Program-made: the position numbers and the translations under genes
In this document: positions 1-64,000 of the stretch, piece by piece
Layout: every line of letters begins with the position of its first letter
Numbering within the stretch: the first letter of the stretch is position 1
From: an uncultured Oscillospiraceae bacterium
GTDB lineage: Bacteria; Bacillota; Clostridia; Oscillospirales; Acutalibacteraceae
DNA length: 64,000 nucleotides
Assembly (NCBI GenBank): GCA_958366985.1
Contig: CATXDC010000004.1
Coordinates: forward strand, 118,187 to 182,186
Reading direction: 5' to 3'
The notes under the pieces: generated by a model
What the model was told of the DNA's origin: nothing
Databases searched by the model: none
The model's input: only the letters and a program-made list of their open reading frames with translations

Positions 1-175
1 GGACGTTATCGGAAACGGCAGCACAGCTGCACTAGTACTTGGTATAATCATCGGAATCATTGGTTTATCGGGTATGGGAATCAACTATCCCATTTATAAA
101 AAAATGCTTGCAAAAGGAAAGCAAAAGTATGCCTTTGAGATTATGGAATTAGCTAAAGAAATCAGCGGAGAATAA
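1..175 (+). CDS. 3' end of a membrane-protein gene; C-terminal peptide ...GIIIGIIGLSGMGINYPIYKKMLAKGKQKYAFEIMELAKEISGE*. The gene start lies upstream of the window.
   Basis: In-frame translation from position 2 to stop TAA at 173-175; hydrophobic segment then Lys-rich tail; no family assignment possible from the fragment. Confidence 0.35.
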   Translation, partial: DVIGNGSTAALVLGIIIGIIGLSGMGINYPIYKKMLAKGKQKYAFEIMELAKEISGE

Positions 176-179
176 AAGC

Positions 180-1115
180 ATGAAAAAAGCAAAGATGATT
201 CTGGATAGATTTTTCCATCCGCCAAAGTTGGTCATATGCATCGTTCCGGCAATATCTTTTGCCGCACTTATTTTCGTCTTTGCTTTAAACAAGGAAGATA
301 CTGATATAGCATATCCGATTTTCTTCTTATCAGCGTACTCTCTTATTATCCTGCTTGCCGCCTTGCCAACATTGGCAGGGCGGTTAAAGCAACTAAAATC
401 GATTTTATATAAGCGCAGCAGACTGATAAAGAAAATATCTTCTACCTCATTCGGTGCACAATATTTGAATGACCAATTGTTCAGAAGCAGCGTCAGTATT
501 TATCAGGGAATGACGGTCAATTTTCTATATATGCTTTTTCGATTTATAACAGCTGTCCAATACGCTTCCATATGGTTCTTTTCTATGGCAGTTTACTATA
601 TGGTGTTGTGTATTATGAGGGCATATCTGGCATTTGGATACCGCCGCCGAGAAGAAAAAGGGTTATCCTATGAACTCCGATGTTATCGCCGGATAGCAGG
701 TATGCTTTTTATATTAAACATCCCAATGGGCGGCATGATTATCCTTATGGTGAGAACAAATTCCGGATTTACTTATCCGGGATATTTGATTTATCTTTCT
801 GCTCTATACACATTTTATATAATGACTTTATCCATAGTAAACCTTGTTAAGTTCCGAAAAATGGACAGTCCTATCCTATCGGCTGCCAAAGTATTGAATT
901 TTGTATCCGCTATGATGTCCGTTCTCGGTTTGCAGACGGCAATGATAGCACGTTTTTCTTCTGAAGGAGAGGAATTTCGAATAATGATGAACGCCATTAC
1001 CGGCGGAGCCGTATTCTTTATCGTTATGGTAACAGTTGCTGTAATGGTAGTTCAGTCATCAAAAATCAAAAAGAAGGTGGAACTCAATGAAAAAATCCGA
1101 AAGCAAATACTTTAA
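180..1115 (+). CDS. polytopic integral membrane protein of unknown function (about 8 predicted TM helices)
   Basis: 311-aa ORF with repeated hydrophobic stretches; no recognisable catalytic motif; apparently co-oriented and overlapping with the downstream TetR gene. Confidence 0.5.
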   Translation: MKKAKMILDRFFHPPKLVICIVPAISFAALIFVFALNKEDTDIAYPIFFLSAYSLIILLAALPTLAGRLKQLKSILYKRSRLIKKISSTSFGAQYLNDQLFRSSVSIYQGMTVNFLYMLFRFITAVQYASIWFFSMAVYYMVLCIMRAYLAFGYRRREEKGLSYELRCYRRIAGMLFILNIPMGGMIILMVRTNSGFTYPGYLIYLSALYTFYIMTLSIVNLVKFRKMDSPILSAAKVLNFVSAMMSVLGLQTAMIARFSSEGEEFRIMMNAITGGAVFFIVMVTVAVMVVQSSKIKKKVELNEKIRKQIL

Positions 1116-1692
1116 CACTGCTATGCGAATGGATCAGGCTTTTCTGGAACTGCTGGAAAAGAAAGACATTGAATATATCACAGTAAAAGAAATCTGTGAA
1201 GCAGCAGGTGTCAATCGTTCCACCTTCTATCTGCACTATGAAACCATCGGAGATTTGCTTACAGAAAGCATACAGTACATGAATGAGCAATTTCTGGAAC
1301 ATATGAAACTGCGTGCTGAGGTTTTTGTTTCAAGAATCCGAGAATGCCCTTTAGATGAATTATATCTGGTTACACCGGAATATCTGACACCATACCTTGA
1401 GTATATTGCACGGAATAAACGTCTGTTCCGAACAGCATTAAAAAATTCCGGCTCTCTCGGACTGGATAAGACTTATAGTCGGATGATGAAACATGTTTTT
1501 ATTCCGATTTTGGAACGCTTTCAAATTGCAGAACAGGATCGGCAATATATGGTGGCGTTTTATATTCACGGTCTTATGGCCATAATCTCGGAATGGCTGA
1601 AAAATGACTGTGCAGATTCTATCAGCCACGTTAGTGCCGTTATGGAACAATGTGTTATGGGTGGACGTGGAAAAAAGGAGGAAGCCAAATGA
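1087..1692 (+). CDS. TetR/AcrR family transcriptional regulator
   Basis: N-terminal HTH of TetR type (ITVKEICEAAGVNRSTFYLHY); about 200 aa all-helical; GGTGG RBS 8 nt upstream of ATG 1087. Confidence 0.75.
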   Translation: MKKSESKYFNTAMRMDQAFLELLEKKDIEYITVKEICEAAGVNRSTFYLHYETIGDLLTESIQYMNEQFLEHMKLRAEVFVSRIRECPLDELYLVTPEYLTPYLEYIARNKRLFRTALKNSGSLGLDKTYSRMMKHVFIPILERFQIAEQDRQYMVAFYIHGLMAIISEWLKNDCADSISHVSAVMEQCVMGGRGKKEEAK

Positions 1693-2729
1693 AGGCTGGA
1701 ATTTATTTAGGAAAAGAAGCAGTTGAAATCAAGGAACTGGATTTACCCGAAGTGGGTGATGATGATGTTTTGATACAGAACATCTATTCAAGTATTTGCG
1801 GAACAGATATGGCAGTGTTTACCCACGGTCCCAATACAGGTCACAGGATCGATGTGGGCGGAGAATTTGGGCATGAAACAGTCTCACGTGTAGTCAAAGT
1901 AGGAAAAAATGTTACAGAATTTGTGCCGGGAGAACGTGTCTATCCCTATCCCCGCTATGCGAAAAACGACACCAGACGTGCAGGGACAATCGGCGGTTTT
2001 TCGGAATATATTCTGATCCCGCAAGCTAAACGAAATCACTCACTCTATGCCGTTGATGAAGCCATTTCGGATCGTCTTGCAAGTCTGATAGAACCTTTTA
2101 CAGTCGGCTGCCGGGCAGCAAGACGAGGAATGATTCCGGCGGGAGAAAATAAATATATTTCCGGTCAAAATGCTGTGGTCTTTGGCTGTGGAACCATTGG
2201 AATTGCCGCTGCTGTTGCCTTTAAGCATTTTGGAATGGATAAAGTAATGATATGCGATCATTCTGATTTTCGATTAAATCTGGCGTCAGGTTTGGGGTTT
2301 AAAACCTGTAACACAGCAAAAGAAAGTTTTGAAGCTCATGCAAAATCTTACTTTGGGACTGCCTCATCCCTGAGCGGGAAAGTTCCCGATATCGACTGCT
2401 GGCTGGATGCCGCCGGTGCGGAAAACATTTTGAGTGATTTTTTACATTTGGGTAAAATTGAAAGCCGTTTTGTTTCTGTTGCAGTTAATAACGCACCACG
2501 AACCATCAATCTGCTGAACATGACTTATGCCCAACAGAGTATTATCGGTTCAGGGGGTTATTTGCCGGAGGATGTTCAAGATGTACAGAAAATCATGACC
2601 TGTGGAAAGTGGGATTTGGAATCCATCATCACACATGAGTTTTCTCTGTGTGAACTTGAAAAAGCAATCCGAACAGCCGCCGATGTTAACCATGCAGGAA
2701 ATGTAGTTATCAAAATGGCAGAGAAATAA
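1689..2729 (+). CDS. zinc-dependent alcohol/polyol dehydrogenase (MDR superfamily, sorbitol/threonine dehydrogenase-like)
   Basis: Catalytic Zn ligands in CGTD and GHE contexts (SICGTDMAV, GHETVSRV); Rossmann GxGxxG (FGCGTIGIAAA). Start moved to ATG 1689 preceded by AGGAGG; the ORF track extends to 1650. Confidence 0.8.
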   Translation: MKAGIYLGKEAVEIKELDLPEVGDDDVLIQNIYSSICGTDMAVFTHGPNTGHRIDVGGEFGHETVSRVVKVGKNVTEFVPGERVYPYPRYAKNDTRRAGTIGGFSEYILIPQAKRNHSLYAVDEAISDRLASLIEPFTVGCRAARRGMIPAGENKYISGQNAVVFGCGTIGIAAAVAFKHFGMDKVMICDHSDFRLNLASGLGFKTCNTAKESFEAHAKSYFGTASSLSGKVPDIDCWLDAAGAENILSDFLHLGKIESRFVSVAVNNAPRTINLLNMTYAQQSIIGSGGYLPEDVQDVQKIMTCGKWDLESIITHEFSLCELEKAIRTAADVNHAGNVVIKMAEK

Positions 2730-2828
2730 CACATTTATGTGTCTTTGCTTACAAGTCACAAAACACGCACGTAAAATGAAAGTGACGAAAAAGCAGGCAA
2801 TAAAAATAAGAATCATAATATGTAAATT

Positions 2829-2900
2829 CCCGTTCAGTTAAGCACTGAACGGGAATTTTTGTATAATAAAAACCGGCGCTGCCGTAATGACAACGCCGGT
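2829..2900. terminator. two stem-loops between convergent adh(+) and pckG(-); bidirectional rho-independent terminators
   Basis: cccgttcagttaagcactgaacggg followed by ttttt (2829-2860) and ccggcgctgccgtaatgacaacgccgg (2873-2899). Confidence 0.6.
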
Positions 2901-2923
2901 ATGAATTTAAAGTGTATCCTTAA

Positions 2924-4711
2924 TTATTTAAGGTTAGCCTTAAGAGTTTCAAGCTCTGCCTTGAGTGTCTCGGGAAGCTTGTCGCCAAACTTTGCGTAGA
3001 ACTCTGCAATGCCGTCAGCCTCAGCTGCCCAGAGCTCCTTATCAACGTCGAGGATGCTCTCGAGAGACTCACGGGAAACCTCACCCTCAAGTCCGTCAAT
3101 GTTGATGTCCTCAGCCTTGGGAACAAAGCCGATAGCTGTCTCAACAGCGTCAACCTTGCCGTCGCAGCGGTCAAGAATCCAGTCAAGAACACGAAGGTTG
3201 TCGCCGAATCCGGGCCACATGAAGTTGCCTTCGTCATCCTTACGGAACCAGTTAACGTTGAAGATCTTGGGAGCCTTATCGGGATCGAGTGTCTTACCGA
3301 TATCGATCCAGTGCTGCCAGTAATCAGCCATGTTATATCCGCAGAAGGGAAGCATAGCCATGGGATCACGACGAACAACACCTACTGCACCTGCAGCTGC
3401 TGCTGTTGTCTCAGAAGCCATGATGGAACCGACAAATACGCCGTGGTTCCAGTCTCTTGACTGATAAACAAGGGGAGCAAGCTTTGCACGACGTCCGCCG
3501 AATACGAATGCTGAAATCGGCACACCGTTAAGGTTCTCGAACTCGGGGCTGATGCAGGGGCAGTTTACAGCGGGAGCTGTGAAACGGCTGTTGGGATGAG
3601 CACCCTTAACATCGGATGTCTTGCCGTTCCAGGGCTTGCCTGTCCAGTCCATAGCATTCTCGGGGGGATTCTTATCAAGGCCTTCCCACCATACTGTATT
3701 GTCATCAAGGTTGTGAACAACGTTTGTGAAGATTGTGCCCTTCTTAGTTGAAGCAAGAGCGTTGGGGTTTGACTTCTCGTTTGTTCCGGGAGCAACGCCG
3801 AAGAAGCCGTTTTCAGGGTTGATAGCGTAAAGTCTGCCGTCAACACCCTTTCTGATCCAGGAGATATCGTCGCCTACGCACCATACCTTGTAGCCCTTCT
3901 CCTTGTAAATCTCGGGGGGAATAAGCATAGCAAGGTTTGTCTTACCGCAAGCTGAGGGGAATGCTGCGCAGATGTACTTTGTCTCACCGTCGGGCTTCTC
4001 AACGCCGAGGATGAGCATATGCTCTGCCATCCAGCCCTCGTTCTTACCAAGGTAAGAAGCGATTCTAAGTGCGAAGCACTTTTTACCGAGAAGAACGTTT
4101 CCGCCGTAACCAGAGTTAACAGAGATGATTGTGTTATCCTGGGGGAACTGGCAGATGTATCTCTTCTCTTCATCTATCTGACATTTTGCGTGGAAACCAC
4201 GAACCCAGTCATTGCTGTCGCCGAGAACATCGAGAACAGCCTTGCCAACTCTTGTCATGATAGCCATGTTGAGTACAACATATATAGAGTCTGTAAGCTC
4301 AACGCCGATCTTTGCAAGAGGTGAGCCGACAGGACCCATTGAATAGGGGATTACATACATTGTTCTGCCTACATAGCTGTCCTTTGCGATTTCGTCAAGC
4401 ATCTTGTATGCCTCATCGGGAGCCATCCAGTTATTTGTGGGGCCGGCCTCCTCCTGTGTGGGAGTGCATATAAGAGTACGGTTCTCAACACGTGCAACGT
4501 CGTTAACCGCTGTACGGTGAAGATAACAATCGGGGAGCTTCTCCTGATTGAGTTTGATAAGCTCGCCTGTTGAGCAAGCCTCTGCACGAAGCTGCTCGAT
4601 CTGCTCTTTGGAACCGTCGATCCAAACAACCTTTTCGGGCTTTACGAGAGCTTTTCTGTCTTCAATCCAGCTGAGGATGCTGGGATTTGTTGTAAGATTA
4701 GCCATAACCAC
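2924..4711 (-). CDS. pckG: phosphoenolpyruvate carboxykinase (GTP)
   Basis: 595-aa protein with GTP-PEPCK hallmarks (kinase-1 loop ...FPSACGKTN..., PEP/oxaloacetate-binding region, C-terminal nucleotide-binding fold); strongly biased codon usage. Confidence 0.9.
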   Translation of the reverse strand: MVMANLTTNPSILSWIEDRKALVKPEKVVWIDGSKEQIEQLRAEACSTGELIKLNQEKLPDCYLHRTAVNDVARVENRTLICTPTQEEAGPTNNWMAPDEAYKMLDEIAKDSYVGRTMYVIPYSMGPVGSPLAKIGVELTDSIYVVLNMAIMTRVGKAVLDVLGDSNDWVRGFHAKCQIDEEKRYICQFPQDNTIISVNSGYGGNVLLGKKCFALRIASYLGKNEGWMAEHMLILGVEKPDGETKYICAAFPSACGKTNLAMLIPPEIYKEKGYKVWCVGDDISWIRKGVDGRLYAINPENGFFGVAPGTNEKSNPNALASTKKGTIFTNVVHNLDDNTVWWEGLDKNPPENAMDWTGKPWNGKTSDVKGAHPNSRFTAPAVNCPCISPEFENLNGVPISAFVFGGRRAKLAPLVYQSRDWNHGVFVGSIMASETTAAAAGAVGVVRRDPMAMLPFCGYNMADYWQHWIDIGKTLDPDKAPKIFNVNWFRKDDEGNFMWPGFGDNLRVLDWILDRCDGKVDAVETAIGFVPKAEDINIDGLEGEVSRESLESILDVDKELWAAEADGIAEFYAKFGDKLPETLKAELETLKANLK

Positions 4712-4780
4712 TAATCCCCTTTCTTAAAAATCTATACTGACGTTTAAAAGAGCTTTGCTCAATTTAACGCATTTGTTGTT

Positions 4781-4809
4781 ATTATACCCTCATATGGTAA
4801 AACAATCAA
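4781..4809 (-). promoter_or_regulatory. sigma-A type promoter for pckG (TTGATT-17-TATAAT on the minus strand)
   Basis: Reverse complement reads ttgattgttttaccatatgagggtataat about 70 nt upstream of the pckG ATG. Confidence 0.5.
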
Positions 4810-4900
4810 TTGCTAAAATGTTAATTCTTTGTCAAAATTTTTGCATTATTCGGTCAAAATGAATAAATAGGAAGAAAAACTTGCAAAAATCATCCATTTT

Positions 4901-5917
4901 TCAGCAATTAAGGGTGTCAATTGCCATTGTTGCGAATGCATTAAGGTTTAAATCCGCAATATTACCCTTTTTAAATTCATAAAATCCCTGTGAACCTATC
5001 ATTGCCGCATTGTCGCCGCAATATTTCTTATCGGGCAAATAAAGCTCAATATTATGTTCCTTGCAGGCTTTCTCCATTTTTTCACGGAGCATGGAGTTTG
5101 CGCTTACTCCTCCTGCAAGAGCTATCTTTTTATATCCGTATTCTTCGGCGGCTTTCATGGTGTGCTCACAGAGAAGTCCCGTAACGGCATTCATAAAGGA
5201 TGCGCCGATATTTTTAACGTCGGGCTCCTCGCCTTTCTGCTTCATGTTGTGGAGAAGATTTATAACTGAGGTCTTAAGTCCCGAAAAGCTGAAATCATAG
5301 ACACTGCCGTCAACTTTCGGCTTCGGAAAACGATAGGCGTTTACATCTCCGCCCTGACAGAGTTTATCGAGATTGAGTCCTCCCGGATAGGGAATACCCA
5401 TTGATCTTGCGGCTTTATCGAGAGTTTCTCCTGCCGCATCGTCACGGGTTTTGCCTATTACGGAAAACTCGGTATAATCCCTCACTTCCACAATATGGCT
5501 GTGACCGCCTGAAACCACAAGGGAAAGAAAGGGCGGCTCGAGTTCCGGGAAAGTGAGATAGTTTGAAGCTATATGTCCCCTTAAATGGTGGACAGGCACA
5601 AGAGGAATACCGGAAGAAACCGAAAGTCCTTTTGCAAAATTAACGCCTACAAGAAGAGCTCCGATAAGTCCCGGCGCATATGTAACGGCTATGGCATCTA
5701 TATCGGAAAGAGTACATTCTGCATCGCTGAGAGCTTTTGAAACTACTCCTGAAATCGCCTCGGTATGACGTCTTGAAGCTATTTCCGGCACAACGCCGCC
5801 GTATATTTTATGCTCCTCTACCTGGGAGGCAACTACATTTGAAAGAACCTTTCTGCCGTCCTCCACAACAGCTGCTGCTGTTTCGTCGCAGGAGCTTTCA
5901 ATAGCAAGTATTTTCAT
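4901..5917 (-). CDS. tsaD: tRNA N6-adenosine threonylcarbamoyltransferase
   Basis: Kae1/Gcp/TsaD family N-terminus MKILAIESSCDETAAAVV and conserved HxxxH metal site (VHHLRGH). Confidence 0.9.
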   Translation of the reverse strand: MKILAIESSCDETAAAVVEDGRKVLSNVVASQVEEHKIYGGVVPEIASRRHTEAISGVVSKALSDAECTLSDIDAIAVTYAPGLIGALLVGVNFAKGLSVSSGIPLVPVHHLRGHIASNYLTFPELEPPFLSLVVSGGHSHIVEVRDYTEFSVIGKTRDDAAGETLDKAARSMGIPYPGGLNLDKLCQGGDVNAYRFPKPKVDGSVYDFSFSGLKTSVINLLHNMKQKGEEPDVKNIGASFMNAVTGLLCEHTMKAAEEYGYKKIALAGGVSANSMLREKMEKACKEHNIELYLPDKKYCGDNAAMIGSQGFYEFKKGNIADLNLNAFATMAIDTLNC

Positions 5918-6369
5918 ATATTATCACCTGTTTTAAAATTTCTCGTCATTATAATAGCGTCCTCGCAGGGGTTTGTATAGAAGTTTTTCCGCTCACCCAC
6001 AGGGACAAACAAAAATTTCTCATAAAGAGAAATAGCAGCTATATTGGATTTTCGCACCTCAAGGGAGATAAATTCCCACCTATTTTCTTCGCACAGGGAG
6101 ATAAGCTTTTTTAAAAGCATGGATGCAGCGCCCATTCTGCGAAACTTCGGCATTACGGCAATATTTGCAATATAACATTCGCCGCACACCTCATGCATAC
6201 CGCAGTATCCTGCAAACTCTCCGTCAAAACTCAGTGTAAAAAAATGCGCTGTGGGATTACTGAGCTCTGCCCTTATTCCCTCTTCGCTCCAGGGAGATGA
6301 AAAGCACGTCCTTTCACAAAGGGCTATATCCTTTACGCTCTGTTCAGTCATCGGCAGAATTTCAGTCAT
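5914..6369 (-). CDS. rimI: ribosomal-protein-alanine N-acetyltransferase (GNAT)
   Basis: GNAT acetyl-CoA motif (RRMGAASMLL); 4-nt overlap with tsaD as in the conserved tsaB-rimI-tsaD arrangement. Confidence 0.75.
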   Translation of the reverse strand: MTEILPMTEQSVKDIALCERTCFSSPWSEEGIRAELSNPTAHFFTLSFDGEFAGYCGMHEVCGECYIANIAVMPKFRRMGAASMLLKKLISLCEENRWEFISLEVRKSNIAAISLYEKFLFVPVGERKNFYTNPCEDAIIMTRNFKTGDNI

Positions 6370-6805
6370 TTTCTTTCTCCATGGCTCTTATTTCATTTAC
6401 AAGATCCTGAAATCCGTCGGTAATTTTATCGACGCACTTTCTGTAAGCCCATATATCCCCGCCGTAGGGGTCGCTTACTCCTCCGCTGAGTACTGTGGTC
6501 TTGGCATCGGGAATAGCTCTTTTTATTGCCTGTTCATGTTCAGGAGTCATGCATACAAATAAATCTGTAAGCTCCGCAAGAGGCATACTGAGCTGTCTTG
6601 AACAGTGAGAGGAAATGTCGGTTCCCATTTCCTTTGCAGCTCTTACTGCGTTTTCACTGGGAGCATCTCCCGGAAAAGCGGCAAGACCTGCGCTTTCGCA
6701 TCTTATGCCTTCAATTTTCCATCTTCTTATTAAATCCGCAAACAGCCCCTCAGCCATTGGACTGCGGCATGTATTGCCCGTACAGACAAAAAGTACATTT
6801 ATCAT
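6362..6805 (-). CDS. low-molecular-weight protein-tyrosine phosphatase (ArsC/LMW-PTP fold)
   Basis: P-loop CX5R at the N-terminus (VLFVCTGNTCRSPMAEG) and a C-terminal DP motif (SDPYGG). Confidence 0.8.
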   Translation of the reverse strand: MINVLFVCTGNTCRSPMAEGLFADLIRRWKIEGIRCESAGLAAFPGDAPSENAVRAAKEMGTDISSHCSRQLSMPLAELTDLFVCMTPEHEQAIKRAIPDAKTTVLSGGVSDPYGGDIWAYRKCVDKITDGFQDLVNEIRAMEKEND

Positions 6806-6811
6806 AATTCA

Positions 6812-9406
6812 TCACCCTTTTGCATCATACCATGTTTTTCCTGTATTTACATCTGCCAAAAGCTTCACTTTCATTTTGCAGGCGTTTTCCATTTCCTCTC
6901 TAAGAATTTTCGCTGCTTTTTCTGCCTCGTTTTCGGGAGCTTCAACGATAAGTTCGTCGTGTACCTGCATTATAAGCTTGGATTCCATATTCTCAGCCTT
7001 TAATCGCTGACTTACTTTAATCATAGCTATTTTGATTATATCGGCGGCAGTTCCCTGAATTGGCATATTTCTTGCCACACGCTCACCGAAAGCACGAAGC
7101 ATTCCGTTTGAAGCGGTGATTTCAGGCAGATAACGTCTTCTTCCGAAAAGGGTCTGGGAATATCCAAGCTCCTTAGCGGTTTTGATTACTTCATCCATAT
7201 ACTTTGCAACACCTGAATAATGATTGAGATATCCCTTTATATACCTGTCCGCTTCGGCTCTTGAAACTCCGATATCCTTACCGAGAGAAAAAGCTCCTAT
7301 TCCGTAAACTATACCGAAATTAACAGCCTTTGCCCTGCTTCGCATTAAAGGCGTTACCATGTTAAGAGGCATATTGAAAACCTGAGAAGCCGTTATGGCG
7401 TGGATGTCATCGCCGTTATTGAAAGCCTCTATCATGTTTTCGTCATCCGCCATATGGGCAAGGACACGCAGTTCAATCTGTGAATAGTCAGCATCTACAA
7501 GGACACAGCCGTCCTTTGCACGGAAGAACTTCCTCAGCTCTCTGCCAAGCTCCTGACGGACGGGAATATTCTGAAGATTCGGCTCCGTGGATGAAATTCG
7601 TCCCGTTCTCGTCTCGGTCTGATTGAGGGTCGAATGTATTCTGCCGTCATCGCCGATGGCCTTTGCAAGTCCGTCACAATAGGTGGATTTAAGCTTTGCA
7701 AGAGTTCTGTATTCCAAAACGTCGGCAACTATGGGATAATCCGCTGCAAGTCCCTCAAGTACATCGGCGCTGGTCGAATACCCGCTCTTTGTTTTTTTCT
7801 TTGCTGGGATATGCATTTTCTCAAAAAGAGTGTCTCCAAGCTGCTTCGGTGAATTTATATTAAACTCAAATCCTGCCTGCGAATAGATTCTCGCTACAAT
7901 ATCCCCTATTCTGCCCTCAAGGGAAACTCCGAATTTTTTAAGTCCCTCGCCGTCAACCATAAAGCCTGTCCGCTCCATATCAGAAAGCACCAGGGCAAGG
8001 GGCAACTCGATTTTCTCCATAAGCTCTTCCTGACAGTTTTCGGAAAGCTTGCTTTTAAGAACCAGACAAAGAGGTTTTAAATAAAGTATATTCTTTACGG
8101 TGTCTGGTACATCTTCTTCCCCTGAAATCTCACAGGGAGAAACAGTATATTCTCCTGCCAGACGGACTATATCGTAATCGGAAGCCGAGGGATTGAGAAG
8201 ATATCCCCCAAGGCTTGTATCGAAAAACTCTCCTTTAAGTTCTCCGCCGAGATCCGAACAGAGAGAGGCAAAGTTCTTTATATCACAGGTATATTTTCTG
8301 ATTTTTTCGCTCTGTGAAATTCCCAGTATAAACGGATTAAAGCTTAAATCGAGAGGAGAGATTTTATAAACTTTTTCTCCGATTATAAAAGTGAAATCTT
8401 TAAAGCCGCTTTCGTCAAAATCAAAGGTGAAATATATCTCACCTGTTTTTTCTGCTTCTTCAAATGCTTCATCGGCTGAAAAACTCTTTTCATATTTTAA
8501 AGTTTCCTGCTTTATCTCCTCTGCCGCTTCTTCCTGTACATTTACTTCTACGCCGATTTTTTTGATAATGGAGAAAAGCTCAAGGGATGCAAGCATTGCT
8601 CCCGCTTTTGCCGTAGGCTCTTCTATAAGATATTTGCTCCAGTTTTTCTCCACAGGCGCTTCAAGATTTATAGTTCCTAAAGTGCGGCTCATGTAAGCTG
8701 AATCTTTACCTGCACTGAGCTTTTCACGCACACCTTTTTTAATATCAATTTCATCAAGGTGCTCATAGATGTAGTCGATATTCCCGAACCGCTGAACAAG
8801 ATCCTCGGCGGTTTTCTTGCCTATTCCGGCAACACCGGGAATATTGTCGGAACTGTCGCCCATAAGAGCTTTTATTTCGATCATGCCCTCAGGATCGACG
8901 CCGTATTCCTCTTTAAGTTTTGCTTTATCGTAAAGATTGGTTTCGGCTCTGCCCATTTTTGTTGAAGCAAGAAGCACGTTTACGTTATCACTGACAAGCT
9001 GTAAGCTGTCTCTGTCACCTGTTGCAATATAGCAAAAATCGCCATCACCGCCGCTGCGTGAAAGAGTGCCCAGTATGTCGTCCGCCTCATATCCGGCACA
9101 TTCAACGGTTTTATATCCAAGCTCTTTTAAAAGCTCCTTTAAAACAGGCATCTGTGAAGCAAGCTCCGGAGGCATCCCCTTTCTGCCGGCTTTATATTCT
9201 CCGTACATCTTATGTCTGAAGGTGGGCTCTTTAAGGTCAAAGGCAACTGCAACACTGTCGGGCTGACACTGTTCCCTGAGCTTTAAAAGTATATTTAAAA
9301 ATCCGTAAATTCCGTTAGTAAATCTGCCGTCCTTTGTAGTGAGCAGCTTTATGCCGTAAAAGGCTCTGTTTACTATACTGTTTCCGTCTATTACAAGCAG
9401 TTTCAT
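6812..9406 (-). CDS. polA: DNA polymerase I
   Basis: 864 aa. The N-terminal 5'-3' nuclease domain has GDSSDNIPGV. The C-terminal family-A polymerase motifs are RRxAKAVNFGIVYG (motif B) and VHDEL (motif C). The central 3'-5' exonuclease-like region lacks a clean DxE Exo I motif. Confidence 0.95.
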   Translation of the reverse strand: MKLLVIDGNSIVNRAFYGIKLLTTKDGRFTNGIYGFLNILLKLREQCQPDSVAVAFDLKEPTFRHKMYGEYKAGRKGMPPELASQMPVLKELLKELGYKTVECAGYEADDILGTLSRSGGDGDFCYIATGDRDSLQLVSDNVNVLLASTKMGRAETNLYDKAKLKEEYGVDPEGMIEIKALMGDSSDNIPGVAGIGKKTAEDLVQRFGNIDYIYEHLDEIDIKKGVREKLSAGKDSAYMSRTLGTINLEAPVEKNWSKYLIEEPTAKAGAMLASLELFSIIKKIGVEVNVQEEAAEEIKQETLKYEKSFSADEAFEEAEKTGEIYFTFDFDESGFKDFTFIIGEKVYKISPLDLSFNPFILGISQSEKIRKYTCDIKNFASLCSDLGGELKGEFFDTSLGGYLLNPSASDYDIVRLAGEYTVSPCEISGEEDVPDTVKNILYLKPLCLVLKSKLSENCQEELMEKIELPLALVLSDMERTGFMVDGEGLKKFGVSLEGRIGDIVARIYSQAGFEFNINSPKQLGDTLFEKMHIPAKKKTKSGYSTSADVLEGLAADYPIVADVLEYRTLAKLKSTYCDGLAKAIGDDGRIHSTLNQTETRTGRISSTEPNLQNIPVRQELGRELRKFFRAKDGCVLVDADYSQIELRVLAHMADDENMIEAFNNGDDIHAITASQVFNMPLNMVTPLMRSRAKAVNFGIVYGIGAFSLGKDIGVSRAEADRYIKGYLNHYSGVAKYMDEVIKTAKELGYSQTLFGRRRYLPEITASNGMLRAFGERVARNMPIQGTAADIIKIAMIKVSQRLKAENMESKLIMQVHDELIVEAPENEAEKAAKILREEMENACKMKVKLLADVNTGKTWYDAKG

Positions 9407-9582
9407 ATGCTTTTCTCCTTTATCTTAAAATGAGGTCTGAATTTATGTTTATAATACTTAACATTCATTATTTGCATTTCGTTTTATTGTACCACATTTT
9501 TTTCCTCATGTCAGCCGAAACAAAGGTTTATAAAACCTTACCACAATAATTTTCCCGATAAATAATGCATTTCTCGTCCCTT

Positions 9583-9591
9583 TATGCTAAA
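9583..9591 (+). promoter_or_regulatory. extended -10 promoter element (TGcTAAAAT) upstream of the first Nudix gene
   Basis: tgctaaaat about 35 nt upstream of ATG 9626 in an AT-rich divergent region shared with polA. Confidence 0.4.
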
Positions 9592-9625
9592 ATACTGTTG
9601 TTTTTTAAAAAAGGAGTGTTAAACC

Positions 9626-10087
9626 ATGGGCAACACGTTCAAAGCAGAACTTACTAACATGGTAATGGTTTACGATAAAAATACAAACCGTGCAGTTGTA
9701 CAGCAGAGGGTCAAATACTGGAAGGGCATAACCTTCCCCGGCGGTCATGTTGAAAAGGGAGAAAGCTTTATTGATTCCGCAAAAAGAGAAGTTTTAGAGG
9801 AAACAGGACTTAAAGTGGACAACCTGAAGCTTTGCGGTATTATAGACTGGTGCCACAGAAAAAGCGGCGAAAGGTACATGGTTATACTCTATAAAACCGA
9901 TACTTACAGCGGTGAGCTTATAGGTGAAACTGAGGAAGGCAAAGTTTTCTGGGCTGATATAGACGAAATACCCAACATGGAGCTTCCGCCTTATTTTGAT
10001 GATTACCTTAAAGTCTTTCTCAGCGATGACAAGCAAGAGTTTTTTGCCCCGTATGACAAGAAGAATACTGAAACAAAAATACTGTAA
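9626..10087 (+). CDS. Nudix hydrolase (MutT-like), copy 1 of 3 tandem paralogs
   Basis: Perfect Nudix box GX5EX7REUXEEXGU: GGHVEKGESFIDSAKREVLEETGLK. Confidence 0.85.
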   Translation: MGNTFKAELTNMVMVYDKNTNRAVVQQRVKYWKGITFPGGHVEKGESFIDSAKREVLEETGLKVDNLKLCGIIDWCHRKSGERYMVILYKTDTYSGELIGETEEGKVFWADIDEIPNMELPPYFDDYLKVFLSDDKQEFFAPYDKKNTETKIL

Positions 10088-10158
10088 GTAATCCTCACTT
10101 TTTAATAAAACGCACTACCACATTAATAAAAAATTCATCTTATTTGAGGTGTGAAAAT

Positions 10159-10620
10159 ATGAGTAATACGTTCAAAGCAGAACTTACCAATATGGTTATG
10201 GTTTACGATAAAAATACAAACCGTGCCGTTGTGCAGAACAGAATAAAATACTGCACAGGAATCTCCTTCCCCGGCGGTCATGTTGAAAAGGGAGAAAGCT
10301 TTGTCGATTCCGCCAAAAGAGAAGTTTTTGAAGAGACGGGACTCAAAATTGATAATCTAAAACTTTGCGGCATTGCCCAGTGGTGTCACAAGAAAAAAGG
10401 CAACCGATATATCATAATGCTCTATAAAACCGATACTTACAGCGGTGAGCTTATAGAAGAAACAGAGGAAGGCAAAGTTTTCTGGGCAGATATAGATAAA
10501 ATACAGAAAATGGAGCTTGCGCCGGATTTTGAGGATTTTCTCAAAATCTTTCTAAGCGAAAAAAATCAGGAATTTTTTGTCACGTATGACAAGAAGAATA
10601 CTGAAACAAAAATACTGTAA
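10159..10620 (+). CDS. Nudix hydrolase (MutT-like), copy 2
   Basis: Same Nudix box; start set at ATG 10159 (MSNTFKAEL) after the gaggtg RBS; the ORF track starts at 10144. Confidence 0.85.
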   Translation: MSNTFKAELTNMVMVYDKNTNRAVVQNRIKYCTGISFPGGHVEKGESFVDSAKREVFEETGLKIDNLKLCGIAQWCHKKKGNRYIIMLYKTDTYSGELIEETEEGKVFWADIDKIQKMELAPDFEDFLKIFLSEKNQEFFVTYDKKNTETKIL

Positions 10621-10689
10621 GTAATCCTCACTTTTTAACAAAACACACTACCACATTAATAAAATTCATCTTATTTGAGGTGTGAAAGT

Positions 10690-11151
10690 ATGAGCAATAC
10701 ATTCAAATCAGAATTTACCAACATGGTAATGGTTTACGATAAAAATACAAACCGTGCCGTTGTGCAGCAGAGGACAAAATACTGGAAAGGTATAAGTTTT
10801 CCCGGCGGACATGTTGAAAAAGGAGAAAGCTTTATTGATTCTGCAAAGAGAGAAGTTTTTGAAGAAACAGGACTTAAAATCGATAATCTAAAACTTTGTG
10901 GCATTGCCCAGTGGTGTCACAAGAAAAAAGGAAACAGATATATCGTAATGCTCTATAAAACCGATACTTACAGCGGTGAGCTTATAGAAGAAACTAGGGA
11001 AGGCAAAGTTTTCTGGGCAGATATAGATGAAATACCGAAAATGGAGCTTCCGCCTTATTTTGATGGTCACCTCGAAGTCTTTCTCGATGATGAAAAACAA
11101 GAATTTTTCGGCCTCCACGACAAAAAGAGCAAGGATATTTCAATTCTTTAA
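10690..11151 (+). CDS. Nudix hydrolase (MutT-like), copy 3
   Basis: Same Nudix box; start at ATG 10690 (MSNTFKSEF); about 531-bp repeat period including a conserved intergenic spacer. Confidence 0.85.
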   Translation: MSNTFKSEFTNMVMVYDKNTNRAVVQQRTKYWKGISFPGGHVEKGESFIDSAKREVFEETGLKIDNLKLCGIAQWCHKKKGNRYIVMLYKTDTYSGELIEETREGKVFWADIDEIPKMELPPYFDGHLEVFLDDEKQEFFGLHDKKSKDISIL

Positions 11152-11184
11152 TCAACATAAAATCAATTACCGAAAGGCGTTAAA

Positions 11185-12150
11185 ATGAAAATAGGAAATC
11201 TTGAAATAACAAAATATGCAGCTCTTGCTCCCATGGCGGGAGTTGCGGATAGAGCTTTCCGTGAACTGTGTGCTTCTTACGGAGCAGCTTTCACAGTCAG
11301 TGAAATGGTGAGTTCAAAAGGCATAACAATGGGCGATAAAAAATCGGGAGAGCTTATGTTTCTCTCAGATATCGAGCGTCCTTCAGCTGTACAGCTTTTC
11401 GGCTGTGAGCCGGAAACAATGGCAAAAGCGGCAATTGAGGCTCTTAAATACAGTCCCGATTTTATAGATATAAACATGGGATGTCCCGCCCCGAAAGTTG
11501 CTTCAACAGGCTCAGGATCAGCACTTATGAAAAATCCCCGTCTTGCGGAAGATGTGGTAAGAGCAGTTGTAAACGCCGTTGAGATACCGGTAACAGTAAA
11601 AATACGTGCCGGTTGGGATAAGGAAAACATAAACGCCTGCGAGGTTGCAAAAAGATGCGAAAACGCCGGAGCTGCCGCTATAACCGTTCACGGCAGAACA
11701 AGGGAACAGATGTACTCCCCTCCAGTTGACATTGACATAATAAGGCAGGTAAAGGAAAGCGTATCGGTTCCCGTAATAGGAAACGGGGACATTGAAGACG
11801 GAATTTCCGCTGCAAAAATGCTTGAGGAGACCGGCTGCGATATGCTCATGGTCGGCAGAGGAGCTTTGGGAAGACCTTGGGTATTTTATCAGATAAACTC
11901 ATATCTCAAAGACGGAGCAGTGCTCCCTGAGCCTCCTGTTTCGGAGAGAATGAGGGTAATGCTTAAACACGTTGAAACAATCTGCAAATACAAAGGCGAC
12001 TATATCGGAATGAGAGAGGCGAGAAAGCACGCCGCATGGTATACAAAGGGACTCAGAGGAGCGGCGCAGAAACGCCGTGAAATCGGCGAGCTTTCATCTA
12101 TGGAACAGCTTTATTCCCTTGCCATGGATATAGTCCGTGAAAATTCATAA
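11185..12150 (+). CDS. dusB: tRNA-dihydrouridine synthase
   Basis: Dus family TIM-barrel flavoenzyme; N-terminus ...LAPMAGVADRAFRELC and catalytic Cys region (NMGCPAPKV). Confidence 0.85.
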   Translation: MKIGNLEITKYAALAPMAGVADRAFRELCASYGAAFTVSEMVSSKGITMGDKKSGELMFLSDIERPSAVQLFGCEPETMAKAAIEALKYSPDFIDINMGCPAPKVASTGSGSALMKNPRLAEDVVRAVVNAVEIPVTVKIRAGWDKENINACEVAKRCENAGAAAITVHGRTREQMYSPPVDIDIIRQVKESVSVPVIGNGDIEDGISAAKMLEETGCDMLMVGRGALGRPWVFYQINSYLKDGAVLPEPPVSERMRVMLKHVETICKYKGDYIGMREARKHAAWYTKGLRGAAQKRREIGELSSMEQLYSLAMDIVRENS

Positions 12151-12162
12151 AAAGCTCAATAA

Positions 12163-12200
12163 CGGTAAAACCGGAGGATTTTTAGTTATCCTCCGGTTTT
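12163..12200. terminator. bidirectional rho-independent terminator between dusB(+) and the LysR gene(-)
   Basis: aaaaccggaggatttttagttatcctccggtttttt; perfect stem flanked by A and T runs. Confidence 0.65.
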
Positions 12201-13084
12201 TTGTTTTCTATTTTCTTTTTCAGCATGGAGAGAAACTTTTCTTCCGCTTTTGAAAACTCACGGTATTTTTTCCAGACAATATCCAAATGGGCTTCCAGCT
12301 GCGGATAGAGCGGTTTGAAACACAAATTGCTGTCCCTGGACGTATTAACCAGCTTATCAAGGCACAGGGCATATCCGAAGCCCTCATCTACCATAAGTGA
12401 TGCATTATAAACAAGATTATAAGTAGCTACTATATTAAGCTTATCAAAATCTCCGCCAATCCAGCCTGATATTTCATTGTGCACCAGTGTCTGACGTGAA
12501 GTAATAAGCGGAATCTCTTCTAAATCTTTCGGAGTAATCTTTTCCTTCTTCGCAAGAGGACTGTCCTTTCTCATAAGGAGCCCCCAGCGATCCGTTGCCG
12601 GAATCTGAATATAGTTATACTTCTTAATATCGGCAGGCTCAATGAGTATTCCGAAATCGATGAGACCGTTATCAAGTTTTTCCGTTACATCATCGGCATT
12701 TCCGCTGAACAGATGATAGCGTATACCAGGATAATCTCTTTTAAGCTCCTGCGCTGTTTTTGCAATAAGACGCATAGCGTCGGTTTCTCCTCCGCCGATA
12801 TAAATCTCACCGCTTATTGAATCCGATGATGCAAACTCACTTTCCGTTTTATCTATAAGAGTTATAATTTCTTCCGCTCTCTTACGAAGAAGCATTCCGT
12901 CCTGAGTGAGAGTAATTTTATGGTTTCTTGTTCCACGGTTAAAAAGCCTGCATCCGAGCTGCTGCTCAAGGTCCATTATCTGACGGGAAAGGGTCGGCTG
13001 GGTAATATGCAGAATCTCAGCCGCTTTGGAAATACTCTCTTCCCTTGCAACGGCGAGAAAATATTTTAACACACGAACTTCCAT
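12182..13084 (-). CDS. LysR-family transcriptional regulator
   Basis: N-terminal wHTH (ISKAAEILHITQPTLSRQIMDLE) plus a C-terminal substrate-binding domain; divergent from the downstream operon. Confidence 0.85.
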   Translation of the reverse strand: MEVRVLKYFLAVAREESISKAAEILHITQPTLSRQIMDLEQQLGCRLFNRGTRNHKITLTQDGMLLRKRAEEIITLIDKTESEFASSDSISGEIYIGGGETDAMRLIAKTAQELKRDYPGIRYHLFSGNADDVTEKLDNGLIDFGILIEPADIKKYNYIQIPATDRWGLLMRKDSPLAKKEKITPKDLEEIPLITSRQTLVHNEISGWIGGDFDKLNIVATYNLVYNASLMVDEGFGYALCLDKLVNTSRDSNLCFKPLYPQLEAHLDIVWKKYREFSKAEEKFLSMLKKKIENKKPEDN

Positions 13085-13132
13085 ATTTTTCCGCTCCTTT
13101 GTTTTTCACAATATAAAGTATAGTGTGAAATT

Positions 13133-13151
13133 ATATGCTCGTCAAGCATAT
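13133..13151. promoter_or_regulatory. perfect palindrome ATATGCT-N5-AGCATAT in the LysR/acetyltransferase divergent region; candidate LTTR operator
   Basis: atatgctcgtcaagcatat read directly from the sequence; positioned between the divergent genes as expected for an LTTR binding site. Confidence 0.35.
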
Positions 13152-13242
13152 AATCGTATTTGATATAGGTATTTGATGCTTTCAGAAAACTATTTTATAC
13201 TATAAGCAGAAGAGTAATAACCTTAAAAAAGGAGCTGATACA

Positions 13243-13836
13243 ATGGATTTAAAAGAATTTTTAGAACACTTAAACAGCGGGAAAACTGTATTAAGCGGTT
13301 CCGAGGTTCATGAGTTTATGCATAAAGTGAGCAGTGAAGCAATGCGTATTACAGCAGAGCTTAACTGCGGATACCATGAACCGGAAGAAATAAACGAACT
13401 TTTCTCAAAGCTTATCGGAAAAGAAGTTGATCCTTCTTTCAGGATGTTCCCTCCTTTTTATTCTGACTGCGGCAAAAATATAAATGTCGGGAAAAACGTA
13501 TTTATTAACTCCGGATGCCGTTTTCAGGATCAGGGCGGAATTACTATCGGTGACGGAGCACTCATAGGACACAATGTTGTACTTGCTACTTTAAACCATG
13601 ATTTTGCGCCGGAAAACCGTGGCACAATGCATCCTGCCCCCATAACAATAGGTAAAAATGTCTGGATAGGAGCAAACGCTACTGTTGTCCCCGGAGTAAC
13701 AATAGGCGACGGAGCCATTATTGCCGCCGGAGCAGTTGTGACAAAGGATGTGCCGAAAAACGTTATTGTAGGCGGTGTTCCTGCAAAAATTATAAAAGCA
13801 CTGGATACAGACAGCGAAAACGCTGCAAAACAATAA
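13243..13836 (+). CDS. hexapeptide-repeat O-acetyltransferase (maltose/galactoside acetyltransferase family)
   Basis: Left-handed beta-helix hexapeptide repeats ([43 protein letters not shown]) and an N-terminal Mac-like domain. Confidence 0.8.
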
Positions 13837-13854
13837 GACAAGGAGGACTTTAAA

Positions 13855-14826
13855 ATGGAAGAAAAATTAACTTTGACAAATGAATGGGATAAAACCTTTC
13901 CCAAAAGCCAAAAGGTAGACCACTGCAAAATAACATTTCACAACCGCTATGGAATTACACTTGCAGCAGATATGTACACTCCGAAAGACGTAAAGGGCAA
14001 GATGCCGGCAATTGCAGTGAGCGGACCTTTCGGAGCGGTAAAAGAACAGTCCTCTGGACTTTACGCACAGACAATGGCTGAAAGAGGATTTTTGACAATT
14101 GCATTTGACCCCTCCTTTACGGGAGAAAGCGGAGGAATGCCGAGATATGTAGCTTCACCTGACATCAATACTGAGGATTTTCAGGCAGCCGTTGATTTTC
14201 TTTCCGTTCAGGAAAATGTTGACCCTGAGAAAATAGGAATTATAGGAATATGCGGCTGGGGCGGAATGGCACTTAATACAGCGGCAATTGATACACGCAT
14301 TAAAGCCACCGTAGCAGTTACCATGTACGACATGACGAGAGTAAATGCAAAGGGATATTTTGACAGTGAAGACAGCGAAGAAGCACGTCATGAAAAAAGA
14401 GTTGCATTAAATAACCAGAGAACAATAGACTACAAAAACGGCAGCTATGAAAGAGCCGGAGGAGTAATTGATCCACTTCCCGATGACGCACCGTTTTTCG
14501 TAAAAGATTATTATGATTACTACAAAACAAGCCGTGGATATCATAAGAGATCTTTAAATTCAAACGACGGCTGGAATATAACCTCTACCATTTCATTTTT
14601 AAATATGCCTATTTTAAGTTACAGCGATGAAATCCGCAGCGCTGTACTGCTTGTACACGGAGAAAAAGCTCATTCCTGCTATTTCAGCAAAGATGCTTTT
14701 GCAAAGCTTACAGGCGATAACAAAGAGCTGATGATTATCCCAGGAGCAGTTCACACTGATCTTTATGACAGAACCGACATTATCCCATTTGATAAAATAA
14801 CAGAATTTTTAAGGAAATATCTATAA
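13855..14826 (+). CDS. alpha/beta-fold hydrolase (Cys-nucleophile elbow, dienelactone-hydrolase-like)
   Basis: Nucleophile elbow GICGWGG, with Asp/His placed later in the sequence consistent with an alpha/beta hydrolase triad. Confidence 0.55.
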   Translation: MEEKLTLTNEWDKTFPKSQKVDHCKITFHNRYGITLAADMYTPKDVKGKMPAIAVSGPFGAVKEQSSGLYAQTMAERGFLTIAFDPSFTGESGGMPRYVASPDINTEDFQAAVDFLSVQENVDPEKIGIIGICGWGGMALNTAAIDTRIKATVAVTMYDMTRVNAKGYFDSEDSEEARHEKRVALNNQRTIDYKNGSYERAGGVIDPLPDDAPFFVKDYYDYYKTSRGYHKRSLNSNDGWNITSTISFLNMPILSYSDEIRSAVLLVHGEKAHSCYFSKDAFAKLTGDNKELMIIPGAVHTDLYDRTDIIPFDKITEFLRKYL

Positions 14827-15335
14827 TGAAAAAGATACTGTTTATTCTCACTGTCATAATCTTATTTATGACGGGCTGCACATCTAAGCCGGAGATAAAA
14901 GAAACTCAGGAGCCCCAGTCCCAGTATGAAATTTTATCAGATGAGGATATTTCAAATTATATGAATGAAAATAACGAAAACTTAAATCTTACTTTATCAG
15001 TTGACGGAACACCGTTAAGTGTAAAATGGGAAAATAACGAATCTGTATCTGCACTAAAAAAATTAGCCTCAGAAAAAGATTTAACCATTAAAGCTCATCA
15101 GTACGGCGGCTTTGAACAGGTCGGCAGTTTGCCTCAAAGAATAGAAAGCAATGATGTCCACATGACCGCCCAGCCCGGCGACATAATGCTTTATTCGAGT
15201 AATTCCGTTGTACTTTACTACGGAACAAACACATGGTCTTACACAAAACTCGGCCATATTGAAAATCTTTCCGAAGCTGAACTTAAAAAGCTCTTAAGCA
15301 GTGAAACAGTTACATTAACCTTTTCCCTTTCGTAA
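14826..15335 (+). CDS. lipoprotein with cyclophilin-like/DUF domain
   Basis: Signal peptide with lipobox LFMTGC; start overlaps the preceding stop (TAATG), indicating translational coupling. Confidence 0.6.
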   Translation: MKKILFILTVIILFMTGCTSKPEIKETQEPQSQYEILSDEDISNYMNENNENLNLTLSVDGTPLSVKWENNESVSALKKLASEKDLTIKAHQYGGFEQVGSLPQRIESNDVHMTAQPGDIMLYSSNSVVLYYGTNTWSYTKLGHIENLSEAELKKLLSSETVTLTFSLS

Positions 15336-15344
15336 AACTGAGAA

Positions 15345-15381
15345 AAGCTGCCACAGAAATGCGGCAGCTTTTTTGTTTTCT
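15345..15381 (+). terminator. rho-independent terminator after the lipoprotein gene
   Basis: aaagctgccacagaaatgcggcagctttttt. Confidence 0.65.
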
Positions 15382-15464
15382 AATTATATTTCGTATATGT
15401 GCAACCGTTACATAATACGATAATGTAACACAGCTATACGGCACAGCATAGAAACTTAAAATTT

Positions 15465-16799
15465 CTAAATAAGCATTTTGAATTTCTTTCTCTTTCTGAG
15501 ATATATGATAATAAGCGGTATATCTGCAAGAACCCAAGCAAAAGGTCCGGCAAAACATAATGCGGTAAAACCGAAATAAGAAGTCAGAACATATGCAACA
15601 AACATTCTGCCAAACAGTTCTCCGATTCCCGCAATCATATTTGCGTAAGTAAAGCCGAGTCCCTGCAAGGTGTTTCTGAATACAAAAAGCAGTGACACAA
15701 AAACATAGCATCCGCCTATTGTATACAGATACTGATTAGCATATGAAAAAATCTGTGGGTCACTGTCTGTAATGAACCATCCAACCACAAGGGGGCCTGC
15801 AGCAACCAGAACGATGCTGCAAAATACCGACAAGATAACATCAAGAACAAAAATTTTATTAACTGAATCGAGTATCCTTTTATAGTTTCCGGCTCCGTAA
15901 TTCTGAGAAACAAATGTTGCATTTGCAACGCCCAAGCTGCTCATAGGTACATTCATAATCTGCTCAACCCTGCCTGCGGCGGTAATGGCTGCAATAGCAG
16001 ATGAACCGAAAGAGTTAATTGATGTCTGCAAAATCATGGAACCCACAGAAGTAATTGTAAACTGAAGTGAAACAGGTATACCTAATTTTAACTGCTCAGC
16101 GCTTATTTTCCAATTAGGCTTCAAACTTTTAAAGTTCAAATCAATTATATAGAAATTTCTCACAACATACCAAGCTGTAAAAGCACATGCAATACCATTT
16201 GCAAGAACAGTTGCTATAGCTGCTCCCTGAACACCCATTCCGAAAGTTTTTACAAAAAGTATATCCAAAACAAGATTGAAGAAAACACTGACAATAAGAA
16301 AATACAGCGGCCTTTTACTGTCCCCCAAAGCTCTTGCAATGCCTACAAAATTATTGAACAGCATCTGTATCGGAACACCTAAATAGAGGATATTTATGTA
16401 TGACGAAGAAAGCTCAAATATATTGTCAGGAGTATTTATTAAACGGAGAATGGGATTGGAAATCAAGTGCGCAATAATAACTATTGCAACTCCTATTATA
16501 AAAGACAGCGATATGCTGTTGGCAACATAAGCATTCATCTTTTTAAAATCCTCAGCTCCGAATTTCTGAGCAACGGGAATCACAAAACCGCCTGTAAGAC
16601 CAAGGGCTGTTCCCACAATGAAGCTGTTTATGGGTCCAACATTGCCGACTGCAGCAAGGGCTTCAGTACTGACAAATCTGCCTACTATGATATTATCAAC
16701 AAAATTATATGAAAACTGCAAAAGAGAACTAATAGCAATGGGAAGTGCAAAATACACTACTGATTTGACAGTTTCTCCCGTCAGCAAATCATTTTTCAC
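15465..16799 (-). CDS. MATE-family multidrug/oligosaccharidyl-lipid efflux transporter
   Basis: 444 aa with 12 predicted TM helices in two 6-TM halves; typical MATE length and composition. Confidence 0.75.
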   Translation of the reverse strand: MKNDLLTGETVKSVVYFALPIAISSLLQFSYNFVDNIIVGRFVSTEALAAVGNVGPINSFIVGTALGLTGGFVIPVAQKFGAEDFKKMNAYVANSISLSFIIGVAIVIIAHLISNPILRLINTPDNIFELSSSYINILYLGVPIQMLFNNFVGIARALGDSKRPLYFLIVSVFFNLVLDILFVKTFGMGVQGAAIATVLANGIACAFTAWYVVRNFYIIDLNFKSLKPNWKISAEQLKLGIPVSLQFTITSVGSMILQTSINSFGSSAIAAITAAGRVEQIMNVPMSSLGVANATFVSQNYGAGNYKRILDSVNKIFVLDVILSVFCSIVLVAAGPLVVGWFITDSDPQIFSYANQYLYTIGGCYVFVSLLFVFRNTLQGLGFTYANMIAGIGELFGRMFVAYVLTSYFGFTALCFAGPFAWVLADIPLIIIYLRKRKKFKMLI

Positions 16800-17062
16800 C
16801 GCACACCACCTCCGCTATTTTTAACAGTATACTGCCGCTGATAAAAAAATCAATAGTTATATTGAAATTTATGAACATTTATCCAAATAATAATTTTAGC
16901 TTTTACGCACCGGTCACAGATGGCTGTTGTTTCCCTTATATTTAGATAAATAAAAAACATCGGCGACAGCATTTTCTGCTGCCGCCATTTTTATATCTGC
17001 ACCCTTAAAACTGTAAAACGAGTATTAGTTGTTCATATCTGAGTTGACAGCAAGGTAAAATT

Positions 17063-19396
17063 TTACACCGCAGCAACTGTATATTTTTCGCCGGTCTTGC
17101 AGGCAAAGGTTATTATGCCCGAAGCGTAATTTGAGATTTTCTCGGTAAACTTAATCTCTCTGTTTTCGCTGTCGGTAATTTTTACCTTTCCAATATTATT
17201 GACCAAAGAGATTTTATCCTGCTTTTCGCTTGTAATTTCAATTCTTGAAACTTTCTTATTCTCTCCGTCATACCATGCTGACACTACATAAGCGCCTCTT
17301 GCACGAAGATTTACAAAATTAGCAGTCTGCTTACTCAGCCAGTTTGGAAATACCTTTATTGTTTCAACATTGCTCTGAATAAGCATACTGTTTATAAATT
17401 CAATTCCACCGGATTTTTCAACTCCGTGTACATCTCCGTCATCGACCGTATAGTTATACCTGAAATCATGCCTATACAGATTTAAAAACTCCTGTAAAAC
17501 CATTTCCGGATTACAGCCGCATCTGATAGCATGGACGAATATTTTAGGCAGATTATTAATCTGACGGAATATCTCCTTATTGTTAAGCTTATTTACCGTT
17601 ATAAGATTTCTGCATGCTGACATAAGCTTTTTATCGCTGCTGAAATCAAGCTCATCGCAGGGCTGAATAAATTCGAGAGCTACCGTTGCTCCCGTACCCA
17701 CATTCATTCCGATTTCACCCAAAGGCACAACATCATAAATCTGTTTTTTAAAGCCTTTTCTGTAAGTGTAGCGGCGTATAGGGTATTCAGCAATATTATC
17801 GAGAAAATCACGCCAGACATTTACTGTTTCGCTATCAACCTCTAAATATCCCCTATAAACTCCGTCCAGAACGCATTTGAGAATATTCTTTACACAGCCC
17901 AGTACCATGGGAGAATTCATTTCAAAAGTTTCCTCATGGGCTCCTGACCATAGGTTATAACGGTATTTTCCGTCACCTAACTCCTCTTTTTCCCTCCAGC
18001 CTATGTAAAAGTTTATATTAAGCCTTAAAAATTCATATATATCACGAAGAAAATCTCCGTCAAGGGTATAAAAATAATATGACGTCAGACACATTGCGGA
18101 AAATGCAGCGTCCATTATCTGACTTAGATAGCCGCCGTTTTCGCTCCACGCCGTAGTCCCGTATGGTCCTAAAGCAACCGGATAAAGTATTGCATCATCT
18201 ATTCCATCTTCAAGATCTTTTCTGCCGGGGAAGTGCACTCCTTTTACCTTTCCACCTAAAATGTATTGCTTGCAGATCTTAGGCAAATCCTCTTTTGCTC
18301 TGCGTTTTCCCTCTTCAATGTAAGGGAGAAGCACATCTTTAACAGGCAGACTAAATTCACATCTGTTTGCTGAGTTCATTCCGTAAAAAGGCGCTATAAG
18401 ATTATAATTCAGATGATAGTCTCCCTGCCATTTGGGGTTATCTGTTGTTATTAGATTTCCATAAAGACCAGTAGCAAGCTTGTTCTCTCTGCTTGATATG
18501 GCTGTTATATAAAGAGAACCGTAATAGTATTTTTCCAGTTCCTCTATTCCTAAATCCACATAGGATCTGAGCCAGTATTCTTTCCACCAACTGCGAGTAT
18601 TTTCAATGTCGTTATCCAAAGACTGCACAGTAATATTGCAGGCCATTTCGGAAATTTCTCTGTACGGCAAATCTGAATTCCAGCCATTTTCATAAGTCAA
18701 CGTCTTTCCGCCTCCGCCGATGCATACGGCAAGCTTTGTATGCTCACCTTTTTTAAGTTCAAGACGGTATTTTACGCTGCTGTCGGTGTTTTCAGAAAAG
18801 CTCATATCACCGTTTATACAGAAAATACCTATTGCCACTGCGGAAATCCACGATTTTTTATCTTCACGTGCAAAATTAGCACTCTGACGCTCAACGTACC
18901 AGCTTCCTGCCTTTTCATAGGTTTTAGTCCTGTACTCTGCTATATCTGACTTTACATAACTTTCAACTATGACAGATTTGTCGCATTCTGAAATAATATC
19001 AATAACAAGCATATTTTTTTCTGCTATTACGTCGGCTTTGAATGTAACAGAACCCTGAACACTGGTTAGCTCTCCAGTAGATAAATCGAGAGTTTCCGAT
19101 TCGCACTGTGCACCAAGCTCTTTGATTTTCAAACCGCCTATAGTTATAATAGTCACCTTTTTAGGGTTAACTCCCATAGGATCATCCGTATGTAAATTGC
19201 CGCAGGACCAGAAGTCTCCCTTTGAAATCAGGTATTCCTTACTGTTTCCGTCACCGTTTGAAACTACACCCATGTCCCCGTTACCCAAAAGGAATGTTCG
19301 GGGCATAGCTGTGGTAATCGCTTTCTTATAATCGGGAGATAAAACCGTATTGCTGTACTTCTTCAGTTTCTCTGATAAAAATTTCCAACTGTCCAT
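17063..19396 (-). CDS. large putative glycoside hydrolase (six-hairpin/GH95-like catalytic region); function uncertain
   Basis: Soluble protein of about 778 aa; segment GDYHLNYNLIAPFYGMNSANRCE resembles the GH95/GH65-type catalytic region; start set at ATG 19396 (MDSWKF) after a GGAGGG RBS. Confidence 0.35.
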   Translation of the reverse strand: MDSWKFLSEKLKKYSNTVLSPDYKKAITTAMPRTFLLGNGDMGVVSNGDGNSKEYLISKGDFWSCGNLHTDDPMGVNPKKVTIITIGGLKIKELGAQCESETLDLSTGELTSVQGSVTFKADVIAEKNMLVIDIISECDKSVIVESYVKSDIAEYRTKTYEKAGSWYVERQSANFAREDKKSWISAVAIGIFCINGDMSFSENTDSSVKYRLELKKGEHTKLAVCIGGGGKTLTYENGWNSDLPYREISEMACNITVQSLDNDIENTRSWWKEYWLRSYVDLGIEELEKYYYGSLYITAISSRENKLATGLYGNLITTDNPKWQGDYHLNYNLIAPFYGMNSANRCEFSLPVKDVLLPYIEEGKRRAKEDLPKICKQYILGGKVKGVHFPGRKDLEDGIDDAILYPVALGPYGTTAWSENGGYLSQIMDAAFSAMCLTSYYFYTLDGDFLRDIYEFLRLNINFYIGWREKEELGDGKYRYNLWSGAHEETFEMNSPMVLGCVKNILKCVLDGVYRGYLEVDSETVNVWRDFLDNIAEYPIRRYTYRKGFKKQIYDVVPLGEIGMNVGTGATVALEFIQPCDELDFSSDKKLMSACRNLITVNKLNNKEIFRQINNLPKIFVHAIRCGCNPEMVLQEFLNLYRHDFRYNYTVDDGDVHGVEKSGGIEFINSMLIQSNVETIKVFPNWLSKQTANFVNLRARGAYVVSAWYDGENKKVSRIEITSEKQDKISLVNNIGKVKITDSENREIKFTEKISNYASGIITFACKTGEKYTVAAV

Positions 19397-19508
19397 TATT
19401 AAATCCCTCCAACAGCGTTTTTTCAGCATAAAATTTTAAGTTTTACAGAAAAATCAGAGTCAAAACCGACTCTGATTTTTAGAAATGTAAAATTAACCGT
19501 TTGCTAAA

Positions 19509-20759
19509 TCACTTGTTTTTACTCATTTTGATAGCATCCTTAAATTTGAGCTTCTTTCCGTAATGGAGAACGGAAGCTGAATAAATCTTCACTGAAAGAG
19601 CTCCCACTGCGATTACCGAAAGAGCAAGAATCAGAACGGAAATCACTACCTGATAAGGCTCAATGGAATTACTGAGCATACTCGACGGCACAATGAACGG
19701 CGAAGAAATAGGCAGATACATTGCGATTTTCTGAACTATTCCGCTGCCGGGAGAAAGAATATTTACAAAATATCCGAGATAGAAACCAACCATTGAAAGG
19801 AGCATTACAGGCATCATAGCTGAATTGAGATCCTCTATTTTGCTTACAAGAGCTCCGCTTACGGCATTCATTACGGCAAAAAGGCTGTATCCTAAAACAA
19901 AATATACAAACATTACTGCCACAGTTTCTGCACTGAGAACACTCAGTGAAAATTCCGAACCCTGAGTAAGCAGCTCAGAGGGAATTATAAATTTAAGGCA
20001 AAGTCCTCCCGTTAAAACAATCATTGCAAACTGGATAATTCCCAGAACACCCATACCGAAGCATTTGCCTAAAAGTATTCTTGAAGGTTTTGCGGAAACA
20101 ATAAGGGTTTCCATAACCCTTGAGGTTTTTTCCGTAGCCACTGACATGGCAACGCCGTATCCGTAATAGTAAATTGCAAAGAACATAAGGAGAGTAAATA
20201 CAATACCTATAACGTATGCGCTGGCATTCATCTCACCTGCAGACACAGTTTCATACTGTACAGGCTGTCTTGAAAGAATTACCAGATCCGGGTCAACTCC
20301 GGAATTTACAAGAACGTTCATTGAATGAACTTCGTTTATTATCTGGGATACAGACGAAATATTAGCTCCCACACCGCTCATAAAATCTTTGGAATAAACA
20401 GTTACAAGGGGCTGGGAATTTTTTGCGCTCACTTCTAAAAGTGAAATACTTTTATCCTCTTTAATCTGAGCTACAACGTCTTCCTTTTCTGCAGCCGTTA
20501 TCTCCTTAACGTCATAGAGAACTGTGAGAGCTTCGGCTGCACCGGGAAGTATATCGTGCTCATCAAGATAGTAGCATATGTTTTTCTGAGGAGCTTCATC
20601 TGTTCCCTCATCGGTTTCATCTGAGCTTCCCATAAAAATAGCCAGCGCAGCAGAACCACCGATAATAAGCGCTAAAATTATCGCAGTAGAAATTATAAAA
20701 GCCTTTTTTCTTATGGCATCTTTAAGAGTAAAGGCGAAAACGGTAAAAATCTGCTTCAT
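19509..20759 (-). CDS. ABC-2 type transporter permease
   Basis: N-terminal TM helix, large extracytoplasmic loop, and 5 C-terminal TM helices typical of the ABC-2/YhgE type. Confidence 0.7.
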   Translation of the reverse strand: MKQIFTVFAFTLKDAIRKKAFIISTAIILALIIGGSAALAIFMGSSDETDEGTDEAPQKNICYYLDEHDILPGAAEALTVLYDVKEITAAEKEDVVAQIKEDKSISLLEVSAKNSQPLVTVYSKDFMSGVGANISSVSQIINEVHSMNVLVNSGVDPDLVILSRQPVQYETVSAGEMNASAYVIGIVFTLLMFFAIYYYGYGVAMSVATEKTSRVMETLIVSAKPSRILLGKCFGMGVLGIIQFAMIVLTGGLCLKFIIPSELLTQGSEFSLSVLSAETVAVMFVYFVLGYSLFAVMNAVSGALVSKIEDLNSAMMPVMLLSMVGFYLGYFVNILSPGSGIVQKIAMYLPISSPFIVPSSMLSNSIEPYQVVISVLILALSVIAVGALSVKIYSASVLHYGKKLKFKDAIKMSKNK

Positions 20760-21652
20760 TTTACTCCACCTGCCTTTTCAATAAATATCTCGTTGAGACT
20801 GGGTTCCTTTATCTCATATTTTATTGGATAAATTCCCTCTTTTAAAAGGCGGGATAAAAAGCTCTGCGCCATTTCGTCACCTGTGATTTTGTATTCGGAT
20901 TCACCTGCTCTGGTATCGGAAAGAATAAGTCCCTCCTCACTTGCAAGAGCAGAGATATCCTCTGCGCAGTTTACAATGAGATTTGTGTGGCCGTAGCCCT
21001 CTTTTATTTTGCGAAGACTTCCCTGAAGCAGAGTTTTTCCGCTGTGAAGGATAACGATATCCTTACAGAAATCCTCAACAACATCCATCTGATGACTGCT
21101 CATTACAATATATTTACCCTTAGCGGTAAGCTCCTCAATAAGCTCTTTTAAAACCTTGGCATTTACAGGGTCAAGACCGCTGAAAGGCTCATCTAAAAAG
21201 ATAAGTGTCGGGTCATGGATAAGTGTCGCAATAAGCTGTATTTTCTGCTGGTTGCCCTTTGAAAGCTTTTCGGCGGTCATATCCTTATACTCTGAAACTC
21301 CAAGTCTGTCCATGAGTCTAAGGGCAGACTTTGCAGCGTCGGTTTTGTTCATGCCTCTGAGCATTCCGAAATATACAAGCTGCTCCAAAACCTTGTTTTT
21401 AGTGTATATTCCTCTCTCCTCAGGCATATATCCAAAAGAAAGAGTTTCTCTTGTTATGGGTTTTCCGTCCCACAGTGCGGTGCCGCTGTCAGCAGGCATT
21501 ATTCCCAGAATCATTCTGATTGTGGTGGTTTTTCCTGCTCCGTTGGTTCCGATAAGTCCGAAAACTCCACGCTGTGAAATTTCGAAACTAAGATTGTCAA
21601 CAGCAACCTTTTTCCCAAAGCTTTTTGTAAGCCCCTCAACTTTAAGCGCCAT
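20756..21652 (-). CDS. ABC transporter ATP-binding protein
   Basis: Walker A GTNGAGKTT, signature LSKGNQQK, Walker B LIFLDEP; 4-nt overlap with the permease gene. Confidence 0.9.
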   Translation of the reverse strand: MALKVEGLTKSFGKKVAVDNLSFEISQRGVFGLIGTNGAGKTTTIRMILGIMPADSGTALWDGKPITRETLSFGYMPEERGIYTKNKVLEQLVYFGMLRGMNKTDAAKSALRLMDRLGVSEYKDMTAEKLSKGNQQKIQLIATLIHDPTLIFLDEPFSGLDPVNAKVLKELIEELTAKGKYIVMSSHQMDVVEDFCKDIVILHSGKTLLQGSLRKIKEGYGHTNLIVNCAEDISALASEEGLILSDTRAGESEYKITGDEMAQSFLSRLLKEGIYPIKYEIKEPSLNEIFIEKAGGVK

Positions 21653-21667
21653 GTGTTTTCCTCCGTG

Positions 21668-22774
21668 TTATTTTACAAAAAGTTTTTTGAGAAGCTCGAA
21701 AGCATCCTCTTTTGTATATCCTCCGGGAACAATCTTGAAATTCTTCTGATTTTCCCAGCGGTTTGAAAACTCGAGTGCCTCTTCCTCAGTCATTGAAACA
21801 TTTGAAATATCAACTGCCTTTTTAAGAAGATCGGTAAACTCCTTTAAGTCAGAAGATAACAGCTCAAAAAGCTCCTCGGCCTTTTCGGGAGCATATTTTT
21901 CTCCCCTCTCGGCAAGATACGGCAAAAATGCTCCGCATGCAAAGCCGTGTGGAAATCCGTAATCCTCCGTGAGAACATATCCCATGGGATGCGGAAAAGC
22001 TGTTCCGCAGGCGTTAAGCACCATTCCAGCATAAAGGGAACCGTAATAAAGCTTCTCTCTTTCCTCTTCATCGGGAAGCTCCTTTGTTTCAACAAGTTTT
22101 TTAAGAGCTGAATATATCATTGGCAGTCCTTTTACAGCAAACACCTTTACGCTGTCGCTGATTTTAGGAGAAAACCAGCCTTCAACTGCATGGGAAAGTG
22201 CATCAACTGCCGTTGAAACCGTTACGGAATAAGGCATTGTATTTGTGTATTCGGGACATCCGAAAGAGATATCGGCATAAATTCCGCCTATACTCTTTTT
22301 TCTGCCTGTTGCGCCGTTTGTAAGAACCGATACTCCCGAAACCTCGCTTCCTGTGCCGGATGTGGTTCCCACAAGAATTAAAGGCAGGTGCTCAGTTCCG
22401 GATGGAAACGCATATATATCCTCAGGAGAACAGCCTGCGTTAACGGCATAAATTGAAACCGCTTTTGCTGCATCCATGGGAGAGCCGCCGCCTATACCGA
22501 TTATACAGTCTGCGTTCATCCCGATGGCAATCTGTGCTGCCTCATGGCAGTTTTCAATAAGAGGATTGGGGCCTATTTTATCATAGACTTTATACTCTGC
22601 TCCGATTTCCTTTAATACGCTGCAAACGTCATCAAGTGCTCCGCTTTTTGCCGCAGAGCTTCCGCCTGTAACTATCAAAAAGCTTTTGCCTTTTTTTCTG
22701 AACTCTTCGCCGCTTTTAAGCACTGCGCCTTTACCGCTTATAACCTTTACAGGCATGAAAAAATCAAATGTCAT
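21668..22774 (-). CDS. iron-containing (group III) alcohol dehydrogenase
   Basis: GGGSPMD motif and His-rich metal site (HAVEGWF...HPMGY); 368 aa. Confidence 0.8.
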   Translation of the reverse strand: MTFDFFMPVKVISGKGAVLKSGEEFRKKGKSFLIVTGGSSAAKSGALDDVCSVLKEIGAEYKVYDKIGPNPLIENCHEAAQIAIGMNADCIIGIGGGSPMDAAKAVSIYAVNAGCSPEDIYAFPSGTEHLPLILVGTTSGTGSEVSGVSVLTNGATGRKKSIGGIYADISFGCPEYTNTMPYSVTVSTAVDALSHAVEGWFSPKISDSVKVFAVKGLPMIYSALKKLVETKELPDEEEREKLYYGSLYAGMVLNACGTAFPHPMGYVLTEDYGFPHGFACGAFLPYLAERGEKYAPEKAEELFELLSSDLKEFTDLLKKAVDISNVSMTEEEALEFSNRWENQKNFKIVPGGYTKEDAFELLKKLFVK

Positions 22775-23022
22775 TTTCGTTTCTCCTTTGCTGAATTTAT
22801 TGCTGAAATCCTTTACTGAAAAAACTTTTTCATCAGTCAGATGAAGGTAAAATTTTATCTCTCGTTTATTCAGGCGTATTATATCATTTTTGAGTTTTCA
22901 TGTCATCTGTATATTAATCGGGATTTACAATCTTTTTTATTAATTTCGTGATGTTCTACCTAAAAATACTCAAATTTTTTATTAACAATCTGTAAAAACC
23001 ATGTGGGTTTTCTCATAAGTTG

Positions 23023-23051
23023 TTGAATTTTTTAACAAAATCATTTAAAAT
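23023..23051 (+). promoter_or_regulatory. sigma-A promoter TTGAAT-17-TAAAAT for the apbE-rnf cluster
   Basis: Hexamers at 23023-23028 and 23046-23051 with a 17-nt spacer; this argues that the annotated TTG at 23055 is not the true start. Confidence 0.5.
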
Positions 23052-23084
23052 GTATTGGTACTAAATTCAAAAGGAAAGTTTATT

Positions 23085-24113
23085 GTGAAAAATTCTAAGG
23101 CATCAAAAGCAGTGTCGGTAATTCTTGCCGCCGCAATCCTCGCTGCGGCAGTTTTAAGTATAGTATATTTCAGTAAAAGAAATTCCAGCCATGAAGAAAG
23201 CTTCATTGCAATGGGAACTGTATTTTCCGTAAAGCTTTACGGCGGAGAAAATGAAGAGGCAGCAAAACAGATTAAAGAAACCGTTGAAAACTCTGAAACA
23301 CAGCTTCTTTCAAGACTTTCGGAAAGCTCGGTTATATACAATATAAATAAGAACGGAAAGGGAGAAATTTCCACAGAGCTTTATAATCTCATGACTCTTT
23401 CACAGCAGGTTTCAAGGGACAGCGGCGGAGCTTATGATATGACCGTAGGAGCTCTTACGGGACTTTGGAATATAGGCACCGAAAACGCCCGTGTTCCCTC
23501 GGAGGAAGAACTTTCAAAAGCTCTTAAAACTGTGGGATACGAAAAAGTAACGCTCACATCAGATTCAGTTACTCTTTCTGAGGGTCAGCAAATAGACCTC
23601 GGCGCAATCGGCAAAGGATATATGTGCGATAAAGCCGCAGAGATTTTAAAAGAAAATGATATCAAAAGCGCAGTTATATCTGCGGGAGGAAGCATATTAG
23701 TTTATGGTGAGAATCCATCCGGCGGCCAGTGGAAAGTAGGTATAAGAAATCCTGAGGGAAGCTCCTCGGATATTTTCGCCGTATTGTCACTTAATGAGGG
23801 ATACATATCAACCTCCGGCGACTATGAGCGTACATTTACCGAAAACGGCAAGACCTATCACCATATTTTAAATCCGCAGACAGGATATCCCGCTGACAGC
23901 GGACTTTCAAGCGTTACGATAATTTCCGCTTCCGGCGCTTTAAGCGATGCCCTTTCAACAGCCTGCTTTGTACTGGGCTATGAAAACAGTCTGCCTCTTC
24001 TCGAAAAATACGGAGCTGAAGGCATATTTGTAACCCATGACAAAAAGGTTTATATGAGCGACGGAATTAAAAATTCACTTGAGATAACCGACGAAAGCTT
24101 TGTTCTCGGTTAA
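23085..24113 (+). CDS. apbE: FAD:protein FMN transferase (ApbE/Ftp)
   Basis: ApbE family motifs (DLGAIGKGYMCDKAAEIL, ISTSGDYER); membrane-anchored N-terminus; start set at GTG 23085 after the aaggaaag RBS. Confidence 0.85.
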   Translation: MKNSKASKAVSVILAAAILAAAVLSIVYFSKRNSSHEESFIAMGTVFSVKLYGGENEEAAKQIKETVENSETQLLSRLSESSVIYNINKNGKGEISTELYNLMTLSQQVSRDSGGAYDMTVGALTGLWNIGTENARVPSEEELSKALKTVGYEKVTLTSDSVTLSEGQQIDLGAIGKGYMCDKAAEILKENDIKSAVISAGGSILVYGENPSGGQWKVGIRNPEGSSSDIFAVLSLNEGYISTSGDYERTFTENGKTYHHILNPQTGYPADSGLSSVTIISASGALSDALSTACFVLGYENSLPLLEKYGAEGIFVTHDKKVYMSDGIKNSLEITDESFVLG

Positions 24114-24146
24114 GGGCTTTGCAAAATAAAGAAAGCGATTAATCTT

Positions 24147-24539
24147 ATGGAAAAAAGAAAACTCTTCGGCAGAGGAGATTTGATTTTAATACTCTCAATT
24201 GCAGTAATAGCGGCAATTTTGTTTTTCTTTATGCGTTTTGACTCCGGAGACAGCGTCAAGGGAGAAATCATAGTAGACGGCAGCCTTTACAAAACCGTCG
24301 AGCTTAAAGAAGGGCAAAGTGAGCATTTTATTATCGACAATACAAAAAGCGGTATAAATTGCGAAATACTTGCTGAAAACGGAGAGATAAAATTTATATC
24401 TTCACAGTGCCATGATAAAATCTGCGTTTCAGCAGGTGCTCTTTCACATAAAGGCGATACAGCCGCCTGTCTTCCCGCAGGCGTACTTATAAGAATAGTT
24501 TCCGGTGAGGATTCACCGGTGGACGTTATTGCCTATTAA
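24147..24539 (+). CDS. NusG domain II-containing membrane-anchored protein (Rnf/ApbE-associated)
   Basis: N-terminal TM helix followed by a small beta domain with a Cys pair (SQCHDKICVSAGA...TAACLPAG); typical companion of apbE and rnf in Clostridia. Confidence 0.6.
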   Translation: MEKRKLFGRGDLILILSIAVIAAILFFFMRFDSGDSVKGEIIVDGSLYKTVELKEGQSEHFIIDNTKSGINCEILAENGEIKFISSQCHDKICVSAGALSHKGDTAACLPAGVLIRIVSGEDSPVDVIAY

Positions 24540-24557
24540 GTATTCCGGGAGGCACTA

Positions 24558-25088
24558 ATGAACGTAAACATAGACAAAAGAACAGCGAAAACCGCACTGA
24601 TAGGTATTCTCACCGCTCAGGCTCTCGCATTTTCCTTTCTTGAAAGCATGATTCCCCCTATTCCGGGACTTCCTCCGGGAGCCAAACCGGGATTTTCAAA
24701 TATAATCACAATGTTTGCAGCGGAGAGCATCAGCCTTCCCTGCGCTTTGGGTATTACGGCAGCAAAAGCTCTTTTCGCATTTATCACAAGAGGCTTTTCC
24801 GCTGCCGCTATGAGCTTTTGCGGAGGAATGCTCAGCACTATTACCATGTATTTTCTTCTCAGAAGCAAAAAATCGCCTTTCGGCTTTTCCGGCATAGGTA
24901 TAATCTGCGCCTGTGCCCACAATCTCGGTCAGCTTATTGCTGCCGCATTTTTAATGGGCACCGCCGCAACTTTCGGCTATGCCCCGGTTATGCTTGTTTT
25001 TGCCGTTATAACGGGTCTTGTTACAGGAAGCATATTCAAAATATTGCTGCCTGTACTGAAAAAGCAAAAACGCTTTTTTCTCAAATGA
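24558..25088 (+). CDS. Gx transporter family protein (heptaprenyl diphosphate synthase component I-like)
   Basis: 176-aa 5-TM protein; the family is commonly encoded between apbE and rnfC. Confidence 0.6.
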   Translation: MNVNIDKRTAKTALIGILTAQALAFSFLESMIPPIPGLPPGAKPGFSNIITMFAAESISLPCALGITAAKALFAFITRGFSAAAMSFCGGMLSTITMYFLLRSKKSPFGFSGIGIICACAHNLGQLIAAAFLMGTAATFGYAPVMLVFAVITGLVTGSIFKILLPVLKKQKRFFLK

Positions 25089-25150
25089 CCCTTCGGCATT
25101 GCATATATATGTACCATATTCGAGCGTAAAAGCTCAAAGGAGTTGAAAGA

Positions 25151-26500
25151 ATGAAACACGACAATCTCAGCGGTGTTTTAAAGCCCGTTGTTCGTGGACG
25201 TGGAGGGATAAGTGTTGCTCACCATAAAAACACCTCTGCCCTCGAGAGCGTACGTATGCCTGCTCCTGCAAAAGTTATTCTGCCTATGCAGCAGCATATC
25301 GGCGCACCGTGCACTCCCACGGTAAAACCCGGAGACAAGGTGGAAATCGGTCAGGTGGTTGGTGACAGCGACAAGTTTGTCAGCGCTCCCATTCACGCTA
25401 CGGTTTCAGGAACTGTAAAAGCTATTGCAGACATCAAACTCACAAACGGTGCTGCATCAAAGGCAGTTGTAATTGAATCTGACGGTGAGATGAAGGTTTG
25501 GGATGGCGTTAAGCCTCCCGTTGTTGAAACAAAAGAGGATTTCCTCAAAGCTGTACGTGCTTCCGGTCTTGTAGGCCTTGGCGGTGCAGGCTTTCCCACC
25601 CACGTAAAGCTTGCTTTTGACGAAAGCAAAAATATCGATACTCTCGTTGTAAACGCAGCAGAGTGCGAACCCTACATTACAGTAGACTTTCGTGAGTGCG
25701 TTGACAATTCATGGGATATTCTCAACGGTGTTTATCTGCTTAAAGAGATGTTCGGCTTCAAGCAGATTATCATAGCCGTAGAGGACAACAAGCCTGAGGC
25801 AATTAAGGTGCTCAAAAACATCGCCGACCATGAAATGGATATAGGCGACACCGTTAAGCTTATGACTCTTAAATCACGTTATCCTCAGGGCGCTGAAAAG
25901 GTTATGGTTCAGTCCGCAACAGGAAGAAAAGTTCCCCCCGGAAAGCTTCCGGCTGATGTAGGCTGCGTTGTTATGAACGTAGGTTCCGTCGCCTTTATTT
26001 CTCGTTACATGAAAACCGGAAAGCCCCTTGTAAGCCGCTCGATCACCGTTGATGGCTCTGCTATAAAGGAACCCAAAAACGTCAGAGTCGCAATCGGAAC
26101 CCCCATTAATGAAATCATTGATTTCTGCGGCGGATATAAGGCTGAACCCTATAAGCTGCTAATGGGCGGTCCGATGATGGGAATCACTCTTCACGATGAT
26201 ACATACCCTGTTCTTAAAAACAACAACGCTATTCTGGCTTTTGCCGAAAAAGATGTTCATGTTAAAAAAGAACGTGACTGCATAAGATGCGGAAGATGTG
26301 TAAGCGTTTGCCCCATGGGTCTTATGCCTACTCTCATTGAAAGATACGCTAAAATCAAGGATGCCGATTCACTTAACAAAATCGGTGTTAACGTGTGCAT
26401 GGAATGCGGCAGCTGTGCTTATTCCTGCCCCTCCGGCAGACCCCTTGTACAATACATGCGTCTTGCAAAATCCGTAGTAAGAGAAGCGGAGGGAAAGTAA
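25151..26500 (+). CDS. rnfC: Rnf electron-transport complex subunit C
   Basis: NADH/FMN-binding region GGAGFPTHVK and two 4Fe-4S ferredoxin motifs (CIRCGRCVSVCP, CMECGSCAYSCP). Confidence 0.95.
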   Translation: MKHDNLSGVLKPVVRGRGGISVAHHKNTSALESVRMPAPAKVILPMQQHIGAPCTPTVKPGDKVEIGQVVGDSDKFVSAPIHATVSGTVKAIADIKLTNGAASKAVVIESDGEMKVWDGVKPPVVETKEDFLKAVRASGLVGLGGAGFPTHVKLAFDESKNIDTLVVNAAECEPYITVDFRECVDNSWDILNGVYLLKEMFGFKQIIIAVEDNKPEAIKVLKNIADHEMDIGDTVKLMTLKSRYPQGAEKVMVQSATGRKVPPGKLPADVGCVVMNVGSVAFISRYMKTGKPLVSRSITVDGSAIKEPKNVRVAIGTPINEIIDFCGGYKAEPYKLLMGGPMMGITLHDDTYPVLKNNNAILAFAEKDVHVKKERDCIRCGRCVSVCPMGLMPTLIERYAKIKDADSLNKIGVNVCMECGSCAYSCPSGRPLVQYMRLAKSVVREAEGK

Positions 26501-26501
26501 A

Positions 26502-27521
26502 ATGGAAATGCAGAAAAAAAGAAAATTTACCGTAAGCGCTTCTCCCCATGTACGCTCCGGAGAAACTACAACAGGCATAATGCTTGACGTTATAATCGCT
26601 CTTATGCCTGCGCTGATAGCTTCGGTTATCATCTTCGGCAGAAGAGCTCTCGCAGTTACCGCAGTTACTGTTGTAACCAGCGTACTTGCAGAATACATAA
26701 GCCGCAAAGTGATGAAAAGAAGCAACACTATCGGCGATTTAAGCGCAGTTGTCACAGGTATGCTTTTAGCTTTTAACCTGCCCGTTGATATTCCGCTGTG
26801 GATGGCTGCAATCGGCGCCGTTGTCGCCATAGTTGTTGTAAAGCAGTTCTTCGGCGGAATCGGTCAGAACTTTGTTAACCCTGCTCTTGTGGGAAGAATT
26901 GTCCTTATGTCATCTTTCCCCACCGCCATGTCAACATGGGCTCAGCCCTATGCATGGAAAGGCGTTGCAGCAGTAACAAGCGCTTCTCCCCTTGCTGAAA
27001 TCTCAACTATGTTTAACAGCGGCGATGTTTCATCAGCTGCATTCAAAGCAAATCAAGTTCTTCCAAGTCTCGGTGAAATGTTCATCGGTCAGCGTCAGGG
27101 ATGCCTCGGTGAGGTTTGCGCCGTCGCTCTTATTCTCGGCGGAATTTACCTTTTCGCAAGAAAGGTTATCTCTCCCCTCATTCCTGCTCTTTATATCGGA
27201 ACCGTTGCCGTTATAATGTTTATCGCTGGCGGCGGAAGCTTCACTTTTATGATGTATGAAGTACTCGGCGGCGGTCTTATTTTAGGCGCAATCTTTATGG
27301 CAACCGATTACACAACATCTCCCATAAACACCAAGGGCAAAATCATTTACGCCATAGGCTGCGGTCTTATAACCTGTGTCATCAGACTTTTCGGCAGTCT
27401 CCCCGAAGGCGTTTCGTTCTCAATCATCCTTATGAACATACTCGTTCCCCATATCGAAAAGCTTACAACTCCTAAGCCCTTCGGATATGTCAAGGAAAAG
27501 AAAGGAGCGAAAAAGGCATGA
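26502..27521 (+). CDS. rnfD: Rnf complex subunit D
   Basis: NqrB/RnfD-type polytopic membrane protein; position in the conserved rnfCDGEAB order. Confidence 0.9.
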   Translation: MEMQKKRKFTVSASPHVRSGETTTGIMLDVIIALMPALIASVIIFGRRALAVTAVTVVTSVLAEYISRKVMKRSNTIGDLSAVVTGMLLAFNLPVDIPLWMAAIGAVVAIVVVKQFFGGIGQNFVNPALVGRIVLMSSFPTAMSTWAQPYAWKGVAAVTSASPLAEISTMFNSGDVSSAAFKANQVLPSLGEMFIGQRQGCLGEVCAVALILGGIYLFARKVISPLIPALYIGTVAVIMFIAGGGSFTFMMYEVLGGGLILGAIFMATDYTTSPINTKGKIIYAIGCGLITCVIRLFGSLPEGVSFSIILMNILVPHIEKLTTPKPFGYVKEKKGAKKA

Positions 27522-28096
27522 AGAAATTCTCCTCTAAGGAAGTGCTCGTTCCTTCCGTTTCACTGTTTGTAATAAGCCTTGTAGTTACACTGCTCCTTGC
27601 CATTACAAACAATATTACAGCTCCCCTTATTGAAAAGCTGAGCGTAGAAACCGAAATTCAGACAAGAAAAACCGTTCTCGCAGATGCTTCCTATTTTGAC
27701 GACAAAGATAAAACTGTAACCCTTGACGGTACTGAATACACCTACTGCGTAGGTCTTGACGCTGAAAACAACGTTGTCGGATACATATTCACAACCTCAA
27801 CCAAAGGTTACGGCGGAGAAGTCAAAGTCATGACCGGTGTTTCCGCAGACGGCAAAGTCACCGGAGTTGAAGCTCTCTCACTTTCCGAAACAGCAGGTCT
27901 CGGTATGAACGCACAGAAGGAAAGCTTCAGAAACCAGTATATAGGTAAATCCGGTAAAATCGGCGTTGCCAAAAATTCACCTAAAGAAGACGAAATCCAG
28001 GCTCTTACAGGCGCAACAATTACATCTTCCGCTTTTACGGACGCTGTTAACATCGCCCTTGAGCTTTACAGCTTAGTTACAGGAGGTGTTAAATAA
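27518..28096 (+). CDS. rnfG: Rnf complex subunit G
   Basis: N-terminal TM anchor; FMN-binding domain with flavinylation motif LTGATITS near the C-terminus. Confidence 0.9.
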   Translation: MKKFSSKEVLVPSVSLFVISLVVTLLLAITNNITAPLIEKLSVETEIQTRKTVLADASYFDDKDKTVTLDGTEYTYCVGLDAENNVVGYIFTTSTKGYGGEVKVMTGVSADGKVTGVEALSLSETAGLGMNAQKESFRNQYIGKSGKIGVAKNSPKEDEIQALTGATITSSAFTDAVNIALELYSLVTGGVK

Positions 28097-28800
28097 TGGC
28101 TGAAAAAAAGAGTCTTGCCAAGGAATTTTCAAAAGGCATTATCATTGAAAACCCTGTTTTAAGGCTTGTGCTCGGTACCTGCCCCACCCTCGCCGTTACA
28201 ACCTCCGTTGAAAGCGCACTGGGTATGGGTGCTGCCGCTGCCATTGTTCTTGTTTGTTCAAACATCGTTATTTCAGCACTGAGAAAGGTTATACCTCAGA
28301 AAGTGCGTATTCCCGCATTCATCGTGGTTATTGCCGGTTTCGTTTCAATTGTTCAGATGCTTGTCAAAGCATTCCTGCCTCAGATTGACGAACAGCTTGG
28401 CGTTTATCTTCCCCTTATAGTTGTTAACTGCATCATCCTCGGCAGAGCCGAAGCTTTCGCAAGCAAGAATCCCGTTCTCGCTTCCGCAGTTGACGGCCTC
28501 GGAATGGGCGTAGGATTTACAGCAGCTCTTCTTGCTATGGGTACAATCAGAGAGCTTCTCGGCGCCGGAACATTTTTCGGTGCACAGGTTATCCCCGCTT
28601 CCATTTCACCTATGATCATCTTCATCCTTCCTCCCGGAGGATTCTTTGTATTCGGTATGCTCATCGCTCTTTCAAACAAGCTTGCTGAAAGAAAAGGCAA
28701 GCCCAAAGCAGAGCTCAAAGGCTGTGAGGGATGCCCCATGGCTGCAACCTGCTCAATGAAAGGCGACGAAAATAAATGTGAGGGAGGAGAAAAGGCATGA
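28096..28800 (+). CDS. rnfE: Rnf complex subunit E
   Basis: NqrD/RnfE family membrane protein (GTCPTLAVTTS...); C-terminal Cys-rich tail. Confidence 0.9.
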   Translation: MAEKKSLAKEFSKGIIIENPVLRLVLGTCPTLAVTTSVESALGMGAAAAIVLVCSNIVISALRKVIPQKVRIPAFIVVIAGFVSIVQMLVKAFLPQIDEQLGVYLPLIVVNCIILGRAEAFASKNPVLASAVDGLGMGVGFTAALLAMGTIRELLGAGTFFGAQVIPASISPMIIFILPPGGFFVFGMLIALSNKLAERKGKPKAELKGCEGCPMAATCSMKGDENKCEGGEKA

Positions 28801-29384
28801 AAGCATTTTTAGCTATCCTTTTAACCGGAATTCTTACAGAAAACTTTGTTCTTGCAAAATTCCTCGGTATCTGCCCCTTCCTCGGAGTTTCCAAAAAACT
28901 CTCAACTGCAACCGGCATGAGCGCCGCCGTTATTTTCGTCATGGTTCTCTCAACTGCCGTTACTTATCCCATTAACCTGCTCCTTGTTAAAAACGATATG
29001 GAATATCTTCAGACTATCGTTTTCATACTGGTTATTGCGGCTCTGGTTCAGCTTGTTGAAATCATACTTAAAAAGTATATGCCGCCTCTTTATAACTCTC
29101 TTGGCATATATCTTCCCCTTATCACAACTAACTGCGCAGTTTTGGGCGTTGTTCTTCTCAACATCGACAAGAGCTACAATTTCACTCAGTCAGTTGTCAA
29201 CTCCCTTGGTGCAGGTCTCGGATTCATGCTGGCCATGGTCATGTTTGCCGGAGTCAGAGAAAGACTCGAATCCTGCGACATTCCGAAGTCACTTAAGGGT
29301 CTGCCCATAACACTTGTTGCCGCTTCTCTTGTTTCCGTTTCCTTCCTTGGATTTACGGGAATTGTAGACGGTATTTTTGGTTAA
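28797..29384 (+). CDS. rnfA: Rnf complex subunit A
   Basis: NqrE/RnfA family (LGICPFLGVSKK...). Confidence 0.9.
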   Translation: MKAFLAILLTGILTENFVLAKFLGICPFLGVSKKLSTATGMSAAVIFVMVLSTAVTYPINLLLVKNDMEYLQTIVFILVIAALVQLVEIILKKYMPPLYNSLGIYLPLITTNCAVLGVVLLNIDKSYNFTQSVVNSLGAGLGFMLAMVMFAGVRERLESCDIPKSLKGLPITLVAASLVSVSFLGFTGIVDGIFG

Positions 29385-29399
29385 GGAGGCGGAGAAATA

Positions 29400-30206
29400 A
29401 TGTCAATATTTTTAGCAGTAGTAATTGTTTCCGCCATCGGTCTTATAGCAGGTCTCGGACTTGCGGTAGCTTCAATTGTAATGGCTGTTCCAGTTGATGA
29501 AAAGGCAGAGGAGATCGAAGCCGTTCTTCCCGGAGCAAACTGCGGCGCCTGCGGATTTTCAGGCTGCTCAGGATATGCAAAAGCTCTTTCAGAGGGAAAG
29601 ACAAAGGAAACAGCTCTTTGTGCTCCCGGCGGCAACGATGTAGCCGCAAAGGTTGCCGAAATAATGGGAGTTTCCGCAGGAAGCATCAAACCCCAGACTG
29701 CCGTCGTAATGTGCAACGGAACTTCAAAGAACACCGATACAAAGCTTATTTACAGCGGCGTTGAAAGCTGTAAAATGGCTTCTCAGCTTTTTGGAGGTCC
29801 CGGTGAGTGCACATACGGCTGCATCGGTTTCGGCGATTGTGCAAACGCCTGTCCTTACGGTGCAATTTCCATTTGCGACGGCGTTGCAAGGGTTAATCCC
29901 CTCTCCTGCCGTGCCTGCAAAATGTGCATAAACACCTGTCCGAAACATATTATCAAGCTTATGCCTCTCCACGAGGCGAAAGCCGTTGTTCTTTGCAGCA
30001 ACGCAGATAAAGGCGCAGCTACAAGAAAGGCTTGCTCAGCAGGCTGCATAGGCTGCATGAAGTGCGTAAAAGCATGTCCTGAAGGCGCTGTCACAGTCAC
30101 TGGAAACTGTGCAAAGGTTGACTTTGACAAATGTACCGGCTGCGGCAAATGCGCTGAAGGCTGCCCGACAAATGCAATTAAGGTTATTATTGCAGGCGGG
30201 AAATAA
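29400..30206 (+). CDS. rnfB: Rnf complex subunit B (polyferredoxin)
   Basis: N-terminal TM anchor, CX2CX4C cluster (CGACGFSGCSGY) and several CxxCxxCxxxCP 4Fe-4S motifs. Confidence 0.9.
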   Translation: MSIFLAVVIVSAIGLIAGLGLAVASIVMAVPVDEKAEEIEAVLPGANCGACGFSGCSGYAKALSEGKTKETALCAPGGNDVAAKVAEIMGVSAGSIKPQTAVVMCNGTSKNTDTKLIYSGVESCKMASQLFGGPGECTYGCIGFGDCANACPYGAISICDGVARVNPLSCRACKMCINTCPKHIIKLMPLHEAKAVVLCSNADKGAATRKACSAGCIGCMKCVKACPEGAVTVTGNCAKVDFDKCTGCGKCAEGCPTNAIKVIIAGGK

Positions 30207-30217
30207 ATATGATATTA

Positions 30218-30250
30218 TAAAAGCTGCGGTATATACCGCAGCTTTTAATT
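30218..30250 (+). terminator. rho-independent terminator after rnfB
   Basis: aaaagctgcggtatataccgcagctttt followed by a T-run. Confidence 0.6.
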
Positions 30251-30295
30251 TTTGCTTTATTAAACTTTTATCTAATAAGAAAGGAATTTTTTAAA

Positions 30296-31147
30296 ATGGC
30301 AAAAAAGGTTTTTATTACCTCAGACAGCACCTGTGACATTTCTCCTGAAATGAGAGAGCAGCTGGGTATTGATGTTGCACCTCTTAAAATTCTTTTAGGT
30401 GATACCGAACACAAGGACGGCATTGATATTGTCCCCGATGATATTTTTAAGTTTTATAATGAAAGCAAAAAGACACCAAAAACCGCAGCAGTCACACCTG
30501 CTGAATATACGGAGCTTTTTGAAAAATACACATCTCAGGGTTATGCAATAGTACACGTTGCATTTACTTCCAAGCTTTCTTCCTCCTGTCAGAACGCCAT
30601 GATAGCCGCTTCTGATTTTGAAGATGTATATGTTGTGGATTCTCTTCAGCTTTGCTCCGGTCAGGCTCTGCTTGTATTTGAGGCTTGCCGTCTTCGTGAC
30701 AGCGGTATGGAAGCTTCTCAGATTGCAGCAGCTCTCGAAGAACAGAAAACAAAAGTAAGAACAAGCTTCGTAATACCGAGCCTTGAATTTCTCAGCAAGG
30801 GCGGACGCTGCTCTTCACTTACAGCTTTAGGTGCCAACGTACTTGGAATAAAGCCCTCAATTGAAATGGCTGACGGTTCCCTTTCAGTAGGCAAAAAGTA
30901 CAGAGGCAAAGCTGACGTCGTTTATGAAAAATACATTGAGGATAAGCTCAGCGAAAGCGATAAAATCGACCTTTCTGCAAAAGTTGTATTTGCTAATTCC
31001 GGTATTCCCAAAGAGCTTTCTCAGAGGCTTGTCAAGCTTGTAAAGAGTAAGCTTCCGAAAGCTGACATAATCGAAATGATTGCCGGCTGCACAATTACCT
31101 CTCACTGCGGTCCCGGAACAGTTGCTGTCATCTTTATGGTAAAATAA
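30296..31147 (+). CDS. DegV family fatty-acid-binding protein
   Basis: DegV/DhaK-like fold; N-terminal FITSDSTCDI and typical length of 283 aa. Confidence 0.85.
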   Translation: MAKKVFITSDSTCDISPEMREQLGIDVAPLKILLGDTEHKDGIDIVPDDIFKFYNESKKTPKTAAVTPAEYTELFEKYTSQGYAIVHVAFTSKLSSSCQNAMIAASDFEDVYVVDSLQLCSGQALLVFEACRLRDSGMEASQIAAALEEQKTKVRTSFVIPSLEFLSKGGRCSSLTALGANVLGIKPSIEMADGSLSVGKKYRGKADVVYEKYIEDKLSESDKIDLSAKVVFANSGIPKELSQRLVKLVKSKLPKADIIEMIAGCTITSHCGPGTVAVIFMVK

Positions 31148-31187
31148 CAGCGCTGAACCTGTATACAAATTTACAAGCAAAAAATCG

Positions 31188-31225
31188 CCTGCGTTTAAAG
31201 TCAATGATGATTTTAAACGCAGGCT
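31188..31225. terminator. bidirectional terminator hairpin between degV(+) and the M23 peptidase gene(-)
   Basis: gcctgcgtttaaagtcaatgatgattttaaacgcaggc; 13-bp perfect stem. Confidence 0.55.
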
Positions 31226-31295
31226 TTTAATATTATGCTTTTGTTATTAGTGATACAAAAAATCCTGCGGATTTACATCCACAGGATTTTTAATT

Positions 31296-33134
31296 TTAAA
31301 GGTATAATCTTGGGTTAACTTTACGTCCGTTTACATGAACTTCAAAGTGAAGATGTGCACCGAATGAGTAACCAGAGTTACCTACTCGACCAATAGCCTG
31401 GCCCTGATATACATACTGTCCGACAGAGACTCCAACAGAAGAACAGTGTGCATAAAGGGTTCTCAGACCGCCGCTGTGCTGGATTGTTATACAGTAGCCG
31501 TAGCTTCCGTTCCAGCCTGCCTGTACAACGGTTCCGGCATCGGCAGCTATAATAGTTCTGCCGTAAGCTCCACCGCCGGTAATATCAATACCGGTATGAT
31601 AACCGCTGGCGTAAGAACTCGAAGCATAACCATAACCACGGGATATACTGTTAAGACCAATAACAGGCCATAAGAGTCTTCCGTTTGATGAAGAGACGGA
31701 GCCTCCGCCGCTTACAGCAAGAGATTTTGTACCCACAAGTATCTCCTGATCTACCGGCTCCTGTACTGTTACTCTCTCTATCTCTTCCGTAGAAACCCTT
31801 ACTCCATCAACATATGAAACAAGCTCTGTTACACGGGCAACACCGTTTACACCCTGTGTCTTTATTCTCTGGGTACCTTTGTAAAGGCTTGAGGTTTCAG
31901 TCTTTACTACCTCATAAGGTATTTCCTCGGTACGTACTTCGGTCTTCATAACCTTTACACGTACATAATTAACTTCCATGGAAACAATTATCTTATCACC
32001 GAGATAAATATTCTCACCCATATTGGGGTTCATTGCATAAAGCTGTTCAATAGTTGTATCATATTTCAGAGCAATATCATAAAGTGTGTCGCCGTCCTGA
32101 ACAATATGATAAACAGCTTCTGTTTTATTGGTTGCAAGCTTAGCTTTCAGCTTTGCAGCATCCCATATAGTTTCTTCATTATCAGGATACAGACCCTGTA
32201 CATACTCTATATCTTCAACAAAACCTACAATTCCGTCGCCGTCAGCAGGCTTATTAGCCTCTAAAATCTCATCAAATACGCTGGTAGCATCAGTTTCGTT
32301 TTTGACAGCGCATAAGAATTCACCGTCAACATAAATTCCGCAGGCATTGGTAATATTGCTCTGTGAATTTTCAATCAAAGCGTCGCACAGCGCTGAGGAG
32401 TCTGTAAGCTCATTCTTTGATACAACCTTTATCTTGTATGTAGGCTTCTCAATAGAAACTTCCTGCTTCTTTTCAGAATCCGTACTGCTTTCTCCAAGAT
32501 TAAGACGTTCATTGGCAAGTTTTTCTGCATCAAGATATACGTTTTCATCTGCAACATAACCAAGGCTTACATTTCCATATAAAAGTTCAAGAGCAAATGT
32601 GCGTTCATTCCAGTAATTAACAGTAAGCACCAAAACCACAAATGCAGCCACCGGCATAGCAAACCTTAATACCGAACGCATAAAAGCTCTGTGACGGTTA
32701 AAGCCCTTTTTAATGTAGTGATGAAGTACAGAACAAATGAGACCTACATTCTTTATTGAAAGGCCACGCATATTGTCATAGGCAGATTTTACTTCATCCT
32801 TTATAAAGTGAAGCTCGTTAATAGCGTTATGGAGCCACTTAAAGAATAAATGATCAACACCGATTGCAAAAATGCGCAGTAATGTATAAATTGCTCTTAA
32901 CGGTTTTATGACTATGCGCCGCAGACCTTTAAATACTTTTTTACCCGCTCTTATGCAATAAGCTCCCAAAAGGTAAATAAAAGTATAAAGAGATAATTCG
33001 CCGTCAAAGTTTTCATTCTCTTCTTCGGCTGCGTTATTCTCCGGCTCAGTTTCAGATTCAGTTATATTTTCAAGGTTTTGTTTATCATCCTCTGGCTTGT
33101 CTTCTTCTCGATTGCGTTTTCTGAATTTAAGCAA
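31296..33134 (-). CDS. membrane-anchored LysM-domain M23 (LytM-type) peptidoglycan metalloendopeptidase
   Basis: Acidic cytoplasmic N-terminus, TM segment, LysM (YHIVQDGDTLYDIALKY...) and an intact M23 active site (HTGIDI...GAHLHFEV). Confidence 0.8.
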   Translation of the reverse strand: MLKFRKRNREEDKPEDDKQNLENITESETEPENNAAEEENENFDGELSLYTFIYLLGAYCIRAGKKVFKGLRRIVIKPLRAIYTLLRIFAIGVDHLFFKWLHNAINELHFIKDEVKSAYDNMRGLSIKNVGLICSVLHHYIKKGFNRHRAFMRSVLRFAMPVAAFVVLVLTVNYWNERTFALELLYGNVSLGYVADENVYLDAEKLANERLNLGESSTDSEKKQEVSIEKPTYKIKVVSKNELTDSSALCDALIENSQSNITNACGIYVDGEFLCAVKNETDATSVFDEILEANKPADGDGIVGFVEDIEYVQGLYPDNEETIWDAAKLKAKLATNKTEAVYHIVQDGDTLYDIALKYDTTIEQLYAMNPNMGENIYLGDKIIVSMEVNYVRVKVMKTEVRTEEIPYEVVKTETSSLYKGTQRIKTQGVNGVARVTELVSYVDGVRVSTEEIERVTVQEPVDQEILVGTKSLAVSGGGSVSSSNGRLLWPVIGLNSISRGYGYASSSYASGYHTGIDITGGGAYGRTIIAADAGTVVQAGWNGSYGYCITIQHSGGLRTLYAHCSSVGVSVGQYVYQGQAIGRVGNSGYSFGAHLHFEVHVNGRKVNPRLYL

Positions 33135-33334
33135 AGGGTCAACCTCCTATTTCCACACACATTTATAAAAACAAAAACTTAATTCTTCTATAAACAAATA
33201 TACTTTATTATACATTTTTTGACCGAAAAAGACAAGTATATTCATCCATTTTAATGTCATCGGAAATTAATGTTAAATGCATTTTATTGTGTAAATAAGC
33301 GAAAAAATCGGAAAATATAAACTGCAAATTTAAT

Positions 33335-33796
33335 TTATTTAGTGGGATAAATGAGCTTTTCTTCGCTCCAGTCTGCCAAAACCTTTTTCATTTCCTGAGC
33401 TTCTTTTTTAGCTCCTTCAAGGCTGTGTTCAAGATAGTTTCCGCACTCGGGAGCCGTTGCTCCGGGGATCTCACCCTCAAAATCTGCAATGAAATCAAAA
33501 GCTTCCTTAGTCAATTTAATGGCATCACTGTGTGAAAGTCCTCTTGTAAGGAAATAAAATCCTGTGCGGCAGCCCATAGGTCCAAAATAGATTATATTAT
33601 CCGAAAACTCGGAATTTCTCACAAAGGTTGCAAAAAGATGCTCCACAGTATGCATTGCAGCGTTTTCCATAAATGGCGGGATATTGGGACGTCTTGTTCT
33701 TATATCATATGTAATAACATCGCCGTCTTTACGGGAAATATACATTCCCCTTTGAAGAATGTCGTGGTCAATTGTAAAGCTTGCTATTTTTTCCAT
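33335..33796 (-). CDS. luxS: S-ribosylhomocysteine lyase
   Basis: LuxS metal-binding HxxEH motif (HTVEHLFA) and typical length of 153 aa. Confidence 0.9.
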   Translation of the reverse strand: MEKIASFTIDHDILQRGMYISRKDGDVITYDIRTRRPNIPPFMENAAMHTVEHLFATFVRNSEFSDNIIYFGPMGCRTGFYFLTRGLSHSDAIKLTKEAFDFIADFEGEIPGATAPECGNYLEHSLEGAKKEAQEMKKVLADWSEEKLIYPTK

Positions 33797-33811
33797 TTTC
33801 TTTTTCCTTTC

Positions 33812-34756
33812 TCAGCATACATCTATTCCCGTAAGGAATGAGCGGTGTCCGAAAACCTCGGAAGAGTCCGCCTTTCCCTCAAGGATATTCATAAATCCGG
33901 TAATCATCTGAGCTGCATCCTCTTTTGCCTCATCAAAAAGCTCATATACACTCTTATTCAGCTTAACAGATTTATCCGCCGGATAATACCATTCATTTTT
34001 TGCCCTGTTCATATAGTCATATTTGTCGTCAGCTCTTTCCTGAAGCATCATTGACGATACTCCCGGTCCGATAACAGGATAAAGAGGCATCTGTACGGCT
34101 CTTAGAAAATCGTTTCTCTTTTTGTTACCGCTGTTTATTATTCCCTGCATATAGCGAAAATCACGGAAAGCCTGTTCGAATTTCTTCTCATCGCACGGAC
34201 GTTTGAGGGTCACAGAAAAAGCAAAGGAATCCGCTCTTGCCATATTCTCTATAAGCTCCGGATCATCGGACAAAAGAGCTTTTGTTGAAAACTTAAGTGT
34301 ATTTTCAATATTCTTTTTCTCTTTAAGAAGAAGCATATCAATGTTGAATTCTATTCTGTTATGGAGCACAAAGGAATGATAAGTTATGTGCTCTCTTCTC
34401 TTTATGTCCTCCATAGCCCAGTAGACAAAAGGATGAACGCTTCTGTCAAGGGCATAATGACAGATAAAACCGCAAAAATATGAAATCACACAGTCACGGT
34501 CATAATTTTTGCCGTTTATGAGATACTCCGCCATTGCCGCAAAAAGCTTTGCAGGATCACTTCTATGTATCGCAGAACCTGTACCCATAAGACTTTTCCC
34601 GGGCATATTGGGAAGCAGTCTGTGGAAAAACAGGAAATCCGGTCCCTGAGTTCCGTAAATCACGGCACGCTCGTCTACTTTTACACCTTTTGCTCTCTGA
34701 CGGATTGTATCCATCATTTCATCAGAAAAAATATAGTGAGTTGAAAATGCAGGCAT
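33812..34756 (-). CDS. zinc-dependent phospholipase C / P1-nuclease-like family protein
   Basis: N-terminal FSTHYIF...GTQGPDFLFFH signature of the Zn_dep_PLPC family; assignment by motif only. Confidence 0.45.
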   Translation of the reverse strand: MPAFSTHYIFSDEMMDTIRQRAKGVKVDERAVIYGTQGPDFLFFHRLLPNMPGKSLMGTGSAIHRSDPAKLFAAMAEYLINGKNYDRDCVISYFCGFICHYALDRSVHPFVYWAMEDIKRREHITYHSFVLHNRIEFNIDMLLLKEKKNIENTLKFSTKALLSDDPELIENMARADSFAFSVTLKRPCDEKKFEQAFRDFRYMQGIINSGNKKRNDFLRAVQMPLYPVIGPGVSSMMLQERADDKYDYMNRAKNEWYYPADKSVKLNKSVYELFDEAKEDAAQMITGFMNILEGKADSSEVFGHRSFLTGIDVC

Positions 34757-34758
34757 GA

Positions 34759-35526
34759 TTATTCCTCCTCCTGACTTTTTTCCTTTTCTCTCTCTTCCAT
34801 AAGCTTATCAAGGTATTTTTTATCCGCTTTTGTAAGCTCCGCCTTTTTAAGAAGCTCGGGCCTCTTTTCAAGAGTACGCTTCAAAGACTGCTCTCTTCGC
34901 CACTTTTCAATATTTGCATGGTGGCCGGAAAGAAGCACTTCTGGAACCTCTCTTCCCCTCCACTCCACAGGTCTTGTATACTGTGGATGCTCAAGAAGAG
35001 ATGAAAAATGGCTTTCGTTTGTAAAGGCTTCCTCTCCTGAAAGAACACCGGGAATCATCCTTGCAACACAGTCCGCAAGAACCAGCGCAGGAAGCTCTCC
35101 TCCAGTAAGAACATAGTCGCCTATTGAGATTTCCTCATCGACTATCTCTTCAATTACCCTTTCATCAACGCCCTCATAATGACCGCAAAGGAGTGCTATA
35201 TGCTCCATTTGCGAAAGCTCAATTGCACGTTTCTGGGTAAGGGTCTTTCCCTGTGGTGACATATAGATAAGATAAGGGCGTCTGCCTGAATCCTCACAGA
35301 GAGACTCGAAACAATCGTATATGGGCTGGGTCTGCATGACCATTCCCATACCTCCCCCATAGGGAGTATCGTCTACACGGCGGTGCTTATCGGCAGTGTA
35401 TTCCCTTATATCACGGCAGCTTATCTCTATAAGTCCCCTTTCCCTTGCTCTACCTATTATGCTCTCTTTAAGAACGTTTTCGCACATCTGGGGAAAAAGA
35501 GTGAGAATGTCAATGCGCATCGTCAA
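34759..35526 (-). CDS. trmD: tRNA (guanine37-N1)-methyltransferase
   Basis: SPOUT knot motifs ([20 protein letters not shown]); C-terminal Lys/Glu-rich extension. Confidence 0.9.
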
Positions 35527-36028
35527 ATATTCCTTTCATAGGTCTGATTTTGATTATTCCGTTTTCTACGTCCGTTTCGGCCACAACCTCTTTTATAGCC
35601 GGAATCAAATATTCCCTGCCGTTGTCATCGGTTATCTGCCAAACGTCATTGGCTCCTGTTTCCATAACATCGGTAAGCTTTCCGTAAATAATGCCTGTAT
35701 CGGCATCGAAAACAGTGCAGTCAATTAAATCCTGTATAAAGTTTTCGCCTTCGCTTAAATTCGCCTCGGCTCTGTCCATATACAGCACTTTTCGCATGAT
35801 TTTATTTACCGCTTCTATTGAATCTATTCCCTCAACCTTTAAAAGGGCTATATTTCCGTGAGGTCGGCATGAAATCACCTTTAAAGCCTCCGTGCCCTCT
35901 TTGTTCAAATAAAAATGTTTAAACTGCTTCATAAATTCAGGAGAATCACACCATGGATTTACACGCATTTCTCCCCTAACACCGTGGGTTCCTACAACCT
36001 GTCCCACTTCCAGATATTTTTTTACCAT
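35510..36028 (-). CDS. rimM: ribosome maturation factor RimM
   Basis: RimM N-terminus [13 protein letters not shown] and PRC-barrel C-terminus; overlaps the trmD start. Confidence 0.9.
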
Positions 36029-36155
36029 ACAAAACGCCTCCTTTAACGGGACTTTATATTATATAATAACATTACGACGAATAAAAAACAACCGAAACAG
36101 AAGTTTAAGCATTTCGGTATCTGCAATAAAAGAAATTTTCGTTAAACCGCTGATA

Positions 36156-36184
36156 TTGACGATTGTACACATATGTAGTATATT
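36156..36184 (+). promoter_or_regulatory. sigma-A promoter TTGACG-17-TATATT for the RHH-led module; direct repeats TAGTATA x2 overlap and follow the -10
   Basis: Hexamers read directly from the sequence; TAGTATA occurs at 36177-36183 and 36190-36196, a candidate operator for the ribbon-helix-helix protein. Confidence 0.45.
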
Positions 36185-36225
36185 TTAATAGTATAACGTC
36201 ATATATGTCATGGAGGTGTTAAACC

Positions 36226-36429
36226 TTGGATGATAAAAAACTATACATTCCATCAAAGCTTTATAAAGGTGATACATCAGTTGTATCTGCAAGGCTTCCT
36301 AACAGCATGATTAAAGAAATAGACGCAATAGCTGAAAATACAGGCCGCAGCAGAAATGAAATAATTTCCATTTGTCTTGAATTTGCAATTAGTAATCTTC
36401 AAACTGAAAGCGACGAAAAAGAGGGATAG
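36226..36429 (+). CDS. ribbon-helix-helix (CopG/Arc-like) DNA-binding protein
   Basis: 67 aa; RHH signature ...VVSARLPNSMIKEIDAIAENTGRSRNEIISICLEFAI; likely TTG start at 36226 after a ggaggtg RBS. Confidence 0.6.
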   Translation: MDDKKLYIPSKLYKGDTSVVSARLPNSMIKEIDAIAENTGRSRNEIISICLEFAISNLQTESDEKEG

Positions 36430-36433
36430 CTTT

Positions 36434-37168
36434 ATGAAAAAGTCAGCTTTGATTATTGGGTTGACATATGGTGCGGCTGCATTAATTTACGGAATAATAT
36501 CATTAATGTTCTTTTTTGAAAAAACCACCGCTTTTTGGACAGGACTCTTAATAGTAGTTTTTTCCTGTGTCCTGAGCGCTGTAATTACTGTGTGTGTAAG
36601 CAAAAAACGTGATAATGCTTTTCCGCTTACAATATCAGTAAACCTTTTCTGCGGAATTTATGTATTTGCTGTAATTATAATCAATGTACTTATCGGCATA
36701 ATCTTTAAGGCAGGCACAGCGCCTTTGATTACTGCTCAAATAATATGCTTTGCTGTTTTTGCGGTTATAACAGCAGTTTTGCTTAAAGTAAAAAAACATA
36801 TTTCGGAGCACAGCATCATCGAAAATGATAAATCAAATGAGCTTAAAAAAATTATTTTTGAATGCGAAAAAATCAAGAATAAGCTTATAAAATTACCCGG
36901 TGAACAGCAGAAAAAAGCCTTGTCAGTAATTGACAGCATAATCGAGGAACTGCGGTTTTCAGATTTAAGTGTTTCCCCTGATATTTTGGAGATGGACGGC
37001 AAAATTTCATCTTTGATCGGTTTGCTCTCATCAGAAACCGATAATTTAATCGAAATACAGGCAGACGACATCACCGCTTTCGAAGAAATTGCAAATGATA
37101 TTAAAGCGCTTATCAAAGAAAGAAATGCACGTATTAAATTATTAATGAACATAAACAGCAAAATTTGA
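36434..37168 (+). CDS. integral membrane protein (4 TM) with C-terminal cytoplasmic coiled-coil domain; unknown function
   Basis: Start set at ATG 36434 (MKKSALIIG) after a gaggga RBS; four hydrophobic helices followed by a 120-aa charged helical tail. Confidence 0.55.
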   Translation: MKKSALIIGLTYGAAALIYGIISLMFFFEKTTAFWTGLLIVVFSCVLSAVITVCVSKKRDNAFPLTISVNLFCGIYVFAVIIINVLIGIIFKAGTAPLITAQIICFAVFAVITAVLLKVKKHISEHSIIENDKSNELKKIIFECEKIKNKLIKLPGEQQKKALSVIDSIIEELRFSDLSVSPDILEMDGKISSLIGLLSSETDNLIEIQADDITAFEEIANDIKALIKERNARIKLLMNINSKI

Positions 37169-37182
37169 GGAGGCAAAACCAA

Positions 37183-38493
37183 ATGGCAATAGTCGATGTA
37201 GTTAAGTATAACGGAGGTCCGGATGTATTCGCCTGGAAATATCCAAACGAAGAGCTGAGCACCTGGACACAGTTAATAGTTAACGAATCACAGGAAGCAA
37301 TTCTATTTAAGGGCGGAAAGGCCCTTGATGTATTTCAAAGCGGACGCCACACCCTTGAAACAGCAAATATACCGCTGCTGAATAATATCATAAATCTTCC
37401 CTTTGGCGGACGCTCACCGTTTACCGCTGAGGTATGGTACATAAATAAGATAAGTTCCCTTGATATAAAATGGGGGACTGCTTCACCTATTCAGCTTCAG
37501 GACCCCAAATATTCGATATTTGTGCCTGTAAGAGCTTTCGGCCAGTTTGGTATCAGTATTGAAAACTCAAAGCAGTTTCTGATTAAATTAGTCGGAACAC
37601 TTACTGAATTCAATAAAGCCAACATTGTAAAATATTTCAGAGGCTTATATCTTACAAAAGTAAAAGATGCAATTTCTTCATATCTTGTCAGCAAACAGAT
37701 AAGCATTCTGGAAATAAACGCATATCTTGAGGAAATTTCCGAGTACCTCAAGGAGAAAATGCAGCCGGTTCTTCAGGAGTACGGTATAAATCTTATTAAT
37801 TTCTATGTAAACGACATAAGTGTTCCCGAAGACGATACTGCCGTTATGAAGCTTAAAGACGCTCTTGCAAGAAAAGCCGAAATGAACATAATCGGCTACA
37901 ATTATCAGCAGGAACGCTCCTTCGACACTTTAGAGGAAGCTGCCAAAAATAACGGATCTGCAGGCGATATGATGGGTACAGGTCTCGGACTTGGTATGGG
38001 TATGGCAATGGGCGGAACAATGGGAAGCGAGTTTTCCTCTATTTCCAAAAACATCAACACCAAAGCTGAAGAAACCAAAACCTGCCCTTCATGCGGCGCA
38101 TCAATGCCCAAGGATAAGCGTTTTTGCTCAGACTGCGGATGCGATACTGCTGCACAAAAAGATGAGAATGAGGAAAAGGATAGCGGCACTATCAAATGCA
38201 GCAACTGTGGATTTGAGTATCCAAACACCGTTAAATTCTGCCCCCAATGCGGCGACAAATATAATCCCTGTCCACGCTGCGGAGCAGACAGGGCTGAAGG
38301 CGCTGAAGTATGTTCAAACTGCGGATATACCGAGCCAAAACCTTGTCCTCACTGCGGAAGCCCTCTTCCTGAAGGCGGAGCACGTTTTTGTCCTGAATGC
38401 GGTCAGTCTCTGGCTAAAAACTGTCCCACATGCAATGCACCTATTACAGGCAATCCAAAATTCTGCACACAGTGCGGAACTAAATTAATTTAA
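37183..38493 (+). CDS. SPFH/band-7-like (YdjI/virion-core-protein-like) domain fused to five tandem zinc-ribbon repeats
   Basis: N-terminal 260-aa SPFH-like region (MAIVDVVKYNGGPDVFAWKYP...) followed by a Gly/Met-rich linker (MMGTGLGLGMGMAMGGTMG). Five CxxCG-x8-10-CxxCG repeats follow: CPSCG..CSDCG, CSNCG..CPQCG, CPRCG..CSNCG, CPHCG..CPECG, CPTCN..CTQCG. RBS ggagg lies before ATG 37183. Confidence 0.6.
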   Translation: MAIVDVVKYNGGPDVFAWKYPNEELSTWTQLIVNESQEAILFKGGKALDVFQSGRHTLETANIPLLNNIINLPFGGRSPFTAEVWYINKISSLDIKWGTASPIQLQDPKYSIFVPVRAFGQFGISIENSKQFLIKLVGTLTEFNKANIVKYFRGLYLTKVKDAISSYLVSKQISILEINAYLEEISEYLKEKMQPVLQEYGINLINFYVNDISVPEDDTAVMKLKDALARKAEMNIIGYNYQQERSFDTLEEAAKNNGSAGDMMGTGLGLGMGMAMGGTMGSEFSSISKNINTKAEETKTCPSCGASMPKDKRFCSDCGCDTAAQKDENEEKDSGTIKCSNCGFEYPNTVKFCPQCGDKYNPCPRCGADRAEGAEVCSNCGYTEPKPCPHCGSPLPEGGARFCPECGQSLAKNCPTCNAPITGNPKFCTQCGTKLI

Positions 38494-38516
38494 TTTTAAT
38501 CTTAGGAGATATAATA

Positions 38517-39086
38517 ATGGATAATATTTCAGCAAATAAAGCAGTAAAAAAAACAAAAATAATCGCATGGATAGAAATAATCATAGGTATATTTCTAACT
38601 GCTTTCAATGGTTTTTTTGTTATTGTGGGAATAACACAGGCAAAAGACTCCACTGATGTAACTCTGATTGCTATATTCGGATGTCTTACGGCAGCAGGTA
38701 TTTTTCTTTTAAGATCAGCTCACCAGAGAAAAGATTTAATCAAGAAATTCAATGATTATTCAGCACGCCTGAAGAGTAATCCCTCAATGACACTACCAAA
38801 TTTAGCTTCGGAGGTCAATGAACCTATCACTGATTTGGCAAAAGATATAAGCAAAATGATTGTTTACGGCTTTTTCCCAAATTCATACATAGACGCAAAA
38901 ACAGGAAGGCTTATAACACCTGATTCAAACATGCAGACCACCTCTTTTACAAACCAGAATATACATACTGTTTCCGATAAACCCGAATACGTAACCGTAC
39001 AGTGCCAAAACTGCGGAGCAACTAATAAAATTGTCAAAGGTTCAGTAGGAGAATGTGAGTTCTGCGGTTCTCAAATTTCACAGTAA
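38517..39086 (+). CDS. membrane protein (2 TM) with C-terminal zinc ribbon
   Basis: Two N-terminal hydrophobic helices and a C-terminal CQNCG-x12-CEFCG zinc ribbon; aggag RBS. Confidence 0.55.
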   Translation: MDNISANKAVKKTKIIAWIEIIIGIFLTAFNGFFVIVGITQAKDSTDVTLIAIFGCLTAAGIFLLRSAHQRKDLIKKFNDYSARLKSNPSMTLPNLASEVNEPITDLAKDISKMIVYGFFPNSYIDAKTGRLITPDSNMQTTSFTNQNIHTVSDKPEYVTVQCQNCGATNKIVKGSVGECEFCGSQISQ

Positions 39087-39103
39087 AACTTACATATTAA
39101 AGC

Positions 39104-39140
39104 AAAACAGCGCATTTTTAGATGCGCTGTTTTTTGTTTA
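39104..39140 (+). terminator. rho-independent terminator closing the 4-gene plus-strand module
   Basis: aaaacagcgcatttttagatgcgctgtttttt. Confidence 0.7.
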
Positions 39141-39156
39141 TATTTTCTGTTATTTT

Positions 39157-39195
39157 ATAAAAAATACCGGAAAGCTTTACGCTTTCCGGCTATGT
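39157..39195 (-). terminator. rho-independent terminator downstream of the KH-domain gene on the minus strand
   Basis: ccggaaagctttacgctttccgg with a T-run on the minus strand. Confidence 0.6.
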
Positions 39196-39236
39196 CCTCT
39201 TTTTTGCTGTTAAAACGCAAACTTATTAAAGAATAA

Positions 39237-39488
39237 TCAGTCAATCTCAACGGAGATTTTGTCACCTGTACGGCTTGCAGCTGCACGCATGACAACACGG
39301 ATTGCCTTGGCAATTCTGCCCTGACGTCCGATAACTCTGCCCATTTCCTCCTGGGAAACGTGAAGATGATAAACTGTTACTCCCTCTTCGTTGGGTTCAT
39401 CAACATCTACGCTGACAGCCTCGGGATTTTCCACAAGACCCTGCGCCACTTTTACAAGTAACTCTTTCATTGCAAACGGCTCCTTCAA
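39237..39488 (-). CDS. KH-domain RNA-binding protein (YlqC/UPF0109)
   Basis: KH motif VIGRQGRIAKAIRVV; conserved position after rpsP. Confidence 0.85.
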   Translation of the reverse strand: MKEPFAMKELLVKVAQGLVENPEAVSVDVDEPNEEGVTVYHLHVSQEEMGRVIGRQGRIAKAIRVVMRAAASRTGDKISVEID

Positions 39489-39490
39489 AC

Positions 39491-39736
39491 TTATTTAATG
39501 ATGCCGTTCTTCTTGAAGAGATCCTTAACTGTATCTGTGGGCTGTGCGCCGTTAGCAATCCACTTTGCTGCCTTCTCAGCGTCAATCTTTACAACTGCGG
39601 GCTCCTCCATGGGATTGTAGTAACCGATTTCCTCGATGAAACGTCCATCACGGGGATATCTTGAATCTGCTACAACTACACGATAGAAAGGTGCCTTTTT
39701 TGCGCCCATGCGGCGAAGTCTGATTTTTACTGCCAT
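39491..39736 (-). CDS. rpsP: 30S ribosomal protein S16
   Basis: [26 protein letters not shown]...; start taken at the internal Met; the ORF track extends to 39805. Confidence 0.9.
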
Positions 39737-39829
39737 GATTAAATTCCTCCAAAATATTATATATGTTTTTATTTTATCATCACGCTGTGGATGGATTTTT
39801 ACCATTGCTTTGCGTGTTGAATGCTTAAT

Positions 39830-41191
39830 TTAGAATCCCGGGAAACCGCCGGGCATTCCTCCGGGCATACCCATGCCCATTCTGCGCATTTTGCGCTTGC
39901 TTCCCTTGCCTGAGAACTGCTTGAACATCTTCTGCATCTGACGATGCTGAGCAAGGAGCTTGTTTACATCCTCAACCTGCATTCCGCAGCCTGCTGCAAT
40001 TCTGCGCTTTCTTGAGGGATTGATGATTTCCGGCTTTTCCCTTTCAGCGGGAGTCATTGAAAGAATGATAGCTCTTGTTTTATCGAACTGTCTTTCATCG
40101 ATATCCACATTGTCGAGCTTTTTGCCCACACCGGGGATCATGCCGAGAATATCTCTTATTGAACCCATCTTTTTAACCTGCTGAAGCTGGTCAAGAAGAT
40201 CGTTCATATCGAACTTATTTTTTCTGAGCTTTTCTTCAAGCTCAGCAGCTTTTTTCTCGTCAAGTGACTGCTCCGCTTTCTCAATAAGTGAAAGCACATC
40301 GCCCATGCCGAGGATTCTCGAAGCCATACGCTCCGGGTGGAAAACATCGAGATCGCCGAGCTTTTCGCCCACACCCACAAATTTTATGGGCTTGCCTGTT
40401 ACGGCTCTTGCTGAAAGTGCCGCACCGCCTCGTGTATCACCGTCAAGCTTTGTAAGAATAAGTCCGTCTATACCCAGAGCCTCGTCAAAGGATGCAGCAA
40501 CATTGACCGCATCCTGACCGGTCATTGAGTCAACTACAAGAAGAATTTCGTGAGGCTTTACCTCGCTCTTTATGTTTTTAAGCTCGGTCATAAGCTCTTC
40601 ATCAATGTGAAGACGTCCTGCCGTATCAAGAAAAACATAATCGTAGCCTTTATCTTTTGCAAGCTTTACAGCCTCTTTAGCGATTGTAACGGGATCAATC
40701 TGACCCATTTCAAAAACGGGAACTCCCGCTTTTTCACCTACAACCTGGAGCTGCTTGATAGCTGCCGGACGGTAAACGTCGCAGGCTACAAGAAGAGGTC
40801 TGTTGCCCTGATTTTTAAGCATAAGGGCAAGCTTTGCACTGTGGGTTGTTTTACCTGAACCCTGAAGACCGCACATCATAACGATTGTAGGCGGATGAGG
40901 AGCAGAAGCAAGCCTTGTGCGTGTTCCGCCCATAAGCTGTGTAAGCTCTTCATTAACTATTTTTATTACCATCTGCGCCGGAGTCAGGCTTTCCATAACC
41001 TGGGCGCCGATTGCTCTTTCTGTTACCTTGTTTGTAAAATCCTTTGCCACCTTATAGCTGACATCGGCCTCAAGAAGGGCAAGGCGCACCTCCCTCATGG
41101 CCTCTTTAACGTCGCTTTCGGTAAGCTTTCCCTTTGAACGCAGCTTTTTAAACGCCGCTTCAAGCTTGTCGGAAAGACCTTCAAATGCCAA
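39830..41191 (-). CDS. ffh: signal recognition particle protein Ffh
   Basis: NG domain GTPase motifs (GLQGSGKTT, DTAGR, TKLD) and a Met-rich M domain with C-terminal GMPGGMPGGFPG. Confidence 0.95.
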   Translation of the reverse strand: MAFEGLSDKLEAAFKKLRSKGKLTESDVKEAMREVRLALLEADVSYKVAKDFTNKVTERAIGAQVMESLTPAQMVIKIVNEELTQLMGGTRTRLASAPHPPTIVMMCGLQGSGKTTHSAKLALMLKNQGNRPLLVACDVYRPAAIKQLQVVGEKAGVPVFEMGQIDPVTIAKEAVKLAKDKGYDYVFLDTAGRLHIDEELMTELKNIKSEVKPHEILLVVDSMTGQDAVNVAASFDEALGIDGLILTKLDGDTRGGAALSARAVTGKPIKFVGVGEKLGDLDVFHPERMASRILGMGDVLSLIEKAEQSLDEKKAAELEEKLRKNKFDMNDLLDQLQQVKKMGSIRDILGMIPGVGKKLDNVDIDERQFDKTRAIILSMTPAEREKPEIINPSRKRRIAAGCGMQVEDVNKLLAQHRQMQKMFKQFSGKGSKRKMRRMGMGMPGGMPGGFPGF

Positions 41192-41211
41192 ATCTAATCA
41201 GTCCTTACTGC

Positions 41212-41598
41212 TTATTCGCACAGAGCCTGTGCTGTAGCTTTGATTTTTACCGTTGTATCGTTAATTTCTCTCGAAAGGCCGCAGCGCATATTGCACTCGC
41301 TTATTTCGTCCGCATATCGGATAATCTCATTAAGTCCTCTGCGCACATCTTCAAAACGCTTTGCAAAAGAAAGCTTTTCTTCCATTTCAAGAAGCTGCGC
41401 TTCGGCTCGTTTTATAGAATCACGAACACCTTGACGGGTTATTCCCTCGTTTTCGGCTATTTCTGAAAGCGAAAGGTCGTCATTATAGTAGTAACCGAGA
41501 AAATCACGCTGTTTTTCCGTGAGCATGTCCCCGTAAAAATCAAGGAGCATTATTATTTCAAGATTTTTAGCCACAGTTACCACTTCCTTTCCCCTCAA
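41212..41598 (-). CDS. ylxM: YlxM/UPF0122 putative HTH protein of the SRP operon
   Basis: LLDFYGDMLTEKQRDFLGYYYNDDLSLSEIAE... sigma-70 region-4-like HTH; the true start is probably internal to the 128-aa ORF. Confidence 0.75.
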   Translation of the reverse strand: MRGKEVVTVAKNLEIIMLLDFYGDMLTEKQRDFLGYYYNDDLSLSEIAENEGITRQGVRDSIKRAEAQLLEMEEKLSFAKRFEDVRRGLNEIIRYADEISECNMRCGLSREINDTTVKIKATAQALCE

Positions 41599-41644
41599 AG
41601 TGTGTAAAGAACAAATACTTTACAGTCGGTTATTATACTAAAAA

Positions 41645-41693
41645 AACAGGCGGGTGTCAAGGGCTTTTACGCACCTTTTTCGCCTGTTTTTTC
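41645..41693. terminator. bidirectional terminator (mutS2 3' end / ylxM upstream)
   Basis: aaaaaacaggcgggtgtcaagggcttttacgcacctttttcgcctgtttttt. Confidence 0.55.
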
Positions 41694-41896
41694 AACACTT
41701 CAATGTGGAATGTGGAAAACTTCCGTCGGTGTTTCAACTACTTGTACAGCCACACCTATAAAAGCACAATATATCCGTGAAAAATGGATTATTTTATAAA
41801 TTTACAGGTGGAAAACTTTTTTTGAAACTTTAAATCCGGCACATCCGAATATGTTCAATATTACCATAATACCGGCTTTAAACTGACGGCAGAATC

Positions 41897-44296
41897 TTAT
41901 TTTAAAGTTACTATTGTAACTCCGTTTTCACCCTCACCGTAAACTCCCAGACGGAATGTTCTTATCTGAGGATGACTTCTAAGATGTGTCTGCACTGCGC
42001 TTCTAAGAGCACCTGTGCCTTTTCCGTGAATAACCGTAAACTCATTTATACCTGACATTACGGCGCTGTCAATAAACATATCGAGCTCCATTAAAGCCTC
42101 ATCAACGGTTTTACCTCTTAAATCACAGCTTGTATTTACCTTTGCGGTAGCTCTGCTTTCAGTTCCCCTAATTGTTCTTGTAAGAGGAATTTTCGGCTTG
42201 CTACTTTCCTTCTTATTTGTAAGGCGCAAGGTCTCCTGCTTTACTCTTGTTTTAAGAAGTCCTGCCTGAATAAGCACATTGCCGTTTTTATCCGGCGGCT
42301 CTATAACCGTTGCGGCAGTTCCCATGCCGGCAATTATTACGCTGTCACCTGCTTTAAGAGGTCTTTCAGGTACATAGCTCTCATCCTCTTCAATATGAAG
42401 TGAAGAACCTGTGGTTTCCTGAAGCTTGCCAATGCCTCTTTTCATCTGCTGTTTTGCTCTTCTTGCAAGATCGTTTGCATCGGCAGTGTTTTTGCTCTCT
42501 TTTTTGAGCTTCTCTATTTCCAGCATCAGAGAAGCAGCTTCCCTCTTAGCCCTTTCGACTATTCTCAGAGCTTCGCCTCTGGCTTTTTCAAGCTCTTTTT
42601 CACGGAGAGTTTCAATCTCCTCTTTTTTCGCCTCGGCAGCCTGTTTTTCCCTGTCCGCCTGAGCCTTTAAGGTGCGTACATCTTCTCTTTCACGCTCAAT
42701 GCCTCTGCGGCTTTCCTCAAGACTTGCAACAACATTTTCAAACCTTGAATTTTCCGTTGAAACAAGCTCCTTGGCACGCTCTATAACTTTTTCCTCCATG
42801 CCAATACGCAGAGAAATTGCAAAGGCGTTGGAGCGTCCTGGTACGCCTATCAAAAGCCTGTATGTGGGACGGAGAGTGGCAACATCAAATTCACATGATC
42901 CGTTTTCGACTCTCGGTGTCTGCAATGCATAAGCTTTAAGTTCTGCATAGTGAGTTGTAGCACCGATTTTAGCTCCCTTTTCGTTAAGGCGTTCAAGTAT
43001 AGCCATAGCAAGAGCAGCGCCCTCTACTGGGTCTGTACCCGCTCCAAGCTCATCTATGAGCACAAGGCTTCTGTCATCGGCCTTTTTCATTATATCTATT
43101 ATATTTGTCATATGAGCAGAGAATGTGGAAAGAGACTGCTCGATACTCTGCTCGTCTCCGATATCAGCAAGGACGTTATCGAAAACGGAAACTTCACTTT
43201 CATCGGCAGCAGGAATCATAAGTCCGCACATTGACATAAGAGTAAAAAGTCCTATGGTTTTAATAGATACGGTTTTACCGCCGGTATTGGGGCCTGTTAT
43301 TACAAGGGTATCAAAATCTTTTCCCAGAAAAATATCTGTTGCCACTACCTTTGCGGGGTCAATAAGTGGATGTCTTGCTCTTCTGAGAGCTATTATACCC
43401 TTATCGTTAAGCAGAGGTTTTGATGCTTTCATCTTATAGGCAAGCTGAGCTTTTGCAAAAATAAGATCAAGCTCCACTGCATTTTCGTATCCCGATTTTA
43501 TAGCCTCGGCAAAGCCTCCCGCCTCAACGGAAAGCTCATAGATTATTCTGTCGATTTCGTCCCGCTCTTTGCTCTGTAAAACTTTTATGACGTTATTGGC
43601 TTCAACTACTGCTATGGGCTCAACAAAAACTGTCGCTCCGCTGGAAGATGTATCGTGTACAAGTCCGGGAACTTCGCTTCTGTGCTCGTTCCTTACAGGA
43701 ACAACAAATCTTCCGTTTCGCATAGTGACAATTGGATCCTGAAGATATTTCTGATACTGGGGTGAGCGTATCATTCTGTCAAGCTTTTCACGTACTGACG
43801 ATGACGCTGCTCTTATCTTTCTCCTGATATTCGCAAGCTCCGTAGATGCATTATCGGACATCTCTTCCTCAGAGATAATAGCGGAGGTTATTTTATCTTC
43901 AAGATATCTGTTAGGTATAAGGGCATTAAAATAACCGTCAATTGAGGTTTTAAGTCCCTCGCCGTGTTCACGCCAGCGGACAAGTCCTCTTATTGTGCTG
44001 AGAACTCCTGCTATTTTAAGAAGTTCGCCCATAGTCAGTGTTCCCCCTGCCTCGGCACGGCTGAGAGAATTGTTTACGTTTACAAGTCCTCCGAACGATG
44101 GACCGCCGAACTTTGCAAGAAGCATATGAGCGTCAACGGTCTGATCTATGAGAGTCTGGGCTCCCTCAAGGTTTCCGCAGGGCATTATCTCCAGAGCTCT
44201 TTCCCCTGCGTCATCACTTGCCGTAAACTCTGAAAGCTTTTCTAAAATCTTATCAAGCTCCAAAGAGCGGTAATGTCTGTTTTCTTTTGCTGTCAT
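41897..44296 (-). CDS. mutS2: endonuclease MutS2
   Basis: MutS domain V ATPase (GPNTGGKTV, DELGAGTDP), long coiled-coil, C-terminal Smr domain. Confidence 0.95.
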   Translation of the reverse strand: MTAKENRHYRSLELDKILEKLSEFTASDDAGERALEIMPCGNLEGAQTLIDQTVDAHMLLAKFGGPSFGGLVNVNNSLSRAEAGGTLTMGELLKIAGVLSTIRGLVRWREHGEGLKTSIDGYFNALIPNRYLEDKITSAIISEEEMSDNASTELANIRRKIRAASSSVREKLDRMIRSPQYQKYLQDPIVTMRNGRFVVPVRNEHRSEVPGLVHDTSSSGATVFVEPIAVVEANNVIKVLQSKERDEIDRIIYELSVEAGGFAEAIKSGYENAVELDLIFAKAQLAYKMKASKPLLNDKGIIALRRARHPLIDPAKVVATDIFLGKDFDTLVITGPNTGGKTVSIKTIGLFTLMSMCGLMIPAADESEVSVFDNVLADIGDEQSIEQSLSTFSAHMTNIIDIMKKADDRSLVLIDELGAGTDPVEGAALAMAILERLNEKGAKIGATTHYAELKAYALQTPRVENGSCEFDVATLRPTYRLLIGVPGRSNAFAISLRIGMEEKVIERAKELVSTENSRFENVVASLEESRRGIEREREDVRTLKAQADREKQAAEAKKEEIETLREKELEKARGEALRIVERAKREAASLMLEIEKLKKESKNTADANDLARRAKQQMKRGIGKLQETTGSSLHIEEDESYVPERPLKAGDSVIIAGMGTAATVIEPPDKNGNVLIQAGLLKTRVKQETLRLTNKKESSKPKIPLTRTIRGTESRATAKVNTSCDLRGKTVDEALMELDMFIDSAVMSGINEFTVIHGKGTGALRSAVQTHLRSHPQIRTFRLGVYGEGENGVTIVTLK

Positions 44297-44328
44297 GGTT
44301 TTCTCCTCATTATATGTACATATATAAA

Positions 44329-45072
44329 CTAAATGTCTGAAGCTATGGTGTTATAAAACTCCAGTGTATAAAATCTTCTTCTGACACGGGTGAGAAGATA
44401 TTCCTCAACCGTATCCGAAAGCACTTTAAGGCTTTCATCGGGCATGGAAAAATTGAAAATCTTTTCCGTTTCACTATAACAGATATGGCGCATTGCCGTT
44501 ATAACTCCGAGACTCACACTTTTCCCTAAACCATATCCGCAGCTTTGGCAGTAAAGTACGGGCTTTCGGCAGTCAAAATACATTGTGGGAGTTTCAAAGG
44601 CTCCGCATTTTTCGCAGCAGATTAAATCCGGCATATATCCGGCTGCACACAATAGCCTTAACTCCGTTACGGCTTTTATCTGCTTTTGAGGCTTTGTTCC
44701 CTTACAGAGAAGATAAAGTGCATTTAGTACCGTTCGCAGAATTTCTTCCGCTTCGTCCTCTCTGGGAGCCAAAGCATCGCTGAGCTCTGCAAAATACTGC
44801 CCTAAAGTCAGAGCCTCAACACTTTTTCTCAAATCAAAAAACACGTTTATAGGCTCAGCTTCATCTATTACGTTTTTCTCTTTTCCCATATAGATGGAAA
44901 ATCTCGAATAGCAAAGAAGCTGAGTTGCCCCCGCATAGGTGCTCTTAATACGCCTTGCCCCACGGACAAAAGCTCTGACGATTCCTTTCTGACGGGTCAG
45001 AAGAGTAATGAGCCTGTCCGATTCACCGATATTCTGTTCCCTGATAACCAGCCCGTCGGCTTCCAGACGCAT
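44329..45072 (-). CDS. recO: DNA repair protein RecO
   Basis: N-terminal OB fold MRLEADGLVIREQNIGESDRLITLLT and a C-terminal C4 zinc motif (CEKCG...CQSCG). Confidence 0.85.
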   Translation of the reverse strand: MRLEADGLVIREQNIGESDRLITLLTRQKGIVRAFVRGARRIKSTYAGATQLLCYSRFSIYMGKEKNVIDEAEPINVFFDLRKSVEALTLGQYFAELSDALAPREDEAEEILRTVLNALYLLCKGTKPQKQIKAVTELRLLCAAGYMPDLICCEKCGAFETPTMYFDCRKPVLYCQSCGYGLGKSVSLGVITAMRHICYSETEKIFNFSMPDESLKVLSDTVEEYLLTRVRRRFYTLEFYNTIASDI

Positions 45073-45340
45073 TTTTCTCCCCCCTGCCGGAATGTACGCT
45101 ATTTTCCGCCCTGAACGCTTTGCGGTATGTTATATAGTCCTGTGCCTTTCCGCTCTGAGCAAATTTTCTCCACGCATTATCCGCAGTGTTCATAAAACCA
45201 TCCCTTAAATAAAATTTAAACGTTGGTTTTAAATTGCCACCGACGATATTTTTTATAACAGGTAAAAAATTGCTTTGCCGAAAAAGCAAGGAAAATCAAG
45301 ACCCGGTAAATTCTGCCTTTTGTTTTTTTATGTTAATTTA

Positions 45341-46246
45341 TCAATCAAGTCCGAAATTGTGGATAATGCCCTCACGGTTTCTCCAGTCCTCTTTGACCTT
45401 TACCCAGCACTGAAGATTGATTTTGCAATCAAAAAATCTTTCCATATCCTCTCTGGCATATGTGGAAATCTTTTTGAGCATTGCGCCCTTTTTACCGATT
45501 ACAATACCTTTATGACTCTCTTTTTCACAGTAAATTGTCGCTTCAACGTCAAGGATTGTTTCGCCCTTTGCATTTTCACGTTCACGCATTTTTTCAATGC
45601 TTACGGCTATTCCATGGGGAATTTCCTTATCCAAAAGTCGGAGCATTTTCTCTCTTATAATCTCCGAAGCCAAAACTCTTTCCGGCTGATCTGTTAAAGT
45701 GTCATCGGGGAAAAAGTGCATTGACTCGAAAGAGAGCTTTTCGAGCTCATCTATAAGAGCTTCAACTCCGTCGCCCTTTACGGCAGAAACAGGCACAACT
45801 GCCTCAAAATCATACATTGAAGCAAGTGAAGCTATTTTTACCATAAGATCTGTTTTCTGCTTTACTGTATCAATTTTATTTACTGCCAGCACAACGGGCA
45901 TTTTTTCCTTTTTAAACTTTTCAATAAGCTCTTTTTCACCGGGCTTAAGTTCACCCTCTGCCTCCACTACAAAAAGGCAGGCATCAACGCCGGAGATGCT
46001 GTCGCCTACAGCCTGTACCATTTTTTCACCCAGCTTATTTTTAGGACGGTGGAAACCGGGAGTATCGGTAAATACAAGCTGAACTTCGCCCCTTGTAAGC
46101 ACGCCCATTATCTTTGTTCTTGTAGTCTGAGGTTTACTTGATACAATTGCGATTTTCTGACCGAGCATTACGTTTAAAAGAGATGACTTACCAACATTGG
46201 GACATCCGACAATTGCGATAAATGCTGTTTTTTCCATATATTTCAC
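45341..46246 (-). CDS. era: GTPase Era
   Basis: G1 GCPNVGKSS, G3 DTPG, G4 NKID and a C-terminal KH domain. Confidence 0.95.
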   Translation of the reverse strand: MKYMEKTAFIAIVGCPNVGKSSLLNVMLGQKIAIVSSKPQTTRTKIMGVLTRGEVQLVFTDTPGFHRPKNKLGEKMVQAVGDSISGVDACLFVVEAEGELKPGEKELIEKFKKEKMPVVLAVNKIDTVKQKTDLMVKIASLASMYDFEAVVPVSAVKGDGVEALIDELEKLSFESMHFFPDDTLTDQPERVLASEIIREKMLRLLDKEIPHGIAVSIEKMRERENAKGETILDVEATIYCEKESHKGIVIGKKGAMLKKISTYAREDMERFFDCKINLQCWVKVKEDWRNREGIIHNFGLD

Positions 46247-46373
46247 CTTAAAGGGATTAAGCTTAAAGCTTTCCCCAACCTTTCTTTTTTCATATTTTAC
46301 ATCTTTAACTTATATCATACAACACTGCAAAGGTGATATTTTGCCTTTTAAGGGTAAATTTTATTTACCGCAC

Positions 46374-46410
46374 TAAAAAAGGGGGAACAGTGTTCCCCCT
46401 TAAACAGGCT
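46374..46410 (-). terminator. rho-independent terminator after dgkA (minus strand)
   Basis: aagggggaacagtgttccccctt with TTTTTT on the minus strand. Confidence 0.65.
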
Positions 46411-46455
46411 TTGCAGTGAGCCTTTTTAACTTTAAAAAGAGAAACTATATTCCAA

Positions 46456-46926
46456 TCATTTTGTCTTTTTTCTCTCAAAAAGAAAGATAAAACATCCTGA
46501 CGGAATAAAGCTCAAAAGCAGCACAATAAGCATAAGGGGATTATTTATATAATAATTTAAAAGTTCCCGCATATACTCCGGCTTTCCTAAAACGGCAATG
46601 CCGACTAAAACAGCGAATATGGCACAGATAAGCACTGCACCTGCCGCCGCATCCTTGGCACGCTTTGCAAGAGGACGGTATTCCTTAGTTACAAGGTCCA
46701 CACATCTTTCCAAAGCCGTATTGAAGCACTCGGCAGAAAGCACCAATGCGCTTGCCAAAAGGGTTATGGCGAGTTCCGCCCTTGTAAGGGGGAAAAAGTC
46801 ATATATCCCTATGTAGCAATACATATAGATAAGGACAGTGATATGAATACGCATATTTCTGCCGGTTTTTACGGCATGCCAAATTCCTTTGAAAGCGTAC
46901 CCGAAACTGTTAATCAGACTTTTCAT
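46456..46926 (-). CDS. dgkA: diacylglycerol/undecaprenol kinase (DgkA family)
   Basis: 3-TM prokaryotic DAGK fold with conserved ...ECFNTALE... region; position between ybeY and era. Confidence 0.75.
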   Translation of the reverse strand: MKSLINSFGYAFKGIWHAVKTGRNMRIHITVLIYMYCYIGIYDFFPLTRAELAITLLASALVLSAECFNTALERCVDLVTKEYRPLAKRAKDAAAGAVLICAIFAVLVGIAVLGKPEYMRELLNYYINNPLMLIVLLLSFIPSGCFIFLFERKKTK

Positions 46927-47435
46927 TATTCCTCATCCATGTAATAGCTGCTGTTTCTTTTAAGTCCCAGCTGTGTGAGAACTGTCTCTTCCTTTTCTCT
47001 CATTCTTACAGACTCAATTCCGCCGCCCTCATGGTCATAGCCCAAAAGGTGGAGCATTGAATGAACTGTAAGGAATCCGATTTCTCTCTGGAGAGAATGA
47101 CCGTAACGATCTGCCTGATCAACGGCGTGTTCCATTGAGATTACGATATCGCCCAGCATTTTAGCTCCTGTTGCGGGGTTAACGTCATAAACTCCGTTTT
47201 CACCAAGAGGGAAGGAAAGTACATCAGTACTGCGGTCAATATTTCTGAATGTCTTGTTAAGATTCTGGATTTCCTCATCATTTACAAATTTTACGCTTAC
47301 CTCAGCAGAGCCCTGGAACTGCTCATAAGTGAGAACAGCTGTGCAGCAGCGACGGATAAGCATACGTATTCCTGTAGGCACCTTTACATTTTTCTGTGCA
47401 TTTGTAATTATTACTTTCACCCTATTTTCTGTCAT
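46926..47435 (-). CDS. ybeY: rRNA maturation endoribonuclease YbeY
   Basis: H3xH5xH metal motif (HSMLHLLGYDH); start set at ATG 47435 after a GAGGAGG RBS, overlapping the phoH stop by about 14 nt; the ORF track extends to 47489. Confidence 0.85.
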   Translation of the reverse strand: MTENRVKVIITNAQKNVKVPTGIRMLIRRCCTAVLTYEQFQGSAEVSVKFVNDEEIQNLNKTFRNIDRSTDVLSFPLGENGVYDVNPATGAKMLGDIVISMEHAVDQADRYGHSLQREIGFLTVHSMLHLLGYDHEGGGIESVRMREKEETVLTQLGLKRNSSYYMDEE

Positions 47436-48399
47436 TTCTCTTTCTGACCTCCTCATATTTTTCATAGGCTTTGATAATATCCTGAACAAGCTTATGTCTT
47501 ACAACGTCTCGCTCCGTAAAGCGGACGGTTTCAACGTCTTCAACGTGGCGAAGCACCTTCATTGCCTCTACAAGACCGGATCTTTTTCCGTCAGGCAAAT
47601 CCATCTGCGTAATATCGCCGGTTACTACAATTTTTGAATTAAAGCCAAGGCGTGTTAAAAACATCTTCATCTGCTCGGGAGTTGTATTCTGAGCTTCATC
47701 GAGAATAATGAAGCTGTCATCAAGGGTTCGTCCTCTCATATAAGCAAGGGGAGCAACCTCGATGTTGCCACGCTCCTGATACTTCTGAAAGTTTTCGGCG
47801 CCGAGCATATCAAAAAGGGCATCGTAAAGGGGTCTCAAATAAGGATCAACCTTCTGCTGTAAATCGCCGGGAAGAAAGCCAAGCTTTTCTCCTGCCTCCA
47901 CCGCAGGACGGGTGAGGATGATCCTGTTAATTTCCTTTGCACGGAATGCGCTTACAGCCATTGCAACGGCAAGATAAGTTTTTCCCGTACCGGCAGGACC
48001 GACACCCAGCACAACGGTGTTATCTTTAATTGATTCAATATATTTTTTCTGACCCAGGGTTTTAGCCTTTACTGGTTTTCCCTTGGCTGTTATGCATATG
48101 CAATCATCAGACATACTTCGGAGCTTATTCTCACTGCCCTCACGGACAAGTGAAATAACATAACGGACATTCTGCTCGCTTAAAGCTTCACCCTTATTAA
48201 TAAGAGTAAGCAGACCGTTTACAGCTCTTGCGGCAGCGGATACATTTTCCGGCTCTCCGGTAATTTTAAGGTCTGAACCTCTGCTTACAACGGAAACTGA
48301 AAATTCCTTTTCAATAAGCTTTACGTTTTCATCAAAGCTCCCGAAAAGGCTCACCGCCTGCTCCATTCTGTCTATATTGATTATTTGCTCGAACATCAC
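47422..48399 (-). CDS. phoH: PhoH-like ATPase
   Basis: Walker A GPAGTGKTYLAVAMAV; PhoH/YbeZ family. Confidence 0.9.
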   Translation of the reverse strand: MMFEQIINIDRMEQAVSLFGSFDENVKLIEKEFSVSVVSRGSDLKITGEPENVSAAARAVNGLLTLINKGEALSEQNVRYVISLVREGSENKLRSMSDDCICITAKGKPVKAKTLGQKKYIESIKDNTVVLGVGPAGTGKTYLAVAMAVSAFRAKEINRIILTRPAVEAGEKLGFLPGDLQQKVDPYLRPLYDALFDMLGAENFQKYQERGNIEVAPLAYMRGRTLDDSFIILDEAQNTTPEQMKMFLTRLGFNSKIVVTGDITQMDLPDGKRSGLVEAMKVLRHVEDVETVRFTERDVVRHKLVQDIIKAYEKYEEVRKRNDRK

Positions 48400-48569
48400 A
48401 TCGCCTGACCTTTGATTTTCTTTTTATTTTGTTAGATTATAACATAATTTATTTTAAAAGTCATTAATATTGAATAAAAATCAAGGAAAATTTACAATAT
48501 TTTCACACTCTCAAGTTGTGCAAAACAACAAAATACGAGCTTTTGTAAACTAATTTTAAAATTCTATGA

Positions 48570-49760
48570 TTATTCGCTCTCCTGAGAAATTTCGAATTTT
48601 TCTTCTATGGCAATATTCTCTTCACAGATAAAGGTTCCCTTTATTCTCCATCCGGAATTATATTCACCGCTTTCTATGTTCTCGGATAAAATTTTAACGC
48701 TGCCTTTAAGATCTTCATACTGTTTTTGAAATTCCATTGCGGCAAGATTTCCCGCTTCAGCGGCAGTGATTGCTTCCTCAGCTTCACTTGTAACTGTAAC
48801 CGTATTTCTTATTATGCCCAGCGGCAGCTTTGTTTTGCCGGCATATGCATATGTTTTTTTGATTTCTTCCTCATATTCTCCCTGGGGATATTCCGCTTTT
48901 TTTATGGGTATTTCAAAGCCGAAAAACAAAACCGTATATCCTGTGGATTTATATCCCGTATACTTTCTGCATTTAATTTTATTTGGTATTATCACTTCAA
49001 TTTCTCTGACTGTTTTTGCAATCACCTCACCTTTTGCATGGTGAAATACAGGAGTTCCGTCTTCGTTTTCGGTTATACCGTTTATAAGCAAATCTCCCTT
49101 TGCAACGGCATCGCCTTGTTTCACTTCGCCCTTACCCTCATAAACTTTTATGGACAATATCTGACCTCCCTGAGAGGCTTTTATGTTGCATGGCGTTTTA
49201 TCGTCGGCAATCTCAGGAACCGGAACTTTTTCTCTTACCTCAATTCTCGCCGTGCTTCCGTCCAGGTTTATAGCTATCCATGAAAAATCAGGGAGATCCG
49301 TATAGGCCTTAAGCTGAATCTGTGAGGTATCTATATCCTTTTTTCTTTTTCCTATGGAAACTCCCATTGAGTCGAAAATCTCAATTATGGAATCGGAAGA
49401 AAACCGCTCGTTTCCGCTTACTTCAACATACCAGATTCTCGTTGAAAGGAATGAGAGCATCATAACGAAAAACAAAGCTCCCGCAACCATTCCCCAGCGG
49501 TATTTGTATCTGTCAAGGAAAAATGGCAGTCCGTTTCTTGTTCTGATTTTAAGACGAACCCCTGAACGCCTTGCCGCACTTCTTATGTTTTTATAGCCTT
49601 TAATTGTAGTACAGGCGCAAAATCCACCTGAATCACTTTTAAGGTTCCAGAGCGGTATTCCGTCCCGTGAGCACAGATTTATAAATCTTTCTGTAAATCC
49701 TTCTCTGCCGTAAAAGGTTACATATCCCGTTAAAAATCGTATTAAAACTACAAAAAACAT
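48570..49760 (-). CDS. yqfD: sporulation protein YqfD (stage IV sporulation)
   Basis: N-terminal signature ...YVTFYGREGFTERFINLCSRDGIPLWNL and a central TM segment. Confidence 0.8.
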   Translation of the reverse strand: MFFVVLIRFLTGYVTFYGREGFTERFINLCSRDGIPLWNLKSDSGGFCACTTIKGYKNIRSAARRSGVRLKIRTRNGLPFFLDRYKYRWGMVAGALFFVMMLSFLSTRIWYVEVSGNERFSSDSIIEIFDSMGVSIGKRKKDIDTSQIQLKAYTDLPDFSWIAINLDGSTARIEVREKVPVPEIADDKTPCNIKASQGGQILSIKVYEGKGEVKQGDAVAKGDLLINGITENEDGTPVFHHAKGEVIAKTVREIEVIIPNKIKCRKYTGYKSTGYTVLFFGFEIPIKKAEYPQGEYEEEIKKTYAYAGKTKLPLGIIRNTVTVTSEAEEAITAAEAGNLAAMEFQKQYEDLKGSVKILSENIESGEYNSGWRIKGTFICEENIAIEEKFEISQESE

Positions 49761-49790
49761 TTTCTCCGCTCCTCTTCTTTAAAAGTGAAT

Positions 49791-50093
49791 TTATGAGGAA
49801 AACTCAACGGACGCTATACTGCCTGTTACAGTTGTCTGCTCCGCTGCCATTGACGGAATAGTAAGTCCCGCTCCCGTGATTTTTATAATCATATTACCGA
49901 GATTCAAACGCACTATACTTTCATCGTATTCCAAAATTCCACGGCATCCGTCAACGGAAATTTCACGGTTTCCCGTAAGCTCTATTTTAGCAAGACCTGC
50001 CCCTACAATCGCCGAAAGCTCTCCCGTATCCTCCGGAGAGCTTTTGAAAATTCTTTCCGCTAAGGTCTTGGCTCCTTTTTTCCCTTTAGACAT
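49791..50093 (-). CDS. yqfC: sporulation protein YqfC
   Basis: YqfC family (...IELTGNREISVDGCRGILEYDESIVRLNLG...). Confidence 0.8.
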   Translation of the reverse strand: MSKGKKGAKTLAERIFKSSPEDTGELSAIVGAGLAKIELTGNREISVDGCRGILEYDESIVRLNLGNMIIKITGAGLTIPSMAAEQTTVTGSIASVEFSS

Positions 50094-50202
50094 AACCTAT
50101 CACCCTTTCAAAAAAGAATATGCCGTTTTTGATTTAAAAATTACATTGCTGCATATACATTAAAGGCGGTATGAAAATTTACAGGAAACGGGGTGTGCTC
50201 CT

Positions 50203-51279
50203 TTGAAAATAATAAAATCAAAAACCGCACATATTTTAAAATACATACCTGCCGTCACCGGAAGCTGCCTTATGGCATTTCTTCTGCTGCTTATGCCGGA
50301 AAAAGCCGCCGAAGGGGTACGCAAAGGTCTCGATATATGCGCTGTATCAGTAATTCCATCCCTCTTCCCCTTTATGGCGCTTTCATCCTTTTTAATCAAT
50401 TCACGCCTTTGCCTTTTCAGAGGGAAAATAGCTAATGCTATAGGGAAAAAGCTTTTCTCTCTCCCCGGAAGCGCTCTTTCGGCAGTTTTTATGAGCCTTA
50501 TAGGTGGATTCCCCGTAGGCGCTTCCATGACATCAAAGCTTCTTGCAAACGGAGAAATAACAAAAAATCAGGCTCAGAGAATGATGCTTTTCTGTGTCAA
50601 TGCAGGTCCCGCTTTTGTAATAGGCACTGTTGGAGTTTCCATGCTCGCAAACGCTGCCGCCGGAGGAATAATTCTTATCTCCCTTTTAATATCGTCATTA
50701 TCAATGGGATTTTTTTCTTTTCTAATTTCCGACGGAGAATTTACAACACCCAAAGAATACAAAAACGAAGCAGCTCCTGAATTTTCGCAGGCATTTACAC
50801 GAAGCGTTGCCGACGCTGCCGGAGCAATGTTTTCAATTTGCGCATGGGTTATACTTTTTTCCTGCGTAAACGCCTTTACGGATCTTCTGTCAATCAGTGA
50901 AAGCGGAAAAATTTTTATTAAATCCGTCTTAGAAGTTACAACAGGTTCCTTTGCCGCTGCCGGAAATGTTTCTCTTCCCATAATGTGCCTGATTATAGGC
51001 TTTGGAGGAATATGCGTACACTGTCAGGTAATGGGATTCGCTGCCGAAACAGGAATAAAACCTTCCCTTTTTATTGCGGCAAGAATTATAAACGGAGCTA
51101 TCGCAGCAATGGTATGCGCTGTTATACTTAAGTTTTTCCCTATTTCCACCACTGTTATGTCAAATACGGTGCAGGGTGTCCCCCAGGCATACTCAGCCTC
51201 CATACCCGCAGCTGCCGGACTTCTTGTAATGGGAGGTCTGCTTATTTTGGAACTTGATAGCAAACGCAAAATATGCTAA
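50203..51279 (+). CDS. sporulation integral membrane protein YlbJ-like (nucleoside-recognition/Gate domains)
   Basis: 358-aa polytopic membrane protein with two Gate-like halves; family call by composition and context, moderate. Confidence 0.5.
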   Translation: MKIIKSKTAHILKYIPAVTGSCLMAFLLLLMPEKAAEGVRKGLDICAVSVIPSLFPFMALSSFLINSRLCLFRGKIANAIGKKLFSLPGSALSAVFMSLIGGFPVGASMTSKLLANGEITKNQAQRMMLFCVNAGPAFVIGTVGVSMLANAAAGGIILISLLISSLSMGFFSFLISDGEFTTPKEYKNEAAPEFSQAFTRSVADAAGAMFSICAWVILFSCVNAFTDLLSISESGKIFIKSVLEVTTGSFAAAGNVSLPIMCLIIGFGGICVHCQVMGFAAETGIKPSLFIAARIINGAIAAMVCAVILKFFPISTTVMSNTVQGVPQAYSASIPAAAGLLVMGGLLILELDSKRKIC

Positions 51280-51304
51280 AATTCCCTTAATGGGAGGCGG
51301 AATT

Positions 51305-51514
51305 ATGAAGCTTTACGGAAAAAATATAGACAGCGCCTGCGAATATTGCAGGTACGGAAAACGTTCTTCTGAAAAGGACGTAGTATTGTGCGTAAAAAAG
51401 GGCATTGTTTCGGCAGGATTTTCATGCAGCAAATTCAAATATGACCCATTAAAAAGAATCCCAAAGCGCAGACCACCCATGCCAAAATATTCTCCTGAAG
51501 ATTTTGAGCTGTAA
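51305..51514 (+). CDS. small Cys-containing hypothetical protein
   Basis: 70 aa from ATG 51305 after a ggagg RBS; CxxC (CEYCRYG) plus two additional Cys residues. Confidence 0.4.
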   Translation: MKLYGKNIDSACEYCRYGKRSSEKDVVLCVKKGIVSAGFSCSKFKYDPLKRIPKRRPPMPKYSPEDFEL

Positions 51515-51534
51515 AGGCATAAAAAAGAAAAGCC

Positions 51535-51885
51535 ATGCCATCTAAAGAAATTGAGAAATATTTGAATTTGGTTGACGAAAGAGCACAGCTTAAAGTGCTG
51601 CCCATAATTGAGTATATTGAATCGCATTATCCTAAAGCTGTTTTTGACACTGAGCATTCAGAAAAAACCAAAATTCCCACCTATCGTTTTGAAGATAATT
51701 TTGTAGGTATCGGCTGCCGAAAGCACTATATAAGTCTATATTTCAGCAGCGAAAGACCTGTTAAAATTATAGGAAGTCTTACTGAAAGAGTAAGATGCAA
51801 CAAGAACTCCGTAAACATAAGCTACTGCGGCGAAACGGATTATGAAGCCTTATTCAGAGGTATAAACACAGAGCTTAAAGGATGA
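51535..51885 (+). CDS. DUF1801 (YdhG-like) domain protein
   Basis: Fold signature ...LPIIEYIESHYPKAVFDTEHSEKTKIPTYRFEDNFVGIGCRKHYISLYF... Confidence 0.45.
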   Translation: MPSKEIEKYLNLVDERAQLKVLPIIEYIESHYPKAVFDTEHSEKTKIPTYRFEDNFVGIGCRKHYISLYFSSERPVKIIGSLTERVRCNKNSVNISYCGETDYEALFRGINTELKG

Positions 51886-51958
51886 ATAAAATAAATATAA
51901 AAAGAACGACATAAAAAAATCCGATCTTACCGATCGGATTTTTGCTTTATTTCTAAGT

Positions 51959-52531
51959 TTATAAAAGTATTGGCTGAAGCTGCTGACCCTTTACAGCGGC
52001 TTCTATTGCGTTTGCGGTAAGTGAAAAATCTGCCACAATGGAATTGGGCTTTTTCACATAATCATCCTGACGCATTGGGACAAAAAATACATTCTTATAA
52101 TTCATAAGCTGACCTATGTTTTTCGCTGCTGCGCCTAAGGCATCGTTTGTGGAAACTGCTATAAGCAGCGGTCTGCCGTTACGCAGATGAGCCTTTGCAG
52201 CAAGGGTTACGGTGGTATCAGTTATTCCGTTTGCAAGCTTTCCGAGAGTGTTGCCGGTACAGGGTTCAATGAGAAGTATATCAAGAAGTTTTTTGGGGCC
52301 TATGGGCTCCGCCTCGGTTATTCCGGTTATTATCTTTTTTCCGCATATGGTTTCTATTCTGCCACGAAAATCCTGAGCGTCACCAAACCTTGTATCTGTG
52401 GAATATGCATTTTCGCTCATTATAGGTATTACATCAAATCCTGATTTCACAAGATTTTCTATCTGTTCAATTGCCTTTGCAAAGGTGCAAAAAGATCCGC
52501 ACAATGCAAAGCCAACTTTTAATTTCTCCAT
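51959..52531 (-). CDS. dpaB: dipicolinate synthase subunit B (flavoprotein)
   Basis: Flavoprotein fold with N-terminal GFALCGSFCTF; SpoVFB family. Confidence 0.85.
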   Translation of the reverse strand: MEKLKVGFALCGSFCTFAKAIEQIENLVKSGFDVIPIMSENAYSTDTRFGDAQDFRGRIETICGKKIITGITEAEPIGPKKLLDILLIEPCTGNTLGKLANGITDTTVTLAAKAHLRNGRPLLIAVSTNDALGAAAKNIGQLMNYKNVFFVPMRQDDYVKKPNSIVADFSLTANAIEAAVKGQQLQPILL

Positions 52532-53388
52532 CAGCTATCCTCCTTTACTGTATTTACTATGGTTTTTGCTATTATTTCTCCTGCGCTTTCAGGGGCAATC
52601 TTTCCGGGAAGTCCCGAAGCGAGTATAACATTTACTCCCGCTGCACGTGCTTTTTCAAGGTCTGTACCGTAAGGAGCAGACGCCGCTTCCGCATAGAGAC
52701 ACCCTTTAAGCTGCTTAATATGCTTTTCACTTATAATCTCAGCAGGAACAGTATTTACTGCCATTCTGATTTTTTCGGGAATGTCAAAATCATCCGATAT
52801 GTTAACTGTCTTGAAACCTCTTTTTTCAGCCTCAGCTAAAACAGACGCCCTGCGTGCACCTATTATCACATCTGCTCCCATGGCCTTGAATAGCTCTCCA
52901 ATAGCTTTACCTGTTTTGCCGAAACCGAAAACGGCAACCGCCGCCCCGTCTACTGTAACTGGAAGCTCCCTCAAAGCTATTTCGGCAATACCCTCAGCTG
53001 TGGGAACTGCGTTTAAAAGCTGAAAATCTTCACGGGAGTAGCAGTCATAAATTTTATTTTCGGAGAAAAGCTTTTTGATATCATCAGACATTTTGCCGCC
53101 GAAAACGCTCTTTCCCTTTCCGATGAATTCCGAAAGGGATGTTATGCTTATTTTATTCTCCGAAAAAGGCGCATTTATATTTTCGCCGTCCCGTGTAAGG
53201 GGAAGCGGAAGCACAACGGCATCATAAAGATATGCATTTTCTGCACTTTCAGCTTTATACGGAACAGCTCCGCCATATTTTTCAAAGCCTGCCGCCGCTG
53301 TTTCATATCCCATTTTTTTCAGCTTGTCTGCTGCATAAAGCTGTCTTTCATCGCCGCCTGCAAAAAGAAAACTTCCGATTTTCTCCAT
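52531..53388 (-). CDS. dpaA: dipicolinate synthase subunit A
   Basis: Rossmann GxGxxG (VFGFGKTGKAIG); start at ATG 53388 after a GGAGG RBS; the ORF track extends to 53442. Confidence 0.85.
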   Translation of the reverse strand: MEKIGSFLFAGGDERQLYAADKLKKMGYETAAAGFEKYGGAVPYKAESAENAYLYDAVVLPLPLTRDGENINAPFSENKISITSLSEFIGKGKSVFGGKMSDDIKKLFSENKIYDCYSREDFQLLNAVPTAEGIAEIALRELPVTVDGAAVAVFGFGKTGKAIGELFKAMGADVIIGARRASVLAEAEKRGFKTVNISDDFDIPEKIRMAVNTVPAEIISEKHIKQLKGCLYAEAASAPYGTDLEKARAAGVNVILASGLPGKIAPESAGEIIAKTIVNTVKEDS

Positions 53389-53574
53389 AAAACAATTCCT
53401 CCATACAATCCCCAAAATTCCTTTGACAAAAACAGTTCCCATTAAACAGGGTCATTATCATAATATGGAAATCACCGTTCAGAGTGCATGATTTTAATTT
53501 TATTCATTCAATTCTCAAAAAGCTGTTTATTTATTTAGTGTTTTGCAATATAATGTATGTATTAAGAAGAAGAG

Positions 53575-54963
53575 GTGACAGCTTTGTACGATATAGATAA
53601 TCTACTTAAATCTGTAAAAAGAGTTCATTTTATAGGTATAGGCGGTTCCGGAATGTGCCCCCTTGCTGAAATTCTTATTTCCGAGGGATACAAAATTTCC
53701 GGTTCGGACAACAACGAAAGCGACAATCTCGTAAAGCTGCGTTCATTGGGTGTTCCTGTACACATGGGACAAAAGGCAGAAAACATCAAAGGCGCTGAAA
53801 TGATTGTATACACTGCGGCGCTTCTACCCGATAATCCTGAGCTTGTAGCGGCTAAGGAAAGCGGAATCCCCACATTTGAACGTTCAAAGCTTTTCGGAGC
53901 AATCAGCCGGCTTTATCCCGACTGCATAGGCGTTTGCGGCACTCACGGAAAAACCACCGTTACTTCAATGCTCACTCAGATTTACATCACCTGCGGAAAA
54001 GATCCGTCAGCGGTTATTGGCGGAACCCTTCCACTTATCGGCAGCCACGGAAGAGTTGGTAAAAGCGATACTCTTATCTGCGAAGCCTGTGAGTTTGTTG
54101 ATACATTCCTCGACCTTTCCCCCGACACTGCGGTTATACTGAACATCGACGAGGATCATCTTGACTACTTCAAGACTCTTGATAATCTTATTCTTTCTTT
54201 CCACAAGTTTGCTTCCATGGCAACAAAAGCGGTCATATATAACGGCGATGATGCAAACACGCTCAAAGCTGTTAAAGACTGCGGAGAAAAGGATAAAATA
54301 ACATTCGGTTTTGAAAAGACCAACGACTTCTATCCTGAGAATATCACAATGACAAGAGGGGCTTTCCCGAAGTTCACCGCAATGCATAAGGGTGAAGTTT
54401 TAGGCGAGGTTCAGCTTTCAGTTCCCGGCACACACAATGTTCTTAACGCTCTTGCTGCAATTGCCGTTTCCGTTTACGGCGGAATTGAGGCAAAGGAAGC
54501 TATAAAGGCAATTGAGCAGTTCAGAGGAGCCGGCAGAAGATTTGAATTCCTTGCAGAAGAAAAAGGCATTACAATTGCCGATGATTATGCGCATCATCCC
54601 GCAGAGCTTAAAGTAACCCTTGAAGCTGCAATGGCAATGGATTTCAATGAAGTCTGGGCAGTATTCCAGCCCTTCACCTATTCGAGAACCTATACTTTAA
54701 TGGATGATTTTGCAGAGGTTCTTAAAATCCCCCAGCACACAGTTATGACGGAGATAATGGGTTCCCGTGAAAGGAACACATACAACGTATACACCTCTCA
54801 GCTGGCAGAAAAAATTCCCGGCAGCGTATGGTTCAACACCTTTGAAGAAGTTTCCGACTATGTTGTAAGCCATGCAAAACCCGGCGATCTTGTAATCACT
54901 CTCGGCTGCGGCGATATTTACAAAGCGGCAAAGATGATGATTAAAAAGCTCAGAGAAAACTAA
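53575..54963 (+). CDS. murC: UDP-N-acetylmuramate--L-alanine ligase
   Basis: Mur ligase motifs (VHFIGIGGSGM, GTHGKTTV, C-terminal DDYAHHP); non-ATG start (GTG or TTG). Confidence 0.95.
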   Translation: MTALYDIDNLLKSVKRVHFIGIGGSGMCPLAEILISEGYKISGSDNNESDNLVKLRSLGVPVHMGQKAENIKGAEMIVYTAALLPDNPELVAAKESGIPTFERSKLFGAISRLYPDCIGVCGTHGKTTVTSMLTQIYITCGKDPSAVIGGTLPLIGSHGRVGKSDTLICEACEFVDTFLDLSPDTAVILNIDEDHLDYFKTLDNLILSFHKFASMATKAVIYNGDDANTLKAVKDCGEKDKITFGFEKTNDFYPENITMTRGAFPKFTAMHKGEVLGEVQLSVPGTHNVLNALAAIAVSVYGGIEAKEAIKAIEQFRGAGRRFEFLAEEKGITIADDYAHHPAELKVTLEAAMAMDFNEVWAVFQPFTYSRTYTLMDDFAEVLKIPQHTVMTEIMGSRERNTYNVYTSQLAEKIPGSVWFNTFEEVSDYVVSHAKPGDLVITLGCGDIYKAAKMMIKKLREN

Positions 54964-54967
54964 ATGA

Positions 54968-55006
54968 CAAAAATCCGGATGGCATATAGCCTCCGGATTT
55001 TTTATT
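54968..55006. terminator. bidirectional terminator after murC
   Basis: aaaaatccggatggcatatagcctccggatttttt. Confidence 0.65.
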
Positions 55007-55022
55007 TATAAGTATATAAAAT

Positions 55023-55589
55023 TTAAGCATGTGATCTCTCAGTTAAACCATCAATTTTCCAAGGCGCTAATCTAAAATTCAATTCATTATTAATAAGCAG
55101 CATTGAGTACACCGAATCCATATGTACAATTTTCTCTTTTGAATATTCTATATCTACCTCATTGTCACAAAAAACATACTCAAAGCCATAAGGCAAAATA
55201 TTTTTAATTATTGCTTTTATTTTGCTCTCCAATATATCAATTCCATTGACGATATCAAAATTCTCTTCAGGAATCTCAAATAAAGCACCTTGATAACCGT
55301 CGCCTTTTTTAAGCTTAAATAATACCCCACTGACACATCTTTTTTCTATTAAATAATCAATATGCAGTTCACATAAATTATTTGAATAGCAATCAGACAA
55401 TGCGGAATCTATTTCTTTAATGGACATCGTTTTTTCTTTCCAACTTATGCACTCACTGTCTAACGGATATTTTAAAGTCATTCTTTGAATATTCGCTCCG
55501 AACATATTAAAAGCTCTTTTGCATAATTCCAAAAACTCACTCGGTTCACATTTTCCTGCTACCAAACCTACACTTATGTAACTTCCCAT
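55023..55589 (-). CDS. hypothetical protein in AT-rich block
   Basis: 188-aa soluble protein with no recognisable motif and markedly lower GC than its neighbours. Confidence 0.4.
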   Translation of the reverse strand: MGSYISVGLVAGKCEPSEFLELCKRAFNMFGANIQRMTLKYPLDSECISWKEKTMSIKEIDSALSDCYSNNLCELHIDYLIEKRCVSGVLFKLKKGDGYQGALFEIPEENFDIVNGIDILESKIKAIIKNILPYGFEYVFCDNEVDIEYSKEKIVHMDSVYSMLLINNELNFRLAPWKIDGLTERSHA

Positions 55590-55823
55590 ATCTTATTTTC
55601 TCCTGTTTTAATTATTTAGGCGTATTATATTTCGACTTAAAACTTCAAATATGTTTTAATGAGTGCTGTACTTAGAATTATAACTTGCAAAACATCTTTA
55701 CGCAACGGAACCTTTTAGTTTCTTATAATTTTCATTTCCGAATTAAATATGCCTATCAGCATTATATCCATTTTTACATTTTTATAACAAATTCGCATAT
55801 ATGTATAAAAAATCAATATGATA

Positions 55824-55852
55824 TTGACTTTTGTATGGACTGATATTACAAT
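55824..55852 (+). promoter_or_regulatory. near-consensus sigma-A promoter TTGACT-17-TACAAT upstream of the GH18 lipoprotein gene
   Basis: Hexamers at 55824-55829 and 55847-55852 with a 17-nt spacer. Confidence 0.55.
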
Positions 55853-55898
55853 TTTTGCGTGCACGTACACGTGTAATATATTTGAGGGAGAAACAAAT

Positions 55899-57302
55899 AT
55901 GAAACAGAAAATGAAAATTCTAATGCGCTGTTTTGCATTGACAATAGTTATATTATTGTTGCTTACAGGATGTATCGGTAATAAAACAGATTTGGCAGAA
56001 GAGAATAATGTGAATCCGATATCGCTTACGGCAGACGATACGGCATATGAAAAAATCTGTGACAGTAATAATAAAACATATGCTGAAATAGATCCCGGAG
56101 ACTCATTTACCGTTAATCTGAAGTCCCCTGAAAAAATCAATACTATAACTTTGCGTGAAAAGGGATCTGACTGCGAACTCTTTAATATTTACTGTGTCGA
56201 TTCAAAGGGAAACAAAAGTCTTATTTACACCGGCGACATAATAGATGATTACCTCTACTGTTCTTTTAAAGATACACAGGCAGTGCAAATAATTTTTGAA
56301 GTGGAAAAGGCAGATAAAACAGTTAAGCTCTGCGATATATCTGCATACTATAAAGAAAAAAACAATACAGATTTCAGAGTACATTCATATTTTGCGTTTT
56401 GGGGAAATGATGACACCTACTTTTCAGACCGAGTAAATGACAGTAACCTGAGTAAGACATTTGATATCACCACTGATGCAATCATAATTGGAAATGTATA
56501 CTGGAATGAAGACGGTACACTAAAATATCCGCAAAGTCAATTTGAAAGGGAACTTTCCGCATTGCGTCAAATTATCGGCGAGCGTGATGTCCGCATTTGG
56601 GTTTGCATATTAAATCCCAGAAAAGAGGACGGAACTATAGACAATAACGCCTCGGTAAGATCAATCAATAAAAACCTTGATAAGCTCACCGACAACATAG
56701 CTGCATTCAGTGAAAAATACGCTCTTGACGGTATTGATTTTGACTGGGAATATCCAAGACTTCCACATGTATGGAGTGCATACAATAAGCTTTTAACAAA
56801 TCTCAAACCAAAACTTGAGAAAAGCGGTACCCTTTTATCATCTGCACTTGGTCCCTGGGGAAATATGATGAACGATGAAGCAAAGGAAGCTCTCGATTTT
56901 GTAAATGTAATGTCATATGACTGGGCAAAAAACAAACGCAATAATCATGCAGAGTTCTATACCTGCCATTATTTCAGTGCAAAATATTTCCTGAACCACG
57001 GTTTCAAGAAAGAGCAGCTTGTTCTCGGTGTTCCCTTTTACGGAAGCACTACCGGTGATGAATACAGTCAAGCATCATATTCAAGTTTTGAAATAACCGA
57101 CAAAGGACAAAACACAGGAACACTTGACGGAAAAGAGTATTATTTTAACGGATATAACACCATATATTCCAAAACAGCATTTACTGCTGACAGCGGATTT
57201 GCAGGCATGATGATATGGAACGGACAGCTTGACTGCCCATACGAAAGCGAATACAGTCTTTTCAAAGCAATGGAAGAAGCAATTAATAACAGAGTTAATT
57301 GA
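55899..57302 (+). CDS. lipoprotein with glycoside hydrolase family 18 (chitinase-like) domain
   Basis: Signal peptide with lipobox LLTGCIG; GH18 catalytic DGxDxDWEYP motif (LDGIDFDWEYP); N-terminal beta-sandwich (discoidin-like) region. Confidence 0.75.
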   Translation: MKQKMKILMRCFALTIVILLLLTGCIGNKTDLAEENNVNPISLTADDTAYEKICDSNNKTYAEIDPGDSFTVNLKSPEKINTITLREKGSDCELFNIYCVDSKGNKSLIYTGDIIDDYLYCSFKDTQAVQIIFEVEKADKTVKLCDISAYYKEKNNTDFRVHSYFAFWGNDDTYFSDRVNDSNLSKTFDITTDAIIIGNVYWNEDGTLKYPQSQFERELSALRQIIGERDVRIWVCILNPRKEDGTIDNNASVRSINKNLDKLTDNIAAFSEKYALDGIDFDWEYPRLPHVWSAYNKLLTNLKPKLEKSGTLLSSALGPWGNMMNDEAKEALDFVNVMSYDWAKNKRNNHAEFYTCHYFSAKYFLNHGFKKEQLVLGVPFYGSTTGDEYSQASYSSFEITDKGQNTGTLDGKEYYFNGYNTIYSKTAFTADSGFAGMMIWNGQLDCPYESEYSLFKAMEEAINNRVN

Positions 57303-57337
57303 CAGAGCATATACATTTTAAATTTAAGTAATACAGA

Positions 57338-57368
57338 AAACGGGACAGTAAAAACTGTCCCGTTTTGA
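57338..57368. terminator. bidirectional terminator between the GH18 gene(+) and the anti-sigma gene(-)
   Basis: aaaacgggacagtaaaaactgtcccgtttt. Confidence 0.65.
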
Positions 57369-57381
57369 TATTTATAAGGTT

Positions 57382-58563
57382 TTATAAATTCTCCGTTCCG
57401 ATATATGTTACTTCCGGCTGTTCTCGGAGCTTTAAAATATCCTTTTTCTGGGCTACTACAAAAAATCCGTAGATATTAAGTCCGTCCTTTTCGACACTTT
57501 CGATTATACTGTCAAAGTCAACATCACCGGTATTCATCATCTTTACAATATCGTCGTTATCCCTGAGATAGGAAAGCATGGAAATAAAATGAGTTTTCAT
57601 AATTTCACCGTTTCCTGCATCCTCAACAACGCCGTCAAGATCAGTCAGTGACAAATACGGATATTTCTCCTTATCCCATCTGAAACATGTTCCTCCCGGT
57701 AAAACATTAAAGCCCATGTTTGGAGAAATAATCATTCCGGTTTCATCGCAAGCTCCCACAGCACACCACAGGTAATAATCAGGAATTCCAAATTTGACAA
57801 ACCATTTGTAAAAATCTTCATATGCCATCATATCTTTAAGAGTTACATAAACTCTGTAATACTTTGATTCATCAAGCTCCTCAATAGCTTTGTCTGCCTC
57901 TTTTCTTGTTCCGTTCAATCCAATCCGTTCGCCGGTATCTCCGTCCGTGGCTACGCTACCCATTATTTCTCTTCCAGGAACAAAAATATTAAAATTCGGC
58001 AGTCTTAAAGAATCTGAATCATAAAGAATAAGCTTATTTCTTTCGATAATTCCATCCACATTTTCAAAATTTCCGTCAATAGACTGATGCTGCCAAATTT
58101 TTATCCTGTACTTACCATATCCTAAATCTTCTGCAATTACCGCATCTCTGTAATCCCCCGGCATAAACATATCCGTATACACTGCCATATCAAGGGACAT
58201 CTGATTTATGCTGTATTCGTCCTCTATGATTTTTGCAGGTGAATAGTAAAACAGCGACACAAAATCAGGCAGTACAAATATTACAAACAAAATTATTGCA
58301 AGCACAACTGCTCCCGTAATAGTACCTGCTTTGATAAAAGCTTTGCGGATGGATTTCTGCACATAAGATATAAATTTTTCGTCAGCCTCAGTTTCTGTGG
58401 AAGATTCAGTTGTACTCAAATCGTCGAGCCCGGGAATTTTAGACTCATCAAAAAGATATTCGCTTATGGCGTCCTGCTTTTCGATATCGGCTTCTATTTC
58501 CTTTTTACGATTTTCATCGAGTTTTCCGCTTTTGTATAATTCAAGCAATTCACGGTATGTCAT
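57382..58563 (-). CDS. membrane-spanning anti-sigma factor with large extracytoplasmic domain
   Basis: Start at ATG 58563 (MTYRELLELYKSGKLDE...) overlapping the sigma-factor stop; single TM (AVVLAIILFVIFVL); extracytoplasmic domain of about 280 aa. Confidence 0.6.
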   Translation of the reverse strand: MTYRELLELYKSGKLDENRKKEIEADIEKQDAISEYLFDESKIPGLDDLSTTESSTETEADEKFISYVQKSIRKAFIKAGTITGAVVLAIILFVIFVLPDFVSLFYYSPAKIIEDEYSINQMSLDMAVYTDMFMPGDYRDAVIAEDLGYGKYRIKIWQHQSIDGNFENVDGIIERNKLILYDSDSLRLPNFNIFVPGREIMGSVATDGDTGERIGLNGTRKEADKAIEELDESKYYRVYVTLKDMMAYEDFYKWFVKFGIPDYYLWCAVGACDETGMIISPNMGFNVLPGGTCFRWDKEKYPYLSLTDLDGVVEDAGNGEIMKTHFISMLSYLRDNDDIVKMMNTGDVDFDSIIESVEKDGLNIYGFFVVAQKKDILKLREQPEVTYIGTENL

Positions 58564-59053
58564 AATTTTTCGCCTCCAGATAAGATTTAAGTTCTCTCCT
58601 TGCCCTGTAAGAAAGCACCCGTACATTTTCGGGAGTGATGTGCAGAATTGCCGCAATCTCCTTTTGTGATAAATTTCCGAAATACTGCATCTGAAGCACT
58701 TCTCGCTTCTTCGGTTCAAGACTGTTAACAGCCTCATATAGAATCCTGCGGTTTTCGTCCTGCATTATTTCATCAAAAAGTGTGTTTTCGCCTTCATCGT
58801 CTTTCCGCTGCATCTCCTCAAGGGAAACTTTTCCCTTTTCTTTCTTAAAGGTATTAAAATAAAGATTCCTCGCCACCACATAAAGCCATGCACGGACATT
58901 TGTATGGCTGTCAGAAAGGGACAACAGCGCTTTAAGGAATGTTTCCTGAAGCAAATCTTCGGAAAGGGCAGCATCACTGCTCAGGGAATAAAGGTAAAGA
59001 TAAATTTCCCTGCTGTATCTGTGATATAAAATATTAAGCAGTTCCTTATCCAC
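58550..59053 (-). CDS. ECF-type RNA polymerase sigma-70 factor
   Basis: Region 2 (SEDLLQETFLKALLS) and region 4 HTH (LSQKEIAAILHITPENVRVLSYRARREL). Confidence 0.85.
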   Translation of the reverse strand: MDKELLNILYHRYSREIYLYLYSLSSDAALSEDLLQETFLKALLSLSDSHTNVRAWLYVVARNLYFNTFKKEKGKVSLEEMQRKDDEGENTLFDEIMQDENRRILYEAVNSLEPKKREVLQMQYFGNLSQKEIAAILHITPENVRVLSYRARRELKSYLEAKNYDIP

Positions 59054-59204
59054 ATCCGGCTCCCTCCCCTCTTTATTAAATCCGCACTGATTTTACTTTT
59101 CACTATTATAACAACCAAACAGGCAAAATGTTACAGTATATCAAAAAATAAAAAACGCAGAGCATTTTTAAACACTCTGCGCTTTTGTTATTATTAAATT
59201 TAAA

Positions 59205-60047
59205 TTATTCAGCCGCTGCGGTGCTCGTCTCGGATGAAGCAGCTGTATCAGAAGGCTCTGAGAAGGGCTCGGAATAAGTTTCAGAAGGCTCTTCTGCTTG
59301 TGTGGTATCGGGAGGAGTTGTTGTAGTTGGAGCTGATTCTGTTTCCGGCGCATTGGTAGATCTGATTGCGCTTACGTAATATCCGTCAGCACTTTCACGA
59401 AGTACGACGGTTACATATTTATCAGGCTCCGGTTCAACCATATCGCCGTTTTCTGCCTGTGCCCACTGGCTGCTGCCAAGGTAACCTACAAGCAGTTCAA
59501 CTGTATTTCCTTTCTTTGAAATCTCAAATACTCGGGGAGTGTAAATAGGCTCAACACCGGTAATAGGCACAATATAAACCTGCTTTGCGCTGTCATAGCT
59601 GAATTCATAGCCAAGACCTGTTACGCTTCTGTGCTCCGGCTTTGCCTCAGGTCCGAAAAGCTTTGAGAAATACTTTTCAACGTCCGCCTGGGGAATGGAA
59701 AGATTTCCGTCATCGGTAGCGTAAACGGAAGTATCAAGATCACTTTTAAGAAGCGCCCAGATTGCAGCATTGATAAGCTGTTCCTGATTTCCCTTTGTAA
59801 CGTCGTCAAAGGGATCAGGGTCAAACATTATAACAGGTGTTATAAAAGACTCATACTCAGACTTTTTAGCAGACTGATCTGTAAGCTTTCCTACACCGAA
59901 AATTATACCGGCTATAACCGCTGCAAGACCTATAACCGCAAATATTATAACGACAATTCCAACGGGCATTGCCGCTTTGTTTCGCCTGTGTTTTCTTGCT
60001 GAAACAGTTTTCTTTGCTTTTTCCATAAATAGCTCCTGTTCTGCCAT
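59205..60047 (-). CDS. membrane-anchored protein with extracytoplasmic domain and Ser/Thr/Pro/Glu-rich C-terminal tail
   Basis: N-terminal basic region then TM (MPVGIVVIIFAVIGLAAVIAGIIFGV); the low-complexity C-terminal tail suggests surface exposure. Confidence 0.45.
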   Translation of the reverse strand: MAEQELFMEKAKKTVSARKHRRNKAAMPVGIVVIIFAVIGLAAVIAGIIFGVGKLTDQSAKKSEYESFITPVIMFDPDPFDDVTKGNQEQLINAAIWALLKSDLDTSVYATDDGNLSIPQADVEKYFSKLFGPEAKPEHRSVTGLGYEFSYDSAKQVYIVPITGVEPIYTPRVFEISKKGNTVELLVGYLGSSQWAQAENGDMVEPEPDKYVTVVLRESADGYYVSAIRSTNAPETESAPTTTTPPDTTQAEEPSETYSEPFSEPSDTAASSETSTAAAE

Positions 60048-60055
60048 AAAGGCTG

Positions 60056-61300
60056 TCAGCGAATTTGTCCGCTGCCGCTGATTATATATTTCTGGCTTGT
60101 AAGCTCGCTTAAACCGAGAGGTCCTCTGGCATGAAGCTTCTGAGTGGAAATTCCGATTTCCGCACCGAAGCCGAATTCTCCGCCGTCGGTAAATCTCGTT
60201 GAAGCATTTACATATACTGCCGCAGAATCAACCTGCTGCTGGAACTTCATAGCCGAAGCAAAGTCGCAGGTTATAATGCTTTCACTGTGACCTGTGGAAT
60301 AGCAGTTGATATGCTCAATTGCCTCTTCCACGCTGTCAACGGTTTTCACTGAGATTATGTAGTCAAGGTATTCCTTGCCCCAATCCTCATCTGTTGCAGG
60401 GATAATACCCTCAACTGTAGCGGCTGCTCTTTCGTCGCCTCTTATTTCAACATTCTTTTCCCTGAGCTTTTCGCATACCAAGGGAAGCACTCTCTCGAGA
60501 GCGGCTGAATGTATAACAAGACTTTCGCAGGCATTGCACACAGAGGGACGTGATGTCTTTGCGTTAAAGACTATATCCGCCGCCATCTGAGCATCGGCTG
60601 TTTCATCAATATAGATGTGGCAGTTGCCAGCTCCTGTTTCAATTACAGGTACGCTGGAATTTTCAACAACGCTTTTAATGAGTCCGGCGCCGCCTCTTGG
60701 AATAAGCACATCTACATATCCGTTAAGCCTCATAAGCTCTTTTGCACTGTCTCTTGAGGTATCCTCTACAAAACAGATTACATCCTTGGGAAGTCCAGCT
60801 TTTTTTACTGCCTCACGCATTACGCCTGCAATGGCAAGGTTTGAGTTAATCGCCTCTTTGCCGCCTCGGAGAATAACCGCATTTCCGCTTTTAATGCACA
60901 GAGCGGCGGCATCTGCCGTAACATTGGGTCTTGCCTCATAAATAACCCCTATCACTCCAAGTGGAACGCTTATCTTTTCAATTCTTAGGCCGTTGGGTCT
61001 TGTAGTTCCTCCCACAGCTCTGCCGATAGGATCTGAAAGTGCGGCTATATCTTCCGCTCCCTTTGCCATTCCTTCTATTCTGCCGCTGTCAAGGCTAAGT
61101 CTGTCAATAAGTGAAGGGGTAAGTCCGTTTTCCTTTCCCTTTTCAACATCTATGCGATTTGCCTCTATTATTTTTTCTGAATTCTCTCTGAGAGCTTTGG
61201 CGATTTCATAAAGCGCTTTATTCCTTGTTTCTCCCGAGGAGCTTGCAAGAACGCTTTTAGCTTTCTTTGCTCTTTCGCCAAGTGCGGAAATATAGGACAT
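60056..61300 (-). CDS. proA: gamma-glutamyl phosphate reductase
   Basis: Aldehyde dehydrogenase-like fold with catalytic Cys; start at ATG 61300 (MSYISALGERAKKAK) after an AGGGAGG RBS; the ORF track extends to 61345. Confidence 0.9.
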   Translation of the reverse strand: MSYISALGERAKKAKSVLASSSGETRNKALYEIAKALRENSEKIIEANRIDVEKGKENGLTPSLIDRLSLDSGRIEGMAKGAEDIAALSDPIGRAVGGTTRPNGLRIEKISVPLGVIGVIYEARPNVTADAAALCIKSGNAVILRGGKEAINSNLAIAGVMREAVKKAGLPKDVICFVEDTSRDSAKELMRLNGYVDVLIPRGGAGLIKSVVENSSVPVIETGAGNCHIYIDETADAQMAADIVFNAKTSRPSVCNACESLVIHSAALERVLPLVCEKLREKNVEIRGDERAAATVEGIIPATDEDWGKEYLDYIISVKTVDSVEEAIEHINCYSTGHSESIITCDFASAMKFQQQVDSAAVYVNASTRFTDGGEFGFGAEIGISTQKLHARGPLGLSELTSQKYIISGSGQIR

Positions 61301-61301
61301 T

Positions 61302-62090
61302 TTATTTCCTCCCTTTAAATATCGTTCCTGTCTGACGGCCCTCAATAAGTTTATATATATCCTGAGGGTGTGAACCGTTCATAACAACGGTATCTATACC
61401 GTGTTCGGCAGCTATCTGCGCAGCTTTAAGCTTTGTAACCATACCACCGGTTCCTCGCTTACTGCCTGCCCCTCCCGCAAGAGCTATTACCTTTTCGTCG
61501 ATTTCATCAACAACGGGGATAAGTCTTGCATCCGGGTCGGTATGCGGGTCGCTGCTGAAAAGTCCGTCAATGTCGCTTAAAATTATCAGTGCATCAGCAT
61601 CTACAAGAGCTGCAACTGTTGCAGAAAGACTGTCATTGTCTCCGTAAACAATCTCTTCTACTGCAACGCTGTCGTTCTCATTTACAATTGGCACAGCTCC
61701 GTATTCAAAAAGATGCTTGAATGTATTTGAAAGATTTTCTCTTCTTTCCTCGTCCTCAAAGTCGCTTCTCGTTACAAGAAGCTGAGCTATTGTGTGACCG
61801 TATTCACTGAAAAACTTATCGTACATGAACATCAGCTCACACTGTCCAACAGCCGCAGCAGCCTGTCTGCCGGGAGTATCATGTGGTCGCTCTTTAAGTC
61901 CCAGCTTACCGACTCCTACGCCGATAGCTCCGGAGGTTACAAGCACAACCTCTATTCCGGAATTTACAAGGTCTGAAAGAACGCTTGCAAGCTTTGCCAT
62001 TCTTCTGATGTTGGTTTTTCCTGTTTCATATGTAAGGGTGGAAGTACCAACCTTTACTACAATTCGTTTTAAATTCTTTAATACAGCCAT
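61302..62090 (-). CDS. proB: glutamate 5-kinase (short form, no PUA domain)
   Basis: Amino-acid kinase family (IVVKVGTS, LVTSGAIG); start at ATG 62090 (MAVLKNL). Confidence 0.9.
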   Translation of the reverse strand: MAVLKNLKRIVVKVGTSTLTYETGKTNIRRMAKLASVLSDLVNSGIEVVLVTSGAIGVGVGKLGLKERPHDTPGRQAAAAVGQCELMFMYDKFFSEYGHTIAQLLVTRSDFEDEERRENLSNTFKHLFEYGAVPIVNENDSVAVEEIVYGDNDSLSATVAALVDADALIILSDIDGLFSSDPHTDPDARLIPVVDEIDEKVIALAGGAGSKRGTGGMVTKLKAAQIAAEHGIDTVVMNGSHPQDIYKLIEGRQTGTIFKGRK

Positions 62091-62256
62091 ACTCTTCCTC
62101 ATTATCCGGCGGAATCCTCCGCCTGATTTACCTTAAAATTATACCACAAAACATTCCACATTGTATAGCGGAAAAAATAAATTTAAATAAAAGAATACAG
62201 CCCGCTGCAATCAAAAACAGCGGGCATTATTCTTAAAAGTATTCTGTTAAAATAAA

Positions 62257-62526
62257 TTACTCAGCAAAACCTGACTCAACAAGCTTTACAAGAGCGTCCA
62301 CAGCCTCTTCCTCATCGGAACCGCCTGCGATAATGCGAATCTGTGTGCCGCCCATAATACCAAGTGAAAGCACACCGAGAAGACTCTTTGCGTTTACACG
62401 GCGCTCCTCTTTCTCAACCCAAATTGAAGACTTGAATTCATTTGCCTTCTGTATAAAAAAGGTAGCAGGACGAGCATGTAAACCAACCTTATTCTGAACA
62501 GTTACATCTTTTACGTACATAGTCAC
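62257..62526 (-). CDS. ptsH: phosphocarrier protein HPr
   Basis: Active-site His in GLHARPA and regulatory Ser46 context KSLLGV. Confidence 0.85.
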   Translation of the reverse strand: MTMYVKDVTVQNKVGLHARPATFFIQKANEFKSSIWVEKEERRVNAKSLLGVLSLGIMGGTQIRIIAGGSDEEEAVDALVKLVESGFAE

Positions 62527-62763
62527 ATTACTCCTACAAAATAAATTTACTTTTAGTTTTTTTCGCTGTTACATATTATAGCACAAAACTCTATCTCGTC
62601 AATCAAAATCCGCCGACTTATTCCCGTTTTTCCAATAATTCGGCCTGTCTGCTAAACAAAACTACTTTAAATACGTTTGGTTTGTACATTTTGTCCATGA
62701 ATTTTTGTACACTTTGTTTATATAAATTTGCGAAATTGGATGTATATTGACGTTTTACGCCGT

Positions 62764-63795
62764 TTAATTAGCTATTTTGTGGTGAACAGGTGTAACCTTT
62801 TCAGTCAAAACACCGAAGGAGTAACCCTTTGATTTGAAATATTCTATAATCTGAGGCAACGCCTGCGGAGTTGTAGACTTATTTCCGGCATCATGCATAA
62901 GTACAACTACCCTTTTGCTTCCGGGATTACTTGACTTTATGTTCGCTACAAGCTTCGATACAGGAACATTGTTTCCCGCTGCATCTCCGCTGTCGCAGTT
63001 CCAGTCAAAATACTCATATCCCATATTATGCATTCTGCGAGCGGCTGTACTTATTATTCCTGTGCAATACTTTCGGCTTACTGTATTGCTGCTGCCGCCG
63101 GGGAAACGGATTATTTTACTTTCAACGCCTGTCTGATCCTTGACTATCTTTGATATTTTGGCAAGGTCATTGAAATATGCACTTTCAGATGAATAAATAT
63201 TTTTATAGTCATGGGTAGCGGAATGAAGTCCGATTGCATGACCTCCATTTACAATATCTTTCATGTACTTATTGTAGCCTTTTCCGTCAATAACAAAAAA
63301 TGTTGCCTTTACCCCATACTGCTTTAAAACTTCAAGTACCTTGGGGGTATTTTTTGACGGGCCGTCATCGAAGGTGAGATATACGGTTTTATCAGAGGAA
63401 CCGCCGCTTTCCGGAACAATGGGCTGAGGGCTGGGAGTCGGCTTTGTTTCGTCACTTTTTTCGCCGCTTCCAGATGCACTCTCTTTTTTCTTTTTCATCT
63501 CTTTAAGGCTATGGTTTTCGCTTTCGAGCTCTTCCAGCTTCTTTTTATCTTCATTGTTTTCTTTTTCCAGCTCATTAAGTCTGCTCTCAAGCTCTTCTAT
63601 TTCCTGTTGATATTTTGCCTTATCTCCGCTTTCTTTCTCTTCCAGCTCCGACGCAGATTTATGTATTTTATTAAGCTCCTCATTAAGATTCGATTTATCT
63701 ATATAAAGCTTTACTCCAACTGCCGAAAGGACAAGTATTATAACAAGTCCTACTGCCGTCAGTCTGCGTAATTTTCTTGCGTAAATGGATTTCAT
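62764..63795 (-). CDS. membrane-anchored polysaccharide deacetylase (NodB homology domain) with coiled-coil linker
   Basis: N-terminal TM, Glu/Lys-rich coiled coil, Pro/Ser linker, and NodB motifs TFDDGP and HSATH. Confidence 0.8.
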   Translation of the reverse strand: MKSIYARKLRRLTAVGLVIILVLSAVGVKLYIDKSNLNEELNKIHKSASELEEKESGDKAKYQQEIEELESRLNELEKENNEDKKKLEELESENHSLKEMKKKKESASGSGEKSDETKPTPSPQPIVPESGGSSDKTVYLTFDDGPSKNTPKVLEVLKQYGVKATFFVIDGKGYNKYMKDIVNGGHAIGLHSATHDYKNIYSSESAYFNDLAKISKIVKDQTGVESKIIRFPGGSSNTVSRKYCTGIISTAARRMHNMGYEYFDWNCDSGDAAGNNVPVSKLVANIKSSNPGSKRVVVLMHDAGNKSTTPQALPQIIEYFKSKGYSFGVLTEKVTPVHHKIAN

Positions 63796-64000
63796 ACTGC
63801 ATCACCCTCCTAAAGGTTTTCTTTGCAATATTCTACCACTTTCGACAGGAAATTTGGGTTACAATATTGATACAATTTATTACAACAAGTTACAGTATTT
63901 TGCTTTCACAGCACGGAAATTTCTCACAGTGAAAATAGCACAGAAAAAGTCATGACCACCCCTAAGAGGGGTGGCATGACGAGCGGCCTATAAGGCCTTA

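Follow-up and report, generated by a model that had tools for sequence, protein, structure and literature searches.

Human MTH1 (NUDT1) and its vertebrate orthologues are oxidised purine nucleoside triphosphatases, and to our knowledge MTH1 is not a tandem multi-copy gene. We also know of no tandem arrangement for the genes of three Firmicutes proteins with entries in the PDB, namely 2B06 (S. pneumoniae, Q97QH6), 3EXQ (L. brevis) and 3FK9 (B. halodurans). Tandem arrays of paralogs that evolve by unequal crossing-over and gene conversion are a general phenomenon, known as concerted evolution. A literature search on gene conversion among tandem Nudix paralogs of bacteria found nothing relevant.

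Here, we analyzed a locus with three consecutive Nudix genes in a stretch of 64,000 nucleotides from an uncultured Oscillospiraceae bacterium (the window). The locus resembles concerted-evolution arrays in its head-to-tail units, its hybrid genes, its segments with incongruent histories, its homogenised spacers and its copy-number polymorphism. It differs from full concerted evolution in that homogenisation is only partial, and three types of gene persist across genomes under purifying selection. Because the types persist in this way, exchange is restricted to tracts and has not erased the divergence between paralogs. We consider it likely that the locus is a long-lived, recombining array of differentiated, MTH1-like Nudix paralogs whose second copy is chimeric, which is co-transcribed with the neighbouring gene dus and which is polymorphic in copy number.

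All three copies score above the Pfam gathering threshold for PF00293 (62.9-67 bits vs 21.1), and a regular-expression search located the complete Nudix box (GX5EX7REUXEEXGU) at aa 40-62 in 3/3 copies. An earlier reading of the sequence, made without database searches (the sequence-only reading), had described the Nudix boxes as identical. This holds for the consensus residues, whereas two non-consensus positions, and only these, differ (I/V49 and L/F57). The AlphaFold model (pLDDT 92.9) shows an alpha/beta/alpha Nudix fold, and its top PDB matches are all Nudix proteins (TM 0.7-0.86). Foldseek placed 2B06, 3FK9 and 3EXQ nearest and MTH1 after them, the latter matching along the full length (TM 0.77-0.80). 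The three Firmicutes proteins have the same length and architecture as the array proteins and are the closest in both sequence and structure; for 2B06, the match has an E-value of 9e-29, 39% identity and a TM of 0.86. All three are listed with function undetermined (PMC5389931). MTH1 is the best functionally characterised full-length structural neighbour (24-29% identity, HMMER E-values of 1e-8 to 1e-11), and like the array proteins it folds as a single Nudix domain of ~155 aa and has the complete Nudix box.

E. coli MutT and B. subtilis YtkD are likewise small proteins with a Nudix box, and we obtained partial profile matches to them. The MutT profiles scored 26-29 vs a cutoff of 97.9 (TIGR00586) and 28-33 vs 148 (NF008044), and the YtkD RNA pyrophosphohydrolase profile scored 38-43 vs 154.4 with partial coverage (TIGR02705). 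These scores lie far under the curated cutoffs, and we did not assign the copies to MutT or YtkD. More generally, no NCBIfam equivalog scored above its cutoff for the three copies, and thus we gave them no specific name.

Anatomy of the array and its transcription unit

The array consists of three ORFs arranged head to tail on the + strand, each coding for a Nudix protein of 153 aa. Copy 1 (alpha type, positions 9626-10087; 67 bits to PF00293) is followed by a spacer of 71 nt (10088-10158) that carries a GAGG ribosome-binding site. Copy 2 (beta type, 10159-10620) is followed by a second spacer of 69 nt (10621-10689), which matches the first at 66/71 positions, and copy 3 (gamma type, 10690-11151) closes the array. 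The units thus repeat with periods of 533 and 531 bp, which refines the ~531-bp period and 70-nt spacer proposed earlier. Pairs of copies are 82-84% identical at the nucleotide level and ~80% at the protein level, in agreement with the 80-85% first estimated, while the last 38 nt of coding sequence together with the spacer are identical at 104/109 positions between units. Copy 1 is the conservative copy; its first ~330 nt are nearest to the single-copy genes of related genomes and to the outgroup genes. The C-terminal tail of copy 3 (KKSKDISIL) is the ancestral form, common to single-copy genes.

We set the starts at the ATG located 9 nt after GAGG, and a GAGG or GGAG ribosome-binding site precedes each ATG. 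In the mechanical list of ORFs, copies 2 and 3 begin at an upstream TTG and reach 158 aa. Because this TTG overlaps the GAGG ribosome-binding site, we preferred the 153-aa start, and gene calls on related contigs are likewise 153 aa. Three consecutive Nudix paralogs had been recognised from the sequence alone, with lengths of 153, 154 and 154 aa; the paralogs stand, and the lengths are corrected to 153 aa for all three.

The flanks on both sides are conserved. On the left, the gene for DNA polymerase I (polA, 864 aa) lies at 6812-9406 on the - strand and is, as had been noted, divergent from the array. Its orthologues carry the Pfam domains 5_3_exonuc and DNA_pol_A, and it is 97-98% identical at the amino acid level in related loci. 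On the right, the gene for a tRNA-dihydrouridine synthase (dus, 321 aa) lies at 11185-12150 on the + strand and starts 33 nt 3' of copy 3; its orthologues carry the Pfam domain Dus.

We looked for the boundaries of the duplication by aligning the tail and spacer to the sequence on the two outer sides of the array, before copy 1 and after copy 3. The matches were weak (a score of 23 vs 18±2.4 in shuffles, equalled by 13/300 and 25/300 shuffles), and the boundaries were not recovered. The conserved tail and spacer were also searched for an RNA element: Rfam gave no match at E≤1, and the folding was no better than that of shuffles (z=0.78).

Upstream of copy 1, an extended -10-like element, TGCTAAAAT, could be read directly on the + strand at 9585-9593 (TG-n-TAAAAT). 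The sequence-only reading had reported such an element at 9583. The hexamer scan omits it because its -35 is poor. However, TGnTAAAAT and the adjoining ACTGTTGTTTTT are kept in 12/12 aligned genomes, including outgroups that are only 85-87% identical in polA, and on the strength of this conservation TGCTAAAAT is the probable promoter of the operon. No terminator-like site was found on the + strand within 9350-12150, including between the copies. A terminator-like hairpin with a 13-bp stem and a T-run lies on the + strand at 12167-12200, just 3' of dus. Because the extended -10 is conserved and there is no + strand terminator between the copies, co-transcription of the three copies, as already suspected, fits the data. 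The unit probably extends through dus, so that the three Nudix genes and dus would form one transcription unit, from a single promoter beside polA to the hairpin at 12167-12200. The tails of copies 1 and 2 both contain a promoter-like match of 9/12 (ATGACA-16-AAAAAT), which is kept in all spacers. Such matches are at chance frequency in this AT-rich DNA, so it speaks neither for nor against internal promoters.

Exchange between the copies

In order to describe how the copies relate to each other, we assigned each variable site in the three copies to a pattern according to which copy is the odd one. The patterns are clustered along the gene (49 runs vs 76±5 expected; runs test, p≈1e-5). In nt 169-260, copy 2 equals copy 3 at nearly all sites, and in nt 421-462 copy 1 equals copy 2 at all sites. 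A 3SEQ-like maximum-descent test gave copy 2 as the best child (p≈5e-5) and copy 3 as the next (p≈6e-4). With synonymous codons alone, the runs test gave p=0.08 on 42 sites, where its power is low, and region-specific selection could lie behind part of the clustering. The synonymous divergence itself varies along the gene: dS between copies 1 and 2 is 0 in aa 142-153, in aa 89-112 every pair has a dS of 0.08-0.2, and in aa 61-88 dS is saturated for copy 1 vs copies 2 and 3. Protein-level selection alone would not yield such heterogeneity.

We compared the array with polA-[Nudix]n-dus loci in uncultured Oscillospiraceae and Ruminococcaceae assemblies that are ~95% identical to the window in polA. 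Over 24 distinct related copies, the PHI statistic was 0.549 vs 0.647±0.010, and 0/2000 permutations were as low (p≤5e-4). In the whole-gene tree, the copies group by array position and not by genome (first copies as alpha, middle copies as beta, last copies as gamma). A fourth type, delta, comprises single-copy genes and the third copy of one array (L011).

Trees of separate segments tell different histories. For nt 1-165, gamma falls with alpha and beta is deep. For nt 166-262, the beta and gamma genes of different genomes are intermixed and separate from alpha. For nt 331-420, alpha and gamma are sisters, and for nt 421-462 the alpha and beta genes of different genomes are intermixed and separate from gamma and delta. 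We polarised the sites fixed within types with two outgroups. In nt 166-262, 14 sites are shared and derived in beta and gamma, with 0 competing sites; in nt 421-462, 10 sites are shared and derived in alpha and beta, again with 0 competing. No single tree holds both blocks.

The best-supported reading of these site patterns is that copy 2 is the clearest chimera, copy-3-like in nt 166-262 and copy-1-like in nt 421-462 and the spacer. Copy 2 also has changes private to it at aa 27-33 and 121-136. The sequence-only reading had proposed gene conversion with copy 3 as the mosaic, matching copy 1 in some segments and copy 2 in others. Exchange between copies is borne out by the runs test, the PHI test, the incompatible blocks of sites and the conflicting segment trees, but copy 3 as the main mosaic was dropped after outgroup polarisation, because its likeness to copy 1 is largely ancestral state. 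For instance, the resemblance of copies 1 and 3 at QQR.KYWKGI is mostly a shared ancestral state from which beta alone is derived, and exchange between alpha and gamma is represented by 3 shared-derived sites only (PPYF, nt ~372-381).

Could the copies have diverged independently, with copy-specific selection acting on segments and a tail common to the internal copies that derives from the duplication junction? Such a history would accommodate the largely ancestral likeness of copies 1 and 3, with copy 2 alone derived, as well as the weak result of the synonymous-only runs test (p=0.08), and the common tail of the internal copies could indeed stem from the junction. Nevertheless, we judge it improbable. 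It does not account for the way in which shared-derived sites fall into two incompatible blocks, of 14 and 10 sites, each with 0 competing sites, or for the intermixing across genomes of beta and gamma in nt 166-262 and of alpha and beta in nt 421-462. The alpha and beta tails have a dS of 0, and tail and spacer agree at 104/109 positions, in a gene that is otherwise saturated. The PHI test (p≤5e-4) and recent hybrids such as L014_2of4 point in the same direction.

The array units of 531-533 bp probably recombine homologously, by unequal crossing-over and gene conversion. The simplest origin of copy 2 is that an array of two copies underwent an unequal crossover, which would produce a middle copy whose body resembles the last copy and whose tail and spacer resemble the first. 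Later conversion would keep homogenising the tail and spacer; we invoke conversion after the crossover because the dS of the tail is zero and orthologues are intermixed within the blocks. In this species-level population, the same process has probably given rise to the arrays of 1-4 copies and to new hybrid genes. Hybrids of this kind are present among the relatives: L014_2of4, inside a four-copy array, joins a beta head to an alpha body, and L003_2of2 is a beta/gamma hybrid. A further recent event is seen in L010 and L013, where the middle copy is alpha-like and lacks 14 nt between two AATACTG repeats.

Age, selection and predicted pockets

The alpha, beta and gamma types are orthologous across at least six independent genomes, and the alpha-beta-gamma order recurs. 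Synonymous divergence between paralogs (dS 0.60-0.84) exceeds that between orthologs (0.11-0.36). The dN/dS ratio is 0.14-0.19 between paralogs and ~0.15 in each copy, and at 17 positions the residue is constant within each type and different between types. Judged by these data, the paralogs are old, and all three are maintained by purifying selection.

These observations bear on the dosage amplification that had been suggested for the array, a recent triplication that raises the level of the enzyme and in which the differences between copies are neutral drift. Although the units are head to tail, evenly spaced and joined by common spacers, and relatives vary in copy number as amplifications would, a paralog dS of 0.6-0.84 above the ortholog dS of 0.11-0.36, three types that are orthologous in at least six independent genomes, and 17 type-diagnostic residues with a dN/dS of ~0.15 per copy make such a triplication very unlikely. 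We reject recent dosage amplification, since the copies are old and differentiated and have orthologues in other genomes.

What the differentiated types do may be approached through the predicted pocket. In MTH1, the base-recognising residues are Trp117, Asp119, Asp120 and Asn33 (PMC7745060). A profile alignment at 25-29% identity places aa 121-124 of the array proteins on W117-P118-D119-D120 of MTH1. Unlike in MTH1, these positions are P/A/S121, P/Q/R122, Y/D/H123 and F124, so that Trp117, Asp119 and Asp120 are all replaced. The equivalent of Asn33 is K/T33 or T/S36, the register of the N-terminal patch (aa 29-36) being ambiguous by ~3 residues. Because the base-recognition residues differ, substrate recognition is unlikely to be MTH1-like.

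The most variable patch of the proteins, aa 121-127, falls in the alignment on the loop and helix with which MTH1 recognises the base. It contains residues diagnostic of the alpha, beta and gamma types at positions 121 (P/A/P), 123 (Y/D/Y) and 125 (D/E/D). A second diagnostic patch, at positions 27 (Q/N/Q), 32 (W/C/W) and 33 (K/T/K), lies near the equivalent of MTH1 Asn33, with the same uncertainty of ~3 residues in the register. From the variable patch in the predicted pocket, we give about even chances to a difference between the three types in the nucleotide-type substrates that they bind. The three Nudix enzymes would then hydrolyse different (deoxy)nucleoside-triphosphate-type substrates and form a small house-cleaning battery. 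A role in nucleotide-pool sanitation, which the sequence-only reading had proposed, is plausible from the MTH1-like fold of the model.

We also considered a conflict-driven role in defense or counter-defense, in which a diversifying Nudix set acts against phage-modified or signalling nucleotides and pocket cassettes are shuffled in an arms race. The proteins weakly match the PADLOC candidate PDC-S07 (33-37 bits over the Nudix core), their variation is concentrated in the predicted base-recognition patch, and both presence/absence and copy number are polymorphic within the species. The PDC-S07 score, however, is what generic Nudix similarity would give. The dN/dS ratio is <0.5 even in the variable patches, and the type-specific residues are conserved across genomes and not fast-changing. 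The context is one of housekeeping genes (tsaD-rimI-polA and dus), with no mobile or defense neighbours, and we hold a role in such conflicts to be highly improbable.

Copy number in related genomes and its significance

The number of Nudix genes between polA and dus varies from one to four. Three copies are found in the window and in L010, L011 (on the same contig as L015), L013, L017 and L018. There are two copies in L003 and four in L014, and one copy in L001, L012 and L019-L032; the single-copy protein P0023 was read on 21 contigs. The outgroups L002 and L004, 84-87% identical in polA, have one copy each. The states are intermixed on both the polA tree and the dus tree. For instance, the three-copy window groups with the one-copy loci L012, L019 and L020 in the trees of the flanks. 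The genes of the one-copy loci may be alleles close to the ancestral state or products of contraction.

The sequence-only reading had tied a different copy number elsewhere to an assembly artefact; relatives do carry 1-4 copies, but as a polymorphism among independent assemblies. The window proteins are on record on one 182-kb NCBI/ENA contig only (probably a metagenome-assembled genome), and the related arrays were all assembled from short-read metagenomes. Nevertheless, an artefact, in which variants of a single-copy gene from several strains were concatenated or a repeat was mis-resolved, is most improbable. Exact repeats between units reach 56 nt at most, which is less than the length of usual reads and k-mers. 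The junction (the tail NTETKIL and the ~70-nt spacer) is absent from single-copy haplotypes but occurs in all multi-copy assemblies, which come from different samples and assemblers, and the alpha-beta-gamma order recurs.

The evolutionary pattern of the locus, a partly homogenised and copy-number-polymorphic array of paralogs, is already known, and the array is no new kind of system. As a recombining array of differentiated paralogs, the locus offers a compact natural case of how tandem bacterial paralogs persist, with differentiated types, ongoing chimeras and copy-number change within a species. The Nudix subfamily concerned is uncharacterised and MTH1-like, and takes in the PDB entries 2B06, 3EXQ and 3FK9. 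If the types differ in substrate, natural hybrids, such as the beta head on the alpha body, would provide a ready domain-swap series for the determinants of specificity.

A further-reaching reading, which we think unlikely, is that the array is a population-level diversification system, in which recombination would shuffle pocket cassettes (aa 27-36, 72-86 and 121-136) and change the copy number from 1 to 4. If it were true, possible selectors would be phage-modified nucleotides, signalling nucleotides, or diet- or host-derived nucleotide analogues, and the repertoire of Nudix specificities would differ from strain to strain within one gut Oscillospiraceae species.

Promoter-like sequences upstream of and within the Nudix array

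The intergenic region between polA and the first Nudix gene carries, on the minus strand, a promoter-like sequence facing polA (CTGACA-17-TACAAT with an upstream TG, window 9486-9514). Together with the extended -10 element on the Nudix side (9585-9593, plus strand), this site marks the region as a predicted divergent promoter region. In the same intergenic region of the related loci L010, L013 and L014, there is a 10-bp deletion near the polA-facing site.

Within the array, the promoter-like sequence ATGACA-16-AAAAAT occurs at the 3' end of copy 1 (10053-10080) and again at the 3' end of copy 2 (10586-10613), and it is kept at every internal junction of the related arrays. This conserved match might act as an internal promoter or simply belong to the homogenised tail.

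The 3' end of the probable Nudix-dus unit

In the window, dus and the LysR-family gene are convergent, and between them lies a strong hairpin (12167-12200) with a 13-bp stem including six GC pairs, and T-runs. This hairpin is probably a bidirectional terminator.

The content of the dus-LysR interval differs among close relatives. A melibiase (alpha-galactosidase) gene of 434 aa is found there in L010 (6515-7819), L013 (6560-7864) and L014 (7115-8419), and a 124-aa ORF without a Pfam match in L017 (6609-6983) and L026 (4541-4915). The interval contains no gene in the window, L011, L012, L018 and L019.

Duplication and recombination among the Nudix copies

The sequence upstream of copy 1 (9527-9550) is weakly similar to the spacer centre (10102-10127), with 22 of 26 positions matching, a match equalled by 13 of 300 shuffles; this similarity may be what remains of the boundary at which the unit was first duplicated.

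The arrays of L010 and L013 have a middle Nudix copy (4489-4959 and 4534-5004, respectively) that resembles the alpha type and not the beta type. Near the 3' end of this copy, 14 nt have been lost between two AATACTG direct repeats, which results in a changed C-terminus (…KKNTVSNPHFLI) and a protein of 156 aa. For the four-copy array of L014 (4001-6062), the second copy is a clean hybrid: its head is of the beta type (MSNTFKAEL…QNRIKYCTGIS), and its body and tail are of the alpha type. Such a hybrid is the product expected from a recent unequal crossover.

Follow-up and report, generated by a model that had tools for sequence, protein, structure and literature searches.

A co-inherited SPFH module with two predicted membrane partners, present as an accessory operon and lacking PspA

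SPFH proteins are universal membrane scaffolds, and only recently were those of the YdjI/SamI branch found to act together with dedicated membrane proteins. To our knowledge, defined partners are known for few bacterial SPFH proteins. In Bacillus subtilis, YdjI is soluble and needs the membrane proteins YdjG and YdjH in order to form membrane foci, and the three proteins interact in two-hybrid assays (PMC8581546). In YdjG, two N-terminal ribbons (Zn_Ribbon_TF) precede an NTF2-like domain related to YpeB, and a transmembrane (TM) segment lies at the C terminus (PMC11237479). SamI keeps SamGH signalling in check without the help of PspA, and SamGH activity that escapes this restraint is deleterious (bioRxiv 10.64898/2026.02.06.704340). 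Here, we analyzed an operon in a 64-kb window (the whole stretch of DNA under study, 64,000 nucleotides) in which a YdjI-type SPFH gene is flanked by genes for two membrane proteins, designated fam4 and fam2.

Four genes, in the order RHH-fam4-SPFH-fam2, form one transcription unit on the forward strand (36226..39086). They are separated by 4, 14, and 23 nt, and each is preceded by a Shine-Dalgarno sequence (GGAGG, GAGGG, GAGGAGG, and AGGAG, respectively). The initial annotation had noted the tight spacing and the individual ribosome-binding sites correctly, but the gene overlap that it reported does not exist; it stemmed from a TTG start at 37165. The true start of the SPFH gene is the ATG at 37183, since all orthologues open with MAIV(E/D)VVKYNG. 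The three genes that it described are present where it placed them, with their features subject to the corrections given here, but a fourth operon gene, encoding an RHH/CopG-family protein (36226..36429), had been missed. The operon has a single promoter-like site and a single hairpin terminator. The former, a sigma-70-like promoter at 36156..36184 on the forward strand (promoter scan, 10/12), reads TTGACG-AT-TGTACACA-TA-TGTA-G-TATATT, with a putative operator for the RHH protein (36164..36178) lying between its -35 and -10 elements. The operon ends at an intrinsic, bidirectional terminator in which a T run comes after the 13-bp stem (39104..39133, forward strand), and a terminator scan placed a second hairpin at 39166..39190 on the reverse strand, where it serves the convergent khpA gene.

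The RHH/CopG-family DNA-binding protein (67 amino acids, TTG start, forward strand) scores 26.9 bits with Pfam RHH_1 (cutoff, 20.5), matches a CopG-like repressor in PHROGs (E = 1e-6), and is 74% identical to the RHH protein of another cassette, L003. The layout TTGACA-N2-TGTA(A/T)ACA-N2-TGTA-N-TACAAT is kept 5' of the RHH genes in cassettes of about 11 other species, and we infer that TGTAnACA is the RHH operator. The RHH protein is a probable autorepressor of the operon, which probably shuts the promoter through this operator. Among the cassettes of 79 species, 14 have an RHH gene at the 5' end, invariably together with an upstream fam4 gene.

The central gene (37183..38493, forward strand) encodes a soluble protein of 436 amino acids. 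It contains a Band_7_1 domain, a Gly/Met-rich linker (residues about 258 to 285), and five zinc ribbons (residues 301 to 431) made up of 10 CxxC motifs, as judged from Pfam, hydropathy, and the CxxC count. No hydrophobic window suggestive of a TM segment was found in it (maximum KD, 0.85). Its match to Pfam Band_7_1 (PF13421) scored 163.8 bits (cutoff, 24), compared with 146.9 bits for B. subtilis YdjI, and the Zn_Ribbon_1 and DZR models also were matched. This bears out the earlier description of the middle protein as a YdjI-type SPFH protein with a low-complexity linker and C-terminal zinc ribbons. Orthologues in 80 species are 59 to 80% identical to it. Similarity to YdjI itself is much lower (BLASTP E = 8e-20, with 21% identity over 250 residues; phmmer E = 3e-25), and by these comparisons the protein is best placed on a distant paralogous branch relative to YdjI, not as its orthologue. 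A sequence search of the PDB with the SPFH protein returned zero matches.

Upstream of the SPFH gene, fam4 (36434..37168, forward strand) encodes a protein of 244 amino acids with four hydrophobic segments (about 4 to 28, 31 to 58, 62 to 90, and 93 to 123). The charges of its loops (MKK.., SKKRD, and VKKH) place both termini in the cytoplasm. The tail (residues 119 to 244) has 33% charged residues. In the AlphaFold model (pLDDT 82), helices span residues 2 to 24, 32 to 56, 63 to 90, 95 to 153, 156 to 174, 182 to 208, and 214 to 243, and the tail folds as an antiparallel helical bundle running on from TM4. The 4-TM protein with a long, charged, helical tail that had been proposed is therefore retained, but the tail is not a single coiled coil. 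Two motifs, (R/K)(F/Y)SD and a C-terminal KxRN, are kept in family alignments. The sequence of fam4 contains no zinc ribbon, so the title of the initial annotation, which spoke of two zinc-ribbon partners, was wrong for the upstream gene; only fam2 carries a ribbon. No family in Pfam, NCBIfam, or PADLOC covers fam4, and no meaningful match came from PHROGs.

Downstream, fam2 (38517..39086, forward strand) encodes 189 amino acids. Hydropathy and a structure model delineate a 2-TM hairpin (residues 12 to 42 and 45 to 68), a stalk helix, a PCI-like winged helix (about 88 to 135), a disordered linker (137 to 154), and a C-terminal zinc ribbon (158 to 188) whose C163xxC...C180xxC cysteines are invariant in 26 homologues, in agreement with the 2-TM protein with a single terminal ribbon first described. 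Clustering at 50% identity divides the family into about 3,100 clusters. It belongs to no Pfam, NCBIfam, or PADLOC family; PHROGs gave no meaningful match. Both fam2 and fam4 are integral membrane proteins with every folded domain facing the cytoplasm. We considered whether the fam2 ribbon is of the same type as those of the SPFH tail and rejected this, as the fam2 ribbon model scored no more than 2.3 bits on the SPFH ribbons. We also rejected a Rosetta-stone interpretation of P0199, in which the C-terminal half of an SPFH protein is joined to the C-terminal half of fam2; this single case is probably a deletion or partial gene.

The winged helix and the ribbons raise the question of whether the module engages nucleic acid. 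Under such a reading, the winged helix and ribbon of fam2 and the five SPFH ribbons would bind nucleic acid, and the module would tether DNA, RNA, or a transcription factor as a membrane-gated switch. We regard this as quite improbable. Winged-helix and zinc-ribbon domains are frequent nucleic-acid binders, and MarR and AsnC regulators appear among the nonsignificant Foldseek matches. The fam2 winged helix, however, is structurally closest to winged helices of the PCI type and of DDRGK1, which mediate contacts between proteins. It is not basic, its residues 94 to 133 having a net charge of about -1 by direct count on the sequence, and no basic patches adjoin the ribbons, which are short C4 knuckles. 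DNA binding has been speculated for the ribbon of YdjG (PMC9239133). Some cassettes include an RHH gene, but 65 of the 79 lack one.

We next compared the two membrane proteins with those of the Bacillus system. Neither partner matched the TPM domain (TPM_phosphatase, PF04536) at E <= 0.1, whereas YdjH scored 82.6 bits, and alignment of the fam4 and fam2 profiles with YdjH using hhalign gave a probability of 0.2%. Likewise, Zn_Ribbon_TF was not matched in fam2, whereas YdjG scores 44.2 bits. A weak alignment of fam2 residues 157 to 185 with YdjG residues 50 to 79 covers the ribbon only (29 columns, QCxNCGA...CxFCG; hhalign probability 44%, E = 2.3e-4); phmmer returned E = 0.0022 for the pair, and the fam2 ribbon model scored only 4.4 bits on YdjG. 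A search with B. subtilis PspA found no homologue in the operon, in the 64-kb window, or among the open reading frames of loci L001 to L089 (±7 kb, about 80 other species), nor did PspA_IM30 figure in the families that recur in the 148 immediate neighbours. The locus had been called a YdjG/YdjH-like arrangement without PspA. Membrane partners with cytoplasmic domains are indeed present and PspA is absent within ±7 kb, but the partners are not relatives of YdjG and YdjH.

In order to assess whether the genes belong together, we examined 79 loci of different species, each with a full SPFH orthologue. A fam2 gene lay directly 3' of the SPFH gene in all of them (79/79), and fam4 adjoined SPFH in 69, which thus contain the full trio. 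The outer flanks were unrelated, with 421 neighbour proteins falling into 321 clusters, and the trio was recovered also when fam2 or fam4 homologues were the starting point. The three families thus do not occur independently of each other, the outcome that the initial annotation had named as refuting its grouping. The fam2-SPFH-fam4 association is far beyond chance, and the three genes are inherited as a unit, without PspA, in dozens of species and in unrelated contexts. The distance matrices of SPFH, fam2, and fam4 are congruent (Mantel r, 0.79 to 0.80; P = 0.001), as is expected of any co-inherited genes and without implying contact. That three unrelated genes became neighbours fortuitously is refuted by the synteny (79/79 and 69/79), the unrelated contexts, and the congruent phylogenies, and we give this notion practically no credence. 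Since 10 of the 79 loci have no detectable fam4, this partner may be dispensable. The commonest gene order is SPFH-fam4-fam2(-fam2), so the flanking layout of the window (fam4-SPFH-fam2), although correctly described there, is a minority variant and does not hold as a general arrangement. In two aberrant fam2 variants on contigs of about 2 kb (P0128 and P0132), fam4 lies just 5'. Extended cassettes carry additional ribbon-tagged proteins.

Mean identity is 68% for SPFH and only 32% and 25% for its two fast-diverging partners. A conserved SPFH protein with fast-diverging partners is left unexplained by a simple anchoring model. Distant Band_7_1 loci of Bacteroides and Butyrivibrio (38 to 39% identity) encode a fam4 homologue followed by a zinc-ribbon protein. 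The ribbon of the Bacteroides locus is of the fam2 type (E = 3.7e-7), and that of the Butyrivibrio locus, which the fam2 model does not match, was read from the sequence. Judging from these loci, partners with a ribbon seem to recur in this SPFH branch.

The cassette is not fixed in the species from which the window derives. Contigs of this human-gut species that encode an identical S16 protein have khpA and rimM either adjacent or separated by an insert of 3,140 bp (36095..39234) that holds the whole cassette. Empty-site contigs align only up to 36094 and from 39235, with 95 to 98.6% identity. The GC content of the insert is 37.8%, versus 43% in the flanks; neither a target-site duplication nor a recombinase was found at its borders. 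The cassette is dispensable in the species, as it is missing from about three quarters of the sampled strains, and in a sister species the SPFH gene is split. Both the absence from strains and the split gene are at least as compatible with an accessory or conflict function as with a housekeeping one in stress.

An alternative reading is that the cassette is a mobile conflict system (abortive infection, superinfection exclusion, or other anti-phage or anti-plasmid activity) in which the SPFH assembly keeps a membrane-perturbing partner (fam4, fam2, or both) under control until it senses an invader, as SamI restrains the otherwise deleterious SamGH (bioRxiv 10.64898/2026.02.06.704340). The strain-variable, lower-GC insertion agrees with such a role, as do the patchy but wide spread at 59 to 80% identity across Clostridia families and a spirochaete (Brucepastera), the conserved core with fast-evolving partners, the attached RHH or XRE-type regulators, and the presence of two copies on one contig (L013 and L081). 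Some neighbours are integrases (five), resolvase HTH proteins (four), or Ltp-type exclusion lipoproteins (four). However, matches to defence models are confined to a handful of the 148 immediate neighbours and are mostly to generic helicase or kinase models, and neighbourhoods are chiefly metabolic or regulatory rather than defence islands. None of the four proteins matches PADLOC 2.0 (2023 library; best E values of 0.017 to 0.03, to unrelated models), and the cassette has no enzymatic effector domain. The trio occurs in 3 of 2.9 million viral contigs, and no close relatives were found in the plasmid and phage collections. On balance, we consider a conflict role rather unlikely.

Taken together, the analysis gives modest preference to the locus being a horizontally mobile, self-contained operon that encodes an RHH autorepressor and a membrane-associated SPFH complex of three proteins, in which the partners anchor and engage an SPFH oligomer under the membrane. 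By analogy with YdjGHI/SamGHI and with SPFH cages, the SPFH protein would oligomerise beneath the membrane. The universal partner, fam2, would recruit it there; in having a membrane-anchored stalk and a PCI-like winged helix, fam2 resembles membrane adaptors of the DDRGK1 type, and its family-specific zinc ribbon would sit on a flexible tether. fam4 would be a second membrane subunit, a sensor or client that the SPFH assembly engages or restrains. SPFH, fam2, and fam4 would form a stoichiometric complex, the likely output of which is local membrane organisation or envelope-stress sensing. A more speculative proposal, which we think unlikely, is a self-contained mobile membrane-surveillance system. 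In it, a highly conserved SPFH cage below the membrane would hold the fast-evolving fam4 and fam2, along with the extra ribbon-tagged proteins, in an inactive state until the envelope is damaged or a phage attacks, the ribbon being a docking tag for variable partners. If true, the module would be a PspA-independent counterpart of Psp/Sam that acts like an accessory immunity or stress island.

The module represents a second partner set for the YdjI/SamI branch, apparently a more widespread one, with fam4 reaching the Bacteroidota. It operates without PspA, and a tethered zinc ribbon recurs among the partner proteins. We found no account of the module, fam2, or fam4 in the literature on COG4260/"virion core protein" and on SPFH proteins in anti-phage defence. 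The module offers testable hypotheses on how soluble SPFH proteins dock at membranes; cultured carriers include Clostridium amylolyticum DSM 21864, Anaerocolumna aminovalerica DSM 1283, and Clostridium cadaveris JCM 1392, and the human-gut species provides naturally occurring strains with and without the cassette that can be compared.

Several known systems share elements of this design. SPFH-NfeD operons (stomatin/PH1511-PH1510 and QmcA-YbbJ) and HflK/C-FtsH likewise pair an SPFH scaffold with a co-encoded, dedicated membrane partner that the SPFH oligomer organises or restrains. Unlike the protein described here, their SPFH proteins are membrane anchored and belong to Band_7 proper, and their partners are NfeD (TM segments plus an OB-fold, in some cases together with a ClpP-like protease) or FtsH. 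An NfeD domain was not matched in Pfam or NCBIfam and a protease domain is absent from the cassette proteins; the models of the partners, all-helical for fam4 and winged helix plus ribbon for fam2, are unlike the OB-fold of NfeD. The eukaryotic DDRGK1/PCI-domain adaptors resemble fam2 in fold alone (16 to 17% identity over 75 to 83 residues); they have no zinc ribbon and act in unrelated organisms and pathways. The closest parallel is YdjGHI/SamGHI, in which a soluble SPFH protein of the Band_7_1 type, with C-terminal ribbon(s) after a linker rich in Gly, Met, and Asn, shares an operon with two membrane proteins, one of them zinc-ribbon bearing. As fam4 is not YdjH, fam2 is not YdjG, and PspA is absent, the module is analogous and not orthologous to YdjGHI, and function can be transferred by analogy only because the partners are not homologous. 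The TPM domain of YdjH has no counterpart in fam4, which combines four TM segments with a cytoplasmic helical bundle. The layout of fam2 reverses that of YdjG: the TM hairpin comes first, the PCI-like winged helix follows, and a single ribbon forms the C terminus. The SPFH tail has five ribbons and that of YdjI one; the cassette has no pspA, an RHH regulator stands in place of the sigma-W control of Bacillus, and the module is accessory and mobile.

The cluster consists of four closely packed genes (36226..39086, forward strand) served by a single promoter-like site ahead of them (36156..36184) and followed by a hairpin terminator (39104..39133). The first gene (36226..36429) encodes an RHH/CopG protein (Pfam RHH_1, 26.9 bits). 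The second (36434..37168) encodes a 4-TM protein, fam4, the third an SPFH protein (Band_7_1 domain, 163.8 bits), and the fourth (38517..39086) a 2-TM protein, fam2. The intergenic gaps are 4, 14, and 23 nt, and a Shine-Dalgarno sequence precedes each gene. The closely spaced trio described in the initial annotation was therefore present, but its description needed three corrections. The genes do not overlap, since the SPFH protein starts at ATG 37183 rather than at the overlapping TTG 37165; all orthologues begin with MAIV(E/D)VVKYNG. fam4 carries no zinc ribbon, so that ribbons are not shared by both partners, and its tail is a bundle and not of the coiled-coil type. The SPFH protein has a Gly/Met-rich linker, 10 CxxC motifs forming five zinc ribbons, and no TM segment. 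The AlphaFold model of fam2 (pLDDT 80) revealed a TM hairpin, a stalk helix, a small alpha/beta domain, a disordered linker (residues 137-154), and a C4 ribbon (158-188). Neither fam4 nor fam2 matched a family in Pfam, NCBIfam, PADLOC, or PHROG.

Homologues of fam2 (n = 42) and, with a profile, fam4 (n = 28) were found in Clostridia genomes and metagenomes. Every context examined from either partner's side included an adjoining Band_7_1 gene with zinc ribbons, and these contexts came from at least five genomic settings unrelated to one another. When 1.84 billion representatives were scanned in full with HMMER, 3,104 fam2 clusters were obtained (E <= 1e-3). The SPFH alignment was scanned against one genome per GTDB species, which revealed relatives in 201 species, and HMMs of fam2 and fam4 were applied to the 80 best loci (59-80% identity). 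The SPFH gene was full length in 79 of these, and in all 79 fam2 lay directly downstream of it. fam4 adjoined the SPFH gene in 69 of the 79 (downstream in 64, upstream in 15), and an RHH gene lay upstream in 14. The commonest layouts were SPFH-fam4-fam2 (n = 34) and SPFH-fam4-fam2-fam2 (n = 17); the order in the window, RHH-fam4-SPFH-fam2, is a minority variant (also L021, L024, L025, and L027). Genes outside the cassette were not conserved: 421 neighbor proteins fell into 321 clusters, and the top Pfam family among 148 immediate neighbors occurred only six times. Mean identity was far higher for SPFH (68%) than for fam2 (32%) or fam4 (25%). The pairwise-identity matrices of the three families were congruent (60 loci; Mantel r 0.79-0.80, p 0.001), which shows coinheritance, though not contact. 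Given the synteny in 79 loci, the congruent matrices, and the nonconserved flanks, the trio is a conserved neighborhood and clearly does not consist of independently occurring genes.

RHH-type cassettes share a promoter, TTGACA-N2-TGTA(A/T)ACA-N2-TGTA-N-TACAAT, in which TGTA elements lie between the -35 (TTGACA) and -10 (TACAAT) hexamers. The copy in the window is TTGACGATTGTACACATATGTAGTATATT (36156..36184), and the same noncoding promoter/operator precedes the RHH genes of L010, L014, L015, L017-L019, L021, L022, L024, and L025. The conserved element is likely an RHH binding site overlapping the promoter, and the placement of the TGTA elements suggests that the operon may be autorepressed by the RHH protein.

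Presence or absence of the cassette varies within one human-gut species, at a site inside the ffh-rpsP-khpA-rimM-trmD cluster, which is conserved apart from it. Among human-gut metagenome contigs with identical ribosomal protein S16 and flanks 95-98.6% identical to the window, five (L091, L093, L094, L096, and L097) had only 144 nt between khpA and rimM, and three (L090, L092, and L095) carried the cassette there in antisense orientation. The insert (36095..39234) takes the place of 76 nt of spacer present at the empty site, among them khpA's original terminator. No recombinase or direct repeats were found at its borders. Roughly one in four of the contigs sampled carried the cassette, whose GC content is 37.8% versus 43% for the flanks. 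No SPFH match above 80% identity was found among GTDB species representatives, consistent with a representative of this species lacking the insert. In a sister species, the same rimM site was occupied, and in two independent assemblies the SPFH gene was split into two ORFs (L001, 4671..5984, 82 plus 322 aa; L002, 82 plus 245 aa) beside intact fam4, fam2, and RHH genes; it is probably a pseudogene, which suggests cassette decay. A role of the cassette in conflict or defense is a live, though rather improbable, alternative to a membrane function. Defense-model matches among its neighbors were few and generic, and close relatives were essentially absent from phage and plasmid collections; in IMG/VR they were rare, with the full trio on all 3 contigs. 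One IMG/VR contig (L105, 10696..12000) has a second, divergent SPFH paralogue between fam4 and fam2 (E 2e-91).

More distant Band_7_1 genes (38-39% identity) occur in Bacteroides finegoldii, on a replicon, and in Butyrivibrio, on a plasmid. Downstream of each comes first a fam4 homologue (E 5e-9 and 2e-10, respectively) and then a protein that joins an N-terminal zinc ribbon to a soluble helical domain. The ribbon in Bacteroides belongs to the fam2 type (E 3.7e-7); that in Butyrivibrio was read from the sequence and did not match the fam2 model. Ribbons of the fam2 type differ from those of the SPFH tail, on which the fam2 ribbon model scored 2.3 bits or less. Because these partners and proteins of extended cassettes bear ribbons, a tethered partner ribbon looks like a recurrent feature and is a candidate docking element. 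In the Bacteroides locus (L103), a YidD-like gene precedes the SPFH gene, whose product ends not in ribbons but in a proline-rich segment plus an additional C-terminal region. Beyond Bacillota, the module or a recognizable relative (SPFH, fam4, and ribbon protein) occurs in B. finegoldii and in Brucepastera parasyntrophica (Spirochaetota; L065), which implies that it was transferred horizontally or arose earlier.

Extended Oscillospiraceae cassettes encode additional small proteins (L003, 7302..8909; L009, 7976..9673; L012-L018, 3' of fam2). One is a soluble protein of 133 aa ending in a fam2-type ribbon. Several more combine a TM segment with a ribbon at the N terminus (MKCxxCGxxFEGKFCxNCG), and PASTA and Ltp (phage exclusion lipoprotein) domains are present in some of these. 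In L003 (2320..3246), L012, L013, and L081, a gene of the Ion_trans type (voltage-gated-type cation channel) directly adjoins the RHH gene, leaving no gap, and may be cotranscribed with the module. Two complete RHH-type cassettes (L013 and L081) are separated by about 120 kb on a single contig (JBMNVR010000001.1) of a Candidatus Howiella genome. Variant fam2 architectures among P0128, P0132, and P0199 comprise four tandem winged-helix ("GFFPGAxLD") domains followed by one ribbon, a head-to-tail duplication of the whole fam2 protein, and an ORF joining the C-terminal halves of the SPFH domain and fam2.

More general than first supposed, this SPFH module is conserved, mobile, and independent of PspA, and its two membrane partner families are uncharacterized. 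In its most likely role, which we favor by a modest degree, fam2 would bring a sub-membrane SPFH oligomer to the membrane and engage it, and fam4 would be a second subunit of the assembly, with membrane organization or stress sensing as the output.

For comparison, the Bacillus subtilis pspA-ydjGHI operon was taken from a metagenome contig, and its domains were confirmed as PspA_IM30 (PspA), Zn_Ribbon_TF (YdjG), TPM (YdjH), and Band_7_1 plus one ribbon (YdjI). No PspA, YdjG, or YdjH homologue was found in the 64-kb window or within ±7 kb in other loci, which bears out the absence of PspA noted initially. The proposed YdjG/YdjH-like arrangement held only in part: the SPFH protein shares homology (E 8e-20, 21% identity) and architecture with YdjI, but YdjH resembles neither fam4 nor fam2 (hhalign probability 0.2%), and the match of YdjG to fam2 is limited to 29 columns of its second ribbon (QCxNCGA...CxFCG; probability 44%) and receives a weak HMM score (4.4 bits). 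The module therefore is analogous in design to YdjGHI, not orthologous, and PspA independent in cis. YdjI is soluble and requires YdjG and YdjH to form foci at the membrane, and two-hybrid assays detected interaction among these proteins (PMC8581546); the domain architectures of YdjG and YdjH have been described (PMC11237479). SamI (YdjI) restrains SamGH signaling independently of PspA (bioRxiv 10.64898/2026.02.06.704340). The module belongs to the class of SPFH proteins encoded with operon partners, of which SamGHI is the closest known system.

Follow-up and report, generated by a model that had tools for sequence, protein, structure and literature searches.

YdjI (SamI) of Bacillus subtilis, to our knowledge the only studied member of its branch of the SPFH superfamily, is understood as a recruiter of PspA. 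The 64-kb window (the whole stretch of DNA analysed here) encodes a protein of this type with five zinc ribbons and no pspA nearby. B. subtilis YdjI is soluble and consists of an SPFH domain, a low-complexity Gly-rich linker and a C-terminal zinc finger (PMC8581546; PMC11237479; linker and zinc finger also in bioRxiv 10.64898/2026.02.06.704340). It needs the membrane proteins YdjG, which bears zinc ribbons, and YdjH for the formation of membrane foci (PMC8581546). Recently, it was reported that SamI restrains SamGH signalling and that PspA is dispensable for this phenotype, and restraint of membrane partners was suggested as the main job of SamI (bioRxiv 10.64898/2026.02.06.704340).

The SPFH protein and its ribbon tail

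The gene and two parts of its product are located as follows.

37183..38493, + strand: gene of an SPFH (Band_7_1) protein of 436 aa with a Gly/Met stretch and five zinc ribbons, without TM segment
37972..38013, + strand: nearly invariant Gly/Met motif MGxGxGxGMGxxxG, residues 264-277 (homologue alignment)
38083..38478, + strand: five zinc ribbons, C301 to G432 (ten CxxC motifs, Pfam)

Translation gives one uninterrupted frame from the ATG at 37183 to the stop codon at 38491-38493; GAGGAGG lies upstream of the start codon, and M1-A2 are invariant among homologues. The first-pass annotation had likened the N-terminal domain to the SPFH domain of YdjI, and this was borne out both by Pfam and by fold. 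Band_7_1 (PF13421) matches residues 18-223 with an E value of 5.6e-48 and a score of 163.8 bits (cut-off 24) and is also matched by all 118 nearest family representatives. The top 50 Foldseek matches in the PDB all belong to the SPFH superfamily, including stomatin (the best, E 3.8e-10), HflK/C, prohibitin, erlin, flotillin, QmcA and the major vault protein. The full-length AF2 model, which is weak as a whole (mean pLDDT 59, core 65-85; residues 1-30 and 58-82 poorly modelled), gave TM-scores of up to 0.70-0.75 when compared with single SPFH domains. No flotillin-domain match was found in Pfam, and searching the PDB by sequence returned zinc-ribbon chains only. Within the SPFH superfamily, the window protein is a full member of the YdjI/SamI branch (Pfam Band_7_1). 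YdjI was not among the 150 nearest family representatives; the two proteins, in both of which a Gly-rich region is followed by C-terminal ribbon(s), were likened via the published description of YdjI.

Hydropathy analysis revealed no TM segment. The highest 19-residue Kyte-Doolittle value, 0.85, falls in the Gly/Met stretch and lies below TM level, and none reaches 1.6; the protein is predicted to be soluble, without a membrane anchor of its own. After the SPFH domain, the AF2 model contains only one short helix (residues 219-236). The Gly/Met-rich linker described earlier was recovered at residues 264-277 and is conserved in 17 homologues, with M264, G265, G267, G269, G271, M272, G273 and G277 invariant. 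Its stretch GLGLGMGMAMGG (residues 267-278) precedes the zinc ribbons, and the Gly/Met region is modelled as disordered (pLDDT < 50).

Ten CxxC knuckles (residues 301, 315, 339, 353, 363, 377, 388, 403, 414 and 428) pair into five ribbons with an inter-knuckle spacing of 9-10 residues. Zn_Ribbon_1 (PF13240) matches in five stretches (81.9 bits, cut-off 25) and DZR (PF12773) also matches the tail (78.4 bits, cut-off 27.3). PHROGs matches cover only the ribbons of the protein. A variable acidic spacer of 20 residues sets ribbon 1 apart from the other four, which are joined to one another by 6-7 residues only. This pattern is not due to chance, because all 20 ribbon cysteines are invariant in 17 homologues with 66-86% identity. 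The earlier description of five CxxCG ribbons with 20 cysteines holds for the ribbon number; the tail has 21 cysteines, the extra one being C320, and ribbon 5 opens with a CPTCN knuckle rather than CxxCG. Zinc binding by the five C-terminal CxxC...CxxC units is predicted, and five Zn per chain would be expected.

A new domain architecture had been suggested as one possibility, which a count of its occurrence contradicts. More than 4,600 homologues exist in databases, 117 of the 120 listed covering 100% of the query, and at least 499 species have a relative, Clostridium amylolyticum and C. cadaveris being among the carriers of the module; at the best 80 loci examined, all are five-ribbon proteins of nearly full length. 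Some database sources already name them stomatin/prohibitin-family membrane protease subunits, noting 'contains C-terminal Zn-ribbon domain'. The tails of the 118 nearest Band_7_1 representatives are Zn ribbons in 68, SHOCT in 20 and GYF_2 in 10; SHOCT on PF13421 proteins was noted earlier (PMC3581485). Ribbon number ranges from one to five. Among 125 representatives of at least 300 aa, 0, 2, 4, 6, 8 and 10 CxxC motifs were counted in 50, 3, 30, 23, 6 and 4 proteins, respectively, and the window protein stands at the top of this series within PF13421. An SPFH domain, a Gly-rich linker and a small C-terminal module are common to it and the family at large. The five-ribbon form comes mainly from anaerobes (Clostridia, a methanogen, Synergistaceae); the carriers include the archaeon Methanimicrococcus and Synergistaceae and 'Deltaproteobacteria' MAGs. 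No study of the five-ribbon SPFH subfamily was found in the literature. Far from being rare, the design is spread widely among anaerobes of gut and soil, for which databases already list it, and five ribbons instead of one to four are a quantitative variation, not a new principle.

Operon partners and the absence of pspA

The gene context is less ordinary than the ribbon number: it includes the genes of two nameless membrane proteins, here called partners A and B, whereas pspA was looked for in vain. The neighbouring elements are listed below.

36156..36184, + strand: promoter-like site TTGACG-17-TATATT upstream of the cassette (consensus scan, 10/12 matches)
36226..36429, + strand: CopG-type ribbon-helix-helix protein, 67 aa, TTG start, ribosome-binding site GGAGGTG (Pfam RHH_1)
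36434..37168, + strand: partner A, 244 aa, four TM segments and a helical domain, predicted cytoplasmic (hydropathy)
38517..39086, + strand: partner B, 189 aa, TM hairpin, winged-helix-like domain, disordered spacer and C-terminal CxxC...CxxC ribbon
39104..39133, + strand: bidirectional terminator-like hairpin at the cassette end (13-pair stem, then a T run)

The SPFH gene and both partner genes are predicted to be co-transcribed, with gaps of 3-23 nt. Of 81 loci, 77 have partner A next to the SPFH gene; partner B lies downstream of the SPFH gene in 73 of 80 (73 of 81 by the other count). In 64 of the 81 loci the three genes follow one another on the same strand as SPFH, then partner A, then partner B, and the median gaps between them are 12 and 3 nt. 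Apart from these genes, the surroundings of the loci are unrelated: 130 flanking proteins represent 171 Pfam families, and a search for mobile-element signatures detected no direct or inverted repeats beyond chance length around the cassette. The promoter-like site is plausible at most, because the total of such sites in the region equals the shuffle expectation. The ribbon-helix-helix assignment has an E value of 4.5e-6 (26.9 bits against a cut-off of 20.5). This gene occurs upstream in 11 of 80 related loci, all of the window's own clade, where its product probably regulates the operon; ACATATGT-type palindromes lie within the spacer 36029-36225.

In partner A, an 'lrFSD' motif is conserved and R230 ('RN') is nearly invariant. 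No Pfam family was found across 40 members, whose homologues are nameless, apart from weak isolated holin, SLATT and SieB matches (holin-type in 1-2 of the 40), and a PDB sequence search gave nothing significant. Upstream and downstream partner-A paralogues are homologous (hhalign 99.65%, E 4e-25), and a three-ribbon relative likewise has a partner-A homologue downstream (92.8%, E 3.8e-7). The gene downstream of a SHOCT-tailed relative is not such a homologue (hhalign probability 0.3%); therefore, partner A does not accompany all members of the wider family.

Partner B (AF2 pLDDT 82.5) has two hydrophobic segments by hydropathy, and its C163, C166, C180 and C183 are invariant in 40 members; these also lack a Pfam family, and their homologues are all 'hypothetical'. 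Its fold search gave no significant match (best E 0.29). The PDB sequence search retrieved only a ribbon like that of Rpb12 (E 0.003) and, at E 0.07, a PCI winged helix, and the middle domain shows local non-significant matches to Lrp/MarR/PCI winged helices, so that the winged-helix assignment, resting on non-significant matches only, may be taken as a suggestion. In both partners the soluble domains follow an even number of TM segments, and TM counts together with basic N-termini point to a cytoplasmic location of these domains.

As had been stated from the first, pspA is missing from the neighbourhood. No ORF in the window encodes PspA, and phmmer with E. coli PspA, run on the window and on the ORFs from 80 related loci, found no match at E values up to 10. 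PspA_IM30 was likewise absent from the 20 families seen in at least two of 130 flanking proteins, that is, it does not recur in the flanks of the 80 loci. The proposal of a PspA-independent sub-membrane module is a reasonable reading.

A proposed sub-membrane scaffold and its alternatives

Like SamI of B. subtilis pspA-samGHI, the window protein is encoded together with two integral membrane proteins, one of which bears zinc ribbons. The differences are several. It has five ribbons and YdjI one; pspA heads pspA-ydjGHI in Bacillus but is found neither in the operon nor in the window here; and the SPFH gene is first in most loci of the window's type and last in Bacillus. The Bacillus partners are YdjG (two N-terminal ribbons, an NTF2-like domain and a TM segment) and YdjH (a TPM domain and a coiled coil), whereas here one partner combines four TM segments with a helical domain and the other two TM segments with a wHTH-like domain and a C-terminal ribbon, neither of them having a Pfam family. 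No TPM, NTF2 or consistent Pfam family was detected in 40 members of each, and their architecture sets them apart from YdjG and YdjH. The analogy with SamGHI is architectural only, because by Pfam the partners are not homologues of YdjG and YdjH.

A second precedent comes from the membrane-anchored SPFH cages, in which an oligomer encloses or regulates membrane-protein clients. The fold is shared with HflK/C-FtsH, QmcA-YbbJ, stomatin, flotillin, prohibitin and erlin. Unlike HflK/C- and flotillin-type proteins, however, the window protein lacks an N-terminal TM or hairpin anchor. The short helix 219-236 replaces the long wall-forming coiled coil of the cages, no NfeD or FtsH partner is present, and the tail consists of Zn ribbons where the C-terminus of the cages forms a cap.

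By analogy, we tentatively propose that the SPFH protein serves as soluble scaffold or regulator in a sub-membrane complex that resembles SamGHI, is self-contained and works independently of PspA, with a probability of roughly 45%. By comparison with SamGHI and the solved SPFH cages, the SPFH domains would oligomerise beneath the membrane, and the oligomer would be recruited there by the two membrane partners. The flexible five-ribbon tail may offer several docking sites to the cytoplasmic domains of the partners, as a multivalent arm, and under envelope stress the scaffold would restrain or organise the partners' activity.

Alternatively, the five ribbons might bind nucleic acid and, with the winged-helix-like domain of partner B, anchor DNA or RNA at the membrane or sequester a regulator, forming a switch from membrane stress to gene expression. 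The tail profile has a weak match (E about 1e-3) to RNA-binding Zn-ribbon proteins associated with archaeal ribosomes, the ribbon of partner B resembles those of Rpb12/RpoP, and its middle domain gave the winged-helix matches. In Bacillus, possible DNA binding by the YdjG ribbon has been discussed (PMC9239133), and loss of SamI alters transcription globally (bioRxiv 10.64898/2026.02.06.704340). Nevertheless, the tail is not basic: it is nearly neutral, with a net charge of ~0 and a pI of 5.9-8.8 across 17 homologues, and therefore protein docking fits better than nucleic-acid binding. The PDB matches of the tail are no better than expected of any CxxC ribbon, those of the winged helix are non-significant, and relatives with SHOCT or GYF_2 in place of the ribbons point to a generic adaptor role. 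Nucleic-acid binding is thus considered unlikely.

Another reading adds a redox- or metal-sensitive switch in the ribbon cysteines; the SPFH protein and its partners would then form a complex for envelope surveillance without PspA in anaerobic Firmicutes, of a kind not described before. With twenty zinc-bound cysteines in every subunit, the number would multiply across the SPFH oligomer; on oxidation or loss of zinc the ribbons would unfold, and the membrane partners, one of them bearing the winged-helix-like domain, would be set free to signal. We regard this as improbable. The anaerobe-dominated spread and the invariance of every cysteine are compatible with a redox or metal switch and do not support it directly.

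Similarly improbable is a mobile anti-phage or abortive-infection cassette, in which the SPFH oligomer would keep two small membrane effectors inactive until infection. Such a system could explain why the three-gene core occurs in unrelated genomic contexts and has crossed to the archaeon, Synergistaceae and 'Deltaproteobacteria' MAGs mentioned above, and it would accommodate the holin, SLATT and SieB matches among partner-A members. However, no PADLOC-DB 2.0 model matches the SPFH protein and the partners gave only noise (E 0.017-0.03), the flanks are not enriched in defence genes, and holin-type matches of this frequency are typical of hydrophobic segments. Plasmid and phage collections contain only distant relatives (< 40% identity), and a Butyrivibrio plasmid copy has neither partner annotated. 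Known conflict systems evolve fast, whereas identity among the closest database homologues of the SPFH protein is 66-98% across many genera.

The evolutionary fusion of YdjI and YdjG that the first-pass annotation favoured, in which one polypeptide expanded to five ribbons would replace two, is very improbable. SPFH and zinc ribbons do occur together in the window protein, and YdjG does carry zinc ribbons (PMC9239133; PMC11237479). But since YdjI/SamI itself has both a linker and a C-terminal Zn finger (PMC8581546; PMC11237479), linker and ribbon are the family's own design. The 68 of 118 ribbon-bearing tails in a series from one to five also argue against fusion, and so does the relative P0171, whose N-domain is 70% identical and which carries the ribbon 4-5 pair only. 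The TM segment of YdjG is missing from the window protein, in which Pfam also shows no match for an NTF2-like part. Finally, because the operon retains a separate membrane zinc-ribbon protein (partner B), no ribbon function has been absorbed into the SPFH protein.

That the ORF is an artefact, two genes joined through an assembly or frameshift error, is next to impossible and has no supporting point: the independent assembly Logan ERR14026137 calls an identical 436-aa gene, the exact protein is recorded in three sources, and the 80 loci encode near-full-length homologues in a single frame.

Implications for SPFH proteins

Taken together, the same SPFH-linker-ribbon scaffold comes with a different and equally conserved pair of membrane partners and without a neighbouring pspA. 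This lends support to the idea that SPFH proteins of the YdjI type regulate small membrane-protein complexes in general and are not accessories of PspA. For the SamGHI field, two unannotated partner families are hereby defined.

The SPFH gene and its cassette

The SPFH gene is translated without interruption into 436 residues. The longest version of the frame starts at TTG 37165, and ATG 37183 is preceded by a ribosome-binding site, GAGGAGG; MAIV is the N-terminus in all aligned homologues. The exact protein sequence is present in NCBI, ENA and Logan, and an identical 436-aa gene called in an independent public assembly excludes an assembly artefact, including the mis-assembled fusion of two genes considered in the first-pass annotation. 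The gene belongs to a four-gene cassette with intergenic gaps of 4, 14 and 23 nt.

Features of the cassette (window coordinates)
36156-36184, + strand, promoter-like site upstream of the cassette
36226-36429, + strand, CopG-type RHH protein (RHH_1, E 4.5e-6)
36434-37168, + strand, partner A, four TM segments and a helical domain
37183-38493, + strand, SPFH gene (Band_7_1, five zinc ribbons)
38517-39086, + strand, partner B, TM hairpin and C-terminal zinc ribbon
39104-39133, terminator-like hairpin 3' of the cassette

The + strand cassette (36029-39236) interrupts a minus-strand series of genes, rpsP - KH protein - rimM - trmD, that is normally continuous, as it also does in the related locus L001 (91% identical), and no flanking repeats were found around it. 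A minus-strand terminator-like hairpin (39190-39166) lies 3' of the KH gene, and the spacer before rimM holds divergent promoter-like sites (36156-36184, +; 36211-36182, -). Two short palindromes at 36165-36215, ACATATGT and CATATATG, overlap the promoter-like site that precedes the RHH gene and are candidate operators of the CopG-type protein. Immediately downstream of trmD, luxS (LuxS, E 1.3e-50) and a zinc-dependent phospholipase C-like gene occupy 33335-34756 (minus strand). Three tandem paralogues of 153-158 aa at 9626-11151 (+), with nearly identical N-termini (MxNTFKAELTNMVMVYDKNTNRAVVQ...), look like a local triplication.

SPFH domain, Gly/Met stretch and ribbon series

In Pfam, Band_7_1 (PF13421) covers residues 18-223 (E 5.6e-48), with clear matches to DZR and, in five stretches, to Zn_Ribbon_1. 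The AlphaFold2 model is of moderate confidence (mean pLDDT 59; 65-85 in the core, residues 100-230; below 50 in the linker). Its top 50 Foldseek matches in the PDB are SPFH-superfamily proteins only, including stomatin (E 3.8e-10), HflK/C, prohibitin, erlin, flotillin, QmcA and major vault protein, with TM-scores of 0.70-0.75 against isolated SPFH domains. A sequence profile of the family matched solved structures at the zinc ribbons and found otherwise no solved relative. Profile and fold both bear out the YdjI-like N-domain proposed earlier, and the family assignment is highly probable. With a maximum 19-residue hydropathy of 0.85, the protein lacks any hydrophobic segment and is therefore soluble.

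Ten CxxC knuckles between residues 301 and 428, with 9-10 residues between knuckles, form five tandem ribbons after the Gly/Met-rich stretch GLGLGMGMAMGG, as first described. Some details required correction: the ribbons hold 20 cysteines but the tail 21; the CxxCG-x8-10-CxxCG pattern fits the five pairs except for the first knuckle of ribbon 5, CPTCN; and only ribbons 2-5 are closely joined (6-7 residues), a variable acidic spacer lying between them and ribbon 1. Across 17 homologues of 66-86% identity, 20/20 ribbon cysteines are invariant, as are M264, G265, G267, G269, G271, M272, G273 and G277. The stretch MGxGxGxGMGxxxG (residues 264-277; window 37972-38013) is almost invariant and marks the hydropathy maximum of the protein. 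Such conservation is too high for a passive spacer; the stretch could make a glycine-zipper-like contact or graze the membrane.

More than 4,600 proteins match at E <= 1e-5 in a word-indexed protein search; 117 of the best 120 align over 100% of the query length, most of the 120 have 429-446 aa, and their identities are 66-98%. Contrary to one suggestion of the first-pass annotation, the architecture is not new, since homologues are already catalogued as 'SPFH domain-containing protein', 'Membrane protease subunit, stomatin/prohibitin family, contains C-terminal Zn-ribbon domain' or 'putative virion core protein (lumpy skin disease virus)'. When a single genome of each species was scanned, at least 499 species had a relative. 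Besides Clostridia, Erysipelotrichia and Tissierellia, the hosts of the best 80, which are near full length, include Methanimicrococcus stummii, a Synergistaceae MAG and 'Deltaproteobacteria' MAGs. In M. stummii, an archaeal methanogen, the chromosome encodes a full-length five-ribbon copy with 60% identity, and a partner-A homologue comes next (locus L075:6001-8003), implying module transfer between domains of life.

With only the N-domain as query, an exhaustive HMMER search of representatives clustered at 50% identity retrieved 3,493 at E <= 1e-3, of which 580 reached E <= 1e-30. The nearest full-length representatives have Band_7_1 in 118/118 cases, Zn ribbons in 68, SHOCT in 20 and GYF_2 in 10. 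In the 125 representatives that have 300 aa or more, the tails contain 0 (50), 2 (3), 4 (30), 6 (23), 8 (6) or 10 (4) CxxC motifs. The tail of the representative P0171, whose N-domain is 70% identical, is exactly the ribbon 4-5 pair, and the CGDxYNPCPxCG junction between ribbons 2 and 3 persists in four-ribbon members. Thus, five ribbons are the top of a continuous, modular series, and this tail is its quantitative extreme.

Membrane partners across related loci

ORFs of 80 related loci were clustered and counted together with the window (81 loci). The SPFH gene is in operon linkage with two small integral membrane proteins, partner A adjoining it in 77/81 loci and partner B in 73/81. The order SPFH, A, B on one strand occurs in 64/81 (median gaps 12 and 3 nt), and B often forms two to four tandem paralogues per locus. 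The window's clade carries an additional A paralogue upstream (hhalign against the downstream type 99.65%, E 4e-25) as well as the RHH gene; the downstream copy was lost in the window itself. A partner-A homologue follows the SPFH gene in a three-ribbon relative; the gene following a SHOCT-tailed relative is not one.

Neither partner family has a Pfam match, a database name or a solved relative. Partner B is modelled with confidence (pLDDT 82.5) as a TM hairpin, a small helix/strand domain (residues 93-133), a disordered spacer and a four-stranded zinc ribbon. Local matches of the middle domain to Lrp/MarR/PCI winged helices were all non-significant, so 'winged-helix-like' is a suggestion. Both partners have even numbers of TM segments and basic N-termini; their soluble domains should therefore lie on the cytoplasmic side, together with the SPFH protein.

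The absence of a nearby pspA was confirmed and extended: an E. coli PspA query found no match in the window or any of the 80 related loci, throughout which the module is without PspA linkage. Outside the core, flanking genes are unrelated from one locus to the next (130 proteins representing 171 Pfam families), PADLOC models gave no match, and plasmid and phage collections contain distant relatives only. In the window's clade (L002:9276-10868 and its equivalents in L004-L009), the operon continues with further small zinc-ribbon genes, which the window itself lacks; in one such protein, an N-terminal ribbon is combined with a TM segment, a PASTA domain and two Lipoprotein_Ltp repeats (E 3e-49).

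Functional reading

The Bacillus member of the family has already been studied. YdjI is soluble, and its membrane foci and PspA recruitment require the membrane proteins YdjG and YdjH (PMC8581546). The proteins have been renamed SamGHI; SamI restrains SamGH signalling, and PspA is dispensable for this phenotype (2026 preprint, bioRxiv 10.64898/2026.02.06.704340). By analogy with SamGHI and solved SPFH cages, SPFH domains would oligomerise beneath the membrane, to which partners A and B would recruit the oligomer. The flexible tail may offer five docking modules for the partners' cytoplasmic domains, and the scaffold would organise or restrain partner activity under envelope stress. We give this model a probability of about 45%.

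Nucleic-acid binding by the ribbons is a possible, weakly supported alternative; the tail is nearly neutral in charge and in relatives gives way to SHOCT or GYF_2, two points that argue against it and favour protein docking. Only variable genomic context and cross-phylum spread suggest that the three-gene module might be a defence cassette. The reading of the protein as a fusion of YdjI and YdjG functions is contradicted by the one-to-five ribbon series, YdjI's own C-terminal ZnR and the separate zinc-ribbon gene of partner B. Ravi et al. (PMC11237479) describe YdjI as band-7 plus C-terminal ZnR, YdjG as two ZnRs, a YpeB/NTF2-like domain and TM, and YdjH as a TPM domain with a coiled coil; PF13421 is also reported as the most frequent attachment of SHOCT (PMC3581485). 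The linker-plus-ribbon tail is therefore a family feature and not borrowed from YdjG: YdjI and the window protein share band-7 and a C-terminal ZnR, whereas the latter has five ribbons.

The SPFH protein is hence a catalogued member of a known family. Our literature search found no description of a conserved three-gene module that lacks PspA and includes two unannotated families of membrane partners. The value of the module is mainly comparative, as a route to understanding the way in which YdjI-type SPFH proteins function.
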